A DNA stretch of 64,000 bases, taken from positions 186,001 through 250,000 of IMG/VR virus record IMGVR_UViG_3300021964_000012; one strand, 5' to 3'. Positions 1 to 64,000 of the stretch are shown here, one piece after another; position 1 is the stretch's first letter; the number at the start of each line of letters is the position of its first letter. A model generated the notes under the pieces. That model saw nothing but the letters and a program-made list of their open reading frames with translations. It did no database searches and had not been told where the DNA came from. A program made the translations under genes and the position numbers.

Positions 1-905
1 CCGTGTATAACAATTGGTTTTCCATCTGCATGCTCTATTAAAAAATCTGCTAGGTTCTTTGCTTGTACTTCTCTGGCACCCATTATAGTATCAAACATGT
101 CGTAACCAATGTTGTATTCCTGTGCTAGCCAACGCAGAGCAATATTATCTCTTGGATGGCATGCTCCTGCATCTCCCATGCCGGCAGTCATATACTTTGG
201 CCCCATAATACGCATTGTACTTTGTGCTAGAGCATCAGTAACAACATCAACGTTGATATTACCTATCTTAAGTGCAAAGTCCTGTATCATATTTACAAGC
301 CCTACTTTAGCACTAATAAATGTGTTGTAGAATATTTTAATTGCTTCACATTCGTCCCAAGTTCCTGTAACATATCTTGGATCATTTTTCATCAATGGTT
401 TATATAGATTGATAAGATCTTCCATCTCACTTGGATTGCCTGTTTCTGTTCCTATCATTACCATTTCAGGATTTGCAAAATCCCATTTTACACTACCCAT
501 TGCAATTAAATATGGATTGTACAAAAATTGATGCTTGTTATCCAACAGGGTATAGAAGTGTCTACGTGTTGTACCAGGTAAGACTGTTGATATCAATACT
601 ATACGTTTTGGTTTGGTTGCATTTTCATTCACCATTTGAATTGCATCTTTAACTGCATCATGACCAAAGTCTCGTGGTTCCATATGTGAACTTGGCACAC
701 TGCCATCATAGCCTTCTGCATGGGGCGTTTGTACTGCAATAAATATCCAGTCACTGTTGTCTATCATTTCTTTTGGTGTGTTGCAAACTTTTACACTGTC
801 GCTGGTACGTGGGTAAATATCATAACCATGCACACTATATTTTTCAGCCATAACTTCAGCACAATCAAGACCAAGTTTTCCCAAGCCTATAAATCCAATT
901 TTCAT
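1..905 (-). CDS. ugd: UDP-glucose/GDP-mannose 6-dehydrogenase (3' end runs off the window; missing from the ORF track)
   Basis: My translation from the ATG at 905 gives MKIGFIGLGKLGLDCAEVMAEK (Rossmann GxGxxG). Further on are E-A-I-K-IFYNTFISAK and GMGDAGACHPRD, matching the catalytic Lys and Cys motifs of the family. Confidence 0.9.
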   Translation of the reverse strand, partial: MKIGFIGLGKLGLDCAEVMAEKYSVHGYDIYPRTSDSVKVCNTPKEMIDNSDWIFIAVQTPHAEGYDGSVPSSHMEPRDFGHDAVKDAIQMVNENATKPKRIVLISTVLPGTTRRHFYTLLDNKHQFLYNPYLIAMGSVKWDFANPEMVMIGTETGNPSEMEDLINLYKPLMKNDPRYVTGTWDECEAIKIFYNTFISAKVGLVNMIQDFALKIGNINVDVVTDALAQSTMRIMGPKYMTAGMGDAGACHPRDNIALRWLAQEYNIGYDMFDTIMGAREVQAKNLADFLIEHADGKPIVIH

Positions 906-926
906 TTTTTAATGGAACCTTTCTAA

Positions 927-2126
927 ATGTCTATTCCTACTAATAATTTATACAATTTTGTAGCCCAGGCCTTAGAAAACAGGTATCTGATAAAATACTT
1001 TTATCCCTGGGGACAAAAAGGATTTGCAAATATTACCTGTAATGATGAGGACAAACATCCTAATTACTTCAGTGACCTCTTATTGGATAAGCCTACTGTG
1101 ATGTGTCACGACCAGGAACCATTGGATTTTGACTTATACAACGATAATGCCCTTAGTGAACAAATACACAACATGAATCCACATATTTTACGAGAATACG
1201 AAGGTCACAAAACTGATAAAAGCAGACGTAACTCTTGGCACGATTTAAATCTTAGATGGCATCTACCTAACGATAGCAGTAACTTTTGGGTTCTATTACA
1301 TAGTGAACTGAATTCTCCTGAAATTGCAAAGTATGAAAACACAGGTTTGTTTAAATGTGCGTATTGGTGGGCACATGCACCTATTGCAATTGATTGGTTT
1401 AGATTTGCTCGTTATGATAACAGACTAAAACGACAAAGTCAAGACATAAAGGCAAACTTTTTACTCTATGCTCGAGAAACTACAGGAAAACGTGCATATA
1501 GGAAAAATTTTTTAACACAATTAAAAAATACAGATAGTGTGCAACTAGGTAGTTTTAACAAATATCCTATATCTAGCAATAGCAGTGCAATATACGACCC
1601 AGACGACTTTGCATACACAAACTGTAGTATTGTATTAGAAACTGTAAATGATAGAATACATCTTACAGAGAAAACACTTCGTCCACTTGCATGTGGACAT
1701 CCTTTCTTGTTGGTAAACGGTCACGGCGCCTTAGAAAAAATAAGGTCGTATGGATTCAAGACATTCCATCCATTCCTTGATGAAAATTACGATCTAGAAC
1801 CAGATCGAGACAAACGTATGGCAATGGTAATAGCAGAAATCGACAGAATAGACACCTCAAGTGAAAAGTATCAACAGTGGATATGGAACGGTTGCCAAGA
1901 AATTGCGGACTATAACAAACGTTTATTCTTTGATGATAAATTTATATGGCGTGTTAAGACTGAACTTCAGCGTACTGTTAGAGAACACGGTATGCCAACT
2001 CTTACACATAAAAGATTACGTAAAATATCTGCTATGATGTCACGAGAATATAGATTAAGTATGGATCAGACCAAAAGACGCAGACGTGCAGAACTATATC
2101 TAAAGTTAAAATCTTCTTCTGTATAG
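927..2126 (+). CDS. Hypothetical protein with a GT10/fucosyltransferase-like C-terminal motif
   Basis: SIVLET...LTEKTLRPLACGHPF...GFKTF resembles the SENx..YxTEK motif region of GT10-like proteins. It lies next to ugd and a sulfotransferase. Confidence 0.45.
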   Translation: MSIPTNNLYNFVAQALENRYLIKYFYPWGQKGFANITCNDEDKHPNYFSDLLLDKPTVMCHDQEPLDFDLYNDNALSEQIHNMNPHILREYEGHKTDKSRRNSWHDLNLRWHLPNDSSNFWVLLHSELNSPEIAKYENTGLFKCAYWWAHAPIAIDWFRFARYDNRLKRQSQDIKANFLLYARETTGKRAYRKNFLTQLKNTDSVQLGSFNKYPISSNSSAIYDPDDFAYTNCSIVLETVNDRIHLTEKTLRPLACGHPFLLVNGHGALEKIRSYGFKTFHPFLDENYDLEPDRDKRMAMVIAEIDRIDTSSEKYQQWIWNGCQEIADYNKRLFFDDKFIWRVKTELQRTVREHGMPTLTHKRLRKISAMMSREYRLSMDQTKRRRRAELYLKLKSSSV

Positions 2127-2729
2127 TTCATAATCTTCTTCAATATAATTTTCTATATAGGTTTTATTTTGTGCAAACCATTTGTTATACTCAATGGTAA
2201 ATTGTGTGGTATATCTACTGGTATTTTCCTGCATCCATTTAATGTCTATACCACTTAATGCACTTAGTATGTGTCTTAGTTGTCGCATATCGCCTGTACT
2301 GAACCAATTGTCAATGTTAATAGGTGCATTTTTAATAAAAACATGCTGAGGCACAAAATGCACCAGCAGGTCAACTTGATTAGGTGTGAATTCTTTTGGT
2401 AGTTGTTTACCAAGAAACCAATTGCCAATATCTTCAACTGTAAATTTGTACTGGTATTTTGCACTAGTTCCATAGGCAAATGCACTCTTAAGTCTTCCAT
2501 AAGGTTCACGTAGGATAGTGAATGTATAAGGAAAATCAATCTTACCATCCCGAGTTGCCATTTGTGCAGCCCATGCGGCAATGGTTTGTGTAGCACATTT
2601 TGGAATGTTCACAAACAAGAAATTGTCAACAGTTGGTTTGCTACAATGATATTTTGCTGTTGCAGTTTGAAATCTGTCAAAAAATCTAAATTGTAAGTTG
2701 TCACTTACCTTAGATAACAGATACTTCAC
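2106..2729 (-). CDS. Sulfotransferase family protein
   Basis: FVNIPKCATQTI (5'-PSB-like), FTILREPYGRLKSAF (3'-PB-like) and HFVPQ. Confidence 0.75.
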   Translation of the reverse strand: MKYLLSKVSDNLQFRFFDRFQTATAKYHCSKPTVDNFLFVNIPKCATQTIAAWAAQMATRDGKIDFPYTFTILREPYGRLKSAFAYGTSAKYQYKFTVEDIGNWFLGKQLPKEFTPNQVDLLVHFVPQHVFIKNAPINIDNWFSTGDMRQLRHILSALSGIDIKWMQENTSRYTTQFTIEYNKWFAQNKTYIENYIEEDYELYRRRF

Positions 2730-3058
2730 TATTTTTTAGCTTTGCCTACTGCTTGTGCACCAAAAAATGCTGCCACAATAGCCGCAACTGATACAAAGTA
2801 TACTGCTGCCATATCACCTAATATCTTAGCAGCTTGATCCATGCCAATTATATTTGCTATTAGTACTATTGCAGGATATAGTAACATACCAAACAGTGCA
2901 AACCATGCCATGCTACGTTGTGCATCACGCATAGCATCTGCATCTTCTAGTTCTTTGCGTTTGAACTCTAGATACATTGCCTGTTCTTCTTCAGTTACTT
3001 TTCCATCACCGTTTGTATCTGCAGGATGAAAACCTGCTTGTTTAATTTCTTCTGCCAT
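2729..3058 (-). CDS. EF-hand-loop membrane protein with 2 TM segments, possibly holin-like
   Basis: Canonical 12-residue EF loop DTNGDGKVTEEE followed by two hydrophobic helices. It has its own TAAATA promoter at 3084-3089. Confidence 0.5.
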   Translation of the reverse strand: MAEEIKQAGFHPADTNGDGKVTEEEQAMYLEFKRKELEDADAMRDAQRSMAWFALFGMLLYPAIVLIANIIGMDQAAKILGDMAAVYFVSVAAIVAAFFGAQAVGKAKK

Positions 3059-3086
3059 TCTAGCTCTCCAATGGTTAACTTTCTAT

Positions 3087-3620
3087 TTAGTTTGCTAATG
3101 GGTTGTCCAAAGCCCTTTGTATTTTACGCATAAGTCTATCTTCTAGTTCTTTAGTATCGCGATTTACTGTTTCTCTTAAACTATCTCGTTTAGTTTCAAA
3201 TCTACTTTCAGCATCGGTTATCATATTACGCACATCATCTACACTTTTACGAACCATGTCTTCAGTTCTATCTGCTTGTTGCTCAATACGCAGTATGTCA
3301 TCACGTAATCCGCCTTTAATATCACGTGTATATTCCACAGTGTCTTCCATTTTGGATTCCATGATTTGCATACGTTTGTCATATGCATTGATTTTTGCTT
3401 CATATTCTTCTTGTTGTTCAACAAACTCTATAGCTTGTTCAACCTTTTGATACATTAGAAAGCCACCATATAATGCACCAAGCACACTACCAATAACTGC
3501 AACAAGAGCAGACATTGACATAAAACTCACTTTAAAACCAAGGATACGAAACTCTTTATTTTTAAGGTTTTCTATACCCTCTTCGATATTTTCAAGTTCA
3601 TCTCCTAAATTTTTAGCCAT
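3087..3620 (-). CDS. Single-TM coiled-coil protein, last gene of the pilin-like operon
   Basis: Hydrophobic segment MSALVAVIGSVLGALYGGFLMY followed by a long charged heptad region. RBS GGAG. Confidence 0.6.
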   Translation of the reverse strand: MAKNLGDELENIEEGIENLKNKEFRILGFKVSFMSMSALVAVIGSVLGALYGGFLMYQKVEQAIEFVEQQEEYEAKINAYDKRMQIMESKMEDTVEYTRDIKGGLRDDILRIEQQADRTEDMVRKSVDDVRNMITDAESRFETKRDSLRETVNRDTKELEDRLMRKIQRALDNPLAN

Positions 3621-3632
3621 GTTCTCTCCAAA

Positions 3633-4082
3633 CTACTTTACAGTTTTTTCAATTTTAACATTATTCTTAAGTTTGTTTTTAAGTTGCAGTTCTCGTAACT
3701 TTTTTAGTTCTTGTTCCAGTTTCAAAACTTCTAGTCTTTTCTTTTTAAGCTCTAACTGGTATAGTGTATTACAGTTTATACGTTCTTTAGGACCGTCTAA
3801 TGGTACAGTTATTCTTGCATAAACACCTATATCTTTGGTACTGTTGCCTACGGTTGTATTGTCGTCAAAAGGACTTTGATAGTTATCAATGATGCCAGTC
3901 ACACCAAATTCCAAGTTGGTACTACCACCGATAGCATTTTGGCAATCTAAATCGCCTGCTTTGAATTTATCACTGGAAAAGTTGCTAGATGCGTTTGGTA
4001 ATTGAAGATTTAATGAACTACTGTTAGCGAATGCATAGTTGGATAAAATTGTTAAGATTAATAATAATAAAAAATTTTTCAT
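3633..4082 (-). CDS. Exported protein with a Cys-flanked amphipathic beta-hairpin and C-terminal coiled coil
   Basis: Sec signal ending AFA; C...TNLEFGVTGII...DIGVYARITVPL...C; then a Leu/Lys/Glu heptad tail. Confidence 0.55.
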   Translation of the reverse strand: MKNFLLLLILTILSNYAFANSSSLNLQLPNASSNFSSDKFKAGDLDCQNAIGGSTNLEFGVTGIIDNYQSPFDDNTTVGNSTKDIGVYARITVPLDGPKERINCNTLYQLELKKKRLEVLKLEQELKKLRELQLKNKLKNNVKIEKTVK

Positions 4083-4084
4083 GC

Positions 4085-4468
4085 CTATTCATGCTTGAAT
4101 CTAGAACATATTTTTGAAGAAATGGTTGAAGATCTTAAATCTTCAGTTCTTATCTTCGACCTACTACATATATATTCAGCCTTGTATTTGTCAATTTCTC
4201 TTATATAAACATCTACTTCAGTACGTTCTAAATATTTTATGTTCAATATTGTATATTGAGACACAAATGGTATAGGTCTCCAGTCCTTGTCAAACACTCC
4301 TATCTCATAATAGTCCACATCATTCCTTTTGTTGAAAATTTCCATACGAGTAACCAAGAGGTCATCCATATAAGCATATTTCCACTTAGGATAGGTTGGT
4401 GTCATCTCATGACCAAAACTGCCATGTGAAAACAATATCAACCATAATATTATGAAATATTTATACAT
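4085..4468 (-). CDS. Exported single-Ig-domain PapD-N-like pilus chaperone homologue
   Basis: Signal peptide, then MTPTYP..., MEIFN, YEIGVFDKDW, PF..TILNIKYLERTEVDVYI. This follows the PapD N-domain pattern (PtR, l.l.N, F..P.l..l...q.v.i). There is no second domain. Confidence 0.5.
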   Translation of the reverse strand: MYKYFIILWLILFSHGSFGHEMTPTYPKWKYAYMDDLLVTRMEIFNKRNDVDYYEIGVFDKDWRPIPFVSQYTILNIKYLERTEVDVYIREIDKYKAEYICSRSKIRTEDLRSSTISSKICSRFKHE

Positions 4469-4972
4469 CTATTGGGCTACACAAACTGCCTCAACATTTG
4501 CAGTATAGTTTCCACCTGGAAATGCTTTGTTACCGCCATATGTTGCAATCGAAGTTGATTTGAACCAAGTTGATCCAGTTGCAGTTAAATCATACTGTGT
4601 TGTCTGTCCAAATGTGGTTTTGTTTGTGTCATAGCTTGCCATACCAGTTGCATCACTTACTGAACTTACACTTGTTGATCCTGTCCATGTTACAGTGTCA
4701 CCAAGTGAAGGACTTGTACTAAATGATGTTGGTGTTGTAATCTGTGCATAATATGCATCAGCAAGTGTTACATCATATCTAACTATAGGTTCTACACCAC
4801 CATCTGATGCTGACGTTGTAAGTGTGTAAGCATTAGGGTTACCATATGTTCCTGGTGTGTCTGTTGTTATAACACACCGTGACTGTACAGTTCCACTGAT
4901 TGGTACATCAACTGCTTGTGCCGAAAATGCAAATAAACTCATAGCAATAAAAATTGTTGCTTTTTTGAGCAT
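4469..4972 (-). CDS. Fimbrial/Csu (spore-coat-U-like) pilin-like exported protein
   Basis: Signal ending AQA; N-terminal V.ISGTVQSRC strand; Thr/Ser/Gly-rich beta body; C-terminal PGGNYTANVEAVC (G.Y.a.v pilin-type last strand). Confidence 0.6.
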   Translation of the reverse strand: MLKKATIFIAMSLFAFSAQAVDVPISGTVQSRCVITTDTPGTYGNPNAYTLTTSASDGGVEPIVRYDVTLADAYYAQITTPTSFSTSPSLGDTVTWTGSTSVSSVSDATGMASYDTNKTTFGQTTQYDLTATGSTWFKSTSIATYGGNKAFPGGNYTANVEAVCVAQ

Positions 4973-4983
4973 GTTTCTTTCTC

Positions 4984-5874
4984 CTATTTGTACTGCTGAG
5001 AAACCATTTTCTCATGCAATATTTGTTGAGCTAGGCCATTCCTAAGACCTGCTTTGTTCTCTGGTAGTTTAGCATCTACCAATCTAGTTGTTTCTTTGTA
5101 CTGTCCGCCTGGAATAGTTGCAGTAAGATATTGATTACTAACTGCTACATCCATTGCTCTATTCATCTGTTCTATTCTTTGATTTTCAGCAAATAGAGCT
5201 GCGGCATCTGTAGCACTCATTAGTTTTTGCAATCTATACTTTCGTTTTGCTTCTTCTGCGGCTTCTTTCTCTTCTTCTTCTTTTTCGCTTAATCTTTCTT
5301 CGTTTTCTTCTATAGATACTTTTTCTTCACTGCTTAAATTTACGTATTCATCTTGTGTTGCATCATACAATTCTACTTTTACTTCTGGAATAACTGGAAC
5401 TGGCGTTTTGTATCCAGGACAGTTAGGACTAAACTGAGGATCATAACAAGGATCAACTTTGTAACTGTAGATCACAGTTGGTTCTTCAATAGTACCTGTA
5501 CCCTCTACTTCTATTGATCCATCGCCCCATGCTTCTCTTGGAATATCTCCTATTCCAATAACCTTACGTACTTCTATTCCTCCTGGTGCGCCTGACCAGT
5601 CTTCTGTATCTCTAAAAACGTATCCAGTTCCATTTGCATTTTTGTTCTGTACGTGAACTTTCATGTCGTCTTCTGTTTTCTTGTTAGGTGTGTATTTGTA
5701 AAACACACCATTGATGTCTAAACCTGGAGGAGCAGGCAATATGTTAGGCATACTCCAACTCAAACCGTTTTGTGCCGCGTTTGGAGTTGTACCATAATAT
5801 GGTGCAATGTTATCAGAGTAACAATAGTAGGGATAAAATCCCACCAATACTCCAAGTAGCAGCTTTTTTAACAT
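4984..5874 (-). CDS. Exported multidomain protein (beta domain, DPCxDPxxxPxCPGY motif, acidic linker, helical tail)
   Basis: Signal-like N-terminus; Cys pair in DPCYDPQFSPNCPGY; Glu-rich coiled coil. Overlaps the upstream gene by about 62 nt. Confidence 0.55.
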   Translation of the reverse strand: MLKKLLLGVLVGFYPYYCYSDNIAPYYGTTPNAAQNGLSWSMPNILPAPPGLDINGVFYKYTPNKKTEDDMKVHVQNKNANGTGYVFRDTEDWSGAPGGIEVRKVIGIGDIPREAWGDGSIEVEGTGTIEEPTVIYSYKVDPCYDPQFSPNCPGYKTPVPVIPEVKVELYDATQDEYVNLSSEEKVSIEENEERLSEKEEEEKEAAEEAKRKYRLQKLMSATDAAALFAENQRIEQMNRAMDVAVSNQYLTATIPGGQYKETTRLVDAKLPENKAGLRNGLAQQILHEKMVSQQYK

Positions 5875-6364
5875 CTACTTGTTCTTCCTTACCGTTCTTT
5901 TCGTGTTTCTGTTTATCTTCATGTGATTCCCAACCAATCTTGGCTGCTTCTCCAATTTTGCCTTCATATGGACAAGGAGTACCTGCCATCATCATTGCAT
6001 CAAACACTTTTGCATCTTGACACATAACGGAAACTGCGGCAACTTTCATGCCCATGTCATACAATGTCTTTGCATTTTTTAATCTTATACAGTTGTCTTC
6101 TGTAAATGTGGTACCTGCACTTATACCTAATATCTGTGTTTGTACTGCACCAGCAACACCTATTGTACATAAATCGCTATTGTTGCCTGTGTTAAACTGC
6201 GGCGATATAGCACTTGGTGGTGGCGATTTTACAGTTGTTTCCATATTTCCTTCAGTAATAATTTTACTGTTCGTTGTGCTTTCTGTTACTATTGTTTCTG
6301 CAAGTACATTGGTCATAGTCATAAAAAACACAATTATTGTGCAAATAAATAATTTTTTAATCAT
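5813..6364 (-). CDS. Exported Cys-rich protein with beta-hairpin and C-terminal TM, first gene of the operon
   Basis: Start moved to MIKKLF (AGGA upstream). Signal ending VLA; SPPPSAISP; C-TIGVAGAVQTQILGISAGTT-...-C; MCQD; AGTPCP; hydrophobic C-terminus. Confidence 0.6.
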   Translation of the reverse strand: MIKKLFICTIIVFFMTMTNVLAETIVTESTTNSKIITEGNMETTVKSPPPSAISPQFNTGNNSDLCTIGVAGAVQTQILGISAGTTFTEDNCIRLKNAKTLYDMGMKVAAVSVMCQDAKVFDAMMMAGTPCPYEGKIGEAAKIGWESHEDKQKHEKNGKEEQVDVKKAATWSIGGILSLLLLL

Positions 6365-6391
6365 TGATTCTTTTCCTAGATAATACACGAC

Positions 6392-6437
6392 TATTTATTT
6401 GCATAAAAACATTAGTTTCTTACTGCAAATATTTATA
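6392..6437 (-). promoter_or_regulatory. Tandem T4-like late promoters (TAAATA at 6392-6397, TATAAATA at 6430-6437) for the pilin-like operon
   Basis: Motif read on the minus strand just upstream of the 6364 start. The same motif precedes many late genes in the window. Confidence 0.65.
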
Positions 6438-6463
6438 GATCTCATGATTTGTTTTTCGTACGA

Positions 6464-6522
6464 ACAAAATTTTGACGGTCACAATAATTTGTACCAAAAT
6501 TAGGTACAAAATTTTGACGGTC
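6464..6522. repeat. Two perfect 17-bp direct repeats ACAAAATTTTGACGGTC (6464-6480, 6506-6522) flanking an 8-bp inverted repeat
   Basis: Read directly. Period is 42 bp; each copy contains the palindrome CAAAATTTTG; TTTGTACC (6488-6495) and GGTACAAA (6503-6510) are inverted. Confidence 0.9.
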
Positions 6523-6525
6523 TGT

Positions 6526-6747
6526 CTAATAGATTTTGGTTTTTTTTGGGTCAACTCGACGTGGTTCGCATACTGCGATATAATTTTGAGTTTTTACTTC
6601 ACCTTCGCCTGCACGTGAATTTGGCACACTGGGTTGGTTGTTGAGTCTTTCTGCAAAATACTTACAACTATCAATGCTGTGAAAGTACATATTTTGATTT
6701 ACTATATTTTTTCCAAGGTAGACTATTAGTAAAAACACATGAGTCAT
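6526..6747 (-). CDS. Small hydrophobic-N-terminus, 2-Cys hypothetical protein
   Basis: Hydrophobic start, F.SIDSC and AVC. Same layout as 7281-7481. Confidence 0.5.
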   Translation of the reverse strand: MTHVFLLIVYLGKNIVNQNMYFHSIDSCKYFAERLNNQPSVPNSRAGEGEVKTQNYIAVCEPRRVDPKKTKIY

Positions 6748-7217
6748 GAGTACATTATAGCACTAATAATACCACCAGCAATAACAATAAGTATACCGAA
6801 TCCCATTAATGCCATCTTTATATCTGACCAAAGTTCTTCATTTTCTTTTTTGGCTTTGATACGTGCTTGACGTTGTGCTTCTTTGTGTTCAGCAATACGT
6901 CTTGCACGTTCTTCGAGTATGCCTGCCCAAGTTCCTGGGCCAAATCGTAGATTGACAAGTGTGGCTATTTCTTGTAGTTTTTCAGCAGCTAGTTTTTGAT
7001 CAATTGTTTCTTGTGCAATGTGAGCAGTGTCAAATTGTTCTTTGACACCCATCTGGCGTTTGTTAACTTTTTTGTCTAACTCTTGTTTTCCACGTAATAG
7101 ATTGTCGATATGACCGCCTATCTCGCTTATGTCTTGACAGGTTTGAATATTTGATTTTATAAAGTCAACACTACTTTTTACCAGGGCAATCCCTGCTAAT
7201 ATTTCTGCAACTGGCAT
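6744..7217 (-). CDS. Helical protein with C-terminal TM anchor
   Basis: Coiled-coil body and C-terminal ALMGFGILIVIAGGIISAIMY. Has a structured leader and its own late promoter (7269-7274). Confidence 0.55.
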   Translation of the reverse strand: MPVAEILAGIALVKSSVDFIKSNIQTCQDISEIGGHIDNLLRGKQELDKKVNKRQMGVKEQFDTAHIAQETIDQKLAAEKLQEIATLVNLRFGPGTWAGILEERARRIAEHKEAQRQARIKAKKENEELWSDIKMALMGFGILIVIAGGIISAIMYS

Positions 7218-7280
7218 ATCATTCCTCTGTTCCTCCAGGTAGGAACCTATCTAGCTCCTGGACAGCTATATTTAGCGGTA

Positions 7281-7481
7281 CTAAGGAATTAAATTCTTAT
7301 CAGATAATATACACACGGCACTGGTATTTTTTGGAAACCGATTACTGACATCTTTGTATTTTTTTGTTGCAATGTTACACACTTCTTCAGTTTCAAACAC
7401 ACCAATAAACTCTACGTGTGCATCTACTGTCAGTAGGTGAACTATAACTAATATCCAAACCATAACATTATATTTACTCAA
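7281..7481 (-). CDS. Small 2-Cys hypothetical protein, probable paralogue of 6526-6747
   Basis: Hydrophobic N-terminus, FETEEVC and AVC. Confidence 0.45.
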   Translation of the reverse strand: MSKYNVMVWILVIVHLLTVDAHVEFIGVFETEEVCNIATKKYKDVSNRFPKNTSAVCILSDKNLIP

Positions 7482-7484
7482 AAA

Positions 7485-7509
7485 AATAGCACCCGAAGGT
7501 GCTACTTTT
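7485..7509 (-). terminator. Intrinsic terminator after the porin gene
   Basis: TAGCACC-CGAA-GGTGCTA hairpin followed by a U-tract on the minus strand. Confidence 0.8.
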
Positions 7510-7526
7510 ATAATGTTTATTGTGTA

Positions 7527-8513
7527 TTAGAAAGAAGCGGCAATTTTAAATTGTAAAACTGAACCATCATCATCTGTTGATGCTTCTCCACCGTTCTTGT
7601 ACTCATAGTCTGTGTAGTTTACATAACCAGTTAAACCTGGTGCAATAGCATGTTTAAGTTCAACCATGTTTTGCTTTAAGTTTTCTTTTTCAGAACCTGA
7701 TACATCTAATGCATCTTCTGATTCCATTGTTGAAACTGCAACAGTTGTAGTGTCATTAATTGCATAACTTGCACCACCGCCTACTGTTTCAATGTCCTCG
7801 TCTGCACCTTCTACAGTACTCATTGCACCAATAAGTGTTACTGCACCAAATGATACTTTAGCACCAATGCTTTGTGACTCATTGTCAATTGCACCTGATA
7901 CTTCTTGCATGCCTTTTGTGTAACCAATTTTGATGTTTTCATGAGTGTAACTTGCACCATATGCAGTTGAATCAGTTGCGCCTGTTGCGCCTGAATCCAT
8001 GTAACTTACACCAGCTTGTATTCCGCCGAAACTTGGAGAAATGTATGATACTTTGTCAAGATCTGCACCATATGTTTTTTCACCTGCATTTGATTGAATT
8101 GAAGCATTGGTGTATGTGCCAGTTACTTCTTCGTCCATGATGTCTTGCTCACCAATACCAAAGTTGTCTGTAACTGCATCGTTACCGCCTAGTATTAGTT
8201 TACCAGCAGCACCTGAAATATAAATTGATGATTCGTCAATGGTTGCATTTGTGTCTGCAACTGTTGCCATTTCAACAACCATACCATAGTTTAGGCCACT
8301 ATCAGTTTTGTTTGAGAAAGTAAATTTAATTTCATTATCTGTGTTGCCCATTGAATCACCTTTTTGTGAAGCAATTTGTGAATCAACATCTTTATAATAA
8401 AATTCGGAACTACCAGAAATAGTAAATTCTGGCTTATTAACTGTGGCTTCTTGTGCCAAAGCAGTTGTACTCAGCAGTGTAGCTATCACTGCCAACGGGG
8501 CTAGTTTTTTCAT
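7527..8513 (-). CDS. Gram-negative porin (alphaproteobacterial type)
   Basis: Signal ending ALA; alternating beta strands; N-terminal FTISGSSEFYY; GLNYG; YISPSFGGIQAGVSY; C-terminal Phe (IAASF). Confidence 0.85.
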   Translation of the reverse strand: MKKLAPLAVIATLLSTTALAQEATVNKPEFTISGSSEFYYKDVDSQIASQKGDSMGNTDNEIKFTFSNKTDSGLNYGMVVEMATVADTNATIDESSIYISGAAGKLILGGNDAVTDNFGIGEQDIMDEEVTGTYTNASIQSNAGEKTYGADLDKVSYISPSFGGIQAGVSYMDSGATGATDSTAYGASYTHENIKIGYTKGMQEVSGAIDNESQSIGAKVSFGAVTLIGAMSTVEGADEDIETVGGGASYAINDTTTVAVSTMESEDALDVSGSEKENLKQNMVELKHAIAPGLTGYVNYTDYEYKNGGEASTDDDGSVLQFKIAASF

Positions 8514-8546
8514 AGTCTTCTCTTATGTCCTTAAGGTTTAATTTTA

Positions 8547-8594
8547 AATGTAGGAAATATATAGAATATATATTTCGTTCCTACATTATATTTA
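8547..8594 (-). promoter_or_regulatory. Porin late promoter (TAAATA, 8589-8594) and long 5'-UTR hairpin
   Basis: AAUGUAGG/CCUACAUU and GAAAUAUAUA/UAUAUAUUUC can pair in the leader. Confidence 0.55.
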
Positions 8595-8602
8595 GTCAAC
8601 AG

Positions 8603-8881
8603 TTATCTACTCTCTAAATTTTTAATTCGTTTTTCTAGTAGATCAATCTTCTTTGTGATTTTTGGATAACGTTTACGCCACAAGTCTTCTGGCTCTTGTA
8701 ACCATGTCCATCCATACTTTTGTGCAATGTTCTCCATGAAGGTGTCAAACTTACTCACTGCCCATATTGCCATACGTGTATCTTTGAACCAAAACAAAAA
8801 TGCCGCACCTGCTAAACTTCCTACTATGCCAGTATATATCCAAAGTCTATCACTTGCCATACGTTCTATCATTTCCCACAT
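8603..8881 (-). CDS. Small single-TM hypothetical protein
   Basis: LWIYTGIVGSLAGAAFLFWF followed by a basic coiled-coil tail. Confidence 0.55.
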   Translation of the reverse strand: MWEMIERMASDRLWIYTGIVGSLAGAAFLFWFKDTRMAIWAVSKFDTFMENIAQKYGWTWLQEPEDLWRKRYPKITKKIDLLEKRIKNLESR

Positions 8882-8890
8882 ATCATTCTC

Positions 8891-9247
8891 CTATTTGTAA
8901 AGTATTGGATCCCAATCTTTATTATCTTGTTCTTTGTATTTACAGATTCTGTCAGACATTATTTGATAGTAACTATCAATCTCGCCTCCCCATTTACCAA
9001 CAAGATGTTCTAGTGCTTGTTCGCAAAAAGTAAAGTTACCTTTTTGATAATTTTCATAAAACTTAATGTGTAGGTTTGCATACTCATTGATTTTATTGAT
9101 TTCTGATACGGGAATTTTTTCAATTAGACAGTATGCAGTTGTAGCAGGAAGATCTGGATTGCTTTTAAACTTCATGTCTTCTAAAGGCAGTACTGTATAC
9201 TTTGACTTCATTGCTTCTGCATTGTCTTTGCCAATAATTATGTTCAT
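8891..9247 (-). CDS. Stand-alone helical domain resembling the C-terminal TPR-like tail of class III adenylate cyclases
   Basis: FYENYQKGNF..C...L......DSYYQIM.DRI..Y......WD pattern. RBS GAAGGAG 6 nt upstream. Confidence 0.45.
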   Translation of the reverse strand: MNIIIGKDNAEAMKSKYTVLPLEDMKFKSNPDLPATTAYCLIEKIPVSEINKINEYANLHIKFYENYQKGNFTFCEQALEHLVGKWGGEIDSYYQIMSDRICKYKEQDNKDWDPILYK

Positions 9248-9276
9248 CCATGTCTCCTTCGTTAAGTATAGTTATA

Positions 9277-10071
9277 ATGAAAATACACTTTGATTTAATT
9301 TCTGATCTACATGTAGATACTTGGGATGAAGAATTCACCTGGGAAGGAAAAGCCACCAGCCTGTATGCCGTTGTAGCCGGAGATATCAGCAGAGATAGAT
9401 CCAAGTTACGTCCAGTGCTTGAGGAGATCAGCAAGCACTATCTTATGACCATGTTTGTTGATGGAAACGATGAACATAGATGGACCATGGATAATTTAGC
9501 TGAAAGTTATAAAACACTAAAACAAGAATTAACTGGTATTCCTAATTTTATTTGGCTACAAGATGACTCTTTAGTGATAGATAATATAGGATTTATTGGG
9601 ACCAACGGTTGGACAAGTTTTGATTTTGCAGAGGACAATTCCTATCTTGAAAATAAAAAATGGATGGAACAGACATATAAAATAAGCATGTTTGCTGGAC
9701 AACAAATTGAAGCAATGGCAATGCAAGATGCAGGTTTCTTGGTCAAGACTGTTGAAAGGCTGCAAAGACATCCTGATGTAAAAAAGATTGTTGTGGTATC
9801 TCATTTTGTTCCTAATGTAAATCTAATCAACCATGACACACAATTAGTTAACCAACCAAGTAGACTTAACACAACTGGTAATAGTTTTTTACTGAGATGT
9901 CTTGAAGAAGATCATGAACATAAAATTGATACATGGTGTTTTGGACACTATCACAGTGACGTTGATAGAGTTTTAAACGGTGTAAGGTATGTGAATAATT
10001 GTCGTGGTCGAGGTGGGACTAACTGGTGCAAACCAGTTTATTATCCTAAACGTATTGAAATTGGTTTTTAA
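9277..10071 (+). CDS. Calcineurin-like metallophosphoesterase
   Basis: DLH (ISDLHVD), AGD, GNDEH, SH and FGHYH motifs. Start moved to MKIHF. Confidence 0.85.
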   Translation: MKIHFDLISDLHVDTWDEEFTWEGKATSLYAVVAGDISRDRSKLRPVLEEISKHYLMTMFVDGNDEHRWTMDNLAESYKTLKQELTGIPNFIWLQDDSLVIDNIGFIGTNGWTSFDFAEDNSYLENKKWMEQTYKISMFAGQQIEAMAMQDAGFLVKTVERLQRHPDVKKIVVVSHFVPNVNLINHDTQLVNQPSRLNTTGNSFLLRCLEEDHEHKIDTWCFGHYHSDVDRVLNGVRYVNNCRGRGGTNWCKPVYYPKRIEIGF

Positions 10072-10373
10072 AGATCAGGTTCTAGTTTAACCTGCAAAGG
10101 AAAACCTTTGCTTCTAGCACACACTGTCACTTCTACGCCTTTTTGTTCAGCCATTTCATAAGGAAGTACTGCAACCACTGCACTGCCTTTTTCATGAATG
10201 TCTACAGTAATTTTTTCAGCAGTTGTTGGTGTATAATGAAAAATGTCAACAAGTGTTTCGATAACAAATTCCATTGCAGTTTTATCGTCGTTGACATAGA
10301 TCAACTTGAATAAGTGTGGTTCAGCTAGGGTAGTGCTTATTTCGGTTTTAACACTGGAATCTGGACTTGTCAT
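10068..10373 (-). CDS. clpS: ATP-dependent Clp protease adaptor ClpS
   Basis: NDDKTAMEFVIETL, IHEKGSAVVAV, YEMAEQK and FPLQVKLEP. Confidence 0.92.
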   Translation of the reverse strand: MTSPDSSVKTEISTTLAEPHLFKLIYVNDDKTAMEFVIETLVDIFHYTPTTAEKITVDIHEKGSAVVAVLPYEMAEQKGVEVTVCARSKGFPLQVKLEPDL

Positions 10374-10391
10374 GTATTTTCCTATTGTTGC

Positions 10392-10417
10392 TTAGTAGAG
10401 GGGAGACCCTCTACTAA
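10392..10417 (-). terminator. Intrinsic terminator/hairpin after hsp20
   Basis: TTAGTAGAGGG-GAGA-CCCTCTACTAA, an 11-bp stem. Confidence 0.7.
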
Positions 10418-10430
10418 TACTTATCTTTGG

Positions 10431-10874
10431 TTATTTGATTTCAATAGTTTTTGGCTTGAGGGCATCTGGAATGATTTTTTCTAAATGGATACTTAATACT
10501 CCATTTTTCATTTCTGCACTTTTTACTTCCACATACTCTGCAAGATTAAAAGTTCTTGTAAAGTTACGTCCTGAAAGTCCTCTGTGTAGATATTCAATTC
10601 CGTTTGCTTCATCTTCACCGTCAATCTTCTTAGGTTGGTTACCTGTGATTGTCAGTGTGCCATTTTCCATTTCTATCGTCATGTCTGCTTTTTCAAAACC
10701 AGCGGCCGCAATTTCTATGGTATAATTGTAATCATTCTCTCTGATGATATTATATGGCGGATAGTTCTGTGAACTTGTCATTTCAAAATTTGATGTGATT
10801 CTATCAAATAAAGAATCAAATCCAACAGCGTTACGATAAAAAGGGGTTAAGTCGAGTGAGGTTATTCTTGTCAT
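10431..10874 (-). CDS. Small heat-shock protein (Hsp20/IbpA type)
   Basis: GFD, NYPPYNI, EIAAAGF, YLHRGLSGRNFTRTFNLAEYVEV and NGVLSI.LE. Confidence 0.95.
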   Translation of the reverse strand: MTRITSLDLTPFYRNAVGFDSLFDRITSNFEMTSSQNYPPYNIIRENDYNYTIEIAAAGFEKADMTIEMENGTLTITGNQPKKIDGEDEANGIEYLHRGLSGRNFTRTFNLAEYVEVKSAEMKNGVLSIHLEKIIPDALKPKTIEIK

Positions 10875-10932
10875 TTTTATTTCTCCTATTAAAGCAAGAT
10901 TAAAATGTAAGTCCTATTAAGCAACTTACAAT
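10875..10932 (-). ncRNA. ROSE-like RNA thermometer (two tandem UUGCU...AGGA hairpins)
   Basis: The SD hairpin is UCUUGCU-UUAAU-AGGAGA with a bulged G. The upstream hairpin UGUAAGU/ACUUACA encloses UGCUUAAUAGG. Confidence 0.75.
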
Positions 10933-10934
10933 AT

Positions 10935-10965
10935 TATTTATACACGGAATAAGGTATGCTGTCAA
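10935..10965 (-). promoter_or_regulatory. Composite sigma70 (TTGACA-17-TATAAA) and late (TATAAATA) promoter of hsp20
   Basis: -35 at 10960-10965 and -10 at 10937-10942, overlapping TATAAATA at 10935-10942. Confidence 0.75.
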
Positions 10966-10980
10966 TAAAAAAGGTAAAAA

Positions 10981-11019
10981 AAAGTTGCTAGGATAAAAAC
11001 AAAAATACCTAGCAACTTT
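10981..11019 (-). terminator. Intrinsic terminator after the FG-GAP gene
   Basis: 12-bp inverted repeat AAAGTTGCTAGG/CCTAGCAACTTT with a following U-tract on the minus strand. Confidence 0.75.
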
Positions 11020-11057
11020 ATAGTTAGAGGGATAGGAGTCCCTTTGTCAAATTTTGA

Positions 11058-13418
11058 TTAGAATGTCCAAGTATAATTGATACTTGCATTCTTATCACCG
11101 CTTTGACTTACGGCACCACCTACCTTAATCTTAGTATTAGTATCTAAGTTAAAGTTGTAGTTTGCTTTCAAGTAACCATTTATGTTTGTTGGTAACTTGA
11201 ATTTGTGTTCAGTGTAGTTAAGGTTGCCTGTTGAATCAACACTAGTAGGCACATTAGCAGTAACATCACCGTTTAGTAACACAGGATGTACACCAGCACC
11301 TAAGTCTAAGTTGCCTTGCTTGTATCCAAGCTCCCCCCATATACCAAATTGATCACTAACTTTTGTTATTAAACCTTTTTGGAAGTTTGTTTTAACATGC
11401 ATGGCACTTGCTCTTGCAGTAAAGCTACCTTTCTTGTATGTAACAACATTGTCAACAATGTTAGTGTTATCAACTTCACCCCATATGCCTGAGAAACCAA
11501 TCCATGGATTGCTATTCAACTTTGACAGATGCACACTGTAAGTTGTTCCATTGCCAGTTACTGCATTAGCATTGGTCCACATGTTTTGTCCTAGTGTGAA
11601 CTGTTGTGTTTTTGTATCGGCGCCAGCAATAACACCATTTTCAGTTGTAGTATTAAAACTAGAGATACTGTTGAACATTGTTGCACCATCAGAATCAATA
11701 TTTGTTTGTGCAAGGTTAACTGCATAGTTTCTTCCTATGCCGTCAAGTGCTTGACCAGTAACATCACCAATGTCAAATCCGTATACACTACCATTAAGTT
11801 TTAAACCGTTCATGGTAAGTGTGCCAATTGGTTGGAATGCTTTGTTGATATCAATTATTGTACCACCAGCAAATGATTGACCTGTATCAGTAAGTGCTTG
11901 AGCAGCTTGTGCATCACTTAGGTAACTCCAAGAATTTTGTATCATATTGATCGCAGTTCCTGCGGCTATTGTAGTTCCATCTAGCCTACTCATAAAAAAC
12001 GTAAGTTTATTATCATTACTGTCTCCGCCACCGGCACTGTTTGCCCATGTTACAAGATACTTGTAACCATCATCTGCTTGAAAAATGTTTACAGTACTAC
12101 CATTTATATCAGTCAAACCATTGGAAGTAGCAATTGATCTAACATCTGTCATAAAGTTAGTGAGTATGTTTTGATAAGCCGCAACGTATTTGTTATCAGA
12201 TGTTTTTAACAAAAACTGGTGACTGTTGTGTGGATTGTTCATAGTACTTGAATCACCACCACTGACCAATATGTCTGTTTTACCATCACCGTTAATATCA
12301 AAGAACCTTGGTTTATATGTACTTGAAGTATTGTTTTGATAACCAATTAGTGTAGAGCTTGTTGTATCAGTAAACACTCCACTACCGTTGTTTTGCATAA
12401 ACTGTATTTCGCTTAATTTGTCATCACCATTGTTTACTTTTTTGCTGAATACAATAACGTCTGCATATCCATCTTCATTAAAGTCGTGGTTGGCAATTTC
12501 AACACTATGATCTATACCGCTGGTACTAAATGCTGGAAGGTCTCTTTCATGTGTAAATTTAAGTACACCGCCTGTCCAGTCAACACTGTACATTTTAGTT
12601 GTGTTACTATCACTGCAAGTGCCGCTTACTACTGCACACTGAGCATCAGTAAGTATTACCTCATTGTTGTTACCGTTGTTCATAAAATTGCCTATTGCAA
12701 CTGCTGAACCACCGTATCTGAGATCACCTGTATTGCCTAATGCATCAACGTGTGTGGTAAATCCATTCACTTGGTTGTTGAGTGCAATAGTTGTATTTTT
12801 ATTTTTTAGATCCGGCATGATAATATCAATATAACCATCATTGTTCAAGTCACCAACATCACTACCATGTGACCAAACGTCTAAGGTTGGAATACTAACT
12901 TTGGTAAAGTTTGATCCATTATTAGTAAAGAAGGTAGCAGGACCAAAGTGTCTCATATCAGTACTGTGCGAAACAAACATATCTTTTCTGCCAGTTTTAA
13001 AGAAGTCAGCAAAATGAACATTAGGCTCTGTGCCCATTATTTCATTGTCGGTACCTGAAAACCACTGTGCAGTCTTATCAACCAATGAACCATTTTCAAA
13101 AGACAGCATGCTTAGTTTAGTGTTGCTCCATGTACCAGCTGTAGCAGGTTGTGTCTTCCTACCAGCAACTATAAAATCATCTGCATAACCATCACCATCA
13201 ATATCTTCTACAAATGTGTCACCAACGAACCATGCATTATCGTTACCACCTGCCATTGGATCAACTGTTACTTGTTGAACTGGCGGGGTATAATATAAGA
13301 CTGGACTTGGAGGATTTGGTGTGTAACCACCTCCGCCACCACCACCACCTCCGCCACAAGCGGAAAGAGCAGTTGCACCTAGTAGTGCGGCCACTATTCG
13401 AGTGTTTTGTTTTATCAT
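11058..13418 (-). CDS. Lipoprotein with FG-GAP/VCBS beta-propeller and C-terminal autotransporter-like beta-barrel
   Basis: Lipobox LSA-C, then Gly10. About six DxxxDGxxD repeats (DIDGDGYADD, DLNNDGYID, DFNEDGYAD, DINGDGKTD). Amphipathic C-terminal strands ending NYTWTF. Confidence 0.75.
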   Translation of the reverse strand: MIKQNTRIVAALLGATALSACGGGGGGGGGGYTPNPPSPVLYYTPPVQQVTVDPMAGGNDNAWFVGDTFVEDIDGDGYADDFIVAGRKTQPATAGTWSNTKLSMLSFENGSLVDKTAQWFSGTDNEIMGTEPNVHFADFFKTGRKDMFVSHSTDMRHFGPATFFTNNGSNFTKVSIPTLDVWSHGSDVGDLNNDGYIDIIMPDLKNKNTTIALNNQVNGFTTHVDALGNTGDLRYGGSAVAIGNFMNNGNNNEVILTDAQCAVVSGTCSDSNTTKMYSVDWTGGVLKFTHERDLPAFSTSGIDHSVEIANHDFNEDGYADVIVFSKKVNNGDDKLSEIQFMQNNGSGVFTDTTSSTLIGYQNNTSSTYKPRFFDINGDGKTDILVSGGDSSTMNNPHNSHQFLLKTSDNKYVAAYQNILTNFMTDVRSIATSNGLTDINGSTVNIFQADDGYKYLVTWANSAGGGDSNDNKLTFFMSRLDGTTIAAGTAINMIQNSWSYLSDAQAAQALTDTGQSFAGGTIIDINKAFQPIGTLTMNGLKLNGSVYGFDIGDVTGQALDGIGRNYAVNLAQTNIDSDGATMFNSISSFNTTTENGVIAGADTKTQQFTLGQNMWTNANAVTGNGTTYSVHLSKLNSNPWIGFSGIWGEVDNTNIVDNVVTYKKGSFTARASAMHVKTNFQKGLITKVSDQFGIWGELGYKQGNLDLGAGVHPVLLNGDVTANVPTSVDSTGNLNYTEHKFKLPTNINGYLKANYNFNLDTNTKIKVGGAVSQSGDKNASINYTWTF

Positions 13419-13450
13419 TGTAAAGTCTCCTATTCTCTAACAATATAAAC

Positions 13451-13478
13451 ACTATAGCATGCTATTTAGAACTGTCAA
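13451..13478 (-). promoter_or_regulatory. sigma70-type promoter (TTGACA-16-TATAGT, extended TG) with a 12-bp palindrome ATAGCATGCTAT in the spacer
   Basis: Read directly. The palindrome is at 13454-13465; a partial copy GCATGCTA at 13502-13509 overlaps the divergent late promoter. Confidence 0.65.
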
Positions 13479-13519
13479 CCTTTTTTATTATTGCATGGCA
13501 GGCATGCTAAATACATATA

Positions 13520-13563
13520 CGTTCACCCAAGAGGGCGGAAGTAGGCAATCGCTGAAGGAACGC
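13520..13563 (+). ncRNA. Glutamine riboswitch (glnA-motif class)
   Basis: CGUUC-A-[CCC AAGA GGG]-CGGAAGUA-[GGC AAUC GCU]-GAAG-GAACG-C. The P1/P2/P3 three-way junction has the conserved GGAAGUA and GAA E-loop strands. Confidence 0.85.
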
Positions 13564-13588
13564 ACTTAACCTTAAAAGGGAGAGTGTA

Positions 13589-13834
13589 ATGACAAACATA
13601 ATCGAAACTAAATTTGGTACCTTGGTTAATACAAAAAAGGTAGCCGCAGGAAGTGCATCTAGTATAAAAAAATCTGGTGCGTTTTATAGTTTTTCAATAA
13701 AAATAGCAAATGATGATATAAGAGAATACTCATTTACGGATCTTGCAAGAGCTCAGTATATGAGAACAATTATGATTGGTCATTTAGAAGAAAAAATTAA
13801 AAACGAAACTAAGAGTATTTCTAAAACTGCCTAG
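13589..13834 (+). CDS. Hypothetical 81-aa protein under glutamine-riboswitch control
   Basis: RBS GGGAGAG; directly follows the riboswitch; TAAATA promoter at 13508-13513. Confidence 0.7.
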   Translation: MTNIIETKFGTLVNTKKVAAGSASSIKKSGAFYSFSIKIANDDIREYSFTDLARAQYMRTIMIGHLEEKIKNETKSISKTA

Positions 13835-15045
13835 GCTGCTAATTTTAGTGGTTTCTTAACGAGGCCTGGAGTTATAACTACTTCGGTAATATCCTGTTTA
13901 GCATATTCTTTTAGGCTAAACATATGCGGCATCAATATACGTTCAAGCTCGGCTTGCAAACTTCTTGCTCCAGTTTTACGTGTTGCCGCATTTTTTGCGA
14001 TTTCAAGCAGTGCTTCATCGCTAAATTTTAATTTTACACCATCACATTCAAACAGATAGGTATATTGATCAATTAAACTGTTTTTAATTCCAGTAAGCAC
14101 ATATACCAACTGTTTTTCTGAAAGTTCTTTCAAACCTACCCATGTTGGAAAACGTCCTACAAATTCGGGAATCATACCAAACTTTACCAAATCATCTGGC
14201 TCCATATTATCAAGTTCACCTTCTGCATTTGTTTTAACATCAACACCAAAACCTATTCCAGAACCTTCAGCACGTCTTTTGATAACATCATTAATACCAA
14301 CAAAGGCGCCACCAGCAATAAAAAGTATATTTGTTGTATCAATATCTATCATTTCAGCCTGTGGATTTTTCCGACTAGCATTTTGTGCAGGAACTCTACA
14401 AACAGTTCCTTCTACCACTTTCAACAATGCTTGTTGAACGCCTTCTCCACTTACATCACGTGTAATGCTTGTGTTTTCACTTTTGCGAGCGATTTTATCA
14501 ATCTCGTCTAAAAATATTATACCTCTTTGGCATTTTTCAACATTACCACCAGCATTGCTTAATAATTTTCCAATCAGTGACTCAACATCATCACCTACAT
14601 AACCAGCTTCAGTAATACTTGTTGCATCAGTGACTGCAAACGGCACATCTAGATACCTTGCTACTGACTTTGCTAATAGTGTTTTACCACAACCAGTTGG
14701 ACCAAGGAGCAGAACGTTTGCTTTATCTAGTTCTAGATCTTTTGATTTGTTTTGTATTCTTTTGTAATGGTTTGCCACTGCAACACTTAGAACTGTTTTA
14801 GCGGATTCTTGTCCTATTACATATTTGTCTAAAAATGCTTTTAATTCGGTTGGATCAATGTCTTTGAATTTTACTGAATCAACTGTTTCTTTTGTAAGAG
14901 ATTTTAGTAAGTCGCCACATAGGTCTACACATTCGTTACAAATAGCAACTCTATCACCTACAATAAGTTTATTAACTTTATCTTTTTCTTTATTGCAAAA
15001 ATCACATCGATTGTATTGTTGTTTTTGTTCTTCGTCCATGGTCAT
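13831..15045 (-). CDS. clpX: ATP-dependent Clp protease ATPase subunit ClpX
   Basis: C4 zinc domain (CDFC...ICNECVDLC), Walker A GPTGCGKT, FLDEIDKI, RDVSGEGVQQALLK, IGF loop and GARSL. Confidence 0.95.
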   Translation of the reverse strand: MTMDEEQKQQYNRCDFCNKEKDKVNKLIVGDRVAICNECVDLCGDLLKSLTKETVDSVKFKDIDPTELKAFLDKYVIGQESAKTVLSVAVANHYKRIQNKSKDLELDKANVLLLGPTGCGKTLLAKSVARYLDVPFAVTDATSITEAGYVGDDVESLIGKLLSNAGGNVEKCQRGIIFLDEIDKIARKSENTSITRDVSGEGVQQALLKVVEGTVCRVPAQNASRKNPQAEMIDIDTTNILFIAGGAFVGINDVIKRRAEGSGIGFGVDVKTNAEGELDNMEPDDLVKFGMIPEFVGRFPTWVGLKELSEKQLVYVLTGIKNSLIDQYTYLFECDGVKLKFSDEALLEIAKNAATRKTGARSLQAELERILMPHMFSLKEYAKQDITEVVITPGLVKKPLKLAA

Positions 15046-17249
15046 TATAGATCCTGACTTTTTAGTTGACTTTCTATTTGTAATCTTTCTGCATCTGTAA
15101 GTAAATCAGGATCATATTCGCCTGACCCTAGTTTGTCTATAAGATATTGTACATAGTCTGGATTGTTGGCGAATGTATCAGAGTTATTCTTGTCAATTTG
15201 GATCCAGTTTGTACCATTCCATCTATACAGTTTGCTTGGCAAGTTATCAACTCTTACAAATGTGTCACCTTTGATTGGATCTGGAGGGAAGGTTGTTCCA
15301 AAATCTGATTTGGTATATTGATTTAATTCGTCTTCTGATGCTTCTATAAATTTTTGCCAAGGAACTTCGTCAATCAACCCTTGTGATTCCATTGCTTCTT
15401 GATTTTTCAATGTATCTTCTGGATTCAAACGTTTCCATATACGTTTTGCACGTTTTTCTGGATTATTAGGGTCGTTTATATCTTCTTCTATTGCTTGTGT
15501 TTCTTCTGTAATATGACTGTCTATGTCACGATTTATTTCTTCTTGGATTTGAGTATCTTCTTTGTTTTCAATTTCTTGCCAATTGTAAATATTTGCACCT
15601 TCATTGCTTATTTCAGGCTCACTAATTTTTTCTATCTCTTCTTCAATTTCTGGATTAGGAACATACTCATGATCATAGTCTATTTTTTCTTCTTTAATAG
15701 CAGGATCAGGTAAGACTATGTGTTCAACATGCAGTGTGCGGTTTAGGGTTTTATTATCTTGCTTAGGCTCTTCAGTATCGACTCCAGTTTCTCCTCCATC
15801 AGACTTATCCTCGCCTCCAGTCTTATCAGGCTCTTCATCTGCTGGTCCATCCTCAACTGTTGGTTCTGGTTCTGGTTCTTGTTCTTGTTCTTTTTGAACT
15901 TGTTCAGTCTCCTCAACCGGCAGTGGGCTCGGCACTTCTTCAGGAGTCTCAACGGCAGACACTTTTGTTTCTTGTTTAACAATATTATTGGCATATTTTT
16001 CCTCTCTACGCCATGCAAACGTTTCTGTTGCGGCTAGTAACATCATTATTGCAAGGGGATCAAATACTGCTACGATTAGTATTATGACCCAACGTACTGC
16101 CGCCTCGAGCAAATTCTGGTCAGGATTATCACCGTAGATTAACTGGGCTATGTATTTAACTGGGCCAACTTCTGCTTCAAACTGTCTATATTGTTTTTCA
16201 AAAACAAACTTTTCTTCACGTAGTCCATCTATTTCTGGTTGAATATTTTCTATGTTGAGTTCAAGTTCTTTAATTCTTGCATCAACATTTTTATTACTGC
16301 TTCCTGCTTCAATTGTATACTTGGCAATATTTGCATTAGCACTTTCTATAGTGTCGTTAATACTTGCACGTATCTTGGCTACATTTTGTTCAACACCTTT
16401 GATTTGTCCTGCCAAACGTTTGTTTATGTTTGTAATCTCACGTTGTACTCGACTTGCTACACCAATTTCGTTTTGTTTTGCTTGTTGTATTGTTCGAGCT
16501 AGTTCATCACGTTCAGGTTTTTGTTGAGCTCTAAGTTGGTTACCTTTTTTAACATTGTCTATATCAGCGGTAAAAACACCACCTTTGACTGTGCCCTGCG
16601 AAGTATAGGCGGCAACATCTTTATCAAGTTGCGCCAATCGTTTTTCTGCAAGGTTGATATCTGCTTGAGTACGTTTCTGTGCATCACTAAGTCTTTTGTT
16701 TTGTTGCTCTACTTCAACAGCGGCCTGTTCTCTAAAGCCTTTAATTTTTGCATTTTCTTGATCTATCTGTGGTTGTATACGTATATTTGCATTTTTGATA
16801 CGATCTTGTTCTCTTAAAATCAAACCATCTATACGTCCAGACGTTTCTCCTCTATTAAGTCTACCAATTTCATCATTCCAACGTTGTACTTTTGCTTGAG
16901 CTCTAACCAGTTTATCATCTATTACTTTTACTTGAGCAATTTGTTCTGTACCCAAAGCACTTTGTTCTATATGACTTTTACTTAAAAAGCCAAATATACC
17001 CATTGATGTAATAAACATCAGTATTCCGACTGCTGGCACAAGATATATCTTCATCACCATTCTAGCACGTTGCCAGTTTTGATGTAACCAAACTGTACAG
17101 GATAGTTTTGCAACTTCAAGTATTCCACCCATAACAATAATAGGCACTACGGCGGCGGCAAAAATTGCAGTCAATCCTATAATACTGTAATAGGCCGCAA
17201 TGCCACTTAAGGCTAGTGCGACAAATAAAATTAGTAATCCTAAAAACAT
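15045..17249 (-). CDS. Membrane-anchored long coiled-coil protein with acidic Pro-rich tail
   Basis: Three N-terminal TM helices, about 270 aa of heptads, a TM (WVIILIVAVFDPLAIMMLLAA), an acidic linker and an FPPDP..GD.FVRVD..P..LYRWNG..W motif. Confidence 0.65.
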   Translation of the reverse strand: MFLGLLILFVALALSGIAAYYSIIGLTAIFAAAVVPIIVMGGILEVAKLSCTVWLHQNWQRARMVMKIYLVPAVGILMFITSMGIFGFLSKSHIEQSALGTEQIAQVKVIDDKLVRAQAKVQRWNDEIGRLNRGETSGRIDGLILREQDRIKNANIRIQPQIDQENAKIKGFREQAAVEVEQQNKRLSDAQKRTQADINLAEKRLAQLDKDVAAYTSQGTVKGGVFTADIDNVKKGNQLRAQQKPERDELARTIQQAKQNEIGVASRVQREITNINKRLAGQIKGVEQNVAKIRASINDTIESANANIAKYTIEAGSSNKNVDARIKELELNIENIQPEIDGLREEKFVFEKQYRQFEAEVGPVKYIAQLIYGDNPDQNLLEAAVRWVIILIVAVFDPLAIMMLLAATETFAWRREEKYANNIVKQETKVSAVETPEEVPSPLPVEETEQVQKEQEQEPEPEPTVEDGPADEEPDKTGGEDKSDGGETGVDTEEPKQDNKTLNRTLHVEHIVLPDPAIKEEKIDYDHEYVPNPEIEEEIEKISEPEISNEGANIYNWQEIENKEDTQIQEEINRDIDSHITEETQAIEEDINDPNNPEKRAKRIWKRLNPEDTLKNQEAMESQGLIDEVPWQKFIEASEDELNQYTKSDFGTTFPPDPIKGDTFVRVDNLPSKLYRWNGTNWIQIDKNNSDTFANNPDYVQYLIDKLGSGEYDPDLLTDAERLQIESQLKSQDL

Positions 17250-17256
17250 GCTGTAT

Positions 17257-17484
17257 TTATCGTAAATTTGGGTTGTTTGACATTTTCAACTCTATAAACG
17301 TTTTGAATGCTAGGTCAGGTACGTAAAACCAAACTTTTCTTGGTTCATATAACCAACCTGGATGTTTGAATTTTTTACGTATTCCACGTTGACCTTTCCA
17401 GTCATTTCCAAACCAACGTTTGAGTTCTCGTATAATATCATACCATTCATCTATGGTTTGTAAAGAAATATAAATTTTATGCAT
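17257..17484 (-). CDS. Hypothetical protein
   Basis: 75-aa ORF translationally coupled to the ligase. Confidence 0.55.
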   Translation of the reverse strand: MHKIYISLQTIDEWYDIIRELKRWFGNDWKGQRGIRKKFKHPGWLYEPRKVWFYVPDLAFKTFIELKMSNNPNLR

Positions 17485-18869
17485 TAGATTTTCTCGCCTG
17501 CTTCAAATCCTCTAAATCTTTCAAATCTTGGAAATCTCAAACTGTATGTTCCGTCTTGATTCTGAGTAACTGCGTCTGCCTTTACTTCAACAACATAACC
17601 AACTAGACTATCTTTTCTAGTCCAAAAATCATCCCTATCACTATCAGACAAGCCGCTTCCAACGTTAACACGTATGGTGCGATTGTCGTCAACACCTTCG
17701 CATACAAGAGCTCCCAAACGTCCGGCATTTCTTCCTGTTCCTTCTTCAATGTCAATTACCTCCAAGTCTACTGTTATAACTGGCTTCCACTTCATCCAAA
17801 ATGTACTACGTCTACATTCGTATGGAGCATCAAGTTTCTTAATCATAATGCCTTCGTATCCTTCAGCAACACAGTCATTTGCATACTTTGCCATAAATTC
17901 GTGTGCTTCAGGTTCGTCTAGGTTAATTTGCTTACCTTTAACCATAACAACATTTTGCATTTGTACTCTATTTACTATACTTTCTAATGCAAGTAGTCTA
18001 TCAATTTGACTTGTGTTACTAAAGCCACGTTTGAAATCCTCTAGGTGCATAAAATCAAACACATTAAACACACTGTCAGTTGCAGTATGGTCTTTTTTAG
18101 TAGCACCTCTCATAAGTTCTTGAAAGCTCTTGCCAGTAATCTCACCATCAATTACAATATCATCAGTATCGTGTGATCTAAATGTGTCTGCTATCTTAGC
18201 AAGTTCTTGTGCAATGTGTGGGAAATTTTCAAACTCTTTACCGTTTCTACTGTACAAGTTTACAGTACCATTTGCATGGATGATTGCAATAGTTCTCACA
18301 CCATCTAACTTTGGCTCAATCATAACTTCACCAGCAAGTTTCTTAGGATGTCCTTTTGAGTCTGTTGCTAGTTGTACTTCAAACACAGGAATCTTCCATT
18401 CTGTTTTGCCAACGATTTTGTTAAGTGTTTTACTTGTGATACCACAACGTAAATCTTTTATAAGCACACGTCTAGCAAGTAGATTCCATTGATCACTGTC
18501 AAACTTTTCACTCATTAGTTCTACTGCTTCTCTGGCAGCATTACCTGTAATAGTTCTTGTACGTAAACTTTCACATAATCCCCAAAAAGATACCCATGGA
18601 TTTTCTCTGTGTTCATAGCCAGATGTTTCAGCAACTTGTTTTATGTTATACATGAAGTATGGATTATATGCTAGGTAGCAGTTGTACAAAAAGCACTCTG
18701 CACTATGACTACCAAGTCTAGCCGCCACAAGTGCTTTTTCAATTACACCTTCTTTGTGTAAGCGACTATTGCTTTCCTCGAGATCTTGTATCCAATCGCA
18801 AGCCACTTGTAATCCATTATAATTTTTTGAAGTATATTTTATTTTGTTTAGCACGAGTGATGTCTCCAT
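17484..18869 (-). CDS. ATP-dependent DNA ligase
   Basis: Motif I EPKLDGVR, IDGEI, EGIMIK, MKWKP and an OB domain (SLRFPRF). Confidence 0.95.
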   Translation of the reverse strand: METSLVLNKIKYTSKNYNGLQVACDWIQDLEESNSRLHKEGVIEKALVAARLGSHSAECFLYNCYLAYNPYFMYNIKQVAETSGYEHRENPWVSFWGLCESLRTRTITGNAAREAVELMSEKFDSDQWNLLARRVLIKDLRCGITSKTLNKIVGKTEWKIPVFEVQLATDSKGHPKKLAGEVMIEPKLDGVRTIAIIHANGTVNLYSRNGKEFENFPHIAQELAKIADTFRSHDTDDIVIDGEITGKSFQELMRGATKKDHTATDSVFNVFDFMHLEDFKRGFSNTSQIDRLLALESIVNRVQMQNVVMVKGKQINLDEPEAHEFMAKYANDCVAEGYEGIMIKKLDAPYECRRSTFWMKWKPVITVDLEVIDIEEGTGRNAGRLGALVCEGVDDNRTIRVNVGSGLSDSDRDDFWTRKDSLVGYVVEVKADAVTQNQDGTYSLRFPRFERFRGFEAGEKI

Positions 18870-18891
18870 TTCTGTTACATATCATACTATT

Positions 18892-18920
18892 AATATACAA
18901 CAAGAATGGAAGTTTGTCAA
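18892..18920 (-). promoter_or_regulatory. sigma70-type promoter of the ligase operon
   Basis: TTGACA-17-TATATT on the minus strand. Confidence 0.65.
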
Positions 18921-18921
18921 C

Positions 18922-21045
18922 CTAATTTCTAATTATAATTGCATCTGCTTCTGCAACTGTATATGTTCCACTTAACAACGAACCTGGATTACTTGGTGGT
19001 GTTGTTGGAATAGGACCATCTTGCACTATATTTGCTTCGGCTAACTTATCAATGTTTCTTGCTTCTCTCATTGCGGCTACACTTGCTTGGCCACCTGTGC
19101 TATCAAAATTCATAACACGTTCTAAAAGTTCACCAGTACCGCCAGCTGATGTATCAAGGCCATAATTTGGTAAATTTGCTGCCAATTGAACTGCGTTATT
19201 TGTATTTGTAGGCACAACATCAAGATCCAGATCAATTTTTGCACGAATTAATTTTTCTCTGGCCTGTTGTTCTTGTAATCTTTTAAAGTTTGCTTGTATT
19301 GTTTGTGCCTGCGGATGAGCATTATAAAAGTCTTGCATCAATTGTTGTGCGGCAGCTATTATACCATTCCAACAATCTTCTTGAGTTGCATAAGTTCCTT
19401 CACCATAAACGCCTGCTGGTATAACATATGGTGTGGTTGCTGGAGCAGTGGGATCATAAGCACCTGCTATAAAATAATCCATCACAATTAAAATGCCAGT
19501 ATTAGAACTAGATGAACCATTATCCGCATAGAACACATTCATTGCACCACTGTCAATTAGTTCCTGCATTAGTATCTGGTTCTGTTGTAGAGGAGCAAAA
19601 CTATTATATCCTGCAGCATATCCAATCACATCACTTACACTAAAAGTTCCATCTGGCCCTGTGGCTAATTGTATGTTACTTTCTGTTCCATAAGTGGTTT
19701 TCCAATAATTTACTACATCGTCTGAAACATATTGTGTTTGGTTTTGTACTAATGGCAAATCTTTGTTTACTTCAAGAGTATTAACTGCGGTTGTTAAATC
19801 ATCTGTATTGGTCTTTTCGATTCCTTTGATTTGACCAAAACTTCTTGCCAATGCTCCATTTGCAATAGCAAGATCTTCTGGCAAAGCACCTAATAAATTA
19901 TTACCTAAGCTGGCAAATTCTTCATTAACTGCACCGTTTGCAGTGTATATTGCTCTATTTCCAACACTCGAAGTCCTTAATGGTGCAGTCAGTGTCGATG
20001 AACTTGTTGGAAAAAGTTTTTGCGGATTCATAAAATCTGTACCATCGACAATGGTAGGTTGTGTATTTTTTAGTATGCCTTTTACTTCAGAAACTTCTGT
20101 GGTTGTTAAGTCCCCAAACGCATCGTAAATTTGTCCTTGAACATTATTTGGTAAAGAAGGGCCTATTTGTGCAATATCACTTGCACTTATGCCAAGATTA
20201 CCAACAGTGAGTCCACCTGTGTTATTTGCTATAGCATTTGTAACACTGCTTAGTGATCCACCAAGAGAACTTGCGACTCTTGGATCTACTTTAATATTTG
20301 CTACTTTTTCGTACATTGGTCCGAGATTACCAGCAACATCCATGTTCTTTAAAAGTTGCCCTGGTGATCCAAGATTGCTTATACTATCAAAATCAACTGT
20401 GCTTCCTAACTTACCAAGATCTGTTCCAAAATCTGGTAAAGCATTTGTAATACCGCTCAACCCACCTGAACTAATTGCGTCCATTCCTGGAAAGGTCCCA
20501 CCAGCAAAACTACCTGCGGCATTTGTTGCGGCGGCTATCATTTGATTCGAACTTCCTACAAATCCTTCAGCTGCACCGAGTACACTTCCAAATTTGCTTG
20601 CGTTACCAACAATATTTCCAGCACTTACACTACCGCCCATGACTTTAGCGGCATTATTAAGTCCAGTTGGAAGTACATTAGATATTCCACTGCTGGCACC
20701 CATAACTGACAGTGCATCTCCAGAAAATACATCAAAACCTGCACTAAACACATTATCGCCAAGTCCACTGGCCATGTTGCTAAAACTTTGTTGATAGCTT
20801 GCAGGTAGGCTACTGGTAATTCCTGATACAGTACTGGTCACAGCCGCCATGTTAGGCAAACTTTGCACTGCACTCTGTACATTGGTTAAACCAGCCATGG
20901 TTGGAGAACCAGCCAGTCCAGTTGTTGCATCTGTGATATTAAGTGGAGCTCCACTAATTGATTCTAAAGGATTGCCGCCAACGTTTCCTGCGAGTCCAGC
21001 ACCAGCGGTTAAAACTGTTGCGGTAATTGCACCACCACAAGCCAT
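18922..21045 (-). CDS. Gly/Ala/Ser-rich putative tail/baseplate protein
   Basis: Composition, and position immediately downstream of the PAAR gene. Confidence 0.45.
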   Translation of the reverse strand: MACGGAITATVLTAGAGLAGNVGGNPLESISGAPLNITDATTGLAGSPTMAGLTNVQSAVQSLPNMAAVTSTVSGITSSLPASYQQSFSNMASGLGDNVFSAGFDVFSGDALSVMGASSGISNVLPTGLNNAAKVMGGSVSAGNIVGNASKFGSVLGAAEGFVGSSNQMIAAATNAAGSFAGGTFPGMDAISSGGLSGITNALPDFGTDLGKLGSTVDFDSISNLGSPGQLLKNMDVAGNLGPMYEKVANIKVDPRVASSLGGSLSSVTNAIANNTGGLTVGNLGISASDIAQIGPSLPNNVQGQIYDAFGDLTTTEVSEVKGILKNTQPTIVDGTDFMNPQKLFPTSSSTLTAPLRTSSVGNRAIYTANGAVNEEFASLGNNLLGALPEDLAIANGALARSFGQIKGIEKTNTDDLTTAVNTLEVNKDLPLVQNQTQYVSDDVVNYWKTTYGTESNIQLATGPDGTFSVSDVIGYAAGYNSFAPLQQNQILMQELIDSGAMNVFYADNGSSSSNTGILIVMDYFIAGAYDPTAPATTPYVIPAGVYGEGTYATQEDCWNGIIAAAQQLMQDFYNAHPQAQTIQANFKRLQEQQAREKLIRAKIDLDLDVVPTNTNNAVQLAANLPNYGLDTSAGGTGELLERVMNFDSTGGQASVAAMREARNIDKLAEANIVQDGPIPTTPPSNPGSLLSGTYTVAEADAIIIRN

Positions 21046-21046
21046 A

Positions 21047-21340
21047 CTAACCTCTTGGGATTATAACGTCGGTACTGCCAGTTGCTCTTGTATGAGCACA
21101 AGTATCTGGAGAACCAACGTAGTTGATTGGTTTGTTTTCTGCAAGAACACTCATTGATCCAAGTGTTGTGCTTGCTGCACAATGTATAGAACATCCAGGA
21201 GCACCACAACAAGGATGCGGAGTTACGTTTGTTCCTGTCAGACAAGCAGGCCTTCCATTAATAATTACTGACAAGGCACCTGTACCAACTGCGGCCCCGC
21301 CTGCTGAGTTTACATCGCCAATTCTAACTGCTCCTGGCAT
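21047..21340 (-). CDS. PAAR-motif spike-tip protein
   Basis: AVRIGD, VIINGRPAC.TG, H-C/H metal ligands, VLAENKPI..VG and CAH.RATGS. Confidence 0.9.
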   Translation of the reverse strand: MPGAVRIGDVNSAGGAAVGTGALSVIINGRPACLTGTNVTPHPCCGAPGCSIHCAASTTLGSMSVLAENKPINYVGSPDTCAHTRATGSTDVIIPRG

Positions 21341-21342
21341 CT

Positions 21343-21639
21343 CTATCCTTTTAATATTCCTTTTGGTGCGGTTACAAGTCCAGTAACCGCTTGAATATAA
21401 CTTGAAACAACATCTTTATTTGTTTCAGTGTACATTGTAATGTTATTTGTATTTATGGTCACATTTTTTGTCTCGTCTGCACTCATCATTGCAGGCAAAA
21501 GTTGTACACCTTGTTGTGTGGGTATTAAAGTAAATGGATTAGCAATAATTGTTTCATTGCTATCTGAGCTAACAATCTTGCATATAATTTCACTACTATC
21601 ACAAAGACGCAATGAGTAAGTTTTATTTGGTTCTAACAT
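21343..21639 (-). CDS. Small beta-rich (Sm-like) phage protein
   Basis: LRL.DSSEIICKI, I.NP, and a C-terminal Y...VTGL..P pattern seen in T4-like phages. Confidence 0.45.
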   Translation of the reverse strand: MLEPNKTYSLRLCDSSEIICKIVSSDSNETIIANPFTLIPTQQGVQLLPAMMSADETKNVTINTNNITMYTETNKDVVSSYIQAVTGLVTAPKGILKG

Positions 21640-22848
21640 TTAAAATCCTTTGTCAGTTATTGCAGTTTTTCTCTCTGGAAAATAGTCCTTTTGTATGCCC
21701 TCACGGCTTAGGTCAAGTGTAATACAATGTAATCCACCGTCCCAAAAATATCTATGACGCCACGGCACGTACACAGGTTCCATTTTGTGTTTTCTTAAGA
21801 ATGCATTTACAATTTTATTATCTGGTTGACTTACACAAACATGATGTTCGTCAAGGACAAGTACATTTACATCAAATACTGATTCTTCTACATAACCCAC
21901 CCAATCTTGTAGCCATGTTTCTACAAAGTGCGTAAACTCTTCATTATCTTCTTCGCCCGGCACCCACCACTTTCCAGAATTTTTCGTTTTCAACTCTAAG
22001 AATTTATTAACTTTGCTCCAACTTTGATCTGGTAAGTAACATATATCCCATCCAGGAAACGTTTCACTATAAGTTTGTATTTCATATAAACTAAGTATTG
22101 CACCAGGTTTGATAGTATGAAAACAAGCGTCGTTATGTCCACCAATGCTTAGTAGATTTATTCTGAAATTTGGAAACATTTTTGCAAACTGTTTACAACA
22201 ATATTCAAGCAAAATAGGATAAGTTTCACTGTAGACATCAACGTATATATCTTGTCCAACCACAGTAATTGATGGAGCAGGCATAGCAAATCCAAAAGGT
22301 ATTTCTTCTCTAAGTCTATCTAAAAGTTCATTGTGTATATCAGGTTTATCACTGAATGGTTGGTTATTGACAAATCTTCGTACATATTCTACATATGTAG
22401 GCCAATCAGGGGCATCTTCTCCTTTGTGACCATTAAAGGATGCTTCATTAATTGGAGAACGTATATGTTTAAAATTTTTATTATAATCATCAAGTGATTG
22501 TTTTATTCCAAGATGATCATGACCAGTATAAAACAGGGTATCACCAATTACTAATTGACAATCTCTTGGTTGTAACGGACTACGTGGTATTGCTGACAAT
22601 TTTCCGTCATGATCAGTATAACTCATAATAGAATCATTTTTATTCATATTAGGTCGAATAACATCACATCCAAAGTCTTTTAAAACTTTTTCAAAGCCTT
22701 CAAGATCTTCTTGTGTTTGACTGGCAATGTGTTGCAATGCTGAACGTACTTTTGTAGATTTTATATCACGGAAAAATTCTGGTGAATAGCATTCGCCAAG
22801 CATTACTGTTTGGAGTTTATCCCACTTGTTCCAGATGTTGTAATTCAT
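21640..22848 (-). CDS. Amidinotransferase (Gly/inosamine-phosphate amidinotransferase superfamily)
   Basis: QPRD, HNDACF, FDVNVL and catalytic GGLHCIT. Start moved to MNYNIW. Confidence 0.85.
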   Translation of the reverse strand: MNYNIWNKWDKLQTVMLGECYSPEFFRDIKSTKVRSALQHIASQTQEDLEGFEKVLKDFGCDVIRPNMNKNDSIMSYTDHDGKLSAIPRSPLQPRDCQLVIGDTLFYTGHDHLGIKQSLDDYNKNFKHIRSPINEASFNGHKGEDAPDWPTYVEYVRRFVNNQPFSDKPDIHNELLDRLREEIPFGFAMPAPSITVVGQDIYVDVYSETYPILLEYCCKQFAKMFPNFRINLLSIGGHNDACFHTIKPGAILSLYEIQTYSETFPGWDICYLPDQSWSKVNKFLELKTKNSGKWWVPGEEDNEEFTHFVETWLQDWVGYVEESVFDVNVLVLDEHHVCVSQPDNKIVNAFLRKHKMEPVYVPWRHRYFWDGGLHCITLDLSREGIQKDYFPERKTAITDKGF

Positions 22849-22856
22849 GCAACTAC

Positions 22857-23105
22857 TTAGTAGCCAGAACCATTCCATCCTGTATTTTCAATATACTCAA
22901 CTAAGTCGTCGTAACCACCAACAACCTTGTTGTTGATTACAATTTGTGGTGCAGTACGTGCATGAGGAGCAATCTCAAGCAACTCTTCTCTGGTTATATC
23001 TGTTCCAATTTTTGCTTCGTTAAATTGAACCTTCATTTTTCTTAGGAGACTTTTTGCCGCATCACAGTAGCCACACAAGTCTTTTGTATATACAGTCACA
23101 CTCAT
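22857..23105 (-). CDS. Glutaredoxin
   Basis: CGYC, TAPQI and VGGYDDL. Confidence 0.93.
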   Translation of the reverse strand: MSVTVYTKDLCGYCDAAKSLLRKMKVQFNEAKIGTDITREELLEIAPHARTAPQIVINNKVVGGYDDLVEYIENTGWNGSGY

Positions 23106-24226
23106 AAACTAAATCCTTTAAATGTATTGTTATCTACGTCTTGTTTTGTTCCACCGTTAACATAACTTGTAATTTCTGTTTCCTGTGGAGCCACTTGTAC
23201 ATCGCCACCAGCGATCCATTTCTGTGTCCATGGAAGTGGGTTGCTTGCACCTTTGTAACTGCTAGGAACTCCAACGGCAGTCATACGTTTATTTGCAATC
23301 CACTGTACATATTCTTTTAGTAATTGTGCATTAAGCCCTATCATTGATCCATCTCTAAACAAATAGTCTGCCCATGCACATTCTTGATCAACTGCATCTT
23401 CAAACATTTTTATCACTGTTGGTTCACACTCTTTTGCAATTTTTACAAAATCAGGATCATCTTTTGGCAACAACTTCATTAACTGTTGTGTTGAACCTAG
23501 ATGAACATTTTCATCACGTGCAATAAACTTGATAATCTTAGCATTGCCTTCCATCTTCTTAAGTTCAGCGAATGCCCAACTACAAGCAAATGAGACATAA
23601 AAACGTACACCTTCCAGTATGTTTACACTTGCTATGCAGGTCCAAAGTTTCTTTTTAAGTTCATACAAATCCACTACTACCTTTTTACCATTCACAGTGT
23701 GAGTACCTTCCCCAAGCAAGTTATAATAACTACAACTTTCGATAAGGTCATCATAGAATGCAGTAATATCATCTCCACAATCAATGATCTCTTGTATGTC
23801 CATCATTTCATCAAACACTTTACTAGGATTTGAATAAACGTTTCTAATTATGTGTGTGTAACTTTTTGAATGTATGGTTTCTGAAAATGTCCAGGTTATA
23901 ATCCAATTTTCTAGCTCAGGCAAACTAACAATAGGACCAAATGCTTCAATTGGTGCTCTACCTTGTACACTGTCTAATAGTATTTGTCTTTTTAAATTGC
24001 TTGTAAAAATATGTTTTTCGTTTGCAGTAAGCTCTTTAAAATCTTTTGCATCACGCAGTACGTCTACTTCTTCCGGACGCCAGAAAAAACCCAACTGCTT
24101 GTCAGTTAATTTGTCAAACTGACGATACTTTAATGTATCATAACGTTGTATACCTACTCCGCCGGCAGGATCTAAAAATGCTAAACTGGTCGTATGGTCT
24201 CTATTAGCAGTATTTAATACACTCAT
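23102..24226 (-). CDS. nrdB: Ribonucleotide reductase class Ia beta subunit
   Basis: FFWRPEE, LDSVQGR, ETIHSKSY, LEGVRFY and RDENVH. Start moved to MSVLN. Confidence 0.96.
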   Translation of the reverse strand: MSVLNTANRDHTTSLAFLDPAGGVGIQRYDTLKYRQFDKLTDKQLGFFWRPEEVDVLRDAKDFKELTANEKHIFTSNLKRQILLDSVQGRAPIEAFGPIVSLPELENWIITWTFSETIHSKSYTHIIRNVYSNPSKVFDEMMDIQEIIDCGDDITAFYDDLIESCSYYNLLGEGTHTVNGKKVVVDLYELKKKLWTCIASVNILEGVRFYVSFACSWAFAELKKMEGNAKIIKFIARDENVHLGSTQQLMKLLPKDDPDFVKIAKECEPTVIKMFEDAVDQECAWADYLFRDGSMIGLNAQLLKEYVQWIANKRMTAVGVPSSYKGASNPLPWTQKWIAGGDVQVAPQETEITSYVNGGTKQDVDNNTFKGFSL

Positions 24227-24234
24227 TGTTGTTC

Positions 24235-26541
24235 CTATATGGTGCAACTATCGCAAGCTTCTTCGTACATTGGCTCTTCGATAGTTATATCTTGTTGTTG
24301 TGTTTCATTCATTTTGTCTATGTCTATTTCTCCTGCACCGTCAAATGTGTTGAAGTAATAGAGTTGTTTGTGTCCATATTTATAACATAGTAATAAATGT
24401 TGTAACATGGTACTCATTGGAATCTTTTCATCTTCAAAGTGTTGAGGATTGTAACTGGTGTTTACACTTATTCCTTGATCTATATACTTTTGTAGTACTG
24501 CCATAATCTTCAAGTAACCTTCTGGTGACTTTTGATCCCACAGTAGCTCATACTTGTTTTTGTAACGTGCATATCCTGGTACAACCTGCTTCAGTACTCC
24601 GTCCTTGCTTTGTTTGATACTAACAAATGCTCTTGGTGGTTCAATACCATTTGTACTATTACTGATTTGTGCAGATGTTTCTGCTGGCATCAGTGCCATT
24701 AATGTACTATTACGTATTCCTGTTTTACGTAACTGTGTTCTTAGTCCTGTCCAATCAACTGCATCTACATGAACTACTAGTTCGTCAACATCTTTTTTAT
24801 AGGTGTCTACTGGTAATATTCCATCTGCGTATTTTGTTTCATTGTTCAGCGGACAAGCACCAAATTCTTCTGCTAGATCAGCACTGGCTTTGATAAGATA
24901 ATAACTCCAGTGTTGTGCCCAAGTATCAACCAATTTCAGTGCATCTGGATCACTGTAACTGACATCATTTTTTGCAAGAAAGTATGCAAGATTTATAATA
25001 CCAACACCAAGCGGACGTCTGCCTTCAGTGGCTAACTGTGCAGCCAATATCGGATAGTTTTGATATGAAAGCAATGCATCAAGTCCACGCACTGCAAGTG
25101 TACATGCTTTTTCCATATCCTGTGGGTTTGAAAAATTACCCCAGTTTATTGCACTCAGTGTACACAATGCTATTTCACCATCAGGATCGTTTACATCATT
25201 TAAGGCTTTGGTTGGCAAATCAATTTCACAACACAAGTTGCTTTGCTTGATAGGAGCAACCTCTGTTTTGAAACTACTGTGTTCATTGGCATGGTCGACA
25301 TTCTGTAGATATATTCTGCCTGTATCTTTGCGTTCTTGCATAAACGAACTGAAAAGTTCTATAGCACTTATTTTCTTTTTTCGTATGCTTGTTTTACGTT
25401 CTGCCGATTCGTACAATTCTTTAAACTTGTCCTGATCTTGAAAGAAAGCATCATAAAGTCCAGGAACATCGTTAGGAGAGAACAATGTGATGTCTCCGCC
25501 TGACATTAAACGTTCGTACATCAGTTTGTTAAACTGCACACCATAATCCATGTGTCTGACTCTGTTGTCTTCTGTGCCTTTGTTGTTCTTAAGTACCAAA
25601 AGGTCTTCAACTTCTAAGTGCCAAATAGGATAGTAAAGTGTAGCGGCTCCGTTACGTACTCCACCTTGACTACAACTACGTGTGGCAGCCTGAAACATTT
25701 TGTAAAATGGAACAACACCTGTATGATAAGCATCACCATTGCGTATTGGCGAACCTAAGGCTCTGATACGTCCACCGTTAATACCAATGCCTGCTTTTTG
25801 CGAAACATACTTAACAATTGAACTTGATGTTGCATTAATACTGTCCAAACTGTCATCTGCTTCAATAAGCACACAACTTGAAAACTGTCTTTGTGGTGTA
25901 CGTACACCTGCCATTACAGGAGTTGGTAGACTTATTTGATGTGTTGATATAGCATCATAGTAATCTTTTACCCAACGTAATCTTGTTTTACGATCATAGT
26001 CTTGAAAAAGAGTAGCGGCTATAAGCATGTAACACATCTGTGGTGTTTCATAGAGTGTTTTTGTAACTCTGTTTTGCACAAGATACTTACCTCTAAACTG
26101 TTCCATGGCAGCATAGGTAAGTTGTTCATCTCTATCATGCTTTATCCATCCGTTGATAGTGTTCCATTCTTCTTCGGTGTATTCTGTGAGTAGTTCTGGA
26201 TCATAGAATCCTCTTTGTACATTTTCTTTGACCAATTTGTATACATGCCATGGTTTGAATTCGCCATAAACCATTTTGTTAATATGATAACTTATAAGTC
26301 TACCTGCTACAAATTGGTAGTTAGGAGTTTCTTCCGAGATTAAATCAGCAGCACTTTTGATTAGTGTTTCTTGTATATCTGTACTGGTAATACCATCATA
26401 AAATTGCACATTACTGCTTATCTCCACTTGACTAGCACTTACGCCTGTTATGTTTTCAGTTGCCCACCAAACAACTTTGTGTAATTTATCAATATCTAAT
26501 GCTTCTTTACTTCCGTCTCGTTTGGTAACTTGAATTGTCAT
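24235..26541 (-). CDS. nrdA: Ribonucleotide reductase class Ia alpha subunit
   Basis: ATP cone (VTKRDG), FSSCVL, QSNLCCEI, MPAETS and C-terminal CDSC. No intron or intein is apparent. Confidence 0.97.
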   Translation of the reverse strand: MTIQVTKRDGSKEALDIDKLHKVVWWATENITGVSASQVEISSNVQFYDGITSTDIQETLIKSAADLISEETPNYQFVAGRLISYHINKMVYGEFKPWHVYKLVKENVQRGFYDPELLTEYTEEEWNTINGWIKHDRDEQLTYAAMEQFRGKYLVQNRVTKTLYETPQMCYMLIAATLFQDYDRKTRLRWVKDYYDAISTHQISLPTPVMAGVRTPQRQFSSCVLIEADDSLDSINATSSSIVKYVSQKAGIGINGGRIRALGSPIRNGDAYHTGVVPFYKMFQAATRSCSQGGVRNGAATLYYPIWHLEVEDLLVLKNNKGTEDNRVRHMDYGVQFNKLMYERLMSGGDITLFSPNDVPGLYDAFFQDQDKFKELYESAERKTSIRKKKISAIELFSSFMQERKDTGRIYLQNVDHANEHSSFKTEVAPIKQSNLCCEIDLPTKALNDVNDPDGEIALCTLSAINWGNFSNPQDMEKACTLAVRGLDALLSYQNYPILAAQLATEGRRPLGVGIINLAYFLAKNDVSYSDPDALKLVDTWAQHWSYYLIKASADLAEEFGACPLNNETKYADGILPVDTYKKDVDELVVHVDAVDWTGLRTQLRKTGIRNSTLMALMPAETSAQISNSTNGIEPPRAFVSIKQSKDGVLKQVVPGYARYKNKYELLWDQKSPEGYLKIMAVLQKYIDQGISVNTSYNPQHFEDEKIPMSTMLQHLLLCYKYGHKQLYYFNTFDGAGEIDIDKMNETQQQDITIEEPMYEEACDSCTI

Positions 26542-26552
26542 TTGGGGCCTTT

Positions 26553-26987
26553 CTATCTAATCTTGTGTGCAAACACAGCAGAGTCTATGTTTTTAGTTAC
26601 TTTATGTTTTTCTAACAATGTGATATTTACTACTTCATTAACGTTCCAATTCAACATATATAATCCATTGTTTACTAGGACTATATAGTCATTATTGTCA
26701 ATCTCAGATATACAAAGAACAGATATGTCTTGTCTATCTAACATGCAAATAGTATAGCACATTCCCAAACACTTTGCAAGACTACAATATGTGTTTTCGG
26801 CAATTAATTCCCAAGGATCAGGCCATTCTTTTACTAAATCAGTATGTAAATATCTCAACACCATCGGTGCTTGTTGCCACCACTCGTGTATGTTAGTTAT
26901 CACTGATTCAAGATTAGGGTTGTCTTTACATTCGTTACGCAGGTTAGCCCATGCGATTAAACGCTGTTCAGGATGGCTTTGCCACAT
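26553..26987 (-). CDS. Hypothetical protein
   Basis: RBS GAAAGG follows it for nrdA; ORF intact with WPDPWELI motif; function not recognised. Confidence 0.55.
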   Translation of the reverse strand: MWQSHPEQRLIAWANLRNECKDNPNLESVITNIHEWWQQAPMVLRYLHTDLVKEWPDPWELIAENTYCSLAKCLGMCYTICMLDRQDISVLCISEIDNNDYIVLVNNGLYMLNWNVNEVVNITLLEKHKVTKNIDSAVFAHKIR

Positions 26988-26990
26988 AAT

Positions 26991-28586
26991 TTACACACTA
27001 AAGTGTTCTATGGAATATTGAAAAGTATTTGCAATTGTGCTGGTATATTGAATACTAATTGTTGAGCCACTTTGTATTGCACTTAATACAAAGTTGTTTG
27101 GATTGTCTTCACTATAGTCGTCAACGTAAGCAAGTGTTCCAGCACTATCATCTGTGTCTTGACCGACAACTCTTAGTGTGCCAAAACGTACTACATTGGT
27201 TGATGATTCTTTCATTTGGTAATTTACATTAAATGCAGTTGCATTACCAGTATTAACAGTAAAAATTGTAGTTGCACTACCTTCCACTGATAGGTCTGTA
27301 CTGACTCCAGCTAGTCTATGGTAGGTTCCGAACTCAATTTCGTTACCGCTTATAAGTGCATAACAGGCTTTGTTGTTAAGTTCTACTCTTGGTTGTGTAA
27401 GATTATCAGCGTCGCTTCGTTCAAACATATCGCCAATGCTTACATTATCATCTCCGTTGATTTCGATTACTGGAGATGATGCATTACCTGCTCCTAAGTA
27501 GTCATTGCCGACATCTAAGAATATATTATATGCACTCACATTGAATGCAACTGCACCTATGCTTATACCTTGCTTGCCAATATTATCAAATAAGTTTTGT
27601 ACAATACGTACACCTTCAGGCCCACCATTGTCTGGAGTGCCTGTGCCTAACATTACACCTTGATAAAGGTGTCTAAGATCACAATTTTGTATTGTAACAC
27701 CTTGTATGTTTTCATCAGTGATCAGTCCGTAAGTTAAATAACTAAATTTACAATTCTCAAATTCAATTGCTTTACATGTAAAACTTGGAGTACTATCAAA
27801 ACGTACTCCAGCAATGTCTGCACTTGCGTCTACAGGATTTGCACTTAGGTTACCTTTGAAGTTACAATTGCTTACATTCACACCATGAGCTCTATCAATA
27901 AGCATCATATCAACACCAGCTTCTAAGCTGGTAAAGCTCATTCCAGTAATAACAATATCTATAGGATGCTGGGCACTATTGTTCCCAATGTTCGCACCAG
28001 TTTGTTGTAAACTATCAGCAGTTTGTATTACATATGCACCAAAAGAACTGTCTGATCCTACATCCATTTCTAAGATTGAACTATCCGGCCCATCACCCCA
28101 AAGTTTAGCATAAGATGGTACTAAAATTGACTGGGTAATTCTATAAGTCCCTGCAGGGAAATAAAGACTGCGTCTTATAGTTGTATTTGTTTGTACACAA
28201 AACAATTGAAATAAGGCTCGATTTATAGCATCAGTATCATCAGTAACTCCATCACCAGTTGCACCAAAATCAAGGACACTTGCAAAGTTATCTAATTTTG
28301 CCTGTAATGTTTGTTCGATAGGATCATTTGTAGTTGGACCAGTTTGTGCAGTATACCCAGCATGTTCGCCTTTGTAAGTATAGGCGGTTGCAATATTTAG
28401 GATATCACTGTATTGTGTTAGGATTTCAGTATTGCCAACTGCCGGTGCACCTTCAGCAAGTGTTCCATTTCCAATGTATAATCTTCTTTCATCGATTACC
28501 CATCCAAATTCAGCTGCTGCTAACTGCGGTAAGTTATCAGCTAATCCTTTTCGGTTGGTAATCCGTGATACTTGTACTATTGCCAT
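26991..28586 (-). CDS. Virion fibre/appendage protein with pectate-lyase-like beta-helix
   Basis: N-terminal LPQLAAAEFGW..DERRLYIGNG (tail-fibre/Mtd-N-like). SVLDFGATGDGVTDDTDAIN and LYFPAGTYRI are the Pectate_lyase_3 signature. Late promoter at 28607-28612. Confidence 0.75.
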   Translation of the reverse strand: MAIVQVSRITNRKGLADNLPQLAAAEFGWVIDERRLYIGNGTLAEGAPAVGNTEILTQYSDILNIATAYTYKGEHAGYTAQTGPTTNDPIEQTLQAKLDNFASVLDFGATGDGVTDDTDAINRALFQLFCVQTNTTIRRSLYFPAGTYRITQSILVPSYAKLWGDGPDSSILEMDVGSDSSFGAYVIQTADSLQQTGANIGNNSAQHPIDIVITGMSFTSLEAGVDMMLIDRAHGVNVSNCNFKGNLSANPVDASADIAGVRFDSTPSFTCKAIEFENCKFSYLTYGLITDENIQGVTIQNCDLRHLYQGVMLGTGTPDNGGPEGVRIVQNLFDNIGKQGISIGAVAFNVSAYNIFLDVGNDYLGAGNASSPVIEINGDDNVSIGDMFERSDADNLTQPRVELNNKACYALISGNEIEFGTYHRLAGVSTDLSVEGSATTIFTVNTGNATAFNVNYQMKESSTNVVRFGTLRVVGQDTDDSAGTLAYVDDYSEDNPNNFVLSAIQSGSTISIQYTSTIANTFQYSIEHFSV

Positions 28587-28609
28587 TTATTAACTCCGAT
28601 TACGTGTAT

Positions 28610-29323
28610 TTAGCTTGAGATATAGTATTGCTCAACCCTCTTCCACCATTGTTGGCGCCAGTGCTCAAAATCATCTCCCTCAACAATAAATTCTTGGTAT
28701 AGTGGATCTTCTTTAAGATGTCCCATTTCATCAACTGCCGGCTTTACTGCCATTAATACTATCCCTTTACGTATTTTAGTTCCATAAACTTCATTGTGTG
28801 CTTCAGCATATGCACAAAGTTGTAGTTTATAGTCCTCAATCCATTCAACTTTTTTTGGTTTGTTTGACTGCTTAAAATCCATTATAGCATGTTCGCCTTT
28901 ATGCACACCAACACAATCTGTTGTTCCAGCATATATATTTGGAAAGTACATAGGTACTTCGACTCCCCATACTTCGTCTACATTACACATACCTTGTTTG
29001 ATCACTGCTTGTGCCATAGCATGTGATTGCCAACTAAATGGATTGTTGCCACGCTCTTTAATAGTTCCATCAATACAGTAGTTTTCTAAATAGGTATGCA
29101 TTCGTGTGCCTCTGTTGGCAGCTTCAGTAACTATCTTTTGTGCTTGATCAGTTCCTACACGTTTACGCCAACGTGCTAGTCCTTCTTGCTTTTCTTTTGA
29201 TTGTGTAGCACCAAGTATAGTAGTAACACTGGGCACGGCATTGCCATCGGGAGTAGAATACAGGCGCTTGCCGTCAACCTGTTTTCGTGAGAGATTTTTG
29301 TATTGAAATTTTTCTATAAGCAT
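28610..29323 (-). CDS. PD-(D/E)XK exonuclease
   Basis: PSVTTIL, RGTRMH, E, YAGTTDC, IMDFKQS and QLCAYA. Confidence 0.88.
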   Translation of the reverse strand: MLIEKFQYKNLSRKQVDGKRLYSTPDGNAVPSVTTILGATQSKEKQEGLARWRKRVGTDQAQKIVTEAANRGTRMHTYLENYCIDGTIKERGNNPFSWQSHAMAQAVIKQGMCNVDEVWGVEVPMYFPNIYAGTTDCVGVHKGEHAIMDFKQSNKPKKVEWIEDYKLQLCAYAEAHNEVYGTKIRKGIVLMAVKPAVDEMGHLKEDPLYQEFIVEGDDFEHWRQQWWKRVEQYYISS

Positions 29324-29335
29324 CTATCTATTATA

Positions 29336-30034
29336 CTATAGTTTGATCCATTCTGCAAGTTTTTTTGCAATAACAGCATGTCCATTATGATTAGGATGGG
29401 CAAAGTTTGGACGTATATATTCATTGTCTTGTACTCCTAACAGATGCTCGCCATTGTGATCAGTTGCTCCAAGCCAGTCAGCAGCAGTTTCAGCACCACC
29501 TTTGTAGATTTTGTTAATATCTACACCTGGTAACCATTCAGTTTGCCTGATCCATCCTGCAAAATAATAATCGTCAATATCAAGTGATTTACACATCTGT
29601 TGAAGTGTAAGTACTGCCATGTTAGCCCTAATTATATCTCGATTACCATTATGAAAGTGTAACTTTAGTTCTTTAACAAAATCTTTAGCATCACCAGGCC
29701 AGTGTTTTCTTTCATTGCTTAAAGCATTCCAACTCGTACTCAATGGCCAGTGCATACTTCGTGCTGGATTTGTTAGGAAAAAAATTGCAGTAACATTTTC
29801 TAACTTTGATTGTATTAGTTGCAGTACCATATCTTCAATACTTGCACCTGCTGACCCGTAGTTTATAAACTTATATCCATATTGTTCTGCAAGTTGACGT
29901 CCATAAGGATATTGACCTAAATCTTCTTTTAGTTCTCCGCCCTGTGGCCAACTGTCGCCAAAAGTAACTAGTGTTTTATGTAAGTGGGTTTGCTGCATCT
30001 GCCATGCCGGCAACAGTATCTTGTGCTTGGTCAA
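29336..30034 (-). CDS. SGNH/GDSL-hydrolase-like protein
   Basis: FGDSW, NYGSAGAS and C-terminal HPNHNGH..IA. Confidence 0.7.
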   Translation of the reverse strand: MTKHKILLPAWQMQQTHLHKTLVTFGDSWPQGGELKEDLGQYPYGRQLAEQYGYKFINYGSAGASIEDMVLQLIQSKLENVTAIFFLTNPARSMHWPLSTSWNALSNERKHWPGDAKDFVKELKLHFHNGNRDIIRANMAVLTLQQMCKSLDIDDYYFAGWIRQTEWLPGVDINKIYKGGAETAADWLGATDHNGEHLLGVQDNEYIRPNFAHPNHNGHAVIAKKLAEWIKL

Positions 30035-30326
30035 CTGTCATGGTGTCAGAACCTTCTTCACCAGTGATGCCAGCTCCAACAAGTACAATGTTATCTGCAT
30101 CTACATTTTGAATAATGTTCTTTAGAGGATCTTGCGTTGCTAAAGTACGTAGTTGTTGATCAGTGATGTTCACACCCATGTTGTGTGCCATGCTTAGAAA
30201 AACATCTATTGGTACTGTGTGTTGTGTATCTTCGTCATCAGCTCTGCCCAGCAGATATTCTGCGAGTGCAGTTAGTTGTTGTGCAGATGGTTTATCTGAT
30301 CTACTTGTGAACTCAAGTATACGCAT
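29976..30326 (-). CDS. Acidic hypothetical protein, putative internal head protein
   Basis: MRILEF N-terminus ([IL]xE motif); coupled to the upstream gene. Confidence 0.5.
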   Translation of the reverse strand: MRILEFTSRSDKPSAQQLTALAEYLLGRADDEDTQHTVPIDVFLSMAHNMGVNITDQQLRTLATQDPLKNIIQNVDADNIVLVGAGITGEEGSDTMTVDQAQDTVAGMADAANPLT

Positions 30327-31358
30327 TTATCTTCTTGCTCTACCAAGAGCTCCATCTTGTACATCAACATTTACATCAACTGCTTCACCGCCTGCTTCTG
30401 CATCAACGTTTACATCTGCAACTGCATCAATTGGATCTGCCGCTAGTGGATCTGCTACTGGCTCATCTATTGCTGGAGTGCCTGCAACTTCTTCTTGTCC
30501 TGGTACTACAGGAGCAACACCTGTTAGTGTTCCTTGTGCAGTTTCCATTTCAACTTTTGCAGCCTGTATTGAATCAACTAGGACTGCTAAACTTTGACCG
30601 GCAGCATCATTAAATGCTTGTGCTTCTGTAGTGCCTATGGTTGTTTGTATTGAACTACTCAATGCAGGTAAATCTTTAAACTGCATTGATGTTACATCTT
30701 CTAACATCTTCTGCATTCTGTCTACCATGTCCTGTGCAGCCAACACAACCTGTGCTTGTTGTACTTCACTTTCAGTTAGATAACGTCCTGACTTGGTTCT
30801 AAGTTTTGCGCCTTCACGCATTTTTGCAAGTATAGCACCAGCAACTCGATCACCGGCCGCTTTGCTTCCGTATCTTTTAGAGGCATCCTTGGCAATCTTT
30901 TTAAAGTTCTTTCCTGGTTTTCCTATGTCTTTACCAGCACGAGCTTTTTTTGCACTGTAATCTTCTTTGGCTTCGTCCATATCATCAAGATTTATTTTTC
31001 CAGACTCGACATCACTTTTAAATTGTGTTGCAGTAGCCATATCTGCAGTTCCGATGCTTTGTCCATTAGCACTAATTTTTGTTGCACCAGTTTGTGGTTC
31101 AAGTTTTACATCTGCTTCACGAACTCTTGCGGCCAATCCTCTTTCCATAACCAATAATTTTAGATAAGATGGATCTTTTTCACTGCCTGCAAGTGGGTTA
31201 GTAGAACGATGTTCGTAGATTAATCCACGTACTTTAGTGAGCATGTCACTGGCCTTTTTACTAGGCATTTTTGTAAAATCAACACGGTTACCAAAAAAAC
31301 TCTCAAGCACTTGCTGAGACTTTTTGGTCTGAGGTGAATCTAAGTCAAATAATTTCAT
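30327..31358 (-). CDS. Putative prohead core/scaffold-like protein
   Basis: Start moved to MKLFDL (AAGGA RBS, TAAATA at 31382-31387). Several xE sites (VREA, MDEA, MREG, LTES), a basic AGKDIGKPGKNF module and an acidic Pro/Ala tail. Confidence 0.5.
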   Translation of the reverse strand: MKLFDLDSPQTKKSQQVLESFFGNRVDFTKMPSKKASDMLTKVRGLIYEHRSTNPLAGSEKDPSYLKLLVMERGLAARVREADVKLEPQTGATKISANGQSIGTADMATATQFKSDVESGKINLDDMDEAKEDYSAKKARAGKDIGKPGKNFKKIAKDASKRYGSKAAGDRVAGAILAKMREGAKLRTKSGRYLTESEVQQAQVVLAAQDMVDRMQKMLEDVTSMQFKDLPALSSSIQTTIGTTEAQAFNDAAGQSLAVLVDSIQAAKVEMETAQGTLTGVAPVVPGQEEVAGTPAIDEPVADPLAADPIDAVADVNVDAEAGGEAVDVNVDVQDGALGRARR

Positions 31359-31839
31359 TGTCGAATCCTTTTTGCTGACAGTATTTAGCAACATTTATAC
31401 TTTTGGTCAATTGTTTTTGTATGATATTGTATTCATATTTTGCACTTGATAGTCTATGTAATACAACTTCTTTACGAAAATTGTCTGTGCGTGGACTAGT
31501 TATTACATGCCTGTAGTGCATCATTTCATTTTGTCTGTGCAGTAATTTGTCTTCAAGAGCAACTAAATGTTTTGCATCCATTTGCATTTTATTTTTATCT
31601 AAAATACAGTAACTAAGTGCAATTCTAATAGTACTACAACTTGTTACGTACAATTCGTTTTTGTAAATTTTATACTCGTTTGGAGTAACTTTTTCTATTT
31701 CATATTCAGCAAAAGCCATAATGCTATCGCCGTTGCGAAAAATTGCATTGGGATTTGAGTTCAGAAGTTCATCTGCAATTTTGTTTAATAATCTTGAGGC
31801 TTTTTCTGTTACCCGACTACGTAAGTGATCACTAACCAT
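31345..31839 (-). CDS. Hypothetical protein
   Basis: Intact ORF in the late-gene run. Confidence 0.5.
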   Translation of the reverse strand: MVSDHLRSRVTEKASRLLNKIADELLNSNPNAIFRNGDSIMAFAEYEIEKVTPNEYKIYKNELYVTSCSTIRIALSYCILDKNKMQMDAKHLVALEDKLLHRQNEMMHYRHVITSPRTDNFRKEVVLHRLSSAKYEYNIIQKQLTKSINVAKYCQQKGFDNEII

Positions 31840-32072
31840 CCAACTGTTCCTAAAAGAGCTGCAATAATTCCTGTTCCCCAGCCTATCAACTGGTCAGTCC
31901 TACGTTGAGTCATTTTCTCAACCATAGTATGGACTTCATTAATCATCATTTCCAAGCGATCTACTTTTTTATCTAAGCCTTCTATATTTGAGGCCATAGA
32001 TTTATATCGCTCTGCACATAAATCAACATGTGCTTCTAAACTCTTTTTTTCGATTGGTGTTGTGTCAGCCAT
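31809..32072 (-). CDS. Coiled-coil plus C-terminal TM protein (XhlA/holin-like architecture)
   Basis: Heptads followed by LIGWGTGIIAALLGTVGWLVITYVV. TATAAATA at 32099-32106. Confidence 0.5.
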   Translation of the reverse strand: MADTTPIEKKSLEAHVDLCAERYKSMASNIEGLDKKVDRLEMMINEVHTMVEKMTQRRTDQLIGWGTGIIAALLGTVGWLVITYVVG

Positions 32073-32121
32073 CGGTATCTCTAAATTCTTGTTGCAAGTA
32101 TTTATAAAATCTCATTGATTT

Positions 32122-32568
32122 TTACTGTTCAAAATTATCAATAATATCAAAGCTAATATTCTTTTTTTCGCCCTTTGCGATAAGATAAGGCATTAAAAAA
32201 CCTTCGGTATAGGTTTCTGATAAACCAACTATCATTGGTACACCATGAACTTCTTGTTTTAGCAAACCAAGTGGATCGTTTCCATCACTGAAAATATCAG
32301 TGTGTTCTATACCAAAACTAAAAGTCCACATGGTATGTGAATGTTTTTTTATAATTTGTGGATCAGATACATTCAGTGGTTGGGTTTGTAGACTAACGCA
32401 CTGTAGAATTGTTTCCCAATTGCGTTGTTGATTACGACTATAGTTCCATTCGTCGATGGTTTTTATTTGTTTGCCTGTGTTGTCGGCATAGCCATGTTGT
32501 AGTTTTCTGTAACTTTTAGTTCCAGTTGGAGTGCAGTCAAAGTATGTCATTACACTAATTGTTTGCAT
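32122..32568 (-). CDS. Hypothetical protein
   Basis: Start moved to MQTISV (GGAG RBS). Confidence 0.55.
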   Translation of the reverse strand: MQTISVMTYFDCTPTGTKSYRKLQHGYADNTGKQIKTIDEWNYSRNQQRNWETILQCVSLQTQPLNVSDPQIIKKHSHTMWTFSFGIEHTDIFSDGNDPLGLLKQEVHGVPMIVGLSETYTEGFLMPYLIAKGEKKNISFDIIDNFEQ

Positions 32569-32779
32569 TACGCAGGCTCCAGTATACCTGTAGTTTATCA
32601 AGCATTTCTTTGAGAGCAGGATCAAAAGGAGATTCAGCTACAATGTTATCTATTTGGTCTGCAATAGGATGGTCTTTTTCTTTTTTTAACACAAGTTCAC
32701 GTTTGGTGCTATTTGCACGCCTACGGTAAACTGTGTCGCCTCGATCCGGACTTTCATATATCCATTCAGTCTTTTGCAT
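32555..32779 (-). CDS. Hypothetical protein (WIYESPDxGxTVYRR motif), probably leaderless
   Basis: ATG lies 5 nt downstream of TAAATA (32785-32790). Confidence 0.55.
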   Translation of the reverse strand: MQKTEWIYESPDRGDTVYRRRANSTKRELVLKKEKDHPIADQIDNIVAESPFDPALKEMLDKLQVYWSLRNANN

Positions 32780-32795
32780 GCGAATATTTAGCCAC

Positions 32796-32828
32796 AAAAA
32801 AACCCTAGTTAATAAAAACTAGGGTTTA
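32796..32828 (-). terminator. Intrinsic terminator
   Basis: CCCTAGTT-AATAA-AACTAGGG stem with a U-tract on the minus strand. Confidence 0.8.
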
Positions 32829-32852
32829 GTATTTGGTTATAGCAAATTAAAA

Positions 32853-33266
32853 TTATGCTAACTTGAAACCACCTGTTGTTACAGTTGAACTTGAACAGTC
32901 TACGCTGTTTGAACCAGCGGCTGTTAATGTTCTAATTGATGTTTGTAATGTTGATGCTGTGTATGCACCTGTTGGGTAGATACCAACTGAAATCTGTCCA
33001 CTTGTGTCATCTTCAACTTGGTATACAGCCACTGTAGATGTCTGCTGGATGTTTTCTAAAATTGCTTCTACTGCTAATCCTGTTCCAACTTCTGCTTGTA
33101 AGTCTACGGCTGAACCATCATCAATTAAAAGTTTGAAGAAGTCTAGTTTTGGACCTTGTAGGTTAACTGGAGCTGATTCAGCTAAAGCACCTGAAAGTGC
33201 ACCGTTGTTTGTGTCAATATGGAATACCTGTTGTGCATTACCATGGGTTCTTGTAAATTCTGCCAT
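32853..33266 (-). CDS. Small Thr/Ser/Gly-rich putative structural protein
   Basis: Monocistronic: late promoter at 33315-33320, hairpin leader, AGGAG RBS and its own terminator. Confidence 0.55.
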   Translation of the reverse strand: MAEFTRTHGNAQQVFHIDTNNGALSGALAESAPVNLQGPKLDFFKLLIDDGSAVDLQAEVGTGLAVEAILENIQQTSTVAVYQVEDDTSGQISVGIYPTGAYTASTLQTSIRTLTAAGSNSVDCSSSTVTTGGFKLA

Positions 33267-33317
33267 TTTAATCTCCTATATCTAATGGTGGAATCCGTAA
33301 TCGGTTCCTACTTTTAT

Positions 33318-34964
33318 TTACCTTTTTACCCTCATTAATGACCTACGCATAAACTCATAGAATTCGTTCTGCAAACCGGTTTTACGCATCTGTAGCATAA
33401 GTCTTTGACGAATTGTGTTTTTGTCTCTTGGTGTTTGTCTTTCCCAGTTTGAGATTTGTCTACGCATTTGTATCAGTGGCGCAGGCAGAAAATCTTCCAT
33501 CTGGCGTTGTAACATCAACATCATGTAGCTGTAATCACTATTGTTGAATTCTCTTTTCATTATCTGTCGTAGATTACGTTTCAGTCTAAGTTCAGGTATT
33601 GTAATTTGTGCGTTTTGTACAACTCTGTCTTTGAACTTTTCTGGCTTCATCAGTATAGCAATTACATTGTAGAGATCTGGTTGAGAAGTTCTAAATCCAG
33701 GCCAGTTCTGTAAATTCATTATTTCTTCTGCTATTCGGGCAGCATACGCAGGATCACTGTTTACAAATATTTGCAATGCTAACAGTTGTTCAAACAGTTG
33801 CTCACCTAGTTGTTTCAATGTCAATCCATTTAGATGTCTTGGTGTTCTATATGCACGACTTTCTGTCAACCAATCAAAAGCAATTTTTTCTTTCTCTTTG
33901 CTTTCTGTCAGTCCTTTGACACGTGCAATAGCATTCCATCTTTGACTTACAGTGTCTACCCATTCCCATTTGTCGCCTGTAAATGCACTTACGCCTTTTA
34001 CAAATATATCCCATTCGCCTCTGTGTATATCGTTATCATCTAGGTGTCTTGATATTTTGTATTCTAATCCATTGTGCGTCATCAAATATGCACCTGGCTC
34101 TTTAGGATGCTTTTTAGTTGCTCCTTCGCTGACAGTAGTTTTCATAATTACTTCTGGCATTTTCATATGTGAAATATTACTACCAAATGGTACGATACTT
34201 TTTTCGTACCTACGTGCTAGATCTATTTTTTCTTCTTCATCATCAGTGCGATAAAACTGGTTAGCAATTGCCATGTCTGCAACTACTGTGCCCGCAGGAG
34301 GGTCAATAAATGTAGGGCGATATAGATTTACTTTTTTTAGATCTTTATTGGTTAAACTATAAAACGTGCTTTCCCATTTGTCTGGATGAAGTGCATAACG
34401 ACCATTGCGTTGTGGCACATAGTCTACTAATTCATCATCTCCATCATGGAACTTGCCTAGTTTTTGTAAATGCACAACTTTGCCTTCAGTTGGTTTTTTC
34501 AGATAGTACTCTAGTCTTCCTCTTTCTGTGCTTACATCAACTTCTTCTCTAACTGTGCTACGTGGCATTTCATAACGTGTGCCAATTCTGAATGGCGAGT
34601 CTTCAACTGTGAATACTCTGTTTGGTGTGTCAAAATTTTTCTTACGCATTACAGTTTTAGCAATTAAATCTAGTTCGTCATTGTCTTTGTCTAACACTAA
34701 TGCAAAAGGCACATTTATGTCTGTCTGTAAATCACGCATGACCGCTTCACTGTCAGGACCCATCTGTGCAATAGGTTTGCCATAACGTTTGCGTTCTTGT
34801 TTAAACAGTCTTGTAAGCTCTGCTGGCACTATTGGTTTTTCATTACGTTCACTGTTTACTCTATCCATAAAGTGTTTTGTAAACTCCACATCGATACCTA
34901 CATCAGCAAATATTCTATCTGCGAATGTTTCTAGTTGCTTCATATCGACTGCGGTTACTGGCAT
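33318..34964 (-). CDS. Modular putative internal head protein with an N-terminal HFxDR (RNase-toxin-like) module
   Basis: FTKHFMDRVNSERN...I...EL..LF and LIAKTVMRK. Modules are separated by VREE, VSEG, LTES and LTES. Confidence 0.45.
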   Translation of the reverse strand: MPVTAVDMKQLETFADRIFADVGIDVEFTKHFMDRVNSERNEKPIVPAELTRLFKQERKRYGKPIAQMGPDSEAVMRDLQTDINVPFALVLDKDNDELDLIAKTVMRKKNFDTPNRVFTVEDSPFRIGTRYEMPRSTVREEVDVSTERGRLEYYLKKPTEGKVVHLQKLGKFHDGDDELVDYVPQRNGRYALHPDKWESTFYSLTNKDLKKVNLYRPTFIDPPAGTVVADMAIANQFYRTDDEEEKIDLARRYEKSIVPFGSNISHMKMPEVIMKTTVSEGATKKHPKEPGAYLMTHNGLEYKISRHLDDNDIHRGEWDIFVKGVSAFTGDKWEWVDTVSQRWNAIARVKGLTESKEKEKIAFDWLTESRAYRTPRHLNGLTLKQLGEQLFEQLLALQIFVNSDPAYAARIAEEIMNLQNWPGFRTSQPDLYNVIAILMKPEKFKDRVVQNAQITIPELRLKRNLRQIMKREFNNSDYSYMMLMLQRQMEDFLPAPLIQMRRQISNWERQTPRDKNTIRQRLMLQMRKTGLQNEFYEFMRRSLMRVKR

Positions 34965-35104
34965 TATCTTTTGCCTTGTCCTCTATACATTTTGTAGGAT
35001 CGTCTTTTGTGTTTGTTCATTTTACATAAAGACGGCTTTCTTCCTATGCTGGTTTTTACAAATGTAGGTTCGTGTGTTGAACTTGTTGCATACATTTTTG
35101 CCAT
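34964..35104 (-). CDS. 46-aa basic peptide MAKMYATSSTHEPTFVKTSIGRKPSLCKMNKHKRRSYKMYRGQGKR (missing from the ORF track)
   Basis: My translation. TAATG overlaps with both neighbours; the YRGQG tail is typical of small marine T4-like phage proteins. Confidence 0.75.
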   Translation of the reverse strand: MAKMYATSSTHEPTFVKTSIGRKPSLCKMNKHKRRSYKMYRGQGKR

Positions 35105-36984
35105 TATGCTACTCCTGGGTTATTAGCCGCAAAGTTTACACGGCTGAATTTATCTCTATCAACAAGTTTTATGCCGTCTCCGACATAGCCCTCATGTCCG
35201 CTTACGCCTTTAATATCTGCTTTTACATCTTGATCTTGATCGTCAAGATCTTTAATCAATTTATCTTTTAGCAGTGCTATATTTACAAAAGAACTAAACA
35301 ACGCACTCACTGCACCTTGATTTTCGTTCATCCATTCAATTATTCTTGGTGCTTGTGTAGGCATTTTTTGTGTTACCCAAGGACCAAAATCTTTTACCAT
35401 GTTTGTAAAACCACCTTGACGTACCTTAAAATTTATGTATTGCTTCATCAACTTTGGAGTGCTGGTAATTTTCCTATTTCTTAGCTCTGATGGATTTAAA
35501 AATGCATCAATTGCAGGTGCATATTCGTTAAAGGTGTCTTGTATTTTAATTAACAGTCCTTTGTCTAATTCTATTGCACTTCCAGTATCTTTCATTGTAC
35601 TGTCTAATGCTAATACACCTGGAACCTTGTCGAGAACCCGAGTTGTTACTGGACGCACTGTTCCTTTAGGCTTGTCTATTTCTGTATGAACTGCAATACC
35701 TACGTTACTGTTTCCTATTTGTTTTCCAAGTGGCGTATCAGCACTTACTCTGTAGGTTACTTGGTTAGGTGTAAACACATATGAGTTGTCTTCTACAGGT
35801 GGTGTTGCACTGTACAACAGATCTGCTTGAACGAAACCTCTAAAATGCTGCGGCACAGCTCTGCTTAATAACGGAAATAACTTTTGATATACACCGATTA
35901 AATCTGTGTAATCACCCTTACGATTACTAAACACTCTTGCCATATCTTTTGCACTAGTAGCCAAACCATTATATCCTGTGGCTACAAATCCGCCTTTGTC
36001 TGTAAGAATAAACTGTCCATTGTTATCTCTGCCGAATACTATAGCAGGTTTGCCATCCCATTTGATAGTGTTAACTTTTGCTGGTTCTTCTGCACTGCGT
36101 CTTATTGCATCAATTGCTTGTTTAATTCCTTTGGATCCCATGTCAAAAACTAGATCTTCAGGATGTTCAATCCTAGCACCTTCAGCCAAATATGGTTTGT
36201 AATGAGCAGGGTTGTCTGAGACTACTTCCATGCCTTGATTGATGATTCTATCACGTAGTCTTGCCAACCAATCACTGCCGCCTTCTACAACTGATTCAAA
36301 GGTAAATCCTTCTCTTTCAGCATAACCACGGAAGTCTTCAAGTTTTTGATCACGTTGTGGATCATTTTGTAACGCACCTAGTATTGCTTCTACACTGAAC
36401 AAATCTTTTTCAGTAGCACCTTTGTTAAGTATTACTCTTGCAATGTCTGCTGGTAGATCTGTTACAAATTCGTTTGTTGATCTACTAACCAATCCTTGAT
36501 TTGGTGAAAGTTTATATCCGGCAGCTTTTGCAATTGAATTCATCAGTACATTACGTGTAACACCTTTGTAATCACTAGCTGGATCAGCACGCATTAGAAA
36601 CTTTGAAAAGTCTGGCTTCTGAACAAACATAAAGTCAGTCTGTATATAGCCTTGATCTTCTCTGCCTGTGATTGGTGCTTTGAAATGAACACTTATTCCA
36701 CTCTTACGCACCCATTCTCTAGGATCAAAGCCGTGAGATTCAGCCCACTGAGTTAGTTTGTTTTCAAGTTCTTGTTTGCTTATCGTTTTAGGGTCAACTG
36801 CTAGATCTAAATCACCTGATGTTGGTTTTTGTCCTGTGCTACCAAGCATGTTATCCATGAGAGACAATCCAGTGAGTTGCTCTAACCAAAGTACAGTAGG
36901 CTTTACATCTGTTTGATTAATACGCTTAGTTTGTATAGCACCATCAGCATCTTTGAAGACGTTGCCACCCTCTTTTAGTTTCAT
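35104..36984 (-). CDS. Fusion of a Pol-beta-family nucleotidyltransferase and an RNA-ligase-like adenylation domain
   Basis: N-domain LGS..QKPTSGDLDL with a third Asp in QTDF. C-domain KWDG (motif I), QADLLY (III), HEGYV (IV) and IKLV (V). No OB fold. Confidence 0.7.
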   Translation of the reverse strand: MKLKEGGNVFKDADGAIQTKRINQTDVKPTVLWLEQLTGLSLMDNMLGSTGQKPTSGDLDLAVDPKTISKQELENKLTQWAESHGFDPREWVRKSGISVHFKAPITGREDQGYIQTDFMFVQKPDFSKFLMRADPASDYKGVTRNVLMNSIAKAAGYKLSPNQGLVSRSTNEFVTDLPADIARVILNKGATEKDLFSVEAILGALQNDPQRDQKLEDFRGYAEREGFTFESVVEGGSDWLARLRDRIINQGMEVVSDNPAHYKPYLAEGARIEHPEDLVFDMGSKGIKQAIDAIRRSAEEPAKVNTIKWDGKPAIVFGRDNNGQFILTDKGGFVATGYNGLATSAKDMARVFSNRKGDYTDLIGVYQKLFPLLSRAVPQHFRGFVQADLLYSATPPVEDNSYVFTPNQVTYRVSADTPLGKQIGNSNVGIAVHTEIDKPKGTVRPVTTRVLDKVPGVLALDSTMKDTGSAIELDKGLLIKIQDTFNEYAPAIDAFLNPSELRNRKITSTPKLMKQYINFKVRQGGFTNMVKDFGPWVTQKMPTQAPRIIEWMNENQGAVSALFSSFVNIALLKDKLIKDLDDQDQDVKADIKGVSGHEGYVGDGIKLVDRDKFSRVNFAANNPGVA

Positions 36985-38873
36985 GTTGTAACCGCATCTA
37001 AATACTGTAGTATTTGTTTTTTAATTCCAGGATTGCTATTGATTTGTTGAGCCAGTGTTATTACAGGATCATCACTGGCAATTTTCTTTAGATCAGGCAT
37101 CTTTATACCAGCAGTTTGAAATGCTTGTTGCATCACTGCTCCGTCTATGCCTTGAGTTGTAAGCCATTGTGCAATTTGTACACTGTCAGTTGGTTTGCCG
37201 GCTTTTGTCCATGCTTTCATAAGTTTATCAGCAGTTACTTTAGTTGTGATATTTGTACCGACTTGACGAGCTTTTTGTCCAAGTTTGGTAACACCTTTAC
37301 CAATTTGTTGTTTTAAGTTTGAAAGCATACCGCCTGGTGCTTCCATAAGATCTTGCTTGTAGGCAACTGCAACAAAAAGTTTTGTAATTTGATCTTCTGT
37401 GAGTGCATTCGCAGTACTGTGTCCGCTCTGCAACAATGATCTTCGTTTTGCTAGTTGCTCTGGAGATAGGTTCTTAAGTCTTTCTGCTTGAGCAGCGGCT
37501 TTTGCATCTAAATTTTCAGCGGCACCGGGTACGTTATCTTTTAGCCATTGTGTAGCCTCTGGACTCATAGCCTGTGTTCCTGGAAATTGTGAGTTGAATT
37601 GATCTATTAGTTCTGGGTCTGTAATTGGTATATCACCACGTACGACAATACCTTCGCCTGTGCCGCCTGGTGCAACTAGATCAGCTTTTGCTTGTAGGTC
37701 CGCTCTGCCTTGTGCAACTTTATCCCCTACACTACCACTTTGAGCAGTTGCAGTTCTATCAGCACCTGTTCCACCACTTACTTCATCAGGGTCAACAACA
37801 TCACCACCAGTTGTACCGTCTAAATGACTTTGTAGTTGTTTATTGTATTGATCTATTATATCGTCAGGAATATTGTCTTGATTTGGAAGGTCAATCAACC
37901 CATCCATTTGTTCTGGTGTTAAAGGTTGTCCTGGTTGATATGATGCAAGATTCAGTCCATTTTCATCATACATAGGTCCTAGTTGTGCATTGTATTGATC
38001 AATTACATTCTGCGGTATACCGTCTTGATTTGGCAAATCCTGTATCATGTTCATTTCAGCAGTTGATAGTTTACCATCAAAGTCTGCAACAATATCATCT
38101 ATACTAGTAGCACCTGCTATATCTTGTATGCCGGCAGCTCGCATATCTGCGGCCGTTCCGGCGTCAACATCGGTGATTCCGTCGAGGCTATTTCCTCCAC
38201 CAGCAAATCCTCCTTGTGTTGATTGTGCAGTATCAGCAGTTGCTCCAACAGCATCTCCGCCACCACGCACTAGATCGCCAAGTGTACTTGCACCGGCCGC
38301 CAACGCACCAGTTTTACCTGCACTGTATAACGCACTTCTTATGTCTTTACCTTGTAACAGTTGATCTGTAAGTTTAAACAAACCTAATGCGGCAGCACCA
38401 CCTAAACCTGCACCACTTACACCAGCGGCTGCAATCAATGCGGCATAGATAAAACCTTGCATAATAGGATGTTTCTCTGCAAACTGACGATATTTTTTAA
38501 CAGCTTGCATTACACGACCTTCGTCGCCACCTGCACTTTGCTTCAGTTGTTCGGCGGCGGCATCATATTTTTGTGCAAAGCCTTGCATAGGTCCAGAATT
38601 GTAAACTTTTGCCTTTAGATCATTCCAAGGTTTAACAATTGCTTGATTAACTTTGTCTAATCCTTTACCAACTGCCGTACGGTTTGATCCAGCCTCAGTT
38701 GCAGTTTTTTCTATTTCTGCAAACAAACCTTGTATCTGTTGTGGTGAAAGTGCAGCTTCACGAAGTTGATATCCCACGTTTTCCCAAACAAGATAGGTAT
38801 CGAGATTGGTTCGGTTAAGACTTTCTAGTAATGCATGTCTTGATTCATGTTTTTTTAATTCGGTGATCCTCAT
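36981..38873 (-). CDS. Large Ala/Gly-rich putative internal/ejected virion protein
   Basis: MRITEL, LLES, LREA and LMEA sites; a hydrophobic Gly/Ala helix; an internal 22-aa duplication. Confidence 0.5.
   Translation of the reverse strand: MRITELKKHESRHALLESLNRTNLDTYLVWENVGYQLREAALSPQQIQGLFAEIEKTATEAGSNRTAVGKGLDKVNQAIVKPWNDLKAKVYNSGPMQGFAQKYDAAAEQLKQSAGGDEGRVMQAVKKYRQFAEKHPIMQGFIYAALIAAAGVSGAGLGGAAALGLFKLTDQLLQGKDIRSALYSAGKTGALAAGASTLGDLVRGGGDAVGATADTAQSTQGGFAGGGNSLDGITDVDAGTAADMRAAGIQDIAGATSIDDIVADFDGKLSTAEMNMIQDLPNQDGIPQNVIDQYNAQLGPMYDENGLNLASYQPGQPLTPEQMDGLIDLPNQDNIPDDIIDQYNKQLQSHLDGTTGGDVVDPDEVSGGTGADRTATAQSGSVGDKVAQGRADLQAKADLVAPGGTGEGIVVRGDIPITDPELIDQFNSQFPGTQAMSPEATQWLKDNVPGAAENLDAKAAAQAERLKNLSPEQLAKRRSLLQSGHSTANALTEDQITKLFVAVAYKQDLMEAPGGMLSNLKQQIGKGVTKLGQKARQVGTNITTKVTADKLMKAWTKAGKPTDSVQIAQWLTTQGIDGAVMQQAFQTAGIKMPDLKKIASDDPVITLAQQINSNPGIKKQILQYLDAVTT
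37833..38043 (-). repeat. Two copies of a 22-aa module (IQDLPNQDGIPQNVIDQYNAQL / LIDLPNQDNIPDDIIDQYNKQL)
   Basis: Read directly from the translation; boundaries are approximate. Confidence 0.8.
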
Positions 38874-39877
38874 GCTATTGCTTTCTTCAATTTCTGTTTG
38901 CTCGGAGCATCTAATTTATCTATTGCACCTATCGTACCGGGGGATGCTTTTTCGATAGCCGCACGTAGTCCTGCCATCTTTGGATCATTGAGATCAATTT
39001 TTTGTCCACCAATCTTAGCAGTAGGAACTTTTGTTTTTTGAGCAACGTCTTTTGCAGTGGTTGATACTATCTTACCTGTACTGTCTCTTTGCGGTGCGGT
39101 TGACTGTTTAGCTTGTTGACTTTTAGGAACATTGGTCATGTAACTTGGTTTGCGTTTTTTCCAATCATCATTGGCTTGATCCATGCCTTGCTTCACTGCA
39201 CTTGTTTTGCCCTTGTTCATTGCTTGCGAAATTGGATCAGTTCCTTGACCTTGCTTGTTTTGATTACGTGCAATGCTTTTCTGTATTGCTTTTTGATCCT
39301 GGTTAGCAGCAGAGGCTTGTGCACCTGTTGTTCCTAGTTTTTTTTCTAGTTCTGCTTTTCTTTGTGCTTCGGCATCGGTTTTTTGTAACTTTGCAGCCAA
39401 TCCAGCAGCCTTATTACGTTGTGTAATACTACCACTTTGAGCGTTTTTTCCAATACTTGCACCCCCAACACCGGTGTAGGTTTGTTGACTGCGATCAGGA
39501 AGACCACTTTGCCAATTATAACTGGTTACATCGTCAACTTTGTCCAGTGTTTTTTGTGCAAGTGCATCTGCTTTGCCAATTCCAGTTTGTACTGCACCAG
39601 CGGCTCTTTTTAGAAACCCTGGACCTTGTGCTTGTGCTTTTGCAGTAGGTGCTTTATAATCTTTTCCAGCAACTGCTTTTTGTGTTTGTTGTTTGCCTTG
39701 TTGGAATGACTTGCCTAATGCATCAGCACTACGCTTAGTAACACCTTTGATCTTTTGTCCTGCTCCTTGAACCGCACCAAGGCCTTGGCCAATTTTTTTA
39801 GTGATGGCTTTAGAGAAATCACCAATTTCGTCTAAGAGCTCTTCTTGTAGTTGTTGTTCTGTTAATCTATTTGTCAT
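38870..39877 (-). CDS. Basic Lys/Gln/Ala-rich putative internal head protein
   Basis: RLTE, LQEE and LLDE at the N-terminus, followed by a low-complexity basic body. Confidence 0.5.
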   Translation of the reverse strand: MTNRLTEQQLQEELLDEIGDFSKAITKKIGQGLGAVQGAGQKIKGVTKRSADALGKSFQQGKQQTQKAVAGKDYKAPTAKAQAQGPGFLKRAAGAVQTGIGKADALAQKTLDKVDDVTSYNWQSGLPDRSQQTYTGVGGASIGKNAQSGSITQRNKAAGLAAKLQKTDAEAQRKAELEKKLGTTGAQASAANQDQKAIQKSIARNQNKQGQGTDPISQAMNKGKTSAVKQGMDQANDDWKKRKPSYMTNVPKSQQAKQSTAPQRDSTGKIVSTTAKDVAQKTKVPTAKIGGQKIDLNDPKMAGLRAAIEKASPGTIGAIDKLDAPSKQKLKKAIA

Positions 39878-40127
39878 TGGCTCTTTTCACTGATCTTGCA
39901 AACTTACTCGGATCACGCAAACGAATAGCATTCAGTAGTTTGCGTTGTAGATTTTCACTTTGCTCTGCATCATATAACTCGTCGATCTGTTCCATTAAAC
40001 GGATAGCACTGGCAATCACATTGCTGGCACGACTTTCTACGATGTATCCACGCTCTTGACGTTTAGCATAGCGTTCTACGTAGATGCCGTCTAATTCTTC
40101 AAAGATGCTACGAGTCTTTTTTTGCAT
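39867..40127 (-). CDS. Hypothetical protein
   Basis: Start moved to MQKKTR (AAGGA RBS, TAAATA at 40145-40150). IFEE and IVES sites. Confidence 0.55.
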   Translation of the reverse strand: MQKKTRSIFEELDGIYVERYAKRQERGYIVESRASNVIASAIRLMEQIDELYDAEQSENLQRKLLNAIRLRDPSKFARSVKRANDK

Positions 40128-40210
40128 TTTTGTTCCTTTTGCAGTATTTAGCAGTTTTTGCTGATTCAAATATTTATAGTAGCATAGATTCTGTAGTAAA
40201 TATACCTATT

Positions 40211-40240
40211 AAGGCATCTTTAGGCAAACATAGGCAAACA
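40211..40240 (+). repeat. Perfect tandem 10-mer TAGGCAAACA x2 (a third AGGCA lies one period upstream) directly before the dnaE-like ATG
   Basis: 40221-40230 and 40231-40240 are identical. AGGCA starts at 40212, 40222 and 40232. Confidence 0.85.
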
Positions 40241-41940
40241 TGAAAACAGAAATAGAACAGATACAATTATTATTAGAACAATTTAGAAGACCAACTCCCG
40301 AAGGCGAAGAATATCAAAACAGACTAGCAGAAGAATTTGAAATTATACTTCAGCAACGTTTTACAGATTACTTTCTCAAAATAAGACTCATACTTGATCT
40401 CAACGAAGACATACCACACATGACCAGAGGCAGTGCTGGTAGCAGTTTGGTTTGCTATCTCATGGGCATAACTGATGTTGATCCAATTGAATGGAACATA
40501 CCACTAGCAAGATTTTTAAATCCATACAGAGATGACTTGCCTGATGTGGATATTGATATACCTCATCACAAACAAGAACTTGCAATGCAACGTGTGTTTG
40601 ACAAATGGCCAACACAGAGTGCTAGGATATCAAACTATGTGCTTTACAGAGAGAAGAGTGCAAAACGCGAAGCTGCCAAACGCCTTGGAGCAAAAGGCAG
40701 ACTGCCAAAAGATATAGACTACGCAAAACTAGGCGTTGACGAACAAGAAGCACGTCGTATTGAACGCAAACTCATGGGCAAAAAACGTTGTATCAGCAAA
40801 CACTGTGGTGGTGTGCTGGTTTTTGATCGTCCACTACCTAAAAGCCTGTTCCGTGATGACAATCTTATCTTGCTTGACAAAAACGAAGTAGAGGATTTGG
40901 AACATCTAAAAGTAGACATACTTGCAAACAGAGGATTATCACAGTTACTAGAAATAGATCCTCACACAAGACTGGATGCATATCCAAAACAGGATGAACG
41001 TGTTGCTGATTTGTTGTGTAGAGGTGATGTACTTGGTGTAACACAAGGTGAGTCGCCAACTATGAAGAGACTGTTTCGTGCATTGCAACCAACCGGAGTT
41101 GAGGACTGTGTGTTTGCCAGTGCATTAGTGCGTCCAGTTGCTATGGAAGGCAGACGCAAGGCCAGTTGGTTCCGTGACTGGAGTGAAAAAGGCATACAAA
41201 AGAATGCAATAGTATATGAAGATGATGCCATACATAAAATAATGAAATTGATTGGCATATCACCATACGAAGCAGATATGTATCGTCGTGCTTTTGCAAA
41301 AAAGAATGAAGAAAAGATGATGCAGTTTATGGCACGCTTAGGTGATCATCCAGACAAGCATGATATCTATGAACAAATGCAATCACTAAGTGGGTTTGGC
41401 TTGTGTAGAGCACACGCAGTTAATTTAGGCAGACTTATATGGGCATTAGCATATCACAAAGTATACAATCCAAAAGAGTTTTGGCGTGCTTGTTTAAAAC
41501 ACTGCCAAGGATCATATGCACGTTGGGTATATCGTAACGAAGCAAAACGTGCTGGTTGGGATCTGCGTGAACTAGGTTTTGACAACTGGATTACAGAAGA
41601 TCCAGTTGAGAGTTTCAAACAACATGGTGCATGGAATAGTCCTGGCTTTTTGCCAAACATGGGATTGCAAAATTTATTCTTAGACAAGTTTCAGTTTGCA
41701 GGTATAATTGCCGCCAGCAGAGTGTTTAAAAGTGATATAAAAAGTTATATACACTTCATCACACTAGGTGTTGGTGAAGGTCGCTATGTGGATCTTGTTG
41801 TTGACAAACCAGTGAAATACGGTAAAGGAACTGTAGTCTTAGGAGAAGGAGAACTACACAGCAGAGACAACAGCGAGTATCTCAAAGTAAAACGCAAATC
41901 AGTAAAAGTGATGTCAATTGACGACTATGTTCAGAGCTAA
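40240..41940 (+). CDS. dnaE: PHP-less, compact DNA polymerase III alpha (DnaE-like)
   Basis: RGSAGSSLV, RFLNP.RDDLPDVDID, KHCGGV, KVDIL, GVTQGES and GFGLCRAHA. All three catalytic Asp are present. No PHP domain; 566 aa. Confidence 0.85.
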   Translation: MKTEIEQIQLLLEQFRRPTPEGEEYQNRLAEEFEIILQQRFTDYFLKIRLILDLNEDIPHMTRGSAGSSLVCYLMGITDVDPIEWNIPLARFLNPYRDDLPDVDIDIPHHKQELAMQRVFDKWPTQSARISNYVLYREKSAKREAAKRLGAKGRLPKDIDYAKLGVDEQEARRIERKLMGKKRCISKHCGGVLVFDRPLPKSLFRDDNLILLDKNEVEDLEHLKVDILANRGLSQLLEIDPHTRLDAYPKQDERVADLLCRGDVLGVTQGESPTMKRLFRALQPTGVEDCVFASALVRPVAMEGRRKASWFRDWSEKGIQKNAIVYEDDAIHKIMKLIGISPYEADMYRRAFAKKNEEKMMQFMARLGDHPDKHDIYEQMQSLSGFGLCRAHAVNLGRLIWALAYHKVYNPKEFWRACLKHCQGSYARWVYRNEAKRAGWDLRELGFDNWITEDPVESFKQHGAWNSPGFLPNMGLQNLFLDKFQFAGIIAASRVFKSDIKSYIHFITLGVGEGRYVDLVVDKPVKYGKGTVVLGEGELHSRDNSEYLKVKRKSVKVMSIDDYVQS

Positions 41941-42944
41941 CAGGTACCACAGTTATCATCGCAAATGACTAACCGTCCATTTTCATAATCTTTAAGTATC
42001 CAACTTTGTTCCACTTTGCCAAACCATTCAATACATTGTTCCAAAGTGTAAACTAATGCATTATTTTTTTCAATCATTGGAATTAATTGACTGTTGGCAG
42101 CTTGATGATACTGCCCTTTCCCGTATGTCTTAGGGTAAAACCCAGTGTAACAACAAGGATACACATCTCCATTGGCAGAGATATAAATGCTTTTAAGTTT
42201 TTTTGTTTCACAGATTACACTGGCGCAAGGTTTTCTTCCTGGAATAATATCTTCTAATAAAATATCATCAGTTTTTTTACTGTCAAGAAGTTTTTCAAAA
42301 TTGGTTTCTCCTGAGTATGATCCTAATGTATGAGCCAGGTTACCTTTCTTGTCAAATACAGGAGCAGTGTTTCTTCCTTCGTCAACTATTTTAAATTTTG
42401 AAAATTCCAGTTGAATGCTCAGTTGTTTACATTCTTCGATTTGATGACGATTATGATCAAATTCTATAAACTGCCAAATTGCATTTCCTCCGTTTGAAAT
42501 AAAAGTTTTAGCATTTTTAATCACAGTTTTCCAAGAAGTATCTTGACGATATAAACTGTGGGTGTCTTCTAATCCATCAATTGCAAAATTAACCGTGGCA
42601 CTACTGCTGGCAAGGCTTTTCCAAAAATCTTCTTTTCTAGCTCCGCCGTTGGTGTTAATCGAAATATTCATTTTTGGATTATTATCTCTAAAGTATTTTA
42701 TAATATCTTGACCTTCGGGATTCATCACAATATCGCCAAAATTTCCATTAACACGAATTGATTTCAATTGTAGCAGAAATTTTTTTGAAAATATTTTTTT
42801 TGTTTGCTCTAATGTCAAATACGTTTCAGGATAACCTCCATTATAAGGATACCCCCAGAAGTTTCGAGGACACCAAGGACATCTCGCATTACACAAAGAT
42901 GCAATTTCTAAATGAACATCACGAATTTCATTGTAAGATATCAT
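41937..42944 (-). CDS. Radical SAM protein with SPASM/twitch-like C-terminus
   Basis: CNARCPWC, GNFGD, NTNGG, DVYPCC and terminal C..NC. Confidence 0.9.
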   Translation of the reverse strand: MISYNEIRDVHLEIASLCNARCPWCPRNFWGYPYNGGYPETYLTLEQTKKIFSKKFLLQLKSIRVNGNFGDIVMNPEGQDIIKYFRDNNPKMNISINTNGGARKEDFWKSLASSSATVNFAIDGLEDTHSLYRQDTSWKTVIKNAKTFISNGGNAIWQFIEFDHNRHQIEECKQLSIQLEFSKFKIVDEGRNTAPVFDKKGNLAHTLGSYSGETNFEKLLDSKKTDDILLEDIIPGRKPCASVICETKKLKSIYISANGDVYPCCYTGFYPKTYGKGQYHQAANSQLIPMIEKNNALVYTLEQCIEWFGKVEQSWILKDYENGRLVICDDNCGTC

Positions 42945-44344
42945 TTTTGTTTGATACCTGCTAACATCTGTTTAAGTTTTGTGCTTTGTACATCAGCAAC
43001 AATCTTACCTGGTTCGTCTGCCACAGTTGCATCGTTTACAGTGTCAGTTGTGAGTGTCTTGGCTTTTATTTGATCATAGATACTTGAACTCTGTTTCTTA
43101 AACTGTTGATATTCTTCATCATCTCCTAAGTCACGTATACGCAAACTTTCTATGTCAAACTCCAAGTCTACTTTCTGTCCAACACCTGAACTACTTCTAG
43201 TCTTCATAGCCTGTATCTGATATCTGCCACGTTCTCTCATTGCACGGCTTGTAAAGATACCAAACACATTGTCAGCAGTATTGATCTTACTGATACCACC
43301 TGATATATGCGAATGATCAAACTCTATTTCTTCAACTGCACTTCTATTCAACTGTGAAGCAGTTACAAACAATATGTTAAGTTCCCTTGCAAGGTTACGC
43401 AGTTCTTCAGATACATACTTGTCCTTAACAAACAGATCATTTGGCGATACTTTTGCACTTACTGGCATAAGCAAATCCAAATAGTCAACACACATAAAGT
43501 CTATTTCTTTTCCTTGTTTGATGCTTAGTTCTTTTACAAATGCTCTTATGTCGTTAACTGTGCTCTGTGCAGGCATGTATTTTATTTGAAGTTTTCCTGA
43601 CTTCTTGCCCATCATTTTAACTTTCATTTCAACAGTTTCAATGTCTTTGAACAACTGTTTACTAGGAGTGTTTGTTAACATACTGTCAATACGCATAGCT
43701 GTCAACCCTTCACTCAATTCGAGTGTAATGTATACTCCGCTGAGTCCTGCTTCCATCCAGTTCACTGCCAAGTTTTGCATGAACAAACTTTTACCTGATC
43801 CTGACCCGCCTGCAAATATCTGTAGTTCTCCTCTGTTAAACCCACCATACAATAATTTGTCTAAGTTTGCCCAACCTGTTGAATTCTGTCCGTTGTTGTC
43901 TTTCAGTGCCGCAAGTCTTGCACGAGGATCTTCAAAGTAATCTGTACCCAGATCCTTTGTTAAACTTATCTGTACTGCATCCTTGATTAGTTTCTCAACT
44001 GGTGAATACTCTCCCTTTTCTAACAGGTCTGCACTTTTAAGTATGGCACGTTCTAGTTCAGTACGTCTGGTAAATGCTTCAAATTCGTTCAAAAACCAAT
44101 CTGTATGTCCACTATTGAGATCTGGAATCTCCAATAGTTCAACGTTTGTCACTGCTTTTATCTGTGCTCTGTCAGGAAGTGTTTTATGTTCGTTTGCATG
44201 GTCATAGATAAACTTTGCAGTTTCACGCAAGTCTCTGTCAAAATTTTCTGTATTGAATATATTTTGTACTCTCAAAAAACTTTGTGCATCATGCATCATC
44301 ATTTCTAAAAATAACTTTTGTACATCATAGTTATAATCTGTCAT
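42941..44344 (-). CDS. DnaB/gp41-like replicative helicase
   Basis: GGSGSGKS, YITLELSE, VDYLDL, TASQLNRS and KTRSS. Confidence 0.92.
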   Translation of the reverse strand: MTDYNYDVQKLFLEMMMHDAQSFLRVQNIFNTENFDRDLRETAKFIYDHANEHKTLPDRAQIKAVTNVELLEIPDLNSGHTDWFLNEFEAFTRRTELERAILKSADLLEKGEYSPVEKLIKDAVQISLTKDLGTDYFEDPRARLAALKDNNGQNSTGWANLDKLLYGGFNRGELQIFAGGSGSGKSLFMQNLAVNWMEAGLSGVYITLELSEGLTAMRIDSMLTNTPSKQLFKDIETVEMKVKMMGKKSGKLQIKYMPAQSTVNDIRAFVKELSIKQGKEIDFMCVDYLDLLMPVSAKVSPNDLFVKDKYVSEELRNLARELNILFVTASQLNRSAVEEIEFDHSHISGGISKINTADNVFGIFTSRAMRERGRYQIQAMKTRSSSGVGQKVDLEFDIESLRIRDLGDDEEYQQFKKQSSSIYDQIKAKTLTTDTVNDATVADEPGKIVADVQSTKLKQMLAGIKQK

Positions 44345-45312
44345 ACTATCCTCGCTAGGCGTTTACGTGCCATTTCAATTTTTATCTTACTACGTTCTGC
44401 ATGTTGATGAATTTGATGTAGTGTTTCGGCTACACCAAAACGCACCACTGCATCATTTACATCTTTTACATCTTTGGGCCATTCGGGTATACTAACTTCA
44501 AACTTGTGTTCTACTGCGGCATCAATTATACTTAATCCTGCACGGTCCTGATCTGGTACTACTATAATTCTACGTTGTAACTGCTTCAACAACTGTGCTT
44601 GATCTTTGCTAATGGTCTCATGCATACATGCTAATCCGGATATACTTAGTGCATCAAATATACCCTCAACAACTATTGCACTAGTCCAGTCAGACTTTTG
44701 TAAATCGTAACCAAACACATACCCAGGTTGTTGATTGTTTATAAACTTTGGTGTACGATTATCCAAGTAACGTGATGTATATCCTACTATCCTGTTTTTG
44801 TAAGTGTATGGTATAACAATCCTGTCTCTTGGTCCACGTTTTTTATCTACTAAAAATGGATAACCAAACACTATACCACGATTACGCAGGTATTCAACAT
44901 AATGAAAGTGACCACGATTGTTCTCATCTATTCGTTCAACACCTGTGGGTATTTCTTGTTCTTCAAAGTCTATTTGTTTTTGTTTAATGGTATTGCGTTC
45001 AGCAGTTAAATCTAATAAATTTTTACGTTTCAAACTTTCTAAGTTGAGCCTTTCAATATCAGTTGGATCAACACCTAGCCATTCTAATAGTTTACGTGTT
45101 TTGTAACCAACGTTGCGTCCAGCAACAAAACTTGCTGTAAAACCACAGTTAAAGCAATGATAACTCCAATCGTCATCCTGTTGTTTGATTCCACCACGAA
45201 GACGCTTGTCTTTTGATTCACCTTGATGAACACAACAAGGTGCATTGAAACTTACCCATCCAGAACTGGTATGTTTTCGCTTTTGCGGAATGTAACTCAA
45301 TAGATCGATCAT
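44341..45312 (-). CDS. gp61-like DNA primase (Zn finger plus TOPRIM)
   Basis: NAPCC..YHCFNCG, VVEGIFDA, PDQDRAG and KDVND. Confidence 0.9.
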   Translation of the reverse strand: MIDLLSYIPQKRKHTSSGWVSFNAPCCVHQGESKDKRLRGGIKQQDDDWSYHCFNCGFTASFVAGRNVGYKTRKLLEWLGVDPTDIERLNLESLKRKNLLDLTAERNTIKQKQIDFEEQEIPTGVERIDENNRGHFHYVEYLRNRGIVFGYPFLVDKKRGPRDRIVIPYTYKNRIVGYTSRYLDNRTPKFINNQQPGYVFGYDLQKSDWTSAIVVEGIFDALSISGLACMHETISKDQAQLLKQLQRRIIVVPDQDRAGLSIIDAAVEHKFEVSIPEWPKDVKDVNDAVVRFGVAETLHQIHQHAERSKIKIEMARKRLARIV

Positions 45313-45318
45313 TATGTA

Positions 45319-45347
45319 ATAGTAACATAACCTAGTGCTTTATGCAA
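45319..45347 (-). promoter_or_regulatory. sigma70-type promoter of the primase-helicase operon
   Basis: TTGCAT-17-TACTAT. Confidence 0.55.
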
Positions 45348-45356
45348 GTGTTTTGA

Positions 45357-46349
45357 TTATCGATAGGTGATTTGGCTAATAGTACCGTTATTAATTTCCA
45401 CAGTAGGAGTTGCTTCATAGCCTTGCCCACCATTAGTAACAGAAATTTCTGTAACTACATTTCCGCTTATGGTTGCAGTTGCAGTGGCTCCGGTGCCTAG
45501 TCCTGTGATTTCAACATTTGGTGTACCAGGACCATAGTACTCACTACCACCCGTTGCACTAATCTCAGTTATTACGCCGTTCTGTACAGTGGCACTGCCA
45601 GTAGCAGCCACACCATATTGATTGATTTCAAAACGTACCCAGTTGTGTCTTCCCTCAACATTCACAAATGCTCTTTTAGTTTGATTGGTATAGACTGTTT
45701 GACTCCCTATATCATACCAATCTGGACCTATCTGTGTGTCACTGCCTTGTGCTTTTACATTACCTGAGAAGTTGTCAAAGTCAAATTGAAATGTTGTGAG
45801 TGTATTATTCGCAGTATATGCTATGCTAGTATATCTTCTATCACCAGATTCAGTTTTTATTCCATATTCATCTGGTTTAGGAATTTCAAGTAACCTGCTT
45901 TCAACAAAATTAGGATATACACTGTCTACTATTTCAACTTGTCCACGTCCTGAACTATATGCATCTGTAAAGACTGCTTCATAGAGATTGCCACTAGCAC
46001 GTTCTAAACTCCAGCTTGCAGTTTGCTCTTCAATAAGATCCAGTTCTTCACTAGTAAGTGTAACCTTTGCTCTTCCAAATGTTGCACTCAATGTTTCTAA
46101 ATCTTTGGCTATTAACTGTTCTTCTCCGTCTGTAGACATCATTCTATAGGTAATAGTGCTACCACTAATATTCACTGGTTTTTGATCTTGATTTATAAAT
46201 TCAAATAATATGACATTGTCAACACCGCGGTTGACTTTTAATTTCTTAGCATACACTGGTTGCCATCTCCTTTGAAAGTATGCGCCACTCGTATCAGGTA
46301 ATAACACCTGCTGCTTCTGCTGATATAAATATACGGGTGTAGAATACAT
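45357..46349 (-). CDS. Putative virion protein (BppU-N-like domain plus Gly-rich beta repeats)
   Basis: KVNRGVDNVILFEFINQDQKPVNISG, and C-terminal ATATI.G..I.VTNGG.GY...PTV repeats. Late promoter at 46372-46377. Confidence 0.5.
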   Translation of the reverse strand: MYSTPVYLYQQKQQVLLPDTSGAYFQRRWQPVYAKKLKVNRGVDNVILFEFINQDQKPVNISGSTITYRMMSTDGEEQLIAKDLETLSATFGRAKVTLTSEELDLIEEQTASWSLERASGNLYEAVFTDAYSSGRGQVEIVDSVYPNFVESRLLEIPKPDEYGIKTESGDRRYTSIAYTANNTLTTFQFDFDNFSGNVKAQGSDTQIGPDWYDIGSQTVYTNQTKRAFVNVEGRHNWVRFEINQYGVAATGSATVQNGVITEISATGGSEYYGPGTPNVEITGLGTGATATATISGNVVTEISVTNGGQGYEATPTVEINNGTISQITYR

Positions 46350-46375
46350 AAATTAACTCCAATTATAAGGTATTT

Positions 46376-46753
46376 ATGGGCGTAGAGCTGTTCGAAAAGA
46401 TTGCAGGACGATATCCGTTTATCACTTTCTGTACCTATGCAGGTAATGAATATGTTGGTGTAATCCAAAACCGCGATGATCAAATCACTACTATCTATGA
46501 CTTTGGAAGTATCGTCGAAGATGATATCAAACGTGATTTTCTAGAACTAGCCAATCAATGGTGGTGGGAATCTAATCGCAGTATACCAATTAACATTTTT
46601 TTAAAACAAGATTGGGAAAAGTTTAAACCTTATTTAAAAACTTTCATAAACAAAGATCTACAAATTTTACTAGGGCCAAGCACAAGCCTAGCAGAACTTA
46701 GTCGTAAAAAAATAAAACGAAGAAGTATTACACTGGTTCGCAAAGTAGATTAA
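46376..46753 (+). CDS. Hypothetical protein
   Basis: Intact ORF with TATAAATA at 46324-46331. Confidence 0.6.
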   Translation: MGVELFEKIAGRYPFITFCTYAGNEYVGVIQNRDDQITTIYDFGSIVEDDIKRDFLELANQWWWESNRSIPINIFLKQDWEKFKPYLKTFINKDLQILLGPSTSLAELSRKKIKRRSITLVRKVD

Positions 46754-47288
46754 TGTGTAGTGCAACAAGACGTGCATAACTGATTGCATGTGATTTTTTA
46801 AATACAAAACCAGCACTATTATCTCCATCCCACACAGTAGCAAATACATCAGTCCAACTCTTACGTTGTAGGTGAGATTTACCTGGACGTATTATACTGA
46901 TAAATGCTGCCATGCGTTGTATGTTGTCTGGTTGCATTGCAACTATTAGGTCATGATAGTTCCCAATATGCACTATCTGTTCGCAAAAATCTTTGTCTTG
47001 TAAACGTGTCCAGTCTGTTTCTTTTGCCAACATAGCATCATAGTGTGCTTGGTCACGTATCAGTGTGTACACACTTTGATTAAGTAAGTCTAATTTAAAA
47101 TACCCACGTTGTTCTGCATACTCATAGTCTATGCTTGCACAACTGTTTATTGCATCAAATGGTACAGGAGTAACATAAACACCACTATTGTGCTTTTTTC
47201 CTTCTGCGTTCATTCTTGCCGGTGTACATTGAATCAAATCAATTATCTGTTGCCTATCAGCAAAATCTATGTCAACATCAGCACTCAT
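46728..47288 (-). CDS. Miniature DnaE palm-like protein (186 aa)
   Basis: ADVDIDF at the very N-terminus, KHNSGVY, GYFKLDLL and FKKSHAISYA: four DnaE motifs in the correct order. Confidence 0.75.
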   Translation of the reverse strand: MSADVDIDFADRQQIIDLIQCTPARMNAEGKKHNSGVYVTPVPFDAINSCASIDYEYAEQRGYFKLDLLNQSVYTLIRDQAHYDAMLAKETDWTRLQDKDFCEQIVHIGNYHDLIVAMQPDNIQRMAAFISIIRPGKSHLQRKSWTDVFATVWDGDNSAGFVFKKSHAISYARLVALHINLLCEPV

Positions 47289-47536
47289 TTACTAATGTAG
47301 TGTCCTATGTTAGCAAATTCAGCAATCGCAAATACTATTGCAGCCATAACTAAATCACCAGTTAACAATGCATAGCATCCGCCAATTCTTATCGCACTTT
47401 TTATCAGCAACATATAGAATTGTGGATCTTTGGATTTGTTTACTTTTTCCATTTGTTGGATTTTTGGTCTAGTCAATCCCATTTTCTTCTCCTCTGCAGG
47501 TAATGTAAAACTTATTTTTTCTGTGTAAAACGGCAT
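47285..47536 (-). CDS. Small membrane protein
   Basis: Start moved to MPFYTE; two hydrophobic C-terminal segments. Confidence 0.45.
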   Translation of the reverse strand: MPFYTEKISFTLPAEEKKMGLTRPKIQQMEKVNKSKDPQFYMLLIKSAIRIGGCYALLTGDLVMAAIVFAIAEFANIGHYISK

Positions 47537-47537
47537 G

Positions 47538-48239
47538 CTACCATCCTGCCTGTTTAAGTATTTCTTCACAATATGCCTGATCTGCTGGATAGTCACGAAA
47601 CTTCTTTTGCCAAAAGTCTGGATCAATCCAAGGCCATACAATTTTTGTTTGATCAGGATTCATATCTGCTAGATATCGTTGTCCTGACTCACAGTTAAAC
47701 ACCAACCAAGGTGATATGCGTCCAGTACTTATTGCAAACGCAACTGCATTATCATTTCCATAACGCAAAAAGTCCTGTGCAGGATGTCCAGTACGTTCAC
47801 TCCACTTTATACTATATTCAATGCCACGTTCAAGTGCATCTGTTAGTGCTTCCCGTCTAATATATTCATGAAGGTATTCATCATATACTGCTTCTTTGCA
47901 CCAGTGATCTAGTTTTTTGTTTTGTTTGATCACCCATTCAACAAACTTGGGTACATTGATAGCATTTATACCAACACAATGTCTACCAAATTTTACAAAT
48001 GCTTTGTAGTATGGTGATGTTGCAAAATCTGCATAGCTTTTTAGTTTTGCACTGCCCTGTGTCATGGTGTAAAACTTCAAATAACTTTGCAAACCAATTT
48101 GCACACCAACTTCTTTTTCTTCTTGGAATCTGCGTTTTTGTTCACAGAGATGTACTGCTAGTGTGCTTTCTTTTCTAAACTCACGTTCGCAGTACTTGCA
48201 TCGATAGGTTTCACTTTTTGTCTGCGACTCCGCTGTCAC
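47538..48239 (-). CDS. Protein with an N-terminal C2H2/C2HC-type zinc finger
   Basis: YRCKYCEREFRKESTLAVHLC fits Y-x-C-x2-C-x3-F-x5-L-x2-H. Confidence 0.7.
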   Translation of the reverse strand: MTAESQTKSETYRCKYCEREFRKESTLAVHLCEQKRRFQEEKEVGVQIGLQSYLKFYTMTQGSAKLKSYADFATSPYYKAFVKFGRHCVGINAINVPKFVEWVIKQNKKLDHWCKEAVYDEYLHEYIRREALTDALERGIEYSIKWSERTGHPAQDFLRYGNDNAVAFAISTGRISPWLVFNCESGQRYLADMNPDQTKIVWPWIDPDFWQKKFRDYPADQAYCEEILKQAGW

Positions 48240-48660
48240 GCATGTGTTCCTTCAGTTCTTTATTTGTTACAAGTTTACTGAGCATATCTATTTCATCTGC
48301 TTTCATTGCAGGATACAACTCCATCAACATCTTCTTTGCTTCATTATTGCCTTTTTCTTTCTTCTTTGGTGGTATCCACTGATGTCTGTGATTGCCCATA
48401 CCAGGTGAAATAGCAGTAGCACATAACCATTGTAGTTTAGGATGCTTGTTTATGTCAAAGAAATGTTTATTCAAACGTTCATTACAGGCTATCAAATAGT
48501 ATTCTTGAAGTTCATTAGGACCTTGCACACTTGATCCCCAACGTATCATGAGAAAGTTGGAAAACTTTTTGCGTTCTTCATCTGTCAGACTATCGTAAAA
48601 GTCTCTGCTTTTACTGTCAAGACAACGCATCTCATTTGCTATGTTTAGTTTTTCGCTCAT
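48211..48660 (-). CDS. Possible clamp-loader small-subunit (gp62-like) protein
   Basis: Start moved to MSEKLN. N....N..F..I..HP.LQW, WI.PKKK and Y pattern recalls gp62; replication context. Confidence 0.45.
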   Translation of the reverse strand: MSEKLNIANEMRCLDSKSRDFYDSLTDEERKKFSNFLMIRWGSSVQGPNELQEYYLIACNERLNKHFFDINKHPKLQWLCATAISPGMGNHRHQWIPPKKKEKGNNEAKKMLMELYPAMKADEIDMLSKLVTNKELKEHMRDSGVADKK

Positions 48661-48880
48661 TGTGTTTTTTCCATATCTTGTGCAGTATGTAAAACCAAAA
48701 TCCGTTGATACAAGGTTCAACTAATGCAACTGCGCCTGCTTCCCATAAACTTGAACCAGTCATCCAGTAAACAACATTCATTGCTATTATAACATGACCA
48801 ACAGTATAAATCAATGCCAATGCAATACTATCATCTACTTTTTCTTTTACAACAGTAAATATTCCTCTAGTAAATTCCAT
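48632..48880 (-). CDS. DUF2061-like small membrane protein
   Basis: YTVGH..IA...Y..TG.....A..ALVEP......YILH.IW. Confidence 0.7.
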   Translation of the reverse strand: MEFTRGIFTVVKEKVDDSIALALIYTVGHVIIAMNVVYWMTGSSLWEAGAVALVEPCINGFWFYILHKIWKKHNERKTKHSK

Positions 48881-48884
48881 ACGA

Positions 48885-49385
48885 TCACCATGCTTTGTTA
48901 TAGTCTACAATTTCGCAGTTACGACTGATATCTTTTACAAAATAAACACATCTTGGATCATTTTTGTTTTCAACCGGTACTGCCAACATCTGTCCATTTT
49001 TAAGTTTAGGAACATACCAAGTTACGTCTTGATAAACATCAATTATTTCTATATCCAGATAGGTTGGTGTAAAACTTGTGTGTGGATTGAATTGGAAAGT
49101 TTTAAAACCTCTATCATTGATACTAGTTAAAGGTAACATCTCAAGATCACCAACTTCTGGTTCACCAATCAGTACCTGCCAATCAATTGGCATTTTCATC
49201 TGTGTTTCACCAATACGCAATACCAATGCTGGCGAGTTAAATGTTTCTAAAAATATTAATGGAATATAGATGTGATCTGGATTGGTTGGATCACTGTTGT
49301 CAAAAATAGCAAAACGTAAGTCATCTATCTCTTCAGGCAATGTATCTAATTCAAACACAGTATTTTCTAGTGTTAGTATTCTCAT
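48885..49385 (-). CDS. Beta-rich hypothetical protein
   Basis: Intact ORF in the replication operon; family not recognised. Confidence 0.6.
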   Translation of the reverse strand: MRILTLENTVFELDTLPEEIDDLRFAIFDNSDPTNPDHIYIPLIFLETFNSPALVLRIGETQMKMPIDWQVLIGEPEVGDLEMLPLTSINDRGFKTFQFNPHTSFTPTYLDIEIIDVYQDVTWYVPKLKNGQMLAVPVENKNDPRCVYFVKDISRNCEIVDYNKAW

Positions 49386-50110
49386 AATGTCTCCATCAAG
49401 TATTTTGCAAATAGTTCATGAGCTCGTGCTCCAGGGTGTCCGTGTATTCCATACAAATGTTCGTCCTTTGGTTGCAATCCTTGTTCTCGTGCAAAGGTTC
49501 CAAAACTAAATTTCCAAGGGTCTATAACTCCTTCATCCTTTAGTATTGTGTCTTGTAGACTACTAATAAAAGGACTATTGTATCCAACGTATTCGCTACC
49601 TTCAAGTTTATCAACATTTGAAAATATCTTATACTTAATACCTTTACTACGTAACCAACCTATTAGCATAACTAAATCAGTACATAGTTCGGTCATTTGT
49701 GATTCTCGATTATAATGCATTAACCATTCCTTATAGTATTCACTAACTACTGGATCAACTTTTTCATGTATATTTGGTACTATTGAATCCATTAGTCCAT
49801 TAGTCCAAGATACGTTTTGCGTTGGCTTAATTTGATAAAAATGCCCATCGTTGTCGACTGCTGGCAAGTCTGGTCTCCATATTTCGCTGCGACTTATAAA
49901 AGTCAATCCTATAAGAACTAATACATCATCTGCAATTTCATTTACATCACGTAACGTGGTTCTGATTATACGTCTATTGCAAGAACCAGGTATAGCTTTA
50001 TTAATTAGTTGTGCTTTAAGAGTTTTTGCAATGATTTCAGAATATACTGGATGACTCTTAGTAGGTACACCAAAACTACAACTATTTGAATAAAGTATCA
50101 TTTGTTCCAA
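49382..50110 (-). CDS. SGNH-like protein
   Basis: NSCSFG, NKAIPGSCN.RI.R and terminal HPGARAH..FA. Confidence 0.6.
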   Translation of the reverse strand: MEQMILYSNSCSFGVPTKSHPVYSEIIAKTLKAQLINKAIPGSCNRRIIRTTLRDVNEIADDVLVLIGLTFISRSEIWRPDLPAVDNDGHFYQIKPTQNVSWTNGLMDSIVPNIHEKVDPVVSEYYKEWLMHYNRESQMTELCTDLVMLIGWLRSKGIKYKIFSNVDKLEGSEYVGYNSPFISSLQDTILKDEGVIDPWKFSFGTFAREQGLQPKDEHLYGIHGHPGARAHELFAKYLMETL

Positions 50111-50150
50111 TCCAGTTTTTCTAGTGTCAGTATTCTCATAATTTCTCCAA

Positions 50151-50753
50151 TTATTTTATCTTGTGTCTTTTCATTATTACGCCGTATTCAAAAAAGTCTT
50201 GTCGGACTATTTCAAACCCTTGTGCTAAAAGCCAAATAACATTTGCTCCACATTTTCCTACCCAACAGTCATTCAAGGTATGAGTATCATCAAACACGAC
50301 TACTGCATCGTCAGTAAGATAAGGAAATATAGCAATCATTTGTTTCATGTGTTCTACCTGGCAGGTTTGATTTGCCAATGGTATGCCTAGTTCTTCTCTA
50401 TAGAAACGTCTTTGTTTTATATCACTATCATCTAATATAAGGTCGATATCCCATATATAATCAAAATTGTCTAGATATAGACAACTAATTTTTTTATCTA
50501 ATTTTGGCAATTGATTCACGCACCAATCACTGCCCCATCCAATATGCCATGTTGCTGGTAGATCTGGAAGACGTCTTTTTGGTTCATCAATAATATCTAC
50601 AGTGTGCATTTCAGCACCATGCTTTTGTGCTAATCGTGAAAAGTATTCTGTACTGCCTTCGTGTCTATCACTGCCTATTTCTAAAAACATTGTGTTATTT
50701 GTTTCACCTAAGTACTGTTCCGTATGTTTAAATGCGTCGCCCATTAGTTCCAC
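50151..50753 (-). CDS. Class I SAM-dependent methyltransferase-like protein
   Basis: FLEIGS, TVD, LYLD and VVFDDT. Confidence 0.6.
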   Translation of the reverse strand: MELMGDAFKHTEQYLGETNNTMFLEIGSDRHEGSTEYFSRLAQKHGAEMHTVDIIDEPKRRLPDLPATWHIGWGSDWCVNQLPKLDKKISCLYLDNFDYIWDIDLILDDSDIKQRRFYREELGIPLANQTCQVEHMKQMIAIFPYLTDDAVVVFDDTHTLNDCWVGKCGANVIWLLAQGFEIVRQDFFEYGVIMKRHKIK

Positions 50754-52204
50754 TCCAGTTTTTCTACACTGTACGGATAGTTCGCTTCTCTATAGAATGC
50801 TTTACGTTTGGTTAGATGTCTTTTTGCAAATCTGCAAGTAGATGTTATGTCCCAGATTTGGACGTGGTCTTTGTCTTCCGCTTTACGAATACCCCTGCCA
50901 ATACTTTGTATAACCCGTACAAAACTTTTACCAGGCTCAAGAAGGACAAGATTGAAGATACGTGGCAGATTAATGCCCACGGCCGCGACACCATATGTAG
51001 CAATAATAATTTTACCTGTCGCAGTAGCCACTTCATCGTACTCATCCTGTCTTGCTTTTGCTTTGGTTGCACCACTTACAAATACTGCATCATCGCCCAT
51101 TCTGTTTAGTAACTCTGTGCCAGCACTTATTCTATCAACCAATACCAATGTGTTACCAGTTTTATTTACTTCAATAACCAAGCCTGCAATGGTATCAAGT
51201 CTGCCTTTTTCTTCAAATAGATACTTTAATTCACTCTGATAGTTTGTAAATTCAGCATGATCAATTAACTGTACAACATTTACGTGACAGTTTGCAAGTA
51301 CACCTTTTTCCTGTAGCTCACTTGCAGCAAGTTGATTTATCACTGGCCCTAAACTACAATGCAATGCTTGAAACTCATATGGCTCTTTTGGCACTGTTCC
51401 TGTTAGTCCCCAACGCAATGGTACACGTGCCATTACTCCAGTGAGCAATGTTTTAAGTGCATCTGCTTTAGCCATATGTACTTCATCAACTATCACTGCA
51501 ACTACGTCTTCTAAAAACTCATGTATTGTAATATCAACTGTTTGGTTCTTTGTGTTCTTTAGCAACACATTTAGACTTTGCCATGTGCATATTGTATGCT
51601 TATGCCCAAACTCTTTTCTATCACCATAGAATACGCCAACATCAAGTTGCATGTTTGAATAGTCTGCTTCTGTTTGTGTAACCAAACTTTTATTAGGAAC
51701 TATTACAATACTACGTCCATAGTTTTCTACACGTTCACTTAGACTTGCAGTCATAATTGTTTTACCAGCACCAGTTGCTACTTCTTGTATGCACTGTGGA
51801 TTTTTTAAGAAACTGTTTATGATCTCTACTTGATAATCACGCATCTTAATAGGAGTGCCAGAGGCAGGATGATTCTTCGGCCACATAATGTCACTGTAAG
51901 TATCTTCTGCCACTGGATCAAACTTGAATACTGTTTGGTATTCTCTGTTGTCTTGTATGTCAACATCGTAGTTGAAGTCTTCTAATATAGGAAGTATATC
52001 TGGTAACAAGTTTAAGTATGTGCTACCGCCCATTTGAAAGTATGCAACCTTACCATCCCAACGTCCTAGTCGTACTGCTGGCAAGTATCTTGCATGCGGT
52101 ACATCATACTTGAAAGTGTTCACGAGTTTCTTACGAACATCAAGCTCTAGTCCTGATATCTTAAGATTTACTTCATCATTTATTATTAGTGTTGCCGTTC
52201 TCAT
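50744..52204 (-). CDS. UvsW-like superfamily 2 helicase
   Basis: RDYQ, ATGAGKT, VDEVH, GLTGT, GINLP and QSIGRGIR. Confidence 0.92.
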   Translation of the reverse strand: MRTATLIINDEVNLKISGLELDVRKKLVNTFKYDVPHARYLPAVRLGRWDGKVAYFQMGGSTYLNLLPDILPILEDFNYDVDIQDNREYQTVFKFDPVAEDTYSDIMWPKNHPASGTPIKMRDYQVEIINSFLKNPQCIQEVATGAGKTIMTASLSERVENYGRSIVIVPNKSLVTQTEADYSNMQLDVGVFYGDRKEFGHKHTICTWQSLNVLLKNTKNQTVDITIHEFLEDVVAVIVDEVHMAKADALKTLLTGVMARVPLRWGLTGTVPKEPYEFQALHCSLGPVINQLAASELQEKGVLANCHVNVVQLIDHAEFTNYQSELKYLFEEKGRLDTIAGLVIEVNKTGNTLVLVDRISAGTELLNRMGDDAVFVSGATKAKARQDEYDEVATATGKIIIATYGVAAVGINLPRIFNLVLLEPGKSFVRVIQSIGRGIRKAEDKDHVQIWDITSTCRFAKRHLTKRKAFYREANYPYSVEKLEWN

Positions 52205-52210
52205 AATATT

Positions 52211-52238
52211 ATTATATACACTTTTTGTAATTAGTCAA
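52211..52238 (-). promoter_or_regulatory. sigma70-type promoter of the helicase
   Basis: TTGACT-16-TATAAT. Confidence 0.6.
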
Positions 52239-52272
52239 GGAAAGTGGGCAACATTTTTACAACATTGCCCAC
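52236..52272 (-). terminator. Intrinsic terminator after the AAA ATPase gene
   Basis: GTGGGCAA/TTGCCCAC stem (extendable with G-U pairs) followed by UUUCCUU. Confidence 0.7.
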
Positions 52273-52276
52273 CTGT

Positions 52277-52309
52277 GGTTGTCCAGGAGCTAGATCTGAT
52301 ATGACAACC
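52277..52309 (-). ncRNA. 3'-UTR hairpin with apical loop AUCUAGCUC (candidate antisense sRNA seed)
   Basis: GGUUGUC-AUAU-CAG-[AUCUAGCUC]-CUG-GACAACC. 16 nt are exactly complementary to the leader at 7249-7264. Confidence 0.5.
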
Positions 52310-52313
52310 TATT

Positions 52314-53126
52314 CTATCTGCGTTTCATCACAGTGTTTTCTGCTAACTGTTTCCAGTTAGGACTTACCTTTGTAAGATCTGCTATCTTCAACGCCATTCT
52401 CAAACTGACTTCTCTTAATTTATCCTTAACAGTATCCATGAAAGCAATTACTTCGCCTTCCATTTCTTTACTAAGATCATAATCCTTAAACAGTTCGCCT
52501 GTAGCAACAATCTGTTTAATACGTAAGAACTTGTCTCTCATAGTATCAAGTGTAAGATCCAAGTAATGACATCTTGATTGTAATGCATCTAAATGATCTT
52601 GTAGTTTTTTACTTCTAACGTTCTCAAATTTTACATTAGTAATAAAAATTACACCGCCTTTGAATTCAAACTTGTCTGGAATACCTTCTGATCTAAGTTT
52701 GTTACTATCTGCATTCCAATGTAGCACACGTTTCTTACCTGAATCAAGTGCAGCCTTAAGTATATTAAGACTAAGTTCGTCCATAAGCACACTGTCACAG
52801 TCATCAAATACTAACACATGGTTAGCATCTGCATGTCTGTATAATGTAGCATATAGTCCTAGTGCAGTCATTGCACCTTTTACGACTTCATACTTGATTG
52901 GTCTACCAGCAATGCTATCCATCATTGATGCTTTGTCTAATTCTTTTTCAACTCCATAACTCTTTCCGACTCCTGGAGGTCCAGTAACAATCATAGCTCT
53001 AACATCACCAGCAATAACTGCTTTGGTCATATCATGTAGTATATCAAAACGTGTAGCAATACGGTCCATAACCTGCTGATCAGTTTCAAAATTAATAGTT
53101 TTGGAATCTTGTTTTTTCATTTGCAT
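52314..53126 (-). CDS. AAA+/P-loop ATPase
   Basis: GPPGVGKS, VFDDCD, FITN and ALQSR. Start moved to MQMKK (AGGAGAG RBS). Confidence 0.88.
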   Translation of the reverse strand: MQMKKQDSKTINFETDQQVMDRIATRFDILHDMTKAVIAGDVRAMIVTGPPGVGKSYGVEKELDKASMMDSIAGRPIKYEVVKGAMTALGLYATLYRHADANHVLVFDDCDSVLMDELSLNILKAALDSGKKRVLHWNADSNKLRSEGIPDKFEFKGGVIFITNVKFENVRSKKLQDHLDALQSRCHYLDLTLDTMRDKFLRIKQIVATGELFKDYDLSKEMEGEVIAFMDTVKDKLREVSLRMALKIADLTKVSPNWKQLAENTVMKRR

Positions 53127-53167
53127 TCTAGCTCTCCTATGCAATGTTGTTTTCTAACTGTATAAAC

Positions 53168-53195
53168 AGCTTAACACATTATACGTATATGTCAA
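53168..53195 (-). promoter_or_regulatory. sigma70-type promoter (TTGACA-16-TAAGCT) with a TATACGTATA palindrome in the spacer
   Basis: Read directly; the palindrome is at 53180-53189. Confidence 0.5.
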
Positions 53196-53196
53196 C

Positions 53197-53319
53197 CTAT
53201 TTCTTAAGTTTTTTTGATGGTTTATAGTCTTTGCCAGCAACTTTTTTTTGCATTTCGTCTCTGCCTTCAACGTATGTATCAACTATTTCTTGCCACTGTT
53301 GTTTAATCCATTTTAACAT
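53197..53319 (-). CDS. 40-aa peptide MLKWIKQQWQEIVDTYVEGRDEMQKKVAGKDYKPSKKLKK (missing from the ORF track)
   Basis: My translation; follows the stop of 53326-53487 by a few nt. Confidence 0.6.
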   Translation of the reverse strand: MLKWIKQQWQEIVDTYVEGRDEMQKKVAGKDYKPSKKLKK

Positions 53320-53325
53320 TGATAC

Positions 53326-53487
53326 CTAACCTGTTTTCTTTTGAATCTCTGACATTTTTCCTGATCTAGTTTGCAGACCCATTTTGATATACTCATTACG
53401 AACAGCAATACACTCAGACGCAGTAAGACATTCCCAAATTTCAAAGTCACCTGTTTCGGCACTTTCACCTAGTACATAATACTTCAT
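53326..53487 (-). CDS. 53-aa peptide MKYYVLGESAETGDFEIWECLTASECIAVRNEYIKMGLQTRSGKMSEIQKKTG (missing from the ORF track)
   Basis: My translation; TAATG coupling to 53487-53678. Confidence 0.65.
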   Translation of the reverse strand: MKYYVLGESAETGDFEIWECLTASECIAVRNEYIKMGLQTRSGKMSEIQKKTG

Positions 53488-53678
53488 TATTTGTCTTCCT
53501 TTTTCTTCTTACTACGTTGCCAAGGATTTGTTAATGCGCCTTCTGTTCTTGCATTAGCAACACAGACTGTAACCTTTCCACCTTTTGCAAAGTACTCGTC
53601 ATAAGCCTGTTGCAATTCTGGGTCTTTACTTGTTCTTGGTGTAAAGTCTATTTCTTTAATTGTAGATTCGTCTGACAT
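53487..53678 (-). CDS. Small early hypothetical protein (F.AKGGKVT.C motif)
   Basis: AGGAG RBS; intact ORF. Confidence 0.7.
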   Translation of the reverse strand: MSDESTIKEIDFTPRTSKDPELQQAYDEYFAKGGKVTVCVANARTEGALTNPWQRSKKKKEDK

Positions 53679-53689
53679 ATTTGCTCCTG

Positions 53690-53880
53690 TTATAAAACTT
53701 GATCTTTTTACAATCAGTACAGATGATCAATCTGTACCGGGTAGTTTTTAGTTGTAGTGTTATGGTTCCTTGAGTCCTACCTGACTTGTAAACCTCTGTA
53801 GTTGTCGAGCACCGCTCTCCCTTAATCAACTACTTACACTTTACTGCTGGCTATGTCATATTGTTTCCTTTTCCTTACTA
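53690..53880 (-). ncRNA. Structured early leader/sRNA containing the minigene AUG-ACA-UAG
   Basis: Strong SD (AAGGAAAAGGAA) then Met-Thr-stop (53859-53851). Helices GUAGUUG/CAACUAC, GAGC/GCUC, AGUC/GACU and GUACAGAU/AUCUGUAC. Confidence 0.45.
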
Positions 53881-53887
53881 TGCTGTT

Positions 53888-53915
53888 ATAATAACACAGT
53901 TTAAGGTTAAGTCAA
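53888..53915 (-). promoter_or_regulatory. sigma70-type promoter (TTGACT-16-TG-extended TATTAT)
   Basis: Read directly, upstream of the minigene leader. Confidence 0.55.
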
Positions 53916-53936
53916 CCTTTTTATTTGTTTTGGCCA

Positions 53937-54035
53937 TAAAAAAATCGCCCAACTAGTGGACGATCTGATTAAAACCGCTTAGTAACTAAGCGAACATGTT
54001 GGCGCCTTCTCCCAACTTGCGAATTCTTTTTGTTA
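53937..54035 (-). ncRNA. Candidate ~100-nt late sRNA (three hairpins) with minigene AUG-UUC-GCU-UAG
   Basis: TATAAATA at 54040-54047; hairpins GUUGG/CCAAC and CGCUUAG/CUAAGCG; terminator AUCGUCCA/UGGGCGAU plus U-tract. No ORF longer than 3 codons from this AUG. Confidence 0.6.
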
Positions 54036-54070
54036 CTTTTATTTATACTAATAAAAAGACGACTATGTTT

Positions 54071-54655
54071 TTATGGTGCTACATATGCGGCTATGTTAGC
54101 TGGTATGCGTTGAATCCAGGATATTGTCTGTTCATTATCTAAGACAAACTGCCAACTAGAAAACGTTGGACTATCTACACCACCAGAGGGAATTCCGCCA
54201 GCATCTGCAGATGTAGCCGTTAATACCGGAGCAGATCCATCAATGAGTATAGTCTTCTTTTCTGGAATAGCACTTTCACTACCGTCACCATATGCTAGAT
54301 CGGCATTGGTTCCCGGATAGTAGTAGGTACCGTCATGTAGAAAAGGACGCTCGCTTTCTGGATATGAAGCAGAATTAGTATCGCCTGAACTTACAAGTAC
54401 TGTACCAATTGAAGCTTTTCCTGCAGTGATTTCTATACTGCATGCAACTTCTTGTTCTGCAGTATCGTCTGAATTAGTATAATCCCAAGACAAAATGTAG
54501 TGGGTGTCATCTGCTGGTGCATTTACACCATCATATGTATTAACAACGGCAGTAGATATTGCTCCGCTGAACACTTGAACGCCGCCCATTGTTACGGTTG
54601 CAGTTGTTCCGGCGTCGTGATTCCAACCTTCGACTAAAAATTTTCTTGTTGCCAT
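54071..54655 (-). CDS. Acidic Thr/Gly-rich beta protein, putative structural
   Basis: Composition; late promoter at 54710-54715. Confidence 0.5.
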   Translation of the reverse strand: MATRKFLVEGWNHDAGTTATVTMGGVQVFSGAISTAVVNTYDGVNAPADDTHYILSWDYTNSDDTAEQEVACSIEITAGKASIGTVLVSSGDTNSASYPESERPFLHDGTYYYPGTNADLAYGDGSESAIPEKKTILIDGSAPVLTATSADAGGIPSGGVDSPTFSSWQFVLDNEQTISWIQRIPANIAAYVAP

Positions 54656-54712
54656 TTCTTCATATTCCTTTTATAAAAATATGTATATAGATATACATAC
54701 GTATAACTCTAT

Positions 54713-55468
54713 TTACCTCCAATGTCCCAAAATTAAACTATCATTTACTTCATGAGGTTTTGGATTTCCATGAAAAATTACAATACTTGTTTTGGGATTA
54801 AAAGTACTTGTACCGCCAGGATTCAATGGTTTTCTATATCTAAAATCCATTCCACCTTCTTTGACTTGCCAACGATAACTTACTATTTGATCAGTGCTAT
54901 AGTAACCTACGTCGTCTTTTATCTTGCTGAAAATATAATCTTGATCTCCATGCCATGGACATCTTGGATTGTTTATAATCTGTTTTAAATCAAAGTCTGT
55001 GTATACATAATTGTATTTGAATGGATCAAACCACATTACACTGCTGTTTATTTTCCACCTACTGCTTTTCATTAGATATTGAAAGTCTCTAGCGGCCCAA
55101 AATTTATCTCTACTTACATTCCATAACCAATCCAGATTGCCTGTAATCACAGAATCTAAATCAAAATACAACATCTGTGACCAGTCTGTATTCCAATGTT
55201 TACTGTTGAACAGTTGTATCTTATACCACCAACTACGTTTAGGGCCTCTAACACCTTCCCATTCTTCTAGATCATGACGTATATAGTTTGCTGGCACAAA
55301 CCTGTTGCTTTCAGTAAACACATGCATTCTCACTGTTGGCGTGAGGTTCCGTTCTAAACCACGATAAAGTTTATCAACGTAACTCCAATCATAAAGAGTA
55401 TCATGTATAAGACAAGCACAATCAATTGTGTCGGTTACACTAGTGAGTCTTTTAATCTTTTTAGCCAT
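54713..55468 (-). CDS. GT-A (GT8-like) glycosyltransferase
   Basis: WWYKIQLF, YFDLD, NSSVM, GDQD and IFHGNPKP. Confidence 0.8.
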   Translation of the reverse strand: MAKKIKRLTSVTDTIDCACLIHDTLYDWSYVDKLYRGLERNLTPTVRMHVFTESNRFVPANYIRHDLEEWEGVRGPKRSWWYKIQLFNSKHWNTDWSQMLYFDLDSVITGNLDWLWNVSRDKFWAARDFQYLMKSSRWKINSSVMWFDPFKYNYVYTDFDLKQIINNPRCPWHGDQDYIFSKIKDDVGYYSTDQIVSYRWQVKEGGMDFRYRKPLNPGGTSTFNPKTSIVIFHGNPKPHEVNDSLILGHWR

Positions 55469-56310
55469 AAACCTTCTGCTATTTCATCTACTGTGTATTC
55501 AGTATGACTTATTTCTACTAACCATTGTTTTCTGTCTTTGGTTGGAGGATTTTCTATTTGTTCTAACGCAATACTCATTGGGTAAGCTAGACTTTTCGTG
55601 TCTACCACTACATTAGAACCAGCAATTACTGCATTGATACCAGGACCACTGCAATGATTTATTACACAATGATAGTTGTAATCAATGTTGAATGCATCGT
55701 ATGTGCTTTCTATTTGCATTGGTGTTTCTAGTGTACAATTCTCTATAACTTTGTTCATCAACAACATTTTAAAACGTTGCGTTGGAATAAAAAATGGACA
55801 ACGTGGATGGTATCTTACAACAATATGTCTATCACTGTGTTTTCTTATTCTGTGTATTAGATCAACAGTCCAATCTTCTAAACTGGGCATGCCTTCCCAT
55901 TGCAAACTTTTATTGTGTTGGGCCGCAATGAGTATTTTATCATTGAGTTGATTGTTATGTAAACTAACGCCAAGTTTACGAGGACGGTCAAGATCTAAGT
56001 TTTCAGTATGACCGTAATATCCTTCTGTAGTAATATTGTTGACTGCAATTTTCCAAGTAACTTCACGTTCTAATGCACCTGCATCAATTACCACAACTGG
56101 CTTTCCGAGCGAACGATAGTGTTCATATATCCTTTTGTTCTTGCTCATTCTGCCATTCCATAGTACACTCCATATAACAACAGCATCACAGTCGAGGGAG
56201 TCTTCAACAGGTGTTATACCAGCACCTCGACAGCTGTTTAGAAATGCTTCCATGATTGGTTTGCTATTCAGAGCACACTGAGCAGGATAATATGCTATGT
56301 TATTGATCAA
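55435..56310 (-). CDS. GT-B / capsule-biosynthesis-like protein
   Basis: Similar to the 58114 and 59063 C-terminal domains: LIAAQ, VRYHP, NHCSG..INAVIAG and QW..DE...G. Confidence 0.55.
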   Translation of the reverse strand: MINNIAYYPAQCALNSKPIMEAFLNSCRGAGITPVEDSLDCDAVVIWSVLWNGRMSKNKRIYEHYRSLGKPVVVIDAGALEREVTWKIAVNNITTEGYYGHTENLDLDRPRKLGVSLHNNQLNDKILIAAQHNKSLQWEGMPSLEDWTVDLIHRIRKHSDRHIVVRYHPRCPFFIPTQRFKMLLMNKVIENCTLETPMQIESTYDAFNIDYNYHCVINHCSGPGINAVIAGSNVVVDTKSLAYPMSIALEQIENPPTKDRKQWLVEISHTEYTVDEIAEGLWLKRLKDSLV

Positions 56311-56325
56311 AGGTTAAATACCCAT

Positions 56326-57156
56326 ATGAAACGTTACACAGTAATTACCACTTTTAATGAACAAGGCCGCAAATTATACGGACAAAAAATGGTCAACAGT
56401 TTTCAAAACTTTTGGCCGCGAGAAGTTGATTTAGTTGTCTACACTGAGGGCACAACAGTTCCTACACAAAGCTCAAATGTAAGACTTGTTGATTTGTATG
56501 CCAACAGTAAAGTATACAAGCAGTTTTTAAAAAGACATAAAAACAATCCACAGGCTCAAGGTGGTAAAGGTCCCAACAATGAAGCAAAATATGACGCAAG
56601 GAAAGCATTTAAATGGCAAGGCATAAGATTTTGTCATAAAGTTTTTGCCGTTCATCATGCAGTAAACACAATTGACAGTGACTGGATCATATGGTTAGAC
56701 GGTGATACACTAACTCATACACCAATGGCAATGCAATTCCTTGACAGCGTCAGTCCAGACGAATATCTAGCAACACACCTTGGACGAGGAGAAAGATACC
56801 ACAGTGAATGTGGTTGGGTAGGCTACAATAGAAAACATACGCAAGGCATTGATTTTGTAAACGACTTTGCTGGATTGTATATAAATGATACAATGTTTAA
56901 CTATCCTGAATGGCACGATAGTTTTTTGTTTGATGTAATGCGTAGGGAATATCAAAACAAAGGTGCAAAGTTCTTCAATCTCAATCCTCATCCAGATACC
57001 AAAGGACTTGCTGGACATCCGTTTATAAACAGTGAGCTCGGCAGATATATTGATCACATGAAAGGAAAACGAAAAATAGTTGGATACAGTAAGGCAAACG
57101 AGTACCAAATGCACAACAATATTGACTATGTGAAAAGTATACCACGTGTTAGATAG
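56326..57156 (+). CDS. GT-A glycosyltransferase-like protein
   Basis: VITTF, RFCHKVFA, WLDGD, HDSFLFD and DHMKG. Probably leaderless (TAAATA 5 nt upstream). Confidence 0.65.
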   Translation: MKRYTVITTFNEQGRKLYGQKMVNSFQNFWPREVDLVVYTEGTTVPTQSSNVRLVDLYANSKVYKQFLKRHKNNPQAQGGKGPNNEAKYDARKAFKWQGIRFCHKVFAVHHAVNTIDSDWIIWLDGDTLTHTPMAMQFLDSVSPDEYLATHLGRGERYHSECGWVGYNRKHTQGIDFVNDFAGLYINDTMFNYPEWHDSFLFDVMRREYQNKGAKFFNLNPHPDTKGLAGHPFINSELGRYIDHMKGKRKIVGYSKANEYQMHNNIDYVKSIPRVR

Positions 57157-57475
57157 TTTGATTCTTAGTTTTGCTATCAGTATGCATTTTGGACTATCAA
57201 ACGAAAGTTTCAATAATCTACATCCACATGTACAGTATCAATTGCCAAACAATTATGTTACAGGAATATATCATAACAGTGACCGTAGAGAAAGTATATA
57301 CATTGGTAAAGAAGCCACATACAAAGGCTTAGATATCACATATGGCTTAGTACATGGATATCGACGCATAGATATTGCTCCAATGATAAAAATCAACTAT
57401 GGTAACTGGTTTATTGCACCAGCCGCCACTGAAGATGATATTGGATTAGTATCAGGAATAGAGGTAAAATTCTAA
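57146..57475 (+). CDS. Small outer-membrane beta-barrel-like protein
   Basis: S.H, NNLHP, G.YHNSD.RES.Y.G, GLVHGY and a C-terminal GIEVKF beta-signal. Confidence 0.5.
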   Translation: MLDSLILSFAISMHFGLSNESFNNLHPHVQYQLPNNYVTGIYHNSDRRESIYIGKEATYKGLDITYGLVHGYRRIDIAPMIKINYGNWFIAPAATEDDIGLVSGIEVKF

Positions 57476-58125
57476 TGTATCAAGCTCATGGATGGTGGTT
57501 TGCAGACCAAGACACTCATTTTTCTCATATGATTCAAAAAAATATTAAAAAAGGTGGTCCTGCAGAATACCAAGAACCTGTTAGACAGAAAAGTTTGCAA
57601 TTTGTTAAGGATTTTGGTGTCGCAGTAGATATAGGTGCAAATGTAGGACTTTGGAGTAGAGACCTAGCCGCACGTTTTGCTAGAGTAGTTGCAATTGAAC
57701 CGGTGGTTGAGTTTCAAGAATGTTTGCGTAAGAATGTACCTATGGAAAATATCGAGATATGGCCTATTGCACTAGGTACCGAAGACACAACTATAGATAT
57801 GGTGATAACTGAAGGAAATACTGGACATTCGCATATAAACAAAGACACTATTGGTATGGGAAAGGTAGACATGAAATGCCTAGACAGTCTATGGTTCGAT
57901 CGAATTGATTATATGAAAATCGACTGCGAAGGTTACGAAATGCAAATACTCAAAGGTGGAGAACAAACTCTACGTACACATCAACCAATTGTTGTAGTCG
58001 AACAAAAACTACACAAAGACACCGGAATAACCAAAGACACACAATATGGAGCAGTAAACCTCTTGCTTAGTTGGGGAGCCAAGAAACTAGGGCAGGTACG
58101 TAACGATTGTATACTAGGTTGGTAG
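57475..58125 (+). CDS. FkbM-family methyltransferase
   Basis: VDIGANVG, IEP, ALG and KIDCEGYE...LKG. Confidence 0.92.
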   Translation: MYQAHGWWFADQDTHFSHMIQKNIKKGGPAEYQEPVRQKSLQFVKDFGVAVDIGANVGLWSRDLAARFARVVAIEPVVEFQECLRKNVPMENIEIWPIALGTEDTTIDMVITEGNTGHSHINKDTIGMGKVDMKCLDSLWFDRIDYMKIDCEGYEMQILKGGEQTLRTHQPIVVVEQKLHKDTGITKDTQYGAVNLLLSWGAKKLGQVRNDCILGW

Positions 58126-59157
58126 ATATTTCTCAAAATGTTTGTAAACAAGTCCCATGCGACTTTGATCAATAGTCCAATGTGCTTGTCCTAAATCTTG
58201 TAACCATTGGCTTCTATCTGGCTTTTGTGGGTTCATAATATATTTTAGATCATGATTAGCAACTGCCCACGTAACTGCACTTTCTTCGCTTACGAAAGTT
58301 GGTATTCCTTTTATAACACTTAGCACACTGCTTGAACTATTGTAAAAAACAGCACATCTTGCAGTTTTCATGCTTTGGTGTAATGTAACATTGATACTAT
58401 CAATTAGTTCAACACCTTCTATGGAATTTACCCAACTCCAGTTGTGTTTTGTTTTGGTTCTATCTCTGTTGAGATCTCCTGGATGAGCTCTTACTTTGAT
58501 TAATTCGTTCGTATACTCGCGTATTGTCTTTATTGATTTTTTAAGCCATAATTCTTGATCAAAACCTTTTGCATTCCATCCGTTGTCTCGTTGTAAACAA
58601 ATCAGTATATAATCGCCATTATTACTCCATGGAATTGCCTCTAAACCCAAACTAGACTTAACCATATTCCAGTGTTGATCTGAGCTATTTTTGTTTGCAT
58701 AATTACCTGTGTTCCAAAAAACACTATCTAAGCTATATCTTAACCACATGTTCTCGTGTTGATGGTGGAACTTAAAACAACTGCCGTCGATGCTCATAAC
58801 TTTTGCACCATTGTCACGTTGTTTGTTTATTACAGATTCTCTAAAATATATATGAGGACCACTATAACTCATACCTACCCATCCAAGAATTACTGCTAGT
58901 CGTGTATGATAGAGTTTACGATCTGGCATAGTTTCAGTTACCAAACAACGAGCACCATGTTTGCTTGCACCTTCAGCAAATGCTCTCATTATTTGCACTT
59001 TTATATTGTGATTTTTAATCTTTGGTAGTGTATTTAGATACACTACAACATCATAATCCCATTTAGTCATTTGTTTTGTAGTTACTCTGTAGGATAAGCC
59101 ATGCAGTACCGTTTGCCATTTCATCAGGAGTAAATTGGTTGTATGCAAGGTTGGCAC
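58114..59157 (-). CDS. GT-B / capsule-biosynthesis-like protein
   Basis: ILICLQR, KVRAHPGD, FYNSSSSVLSVIKGIP and PDRSQWL. Confidence 0.55.
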   Translation of the reverse strand: MPTLHTTNLLLMKWQTVLHGLSYRVTTKQMTKWDYDVVVYLNTLPKIKNHNIKVQIMRAFAEGASKHGARCLVTETMPDRKLYHTRLAVILGWVGMSYSGPHIYFRESVINKQRDNGAKVMSIDGSCFKFHHQHENMWLRYSLDSVFWNTGNYANKNSSDQHWNMVKSSLGLEAIPWSNNGDYILICLQRDNGWNAKGFDQELWLKKSIKTIREYTNELIKVRAHPGDLNRDRTKTKHNWSWVNSIEGVELIDSINVTLHQSMKTARCAVFYNSSSSVLSVIKGIPTFVSEESAVTWAVANHDLKYIMNPQKPDRSQWLQDLGQAHWTIDQSRMGLVYKHFEKYLPT

Positions 59158-60745
59158 ATAATCTTTTTACCATTGCAGTTGTTGGCATGAAAGGTTTTTC
59201 AATTTTTGAAAGATCAGTATTTGCCAATGGCGCAGCGGCATTAGGACCCATGGTAAAAACAGGTTTGCCATAAATTAAACTTTCAACTGCGGCAATACTG
59301 TTATAGGTTACCATGCAATGAACATCTCTCGACAAAGCCATTTCCATGGTGTCATCATTGGTACGTATATGCCTACTTTGTTTTTCACGTATAACAATAG
59401 GTCGGTCTGTGTATGTTTTAATTTTTTCAGTGGTTTGCACTATCCATGTTTCAAGATTTATATTCCAGTAGTTGAGAGCTTTTTGACTTGGAGGACAAAG
59501 TAAAATATTAGTTCCAGGAGTGTGTGGCCAAATTTGTATTCCAGTTTTTTTCAATCTGTCAGTAGGGCAATCACGGCGAATAACACTATTATATTGTAAA
59601 TTGTTTTTTGTAATCCGATGATATAATTTGCCTTTACCGTGCCCAAAGTAACCAGTGTCTATATAGTAAAAATCTCTGCCATCTTCGATAGCTTTGTGTA
59701 TAACTTTTCTTTTTGCTATTCCTCTTACCACAATTGGAGTTGTGATAGGAATATCTGGTAACTGCTTGCTTCCAGCAAATACTCCAATTGAACCTTGTAA
59801 AAAACACTCTAGTATACCATCTACTTTTTTAACTTTTGTATCTACCATAACTTCATCCTCAACTAATCCAGCATCAATAATACCAACAACATTAGGCTTC
59901 TCAAACTGACGTGCTAACATTTTCAGTGATTGTGTATAATCTTTATTATAAATTTTGTATGGATCACATAGTGATGTACACAATTCGCTGAATGTTAATT
60001 TGTGTTGTTCTGTTAATTGTAACTGGCTTACTGATCCAGTTTTTTTTGTTGATTCAAGGTATTCGTCTTTATAGGTATTCCATATGTCGGCATATTCGCA
60101 GTTACAATATTGTTCGAACCACGGTCCTCCTTCGGTATAGTGTATGATACTGGGTTTATTTGTTTTGCTTTCTTTGTACCATCCTACTAACCAATTCCAT
60201 TTAGGACTAACACTTCCAATATCTTTATCCAGGAGCCAACTAAATCTGTGCAGATATTTTCCAGTTGTTAGCGGATTGTTTACAAGTTCTTTAGTAACAT
60301 GCTTATTGGCTTTATGACCACAGTTCCATACTACCATAGAACTCCAATTTTTACGTGGATAAGCAGTTTGAACTTGTCCATCCATCTTTATACCTTCTTC
60401 AGGAGTATAATCATGATGTACACAGGTAACTGCTTTAGATTTTTTTACCTGTCGTAAAAGCGTTGCAATATCATCTAGCACCAGCATATCACAATCCATA
60501 AAAATTGCAGTGCCTTTAAATTGATTTAGCTCAGGAATAAGAAATCTTGTAAATGTAAATTCAGTACTAGCTAATTTATCAACGTCGCGGCTATACCAAC
60601 CTCGCATTTTTAGTTCATCTTGTTTGAGAAATACAACGTCAACAGGTATGGTTGCATGCTTCAATATACTATATTTGCAAACTTCTGCCGCTATGGATTC
60701 ACGACTATCCCAACCAATATAAACTGTGACTGAATCTAATTCCAT
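59063..60745 (-). CDS. Fusion of a GT8-like GT-A domain and a capsule-biosynthesis-like GT-B domain
   Basis: YIGWDSRE, STEFTFTRF, FMDCD, YPRKNWSS and HYTEGGPWF; C-domain TYNSIAAVES..GKPV. Confidence 0.8.
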   Translation of the reverse strand: MELDSVTVYIGWDSRESIAAEVCKYSILKHATIPVDVVFLKQDELKMRGWYSRDVDKLASTEFTFTRFLIPELNQFKGTAIFMDCDMLVLDDIATLLRQVKKSKAVTCVHHDYTPEEGIKMDGQVQTAYPRKNWSSMVVWNCGHKANKHVTKELVNNPLTTGKYLHRFSWLLDKDIGSVSPKWNWLVGWYKESKTNKPSIIHYTEGGPWFEQYCNCEYADIWNTYKDEYLESTKKTGSVSQLQLTEQHKLTFSELCTSLCDPYKIYNKDYTQSLKMLARQFEKPNVVGIIDAGLVEDEVMVDTKVKKVDGILECFLQGSIGVFAGSKQLPDIPITTPIVVRGIAKRKVIHKAIEDGRDFYYIDTGYFGHGKGKLYHRITKNNLQYNSVIRRDCPTDRLKKTGIQIWPHTPGTNILLCPPSQKALNYWNINLETWIVQTTEKIKTYTDRPIVIREKQSRHIRTNDDTMEMALSRDVHCMVTYNSIAAVESLIYGKPVFTMGPNAAAPLANTDLSKIEKPFMPTTAMVKRLCANLAYNQFTPDEMANGTAWLILQSNYKTND

Positions 60746-61530
60746 CTTTCAATATCTTCTTCGCTAAGATATACGCCTTTCCATACTTCAATAATATGAG
60801 CAGGATCATTGCTATTGTTTACACCTTTATGCCAAACATTTGAAGGGATGTCAACTGGATTAGGTGGTGAAAGATCTTGGCGTTTTGGATCATCTGGTTC
60901 AGCTCTATTGCTTGTTAGCAAGTGTGCTTCACCGCTTACAAGATTCCATGTTTCACTTCGGTTTTTGTGACGTTGCATACTTAGACTGCTATGAGGGTTA
61001 ATCACAAGTTCTTTTACTGCAAATCCTTCACCCTTGTAAAGTTCTCTATAGTGTCCCCAATCTCTTTCTACTATCGGAGCTTCCCAATCTTTGAGTATCC
61101 AACTGCTTGAATTCTTTTTATCTGTACCACCAACACCAAAAGCAAAACCAACCTTTTTGATACCTGCTTTCTCTTCTAGTGTGGTACCGGGTTTCCTATC
61201 ACCGCCATTTGCAAAAATAATTTCAGCTTCAGGATTGTATTCACGTATGTCTTGTATAAATTTAAGGCAACTATCGTCTGCATCGTAGTCATCATCAAAG
61301 CCTACAACTTTGTCAACCATTAAGAGTTCACTTATAATTGCACCACGTTCTTCGAGTGGCATAAAAAATCTACCTTTTTTACGTTTTAACCAAGCATCAC
61401 TGTTAATACCAACAACCAGTGTGTCGCCGAGAGCTTTAGCGGCTTTAAAATATTCAATGTGACCACTATGTATAGGATCAAATCCTCCAGTAACTAGTAC
61501 TATAGTCTTTTGAGATTCTTCTTCAGCCAT
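60736..61530 (-). CDS. Cytidylyl/adenylyltransferase (HxGH type) fused to a cupin (MPI type II-like)
   Basis: TGGFDPIHSGH, FANGGDR, GVGG.DKKNSSS; RDWGHY, LSMQRH..RSETW and WH. Confidence 0.85.
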   Translation of the reverse strand: MAEEESQKTIVLVTGGFDPIHSGHIEYFKAAKALGDTLVVGINSDAWLKRKKGRFFMPLEERGAIISELLMVDKVVGFDDDYDADDSCLKFIQDIREYNPEAEIIFANGGDRKPGTTLEEKAGIKKVGFAFGVGGTDKKNSSSWILKDWEAPIVERDWGHYRELYKGEGFAVKELVINPHSSLSMQRHKNRSETWNLVSGEAHLLTSNRAEPDDPKRQDLSPPNPVDIPSNVWHKGVNNSNDPAHIIEVWKGVYLSEEDIERWN

Positions 61531-61705
61531 TTTCTACCTCTTTCTTTAGTTCATCTCTACGCATTGTCATCCAACTTATAGCAGTGTGTATATGACCTGT
61601 TGCACTTGGACGGAGATGACTTTGTGCAAACTTAATCTCATCTTCCAGTATAAAAATACGTTCAAGTTTCTGTGTTTTTGTTCTTGTCATTTCAGTGTCT
61701 ATCAT
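61523..61705 (-). CDS. Small hypothetical protein
   Basis: Probable start MIDTEM; GHIHTAISW helix. Confidence 0.5.
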   Translation of the reverse strand: MIDTEMTRTKTQKLERIFILEDEIKFAQSHLRPSATGHIHTAISWMTMRRDELKKEVENG

Positions 61706-61716
61706 TATATACCTAC

Positions 61717-62121
61717 TTAATTGTAACCCTTGTTTCTTTTTACATTCCAAGCAATAGCAGTTTGTAGTCCACCTGGCTTGTTATCGTTTACAACAATACG
61801 TTCACCGTGATGTACTCCAAATATAGCACGGTCATAACGTAGTCCATGACTGTTGATAAACTCTAAAGTTTTTTGTTTAACATCCTCATGTCTGGCAGTC
61901 ATTATTATAATCATATCATCTGCAGGAATCTGTGCCCACATCTCTTTCACTCCAGGCAAAAGTGTATCATTTTCATATGGATGCTGATTAACTTCTGCAA
62001 TGGTACCGTCAATATCAAAAATCCAAGTATGTCCTAGGTTTTTGCTTAGTTCAAACGGAAACACCTCTGCTACCTTACTAGTAGGATAGTTTGCTCTGTC
62101 GTAATCAAAATCTTCTATCAT
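61717..62121 (-). CDS. HAD-superfamily phosphatase
   Basis: FDIDGT, MTAR and NDNKP. Confidence 0.8.
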   Translation of the reverse strand: MIEDFDYDRANYPTSKVAEVFPFELSKNLGHTWIFDIDGTIAEVNQHPYENDTLLPGVKEMWAQIPADDMIIIMTARHEDVKQKTLEFINSHGLRYDRAIFGVHHGERIVVNDNKPGGLQTAIAWNVKRNKGYN

Positions 62122-63638
62122 AATATTTTTTTTATTCCTCTATTAAGCCAAAAAAGTCCATTATAAAAACTGCCAATAATACTGTCAATATCATCTTTGG
62201 CATATCCACTTAGTGAAAGCCATATCAGTCCATGTAGTAAATCTATACTAGGCATATCAGACATCAATTCTTCAAATACGTCTTGAGCAATTCTAGCAGT
62301 ATCTGGTTCACCCATGAGTATTTCGCAAGTGTCATTGTCAATATGCAATTTGAATTTTCGCTGATTGAATGTATCATAGCCACCAACTGCACTGTAGTAT
62401 ACTTTTGCAAAATCGTATAGTGGATCACCGTATATTCCAGGTTTATAAAAACTTCCGCGAGGATCAATAAACCATGCTTTGAGATTCTTATCAATTATGG
62501 TATTGCTAAATGTAGGGTCACCATGTATAGGTGTGAATGTATCTGTTTGAAGAGCTGCATCAATTTTATCCCACCATGTATTGTAGCGAGGATGAAATAA
62601 GTTGTAACATTTTACACCGTTGACTGTGAAACTTTCTCGGTCAAAATTTGGAATAATCTGTTGAACACTCTTTACTCTGTTTTGTGTTTTTGATATATAC
62701 ACGTTTGTAATTGCTTGCTCATTTGCAACTCGCTCACTTCTACTGTGTAAATCATCTAGAGTATAAATGATATCACTTAAAATACTGCGTTGTTCTCTCG
62801 GTGTCAGGTCGTCCAGTTCCCAAATGTGTTTGCCATTGATACGTTGCATGGTAAAAGGATCTGTGCTAACTACGTCGGGTATGCGAATAAATCCAAGGTC
62901 CTGTGCATCTTTGTACCAAATAATTTCATGTTCAATTAAATGTTTATAGTTTGGATCAATTGCTTGTTTCACTACTGTTTTGTCGAGTATATCAACTTGA
63001 TTGAAAAATCTGCTAAGTCCAATTCGACTGTTGTTTTCTTCTATACTGGCGAAATCACCAAGTTCTTCAAGTTCAGTTGCAACCACTGTGTCGTATTCAA
63101 GAATATTCTTACTAAACCATTTCACAAATTCACCACTTGCTGGAGGAATGGTAAACTGTCTGCGTTGAAAAAAGTAGAATATTCCTGGAACTCCAGTTAC
63201 TTCACTAGTGATTTCTTGTAAACCAGTTTCTTGGTAACTCCACCTACAGGTAAAAGCATCTGTAAGATACACAAGAGGTCGATCCGCATGGTCTGGAAAC
63301 GCAGGAAGTTCTTTGATAATAAGATCACTCCACGTAAGAAGTACAGGATCATCTTCAGGTACAAGTTTAAGTGCAATATCAATGCCACTACAAGTTCCTT
63401 TTTGATCTGTTTTAATCAGTTTATACTCGACTTGTGGAGTGTCAACTTGCAAGTAGTTTTCCAATTGGTCATATAGGTAGTCACCAATAATAATAAACCT
63501 TGCAGACGGAAATTTATCAAACAGATGATATAACAACGGTTTACCATGCACACTGACCAAGCACTTGGGTTTGTTCCATGTATGATGTCTTAATCGGCTG
63601 CCTCTGCCGCCAGCTTGTACTATTACTGTTAGTGTCAT
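62118..63638 (-). CDS. NTP-transferase fused to an APH/choline-kinase-like domain
   Basis: QAGGRGSRL..T..KPK (NTP_transferase); HGDPTFSN, IDPRG and YDFAK (kinase). Confidence 0.85.
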   Translation of the reverse strand: MTLTVIVQAGGRGSRLRHHTWNKPKCLVSVHGKPLLYHLFDKFPSARFIIIGDYLYDQLENYLQVDTPQVEYKLIKTDQKGTCSGIDIALKLVPEDDPVLLTWSDLIIKELPAFPDHADRPLVYLTDAFTCRWSYQETGLQEITSEVTGVPGIFYFFQRRQFTIPPASGEFVKWFSKNILEYDTVVATELEELGDFASIEENNSRIGLSRFFNQVDILDKTVVKQAIDPNYKHLIEHEIIWYKDAQDLGFIRIPDVVSTDPFTMQRINGKHIWELDDLTPREQRSILSDIIYTLDDLHSRSERVANEQAITNVYISKTQNRVKSVQQIIPNFDRESFTVNGVKCYNLFHPRYNTWWDKIDAALQTDTFTPIHGDPTFSNTIIDKNLKAWFIDPRGSFYKPGIYGDPLYDFAKVYYSAVGGYDTFNQRKFKLHIDNDTCEILMGEPDTARIAQDVFEELMSDMPSIDLLHGLIWLSLSGYAKDDIDSIIGSFYNGLFWLNRGIKKIL

Positions 63639-64000
63639 AGTTGAACAATTCTATCTGGTAATGGTATATCCCATAGCTTTCTTTTACGCCAGTAGTATAA
63701 GCCATTTGGCATAGCAGGATAATTGTTATACACGTGTTGAAAACTAAGATCACTAAACACAAAACTCTCCAGTTTCCATTTGCGTCTTGCTCTCATACAG
63801 TGAAACACACTGTCAATATTACGTGCAAAAAGATATTGTTCCATTTCATCTGATGTAACTTCTACAAGTTCACGCCAGTTAAGATTGGCTCTAAATAATG
63901 CTACTCCAAAGGTCCATGCATCACATGGTTTGCTATCACCTTTACGTACTTGAGTGCTATAAAAATCTAAACTAAAACCATCTAGATTGTTCTCAACCAA
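63635..64000 (-). CDS. Partial hypothetical protein (5' end outside the window)
   Basis: Open frame to the window edge; coupled to the 62118-63638 start. Confidence 0.5.
   Translation of the reverse strand: MVENNLDGFSLDFYSTQVRKGDSKPCDAWTFGVALFRANLNWRELVEVTSDEMEQYLFARNIDSVFHCMRARRKWKLESFVFSDLSFQHVYNNYPAMPNGLYYWRKRKLWDIPLPDRIVQL

What the first reader, a model, noticed from the sequence alone, without database searches (positions are those of the whole stretch)
53937..54047. Self-contained ~100-nt late sRNA with a hairpin-gated Met-Phe-Ala-amber minigene
Seen: a perfect TATAAATA, hairpin 1 holding GAGAAGG in its loop directly before AUG, hairpin 2 containing the stop, and an intrinsic terminator. 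There is no protein gene between promoter and terminator. It is the second UAG-ended minigene within 150 bp. Inference: a discrete regulatory RNA or ribosome decoy made late in infection.
Basis: partly seen in the sequence, partly recalled or inferred. Interest (0 to 1): 0.6.

Follow-up and report, generated by a model that had tools for sequence, protein, structure and literature searches.

The report
Conserved small RNA in jumbo phages
This stretch is a real, separately transcribed non-coding RNA gene of about 70-100 bases whose core is kept almost letter for letter in well over a hundred uncultured marine giant-phage sequences, but its tiny Met-Phe-Ala reading frame is an accident of this copy, not a conserved feature.

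Summary
Comparison changes the reading. The window lies in a 328-kb marine/estuarine jumbo phage that encodes a T4 gp55-type late sigma factor. The same unit occurs in 57 IMG/VR contigs and at least 120 metagenome contigs, giving 96 distinct variants. The unit is TAAATA, about 14 nt, AUUCGCAA, a 5-bp stem with loop GANAAGGCG, ANGU, then a variable hairpin and a U-run. Both hairpins covary: 10 of 14 pairs show double changes, and one variant has a U·G wobble. In most relatives hairpin 2 is itself the terminator. The 'AUG' is ACG or AAG in 28 of 96 variants, and the stop position wanders, so the minigene is not conserved. Some copies have opposite-strand genes on one or both sides, so the unit stands alone. 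Metatranscriptome contigs contain it, and one ends 9 nt after hairpin 2. It has no Rfam family, no cultured-phage homologue and no paper. I found no target in the phage genome or in rRNA. Verdict: a new late-promoter sRNA family, probably acting in trans through its invariant tail and loop. The partner is unknown, and the minigene and ribosome-decoy reading is not supported.

The parts
54040..54047 (-). T4-type (gp55) late-promoter box TATAAATA. The family consensus is NNTAAATA, lying 11-17 nt (mode 14) before AUUCGCAA.
   Evidence: TAAATA is present in 95 of 96 distinct family members at that spacing. A gp55-like sigma factor is encoded in the genome. The motif is about 5-fold enriched in intergenic DNA.
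54025..54034 (-). Predicted 5' end of the RNA (about 54034-54033) and the variable A-rich start of the 5' tail (AACAAAAAGA).
   Evidence: Inference from the T4 rule that transcription starts 6-7 nt after TATAAATA. It was not mapped. The sequence is variable but A-rich in alignment A2.
54017..54024 (-). Invariant single-stranded tail AUUCGCAA.
   Evidence: The tail was left free in the scan, yet all 53 hits carry it.
53998..54016 (-). Hairpin 1: 5-bp stem GUUGG/CCAAC with a 9-nt loop GAGAAGGCG. The loop is invariant except for its third base.
   Evidence: A scan that left the stem free and the metagenome scan give stem variants GUAGG/CCUAC, GGUGG/CCACC, GUUAG/CUAAC, GUCAG/CUGAC and the wobble variant GUUGG/CCAGC. 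There is no unpaired variant. A scan that left the loop free gives no other loop. Helix 1 is 100% paired.
53986..53997 (-). In the family this is a linker ANGU plus the 5' arm of hairpin 2.
   Evidence: The triplet is AUG in 68, ACG in 26 and AAG in 2 variants. The frame length is not conserved.
53971..53993 (-). Hairpin 2 (8 pairs including U·G) plus UUUU. This is the family's intrinsic terminator, with U7-9 in most relatives.
   Evidence: 7 of 9 pairs show double changes, and loop length varies. An RNA-library contig ends against adapter sequence at 53966, 9 nt after the stem.
53938..53966 (-). Hairpin 3 plus U7: a second, stronger intrinsic terminator, found mainly in the window's group of relatives (also in L033).
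53888..53915 (-). Sigma-70-like promoter (TTGACT, 16 nt, TATTAT) that starts the next, presumably early, unit. It is not part of the RNA but sits next to it in about two thirds of loci.
   Evidence: A similar promoter lies within 110 nt downstream in 39 of 58 distinct loci.

Best explanation
The locus is a stand-alone gene for a small non-coding RNA. It belongs to a previously undescribed family confined to a lineage of uncultured marine and estuarine jumbo myoviruses of about 330 kb or more that use a T4 gp55-type late sigma factor.

How it is made (inferred): host RNA polymerase carrying the phage late sigma starts about 6 nt after TATAAATA (around 54034). It stops at hairpin 2 (about 53966, a 69-nt RNA) or, when it reads through the weak U4 tract, at hairpin 3 (about 53938, a 97-nt RNA).

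What the RNA looks like (shown by comparison): an A-rich 5' tail ending in the invariant AUUCGCAA, then a 5-bp stem presenting the invariant loop GA-N-AAGGCG, a 4-nt linker, and a terminator hairpin with a U tail.

How it works (inferred, not shown): the RNA acts in trans. Its invariant single-stranded tail and loop are the recognition surface for a partner that is itself highly conserved. That partner could be an RNA bound by short bipartite pairing or a protein that reads the hairpin; I rank pairing slightly ahead.

The AUG and UAG are by-products of the linker and of the stem of hairpin 2, and are not translated signals.
For: (1) Family.
- The exact core occurs in 53 IMG/VR stretches.
- Four more carry compensated stems.
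- Together these give 96 distinct variants.
- The covariance model R1 scores them 64-93 bits and finds a single copy in the 328-kb genome.

(2) Selection rather than recent spread.
- The core of about 36 nt is invariant.
- In the same molecules, hairpin 2 and the promoter-to-core spacer have diverged.
- The whole intergenic region is 81-94% identical in DNA, whereas the flanking proteins are 65-78% identical.

(3) RNA structure.
- 96.3% of cells are paired.
- 10 of 14 pairs show changes on both sides.
- 0 of 500 shuffles reach the observed values.
- Slid controls collapse to 25-47% paired.
- Stem 1 has four different compensated variants and one U·G wobble variant, all found in scans that left the stem free.

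(4) Own promoter.
- TAAATA sits at a fixed distance in 95 of 96 variants.
- A gp55-like sigma is encoded here (phrog_12791, E = 1e-73) and in four other carriers (62-73% identity).
- TAAATA is enriched before genes.

(5) Stand-alone unit.
- In 15 of 58 distinct loci the next downstream ORF is on the opposite strand.
- In 7 of 58 the upstream ORF is on the opposite strand (examples).

(6) RNA evidence.
- Contigs of metatranscriptome runs from two studies cover the RNA, including an L167-like variant.
- One contig meets Illumina adapter exactly at 53966, 9 nt after hairpin 2.

(7) Not a known family.
- No Rfam hit at gathering threshold; the best scores are 24 bits (threshold 115) and 19.5 bits (threshold 50).
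- No match in 50,697 phage records.
- No paper holds the core sequence.
Against: - No 5' end has been mapped, and the late timing rests on the T4 analogy.
- The RNA-library evidence is from assembled contigs, which can contain DNA and cannot show strand or abundance.
- The contig that ends at 53966 also runs 638 nt into the upstream late gene. The 3' end seen there may therefore belong to that mRNA, with the conserved core serving as its 3' UTR.
- No target was found.
  - 9- and 10-mers complementary to the core occur in the phage genome at about chance level.
  - Duplex energies against all 371 start regions are no better than for shuffled RNA.
  - There is no bipartite site.
  - There is no rRNA complementarity.
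- The host is unknown, so host targets could not be tested.
- All scans required two of the three core blocks to be exact, so strongly diverged members would be missed and the invariance is partly ascertained.
Confidence: 0.6

Rival explanations
1. One reading: a translated Met-Phe-Ala-stop minigene, gated by hairpin 1 holding the Shine-Dalgarno sequence. It would work as a ribosome or tRNA trap (as lambda bar minigenes do) or as a 30S decoy late in infection.
For: In this copy an AAGG/GGAG-like loop lies 7 nt before an AUG, followed by two sense codons and UAG. 68 of 96 variants keep AUG. 23 of 49 viral variants have a three-codon frame.
Against: - The start is ACG in 26 and AAG in 2 of 96 variants.
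- Frames run from 3 to more than 40 codons, and the peptides differ (MFV, MFA, MSV, MYVQV and others).
- The G that completes GGAG is the one freely varying loop base.
- C-to-U changes in the codons are matched by changes in the opposite stem arm, so they track pairing rather than coding.
- There is no rRNA complementarity beyond 8 nt, and duplex energies are within the shuffled range.
Confidence: 0.05
2. A purely cis-acting boundary element. The conserved sequence would be the 3' UTR and terminator of the upstream late operon, insulating the sigma-70 promoter that follows. It would be comparable to the stem-loop plus early-promoter cassettes (PeSL) of T4-type phages, and no free sRNA would matter.
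For: - In 41 of 58 loci both neighbours are on the same strand, and 39 of 58 have a sigma-70-like promoter within 110 nt downstream.
- An RNA-library contig runs from the upstream gene through the core to 53966.
- The upstream 194-aa gene has its own TAAATA box 54 nt before its start.
- The relative G001 has only a plain early promoter at the same place.
Against: - A terminator needs only a GC-rich hairpin and a U-run. That does not explain an invariant 36-nt segment upstream of it, or a TAAATA box at fixed spacing in 95 of 96 variants.
- In 7 of 58 loci the upstream ORF is on the opposite strand, so there is nothing to terminate.
- The element is single-copy, whereas PeSL cassettes are repeated.
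Confidence: 0.12
3. A cis-regulatory leader, riboswitch or attenuator. Hairpin 1 plus the tail would be a sensor, and the terminator(s) would decide whether late transcription enters the downstream genes.
For: - The architecture is that of an aptamer followed by a terminator.
- In the window's group, the 3' arm of hairpin 1 (CGCCAAC) could pair with the 3' arm of hairpin 3 (GUUGGGCG), which would compete with that terminator (seen directly in the sequence).
- Most loci have same-strand genes downstream.
Against: - In 15 of 58 loci the next ORF downstream is on the opposite strand.
- The downstream genes differ between groups and usually have their own sigma-70-like promoter.
- No alternative pairing is conserved across the family, because hairpin 3 is largely confined to the window's group.
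- There is no Rfam riboswitch match.
Confidence: 0.08
4. A DNA-level element: an operator for a dimeric DNA-binding protein (inverted repeat GTTGG-N9-CCAAC, with the GAATTC and GGCGCC palindromes), or a mobile cassette kept identical by recent transfer.
For: - Several short palindromes lie in the core.
- Symmetric changes in an operator can mimic compensatory changes.
- The element is found in several genomic contexts.
Against: - The spacer/loop and the flanks are asymmetric yet invariant.
- There is one U·G (T·G) variant, GTTGG/CCAGC, which fits RNA pairing but not DNA symmetry.
- Within the same element the terminator and spacer have diverged, which argues against recent transfer.
- The element is present in RNA libraries.
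Confidence: 0.05

Closest known systems
Short PR'-proximal transcripts of lambdoid phages (lambda 6S RNA; StxS of Stx phages, PMC7547250, seen)
   Same: A phage late promoter is followed within about 100-200 nt by an intrinsic terminator, giving a short discrete RNA. StxS is reported to act as a trans regulator.
   Different: In those phages the short RNA is a by-product of Q antitermination, and the same promoter drives the late operon. Here the promoter is of the T4/gp55 type, no antitermination system is evident, and in 15 of 58 loci no same-strand gene follows. There is no sequence similarity.
Lambda bar minigenes (SD, AUG, one sense codon, stop); from general knowledge
   Same: This copy has an SD-like loop, an AUG, two sense codons and UAG. 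The neighbouring AUG-ACA-UAG (53859-53851) resembles a bar minigene even more closely.
   Different: The start codon and the frame length of the first frame are not conserved. Translation and peptidyl-tRNA drop-off were not tested.
3'UTR-type bacterial sRNAs with their own promoter inside or at the end of the upstream gene (for example DapZ, MicL); from general knowledge
   Same: The promoter overlaps the stop codon of the upstream ORF in the 85-aa group (GAATAAATA). The terminator is shared with the mRNA. There is a conserved single-stranded 'seed', an A-rich 5' part and a U tail.
   Different: No chaperone or target is known, and target searches were negative. The RNA is phage-encoded and probably depends on the late sigma factor.
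ncRNAs of related cultured jumbo phages (PA5oct ncRNA001-004, PMC7318152)
   Same: They are abundant transcripts without ORFs in jumbo myoviruses whose UvsW-like helicase is about 50% identical to the window's. Their function is also unknown.
   Different: They are 236-619 nt long, were reported without known promoters, and are unrelated. Model R1 finds nothing in PA5oct, Atu_ph07, Phosso or XbC2.
Rfam near-misses: atoC RNA (RF01733) and GibS (RF04182)
   Same: A similar two- or three-hairpin layout ending in a terminator.
   Different: Scores are 19.5 bits against a gathering score of 50, and 24 bits against 115 (E = 0.4-0.7 on a 521-nt search). These are chance-level matches and it is not a member.

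Membership tests
T4-type (gp55-dependent) late promoter | A -10-like box TATAAATA with no -35 element | tested here: met
   A perfect TATAAATA lies at 54047..54040. NNTAAATA is present in 95 of 96 family members at fixed spacing.
T4-type (gp55-dependent) late promoter | The phage encodes a gp55-like late sigma factor | tested here: met
   T4 gp55 matches G000 at 319827-320054 (E = 1.5e-5). The 308-aa ORF hits phrog_12791 'sigma factor for late transcription' at 1.3e-73 and phrog_234 at 1e-23. Homologues are found in four other carriers.
T4-type (gp55-dependent) late promoter | The motif is used genome-wide in front of genes | tested here: met
   10 of 13 TATAAATA sites and 69 of 208 TAAATA sites lie in the 6.3% of DNA that is intergenic. 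Many NATAAATAC boxes lie 15-30 nt before start codons. The gene map used was a crude ORF map.
T4-type (gp55-dependent) late promoter | Transcription starts there, late in infection | not testable with these tools
   No cultured host-phage pair is available, and the read data were contigs only.
Intrinsic (Rho-independent) terminator | A GC-containing hairpin followed directly by a U-run, with the structure kept by covariation | tested here: met
   Hairpin 2 has 7 of 9 pairs with double changes, and relatives have U4-U9. Hairpin 3 is followed by U7 in the window.
Intrinsic (Rho-independent) terminator | RNA 3' ends map 7-9 nt after the stem | tested here: inconclusive
   One metatranscriptome contig meets adapter sequence at 53966, 9 nt after hairpin 2. 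This is a single contig of unknown library strandedness.
Any Rfam 15 family | Score at or above the family's gathering threshold | tested here: not met
   No hit in the region at gathering threshold. The best E-value-mode hits are far below threshold.
Translated minigene (lambda bar type) | Conserved SD, start codon and very short frame | tested here: not met
   The triplet is AUG in 68, ACG in 26 and AAG in 2 variants. Frames run 3 to more than 40 codons. The loop base that completes GGAG varies.
Cis-acting leader / riboswitch | Always followed by a regulated gene on the same strand | tested here: not met
   The next downstream ORF is on the opposite strand in 15 of 58 distinct loci.
Trans-acting base-pairing sRNA | Own promoter and terminator, with a conserved single-stranded seed | tested here: met
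Trans-acting base-pairing sRNA | An identifiable complementary target | tested here: inconclusive
   None was found in the phage genome or in the rRNA of three bacteria. The host is unknown, so host mRNAs were not tested.
Hfq-type sRNA | Binding to Hfq or another chaperone | not testable with these tools
   Only suggestive features are seen: a U tail after the terminator and an A-rich tail with A-R-N triplets (AAC AAA AAG AAU).

The most novel reading that the evidence does not exclude
The invariant tail-plus-hairpin is a dedicated ligand or decoy for a conserved host factor or phage protein: a late-phase takeover or counter-defence RNA. It would be needed by a globally distributed lineage of marine phages of about 330 kb or more. 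This would be the first sRNA class known to be driven by a T4-type late promoter.
Probability: 0.3. Interest if true: 0.8.

Novelty: new variant of a known kind. Interest (0 to 1): 0.6.

Why it matters
Small RNAs encoded by lytic phages are few, and almost none has a known role.

- This family has a compact, well-defined architecture.
- Its 36-nt core is far more conserved than the surrounding proteins.
- It is present in more than a hundred marine, estuarine and Tara Oceans contigs.
- It is apparently expressed from the late transcription programme of T4-related jumbo phages.

That gives a concrete, testable handle on RNA-based regulation or host manipulation in abundant but uncultured ocean phages. 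It also adds a family that Rfam and phage annotation pipelines currently miss. Finally, it is a cautionary example: an SD-AUG-stop 'minigene' read from a single sequence disappears once relatives are compared.

Tried and rejected
(1) Cultured phages.
- Nucleotide searches of 50,697 phage records found nothing, with either the 1.3-kb locus or the 80-nt RNA.
- Model R1 found nothing in Phosso, Atu_ph07, PA5oct, XbC2 or the 316-kb IMG/VR relative G001.

(2) Bacterial genomes.
- The core pattern gave 70 hits in 185,579 species genomes. That equals the chance expectation for 17 fixed bases in about 1.2e12 positions.
- 69 of the 70 lack the family flanks. Only L100, a contig binned in a Legionellales MAG, is a true member.

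(3) A mistyped scan. One search had one N too many, returned only unrelated hits, and wasted a scan.

(4) Targets.
- 9- and 10-mers complementary to the core occur in the phage genome at about chance level.
- RNAduplex against the -70..+30 regions of 371 ORFs gave a best energy of -28.0 kcal/mol, while the minima for shuffled RNA ranged from -23.2 to -31.6.
- Looking for sites complementary to both tail and loop within 80 nt found 2 sites against 1.8 expected, and one of the two is the antisense of the gene itself.
- 16S and 23S rRNA of a Pseudomonas, a rhodobacter and a Bacteroides showed at most 8 nt of Watson-Crick complementarity, with energies no better than shuffles.

(5) A partner protein.
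- An 85-aa family lies next to the RNA in 20 of 51 viral loci, in two different orientations.
- It has no Pfam or PHROG match and only unnamed viral Atlas clusters.
- It is absent from the window's genome, so it is not an obligate partner.

(6) Ideas considered and dropped.
- Tail-to-loop pseudoknot (CGC with GCG): sterically implausible, because a 2-nt linker would have to span the helix.
- Likeness to a tRNA D-arm: contradicted by the covariation in stem 1.
- Likeness to boxB/nut or put RNA: there is no closing pair around a GANAA pentaloop, and downstream genes are often on the other strand.

(7) Cyanophage origin. No psbA (PF00124) is found in the genome, so the glutamine riboswitch does not by itself point to a cyanobacterial host.

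Full report
THE SEQUENCE. All genes around the finding run on the minus strand. Read on that strand, the finding consists of:
- TATAAATA at 54047..54040;
- an A-rich stretch;
- AUUCGCAA at 54024..54017;
- hairpin 1, GUUGG-GAGAAGGCG-CCAAC, at 54016..53998;
- AUG UUC GCU UAG at 53997..53986;
- hairpin 2, UCGCUUAG-UUA-CUAAGCGG, at 53993..53975, followed by UUUU;
- AAUCAG;
- hairpin 3, AUCGUCCA-CUAGU-UGGGCGAU, at 53964..53944, followed by U7 to 53938.

The pattern scan calls both hairpin 2 and hairpin 3 terminator-like. The 98-nt RNA folds into exactly these three hairpins (-26.6 kcal/mol, z = -2.4). A sigma-70-like promoter (53915..53888) and a second mini-frame, AUG-ACA-UAG (53859..53851), follow.

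THE GENOME.
- The window is bases 186001-250000 of a 328,292-bp IMG/VR virus record with direct terminal repeats and 37.5% GC.
- Its UvsW-like helicase is about 50% identical to those of the jumbo myoviruses Phosso, Atu_ph07, PA5oct and XbC2.
- It encodes a gp55-like late sigma factor.
- TATAAATA is not enriched in the window as such: 8 sites against 6.7 expected.
- Genome-wide, 10 of 13 copies lie in the 6% of DNA that is intergenic, usually 27-69 nt before a start codon. The shorter TAAATA is about five-fold enriched there.
- The site in the finding is the outlier, lying 362 nt from the next ORF.

RELATIVES.
- Loci found through the two flanking proteins show that the 392-nt intergenic region is 81-94% identical in DNA. 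The flanking proteins are only 65-78% identical.
- An exact scan for the hairpin 1 core found 53 IMG/VR stretches. All have the same layout: NNTAAATA, about 14 nt, AUUCGCAA, hairpin 1, ANGU, a hairpin of very variable sequence and length, then a U-run.
- In most of them this second hairpin is followed directly by U7-9, so it is the terminator. The extra hairpin 3 is found mainly in the window's group (also in L033).
- Each block was left free in at least one scan.
  - With the tail free, every hit has AUUCGCAA.
  - With the loop free, the same 53 hits return, all with GANAAGGCG.
  - With the stem free, the same 53 return, plus four stretches with compensated stems (GUAGG/CCUAC, GGUGG/CCACC, and GUUAG/CUAAC twice) and 17 unrelated hits.
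It added GUCAG/CUGAC (two compensated pairs) and GUUGG/CCAGC (a U·G wobble).
- In total there are 96 distinct true variants.
- On the model-based alignment, 96.3% of cells pair, 10 of 14 pairs show changes on both sides, no shuffle out of 500 reaches the observed values, and slid controls fall to 25-47% paired.
- The genome holds a single copy.

WHAT THIS EXCLUDES.
- Minigene. The triplet is AUG in 68, ACG in 26 and AAG in 2 variants. Among 49 viral variants, only 23 have a three-codon frame; the rest run 4 to more than 40 codons with different peptides. Codon changes are mirrored by changes in the opposite stem arm. The loop base that would complete GGAG is the one freely varying loop base.
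- Ribosome decoy. There is no complementarity to the 16S or 23S rRNA of three distant bacteria beyond 8 nt, and duplex energies are no better than for shuffled RNA.
- Leader or riboswitch. In 15 of 58 distinct loci the next downstream ORF lies on the other strand.
- Mere 3' UTR or terminator. In 7 of 58 loci the upstream ORF lies on the other strand, and a terminator does not need an invariant 36-nt core or a promoter box at fixed spacing.
- Recent horizontal spread as the reason for identity. The terminator hairpin and the promoter spacer of the same element have diverged.
- DNA operator. The asymmetric invariant loop and the U·G variant fit RNA pairing better than DNA symmetry.

EXPRESSION.
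- Six metatranscriptome runs hold part of the locus.
- Contigs from four studies were laid on the locus. All four cover the downstream leader (53667-53866 or 53905).
- Two cover the RNA itself. One record spans 53879-54048, and an L167-like variant also appears.
- One 742-nt contig covers 53966-54048 plus the upstream gene of an L042/L052-like relative. It then runs into Illumina adapter exactly at 53966, which is 9 nt after hairpin 2.
- That fits an RNA 3' end at the first terminator. However, it is a single contig, and it may be the end of the upstream late mRNA rather than of a short RNA.
- Contigs cannot show strand, 5' ends or abundance, and RNA libraries can contain DNA.

MECHANISM.
- Shown by comparison: a promoter-like box, a structured RNA with two covarying helices, a terminator, and a stand-alone position.
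- Inferred: a gp55-dependent start near 54034, late timing, and products of about 69 nt and 97 nt.
- Inferred with low certainty: action in trans through the invariant tail (AUUCGCAA) and loop (GA-N-AAGGCG).
- The freely varying third loop base suggests that this base is flipped out or not contacted.
- No target was found in the phage genome.
- The host is unknown. The genome has no psbA and only three tRNAs.
- A protein partner is therefore about as likely as a host RNA target.

COMPARISON WITH KNOWN SYSTEMS.
- Nothing in Rfam 15 reaches threshold.
- No cultured phage record carries the RNA.
- No paper holds the core sequence.
- By architecture, the nearest analogues are the short PR'-terminated RNAs of lambdoid phages and bacterial 3'UTR-type sRNAs that have their own promoter.
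- By phage relationship, the nearest are the unexplained ncRNAs of the jumbo phage PA5oct, which are unrelated in sequence.
- Other carriers encode a gp55-like sigma 62-73% identical over its C-terminal part. CheckV rates them 17-74% complete at 78-244 kb, which suggests genomes of about 330 kb or more.
- A more distant 316-kb relative lacks both the RNA and the downstream leader, and has a plain early promoter at the syntenic place.

VERDICT. This is a real and previously undescribed phage small-RNA family, abundant in marine metagenomes.

Noticed in passing
window 53679-53915 (- strand): A second conserved non-coding element lies directly downstream. It consists of a sigma-70-like promoter and a leader of about 200 nt before a 63-aa ORF. 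The leader contains an SD-like AAGGAAAAGGAAAC and an invariant AUG-ACA-UAG (53859-53851) in all 12 distinct relatives aligned. It also has a covarying hairpin in the block GGUUUACAAGUCAGGUAGGACUCAAGGAACC and a covarying hairpin GGUACAG/CUGUACU. RNAalifold predicts 34 pairs, 11 of them with double changes. There is no Rfam hit. It is present in metatranscriptome contigs of four studies. Unlike the first mini-frame, this one is invariant.
   Followed up: partly
G000:C1 61903-61978 (complement), outside the window: The phage encodes only three tRNAs: Thr(UGU), Trp(CCA) and Arg(ACG). tRNA-Thr(UGU) reads ACA, the single sense codon of the invariant AUG-ACA-UAG mini-frame. This may be coincidence.
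   Followed up: no
window 13518-13566 (+): A glutamine riboswitch aptamer (RF01739, 53.7 bits against a gathering score of 35) lies in this phage genome. The genome has no psbA, so a cyanobacterial host is not implied.
   Followed up: no
L024:1196-1450 (-) and 17 further distinct homologues (loci listed): An 85-113-aa protein family (MHTKFK...RWSIRW...GVDIRF...) lies next to the RNA gene in 20 of 51 viral loci. In 14 it is upstream on the same strand, and in 6 it is convergent downstream. It has no Pfam or PHROG match and no named Atlas cluster, and it is absent from the window's genome.
   Followed up: partly
L100 (PBLX01000022.1, 61 kb) and contig C43 of the same MAG (G006): A marine 'Legionellales' MAG contains a true copy of the RNA and, on another contig, a gp55-like sigma factor 73% identical to the window's. 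Either jumbo-phage contigs were binned into the MAG, or this is a weak hint to the host.
   Followed up: no
window 53944-53951 versus 54003-54017 (- strand): AGUUGGG...GCG occurs both in hairpin 1 and in the 3' arm of hairpin 3. The 3' arm of hairpin 1 (CGCCAAC) could therefore pair with the 3' arm of hairpin 3 (GUUGGGCG). This is a possible alternative fold that competes with the second terminator, and it exists only where hairpin 3 is present (the window's group and L033).
   Followed up: no
whole genome G000 (e.g. window 32099, 40171, 6430, 10935): The probable late-promoter consensus of this phage is NATAAATA(C/A/T), lying 15-70 nt before many start codons, including those of very large ORFs. 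It could be used to annotate the late regulon.
   Followed up: partly
L017:2540-2645 (IMG/VR contig of 316 kb, G001): A more distant relative keeps the gene order: a 251-aa glycosyltransferase-like gene, small ORFs, then the 63-aa homologue. It has neither the RNA nor the structured leader, only a plain TTGAC-N17-TATACT promoter. Both non-coding elements are therefore lineage-specific additions at a boundary between late and early units.
   Followed up: partly
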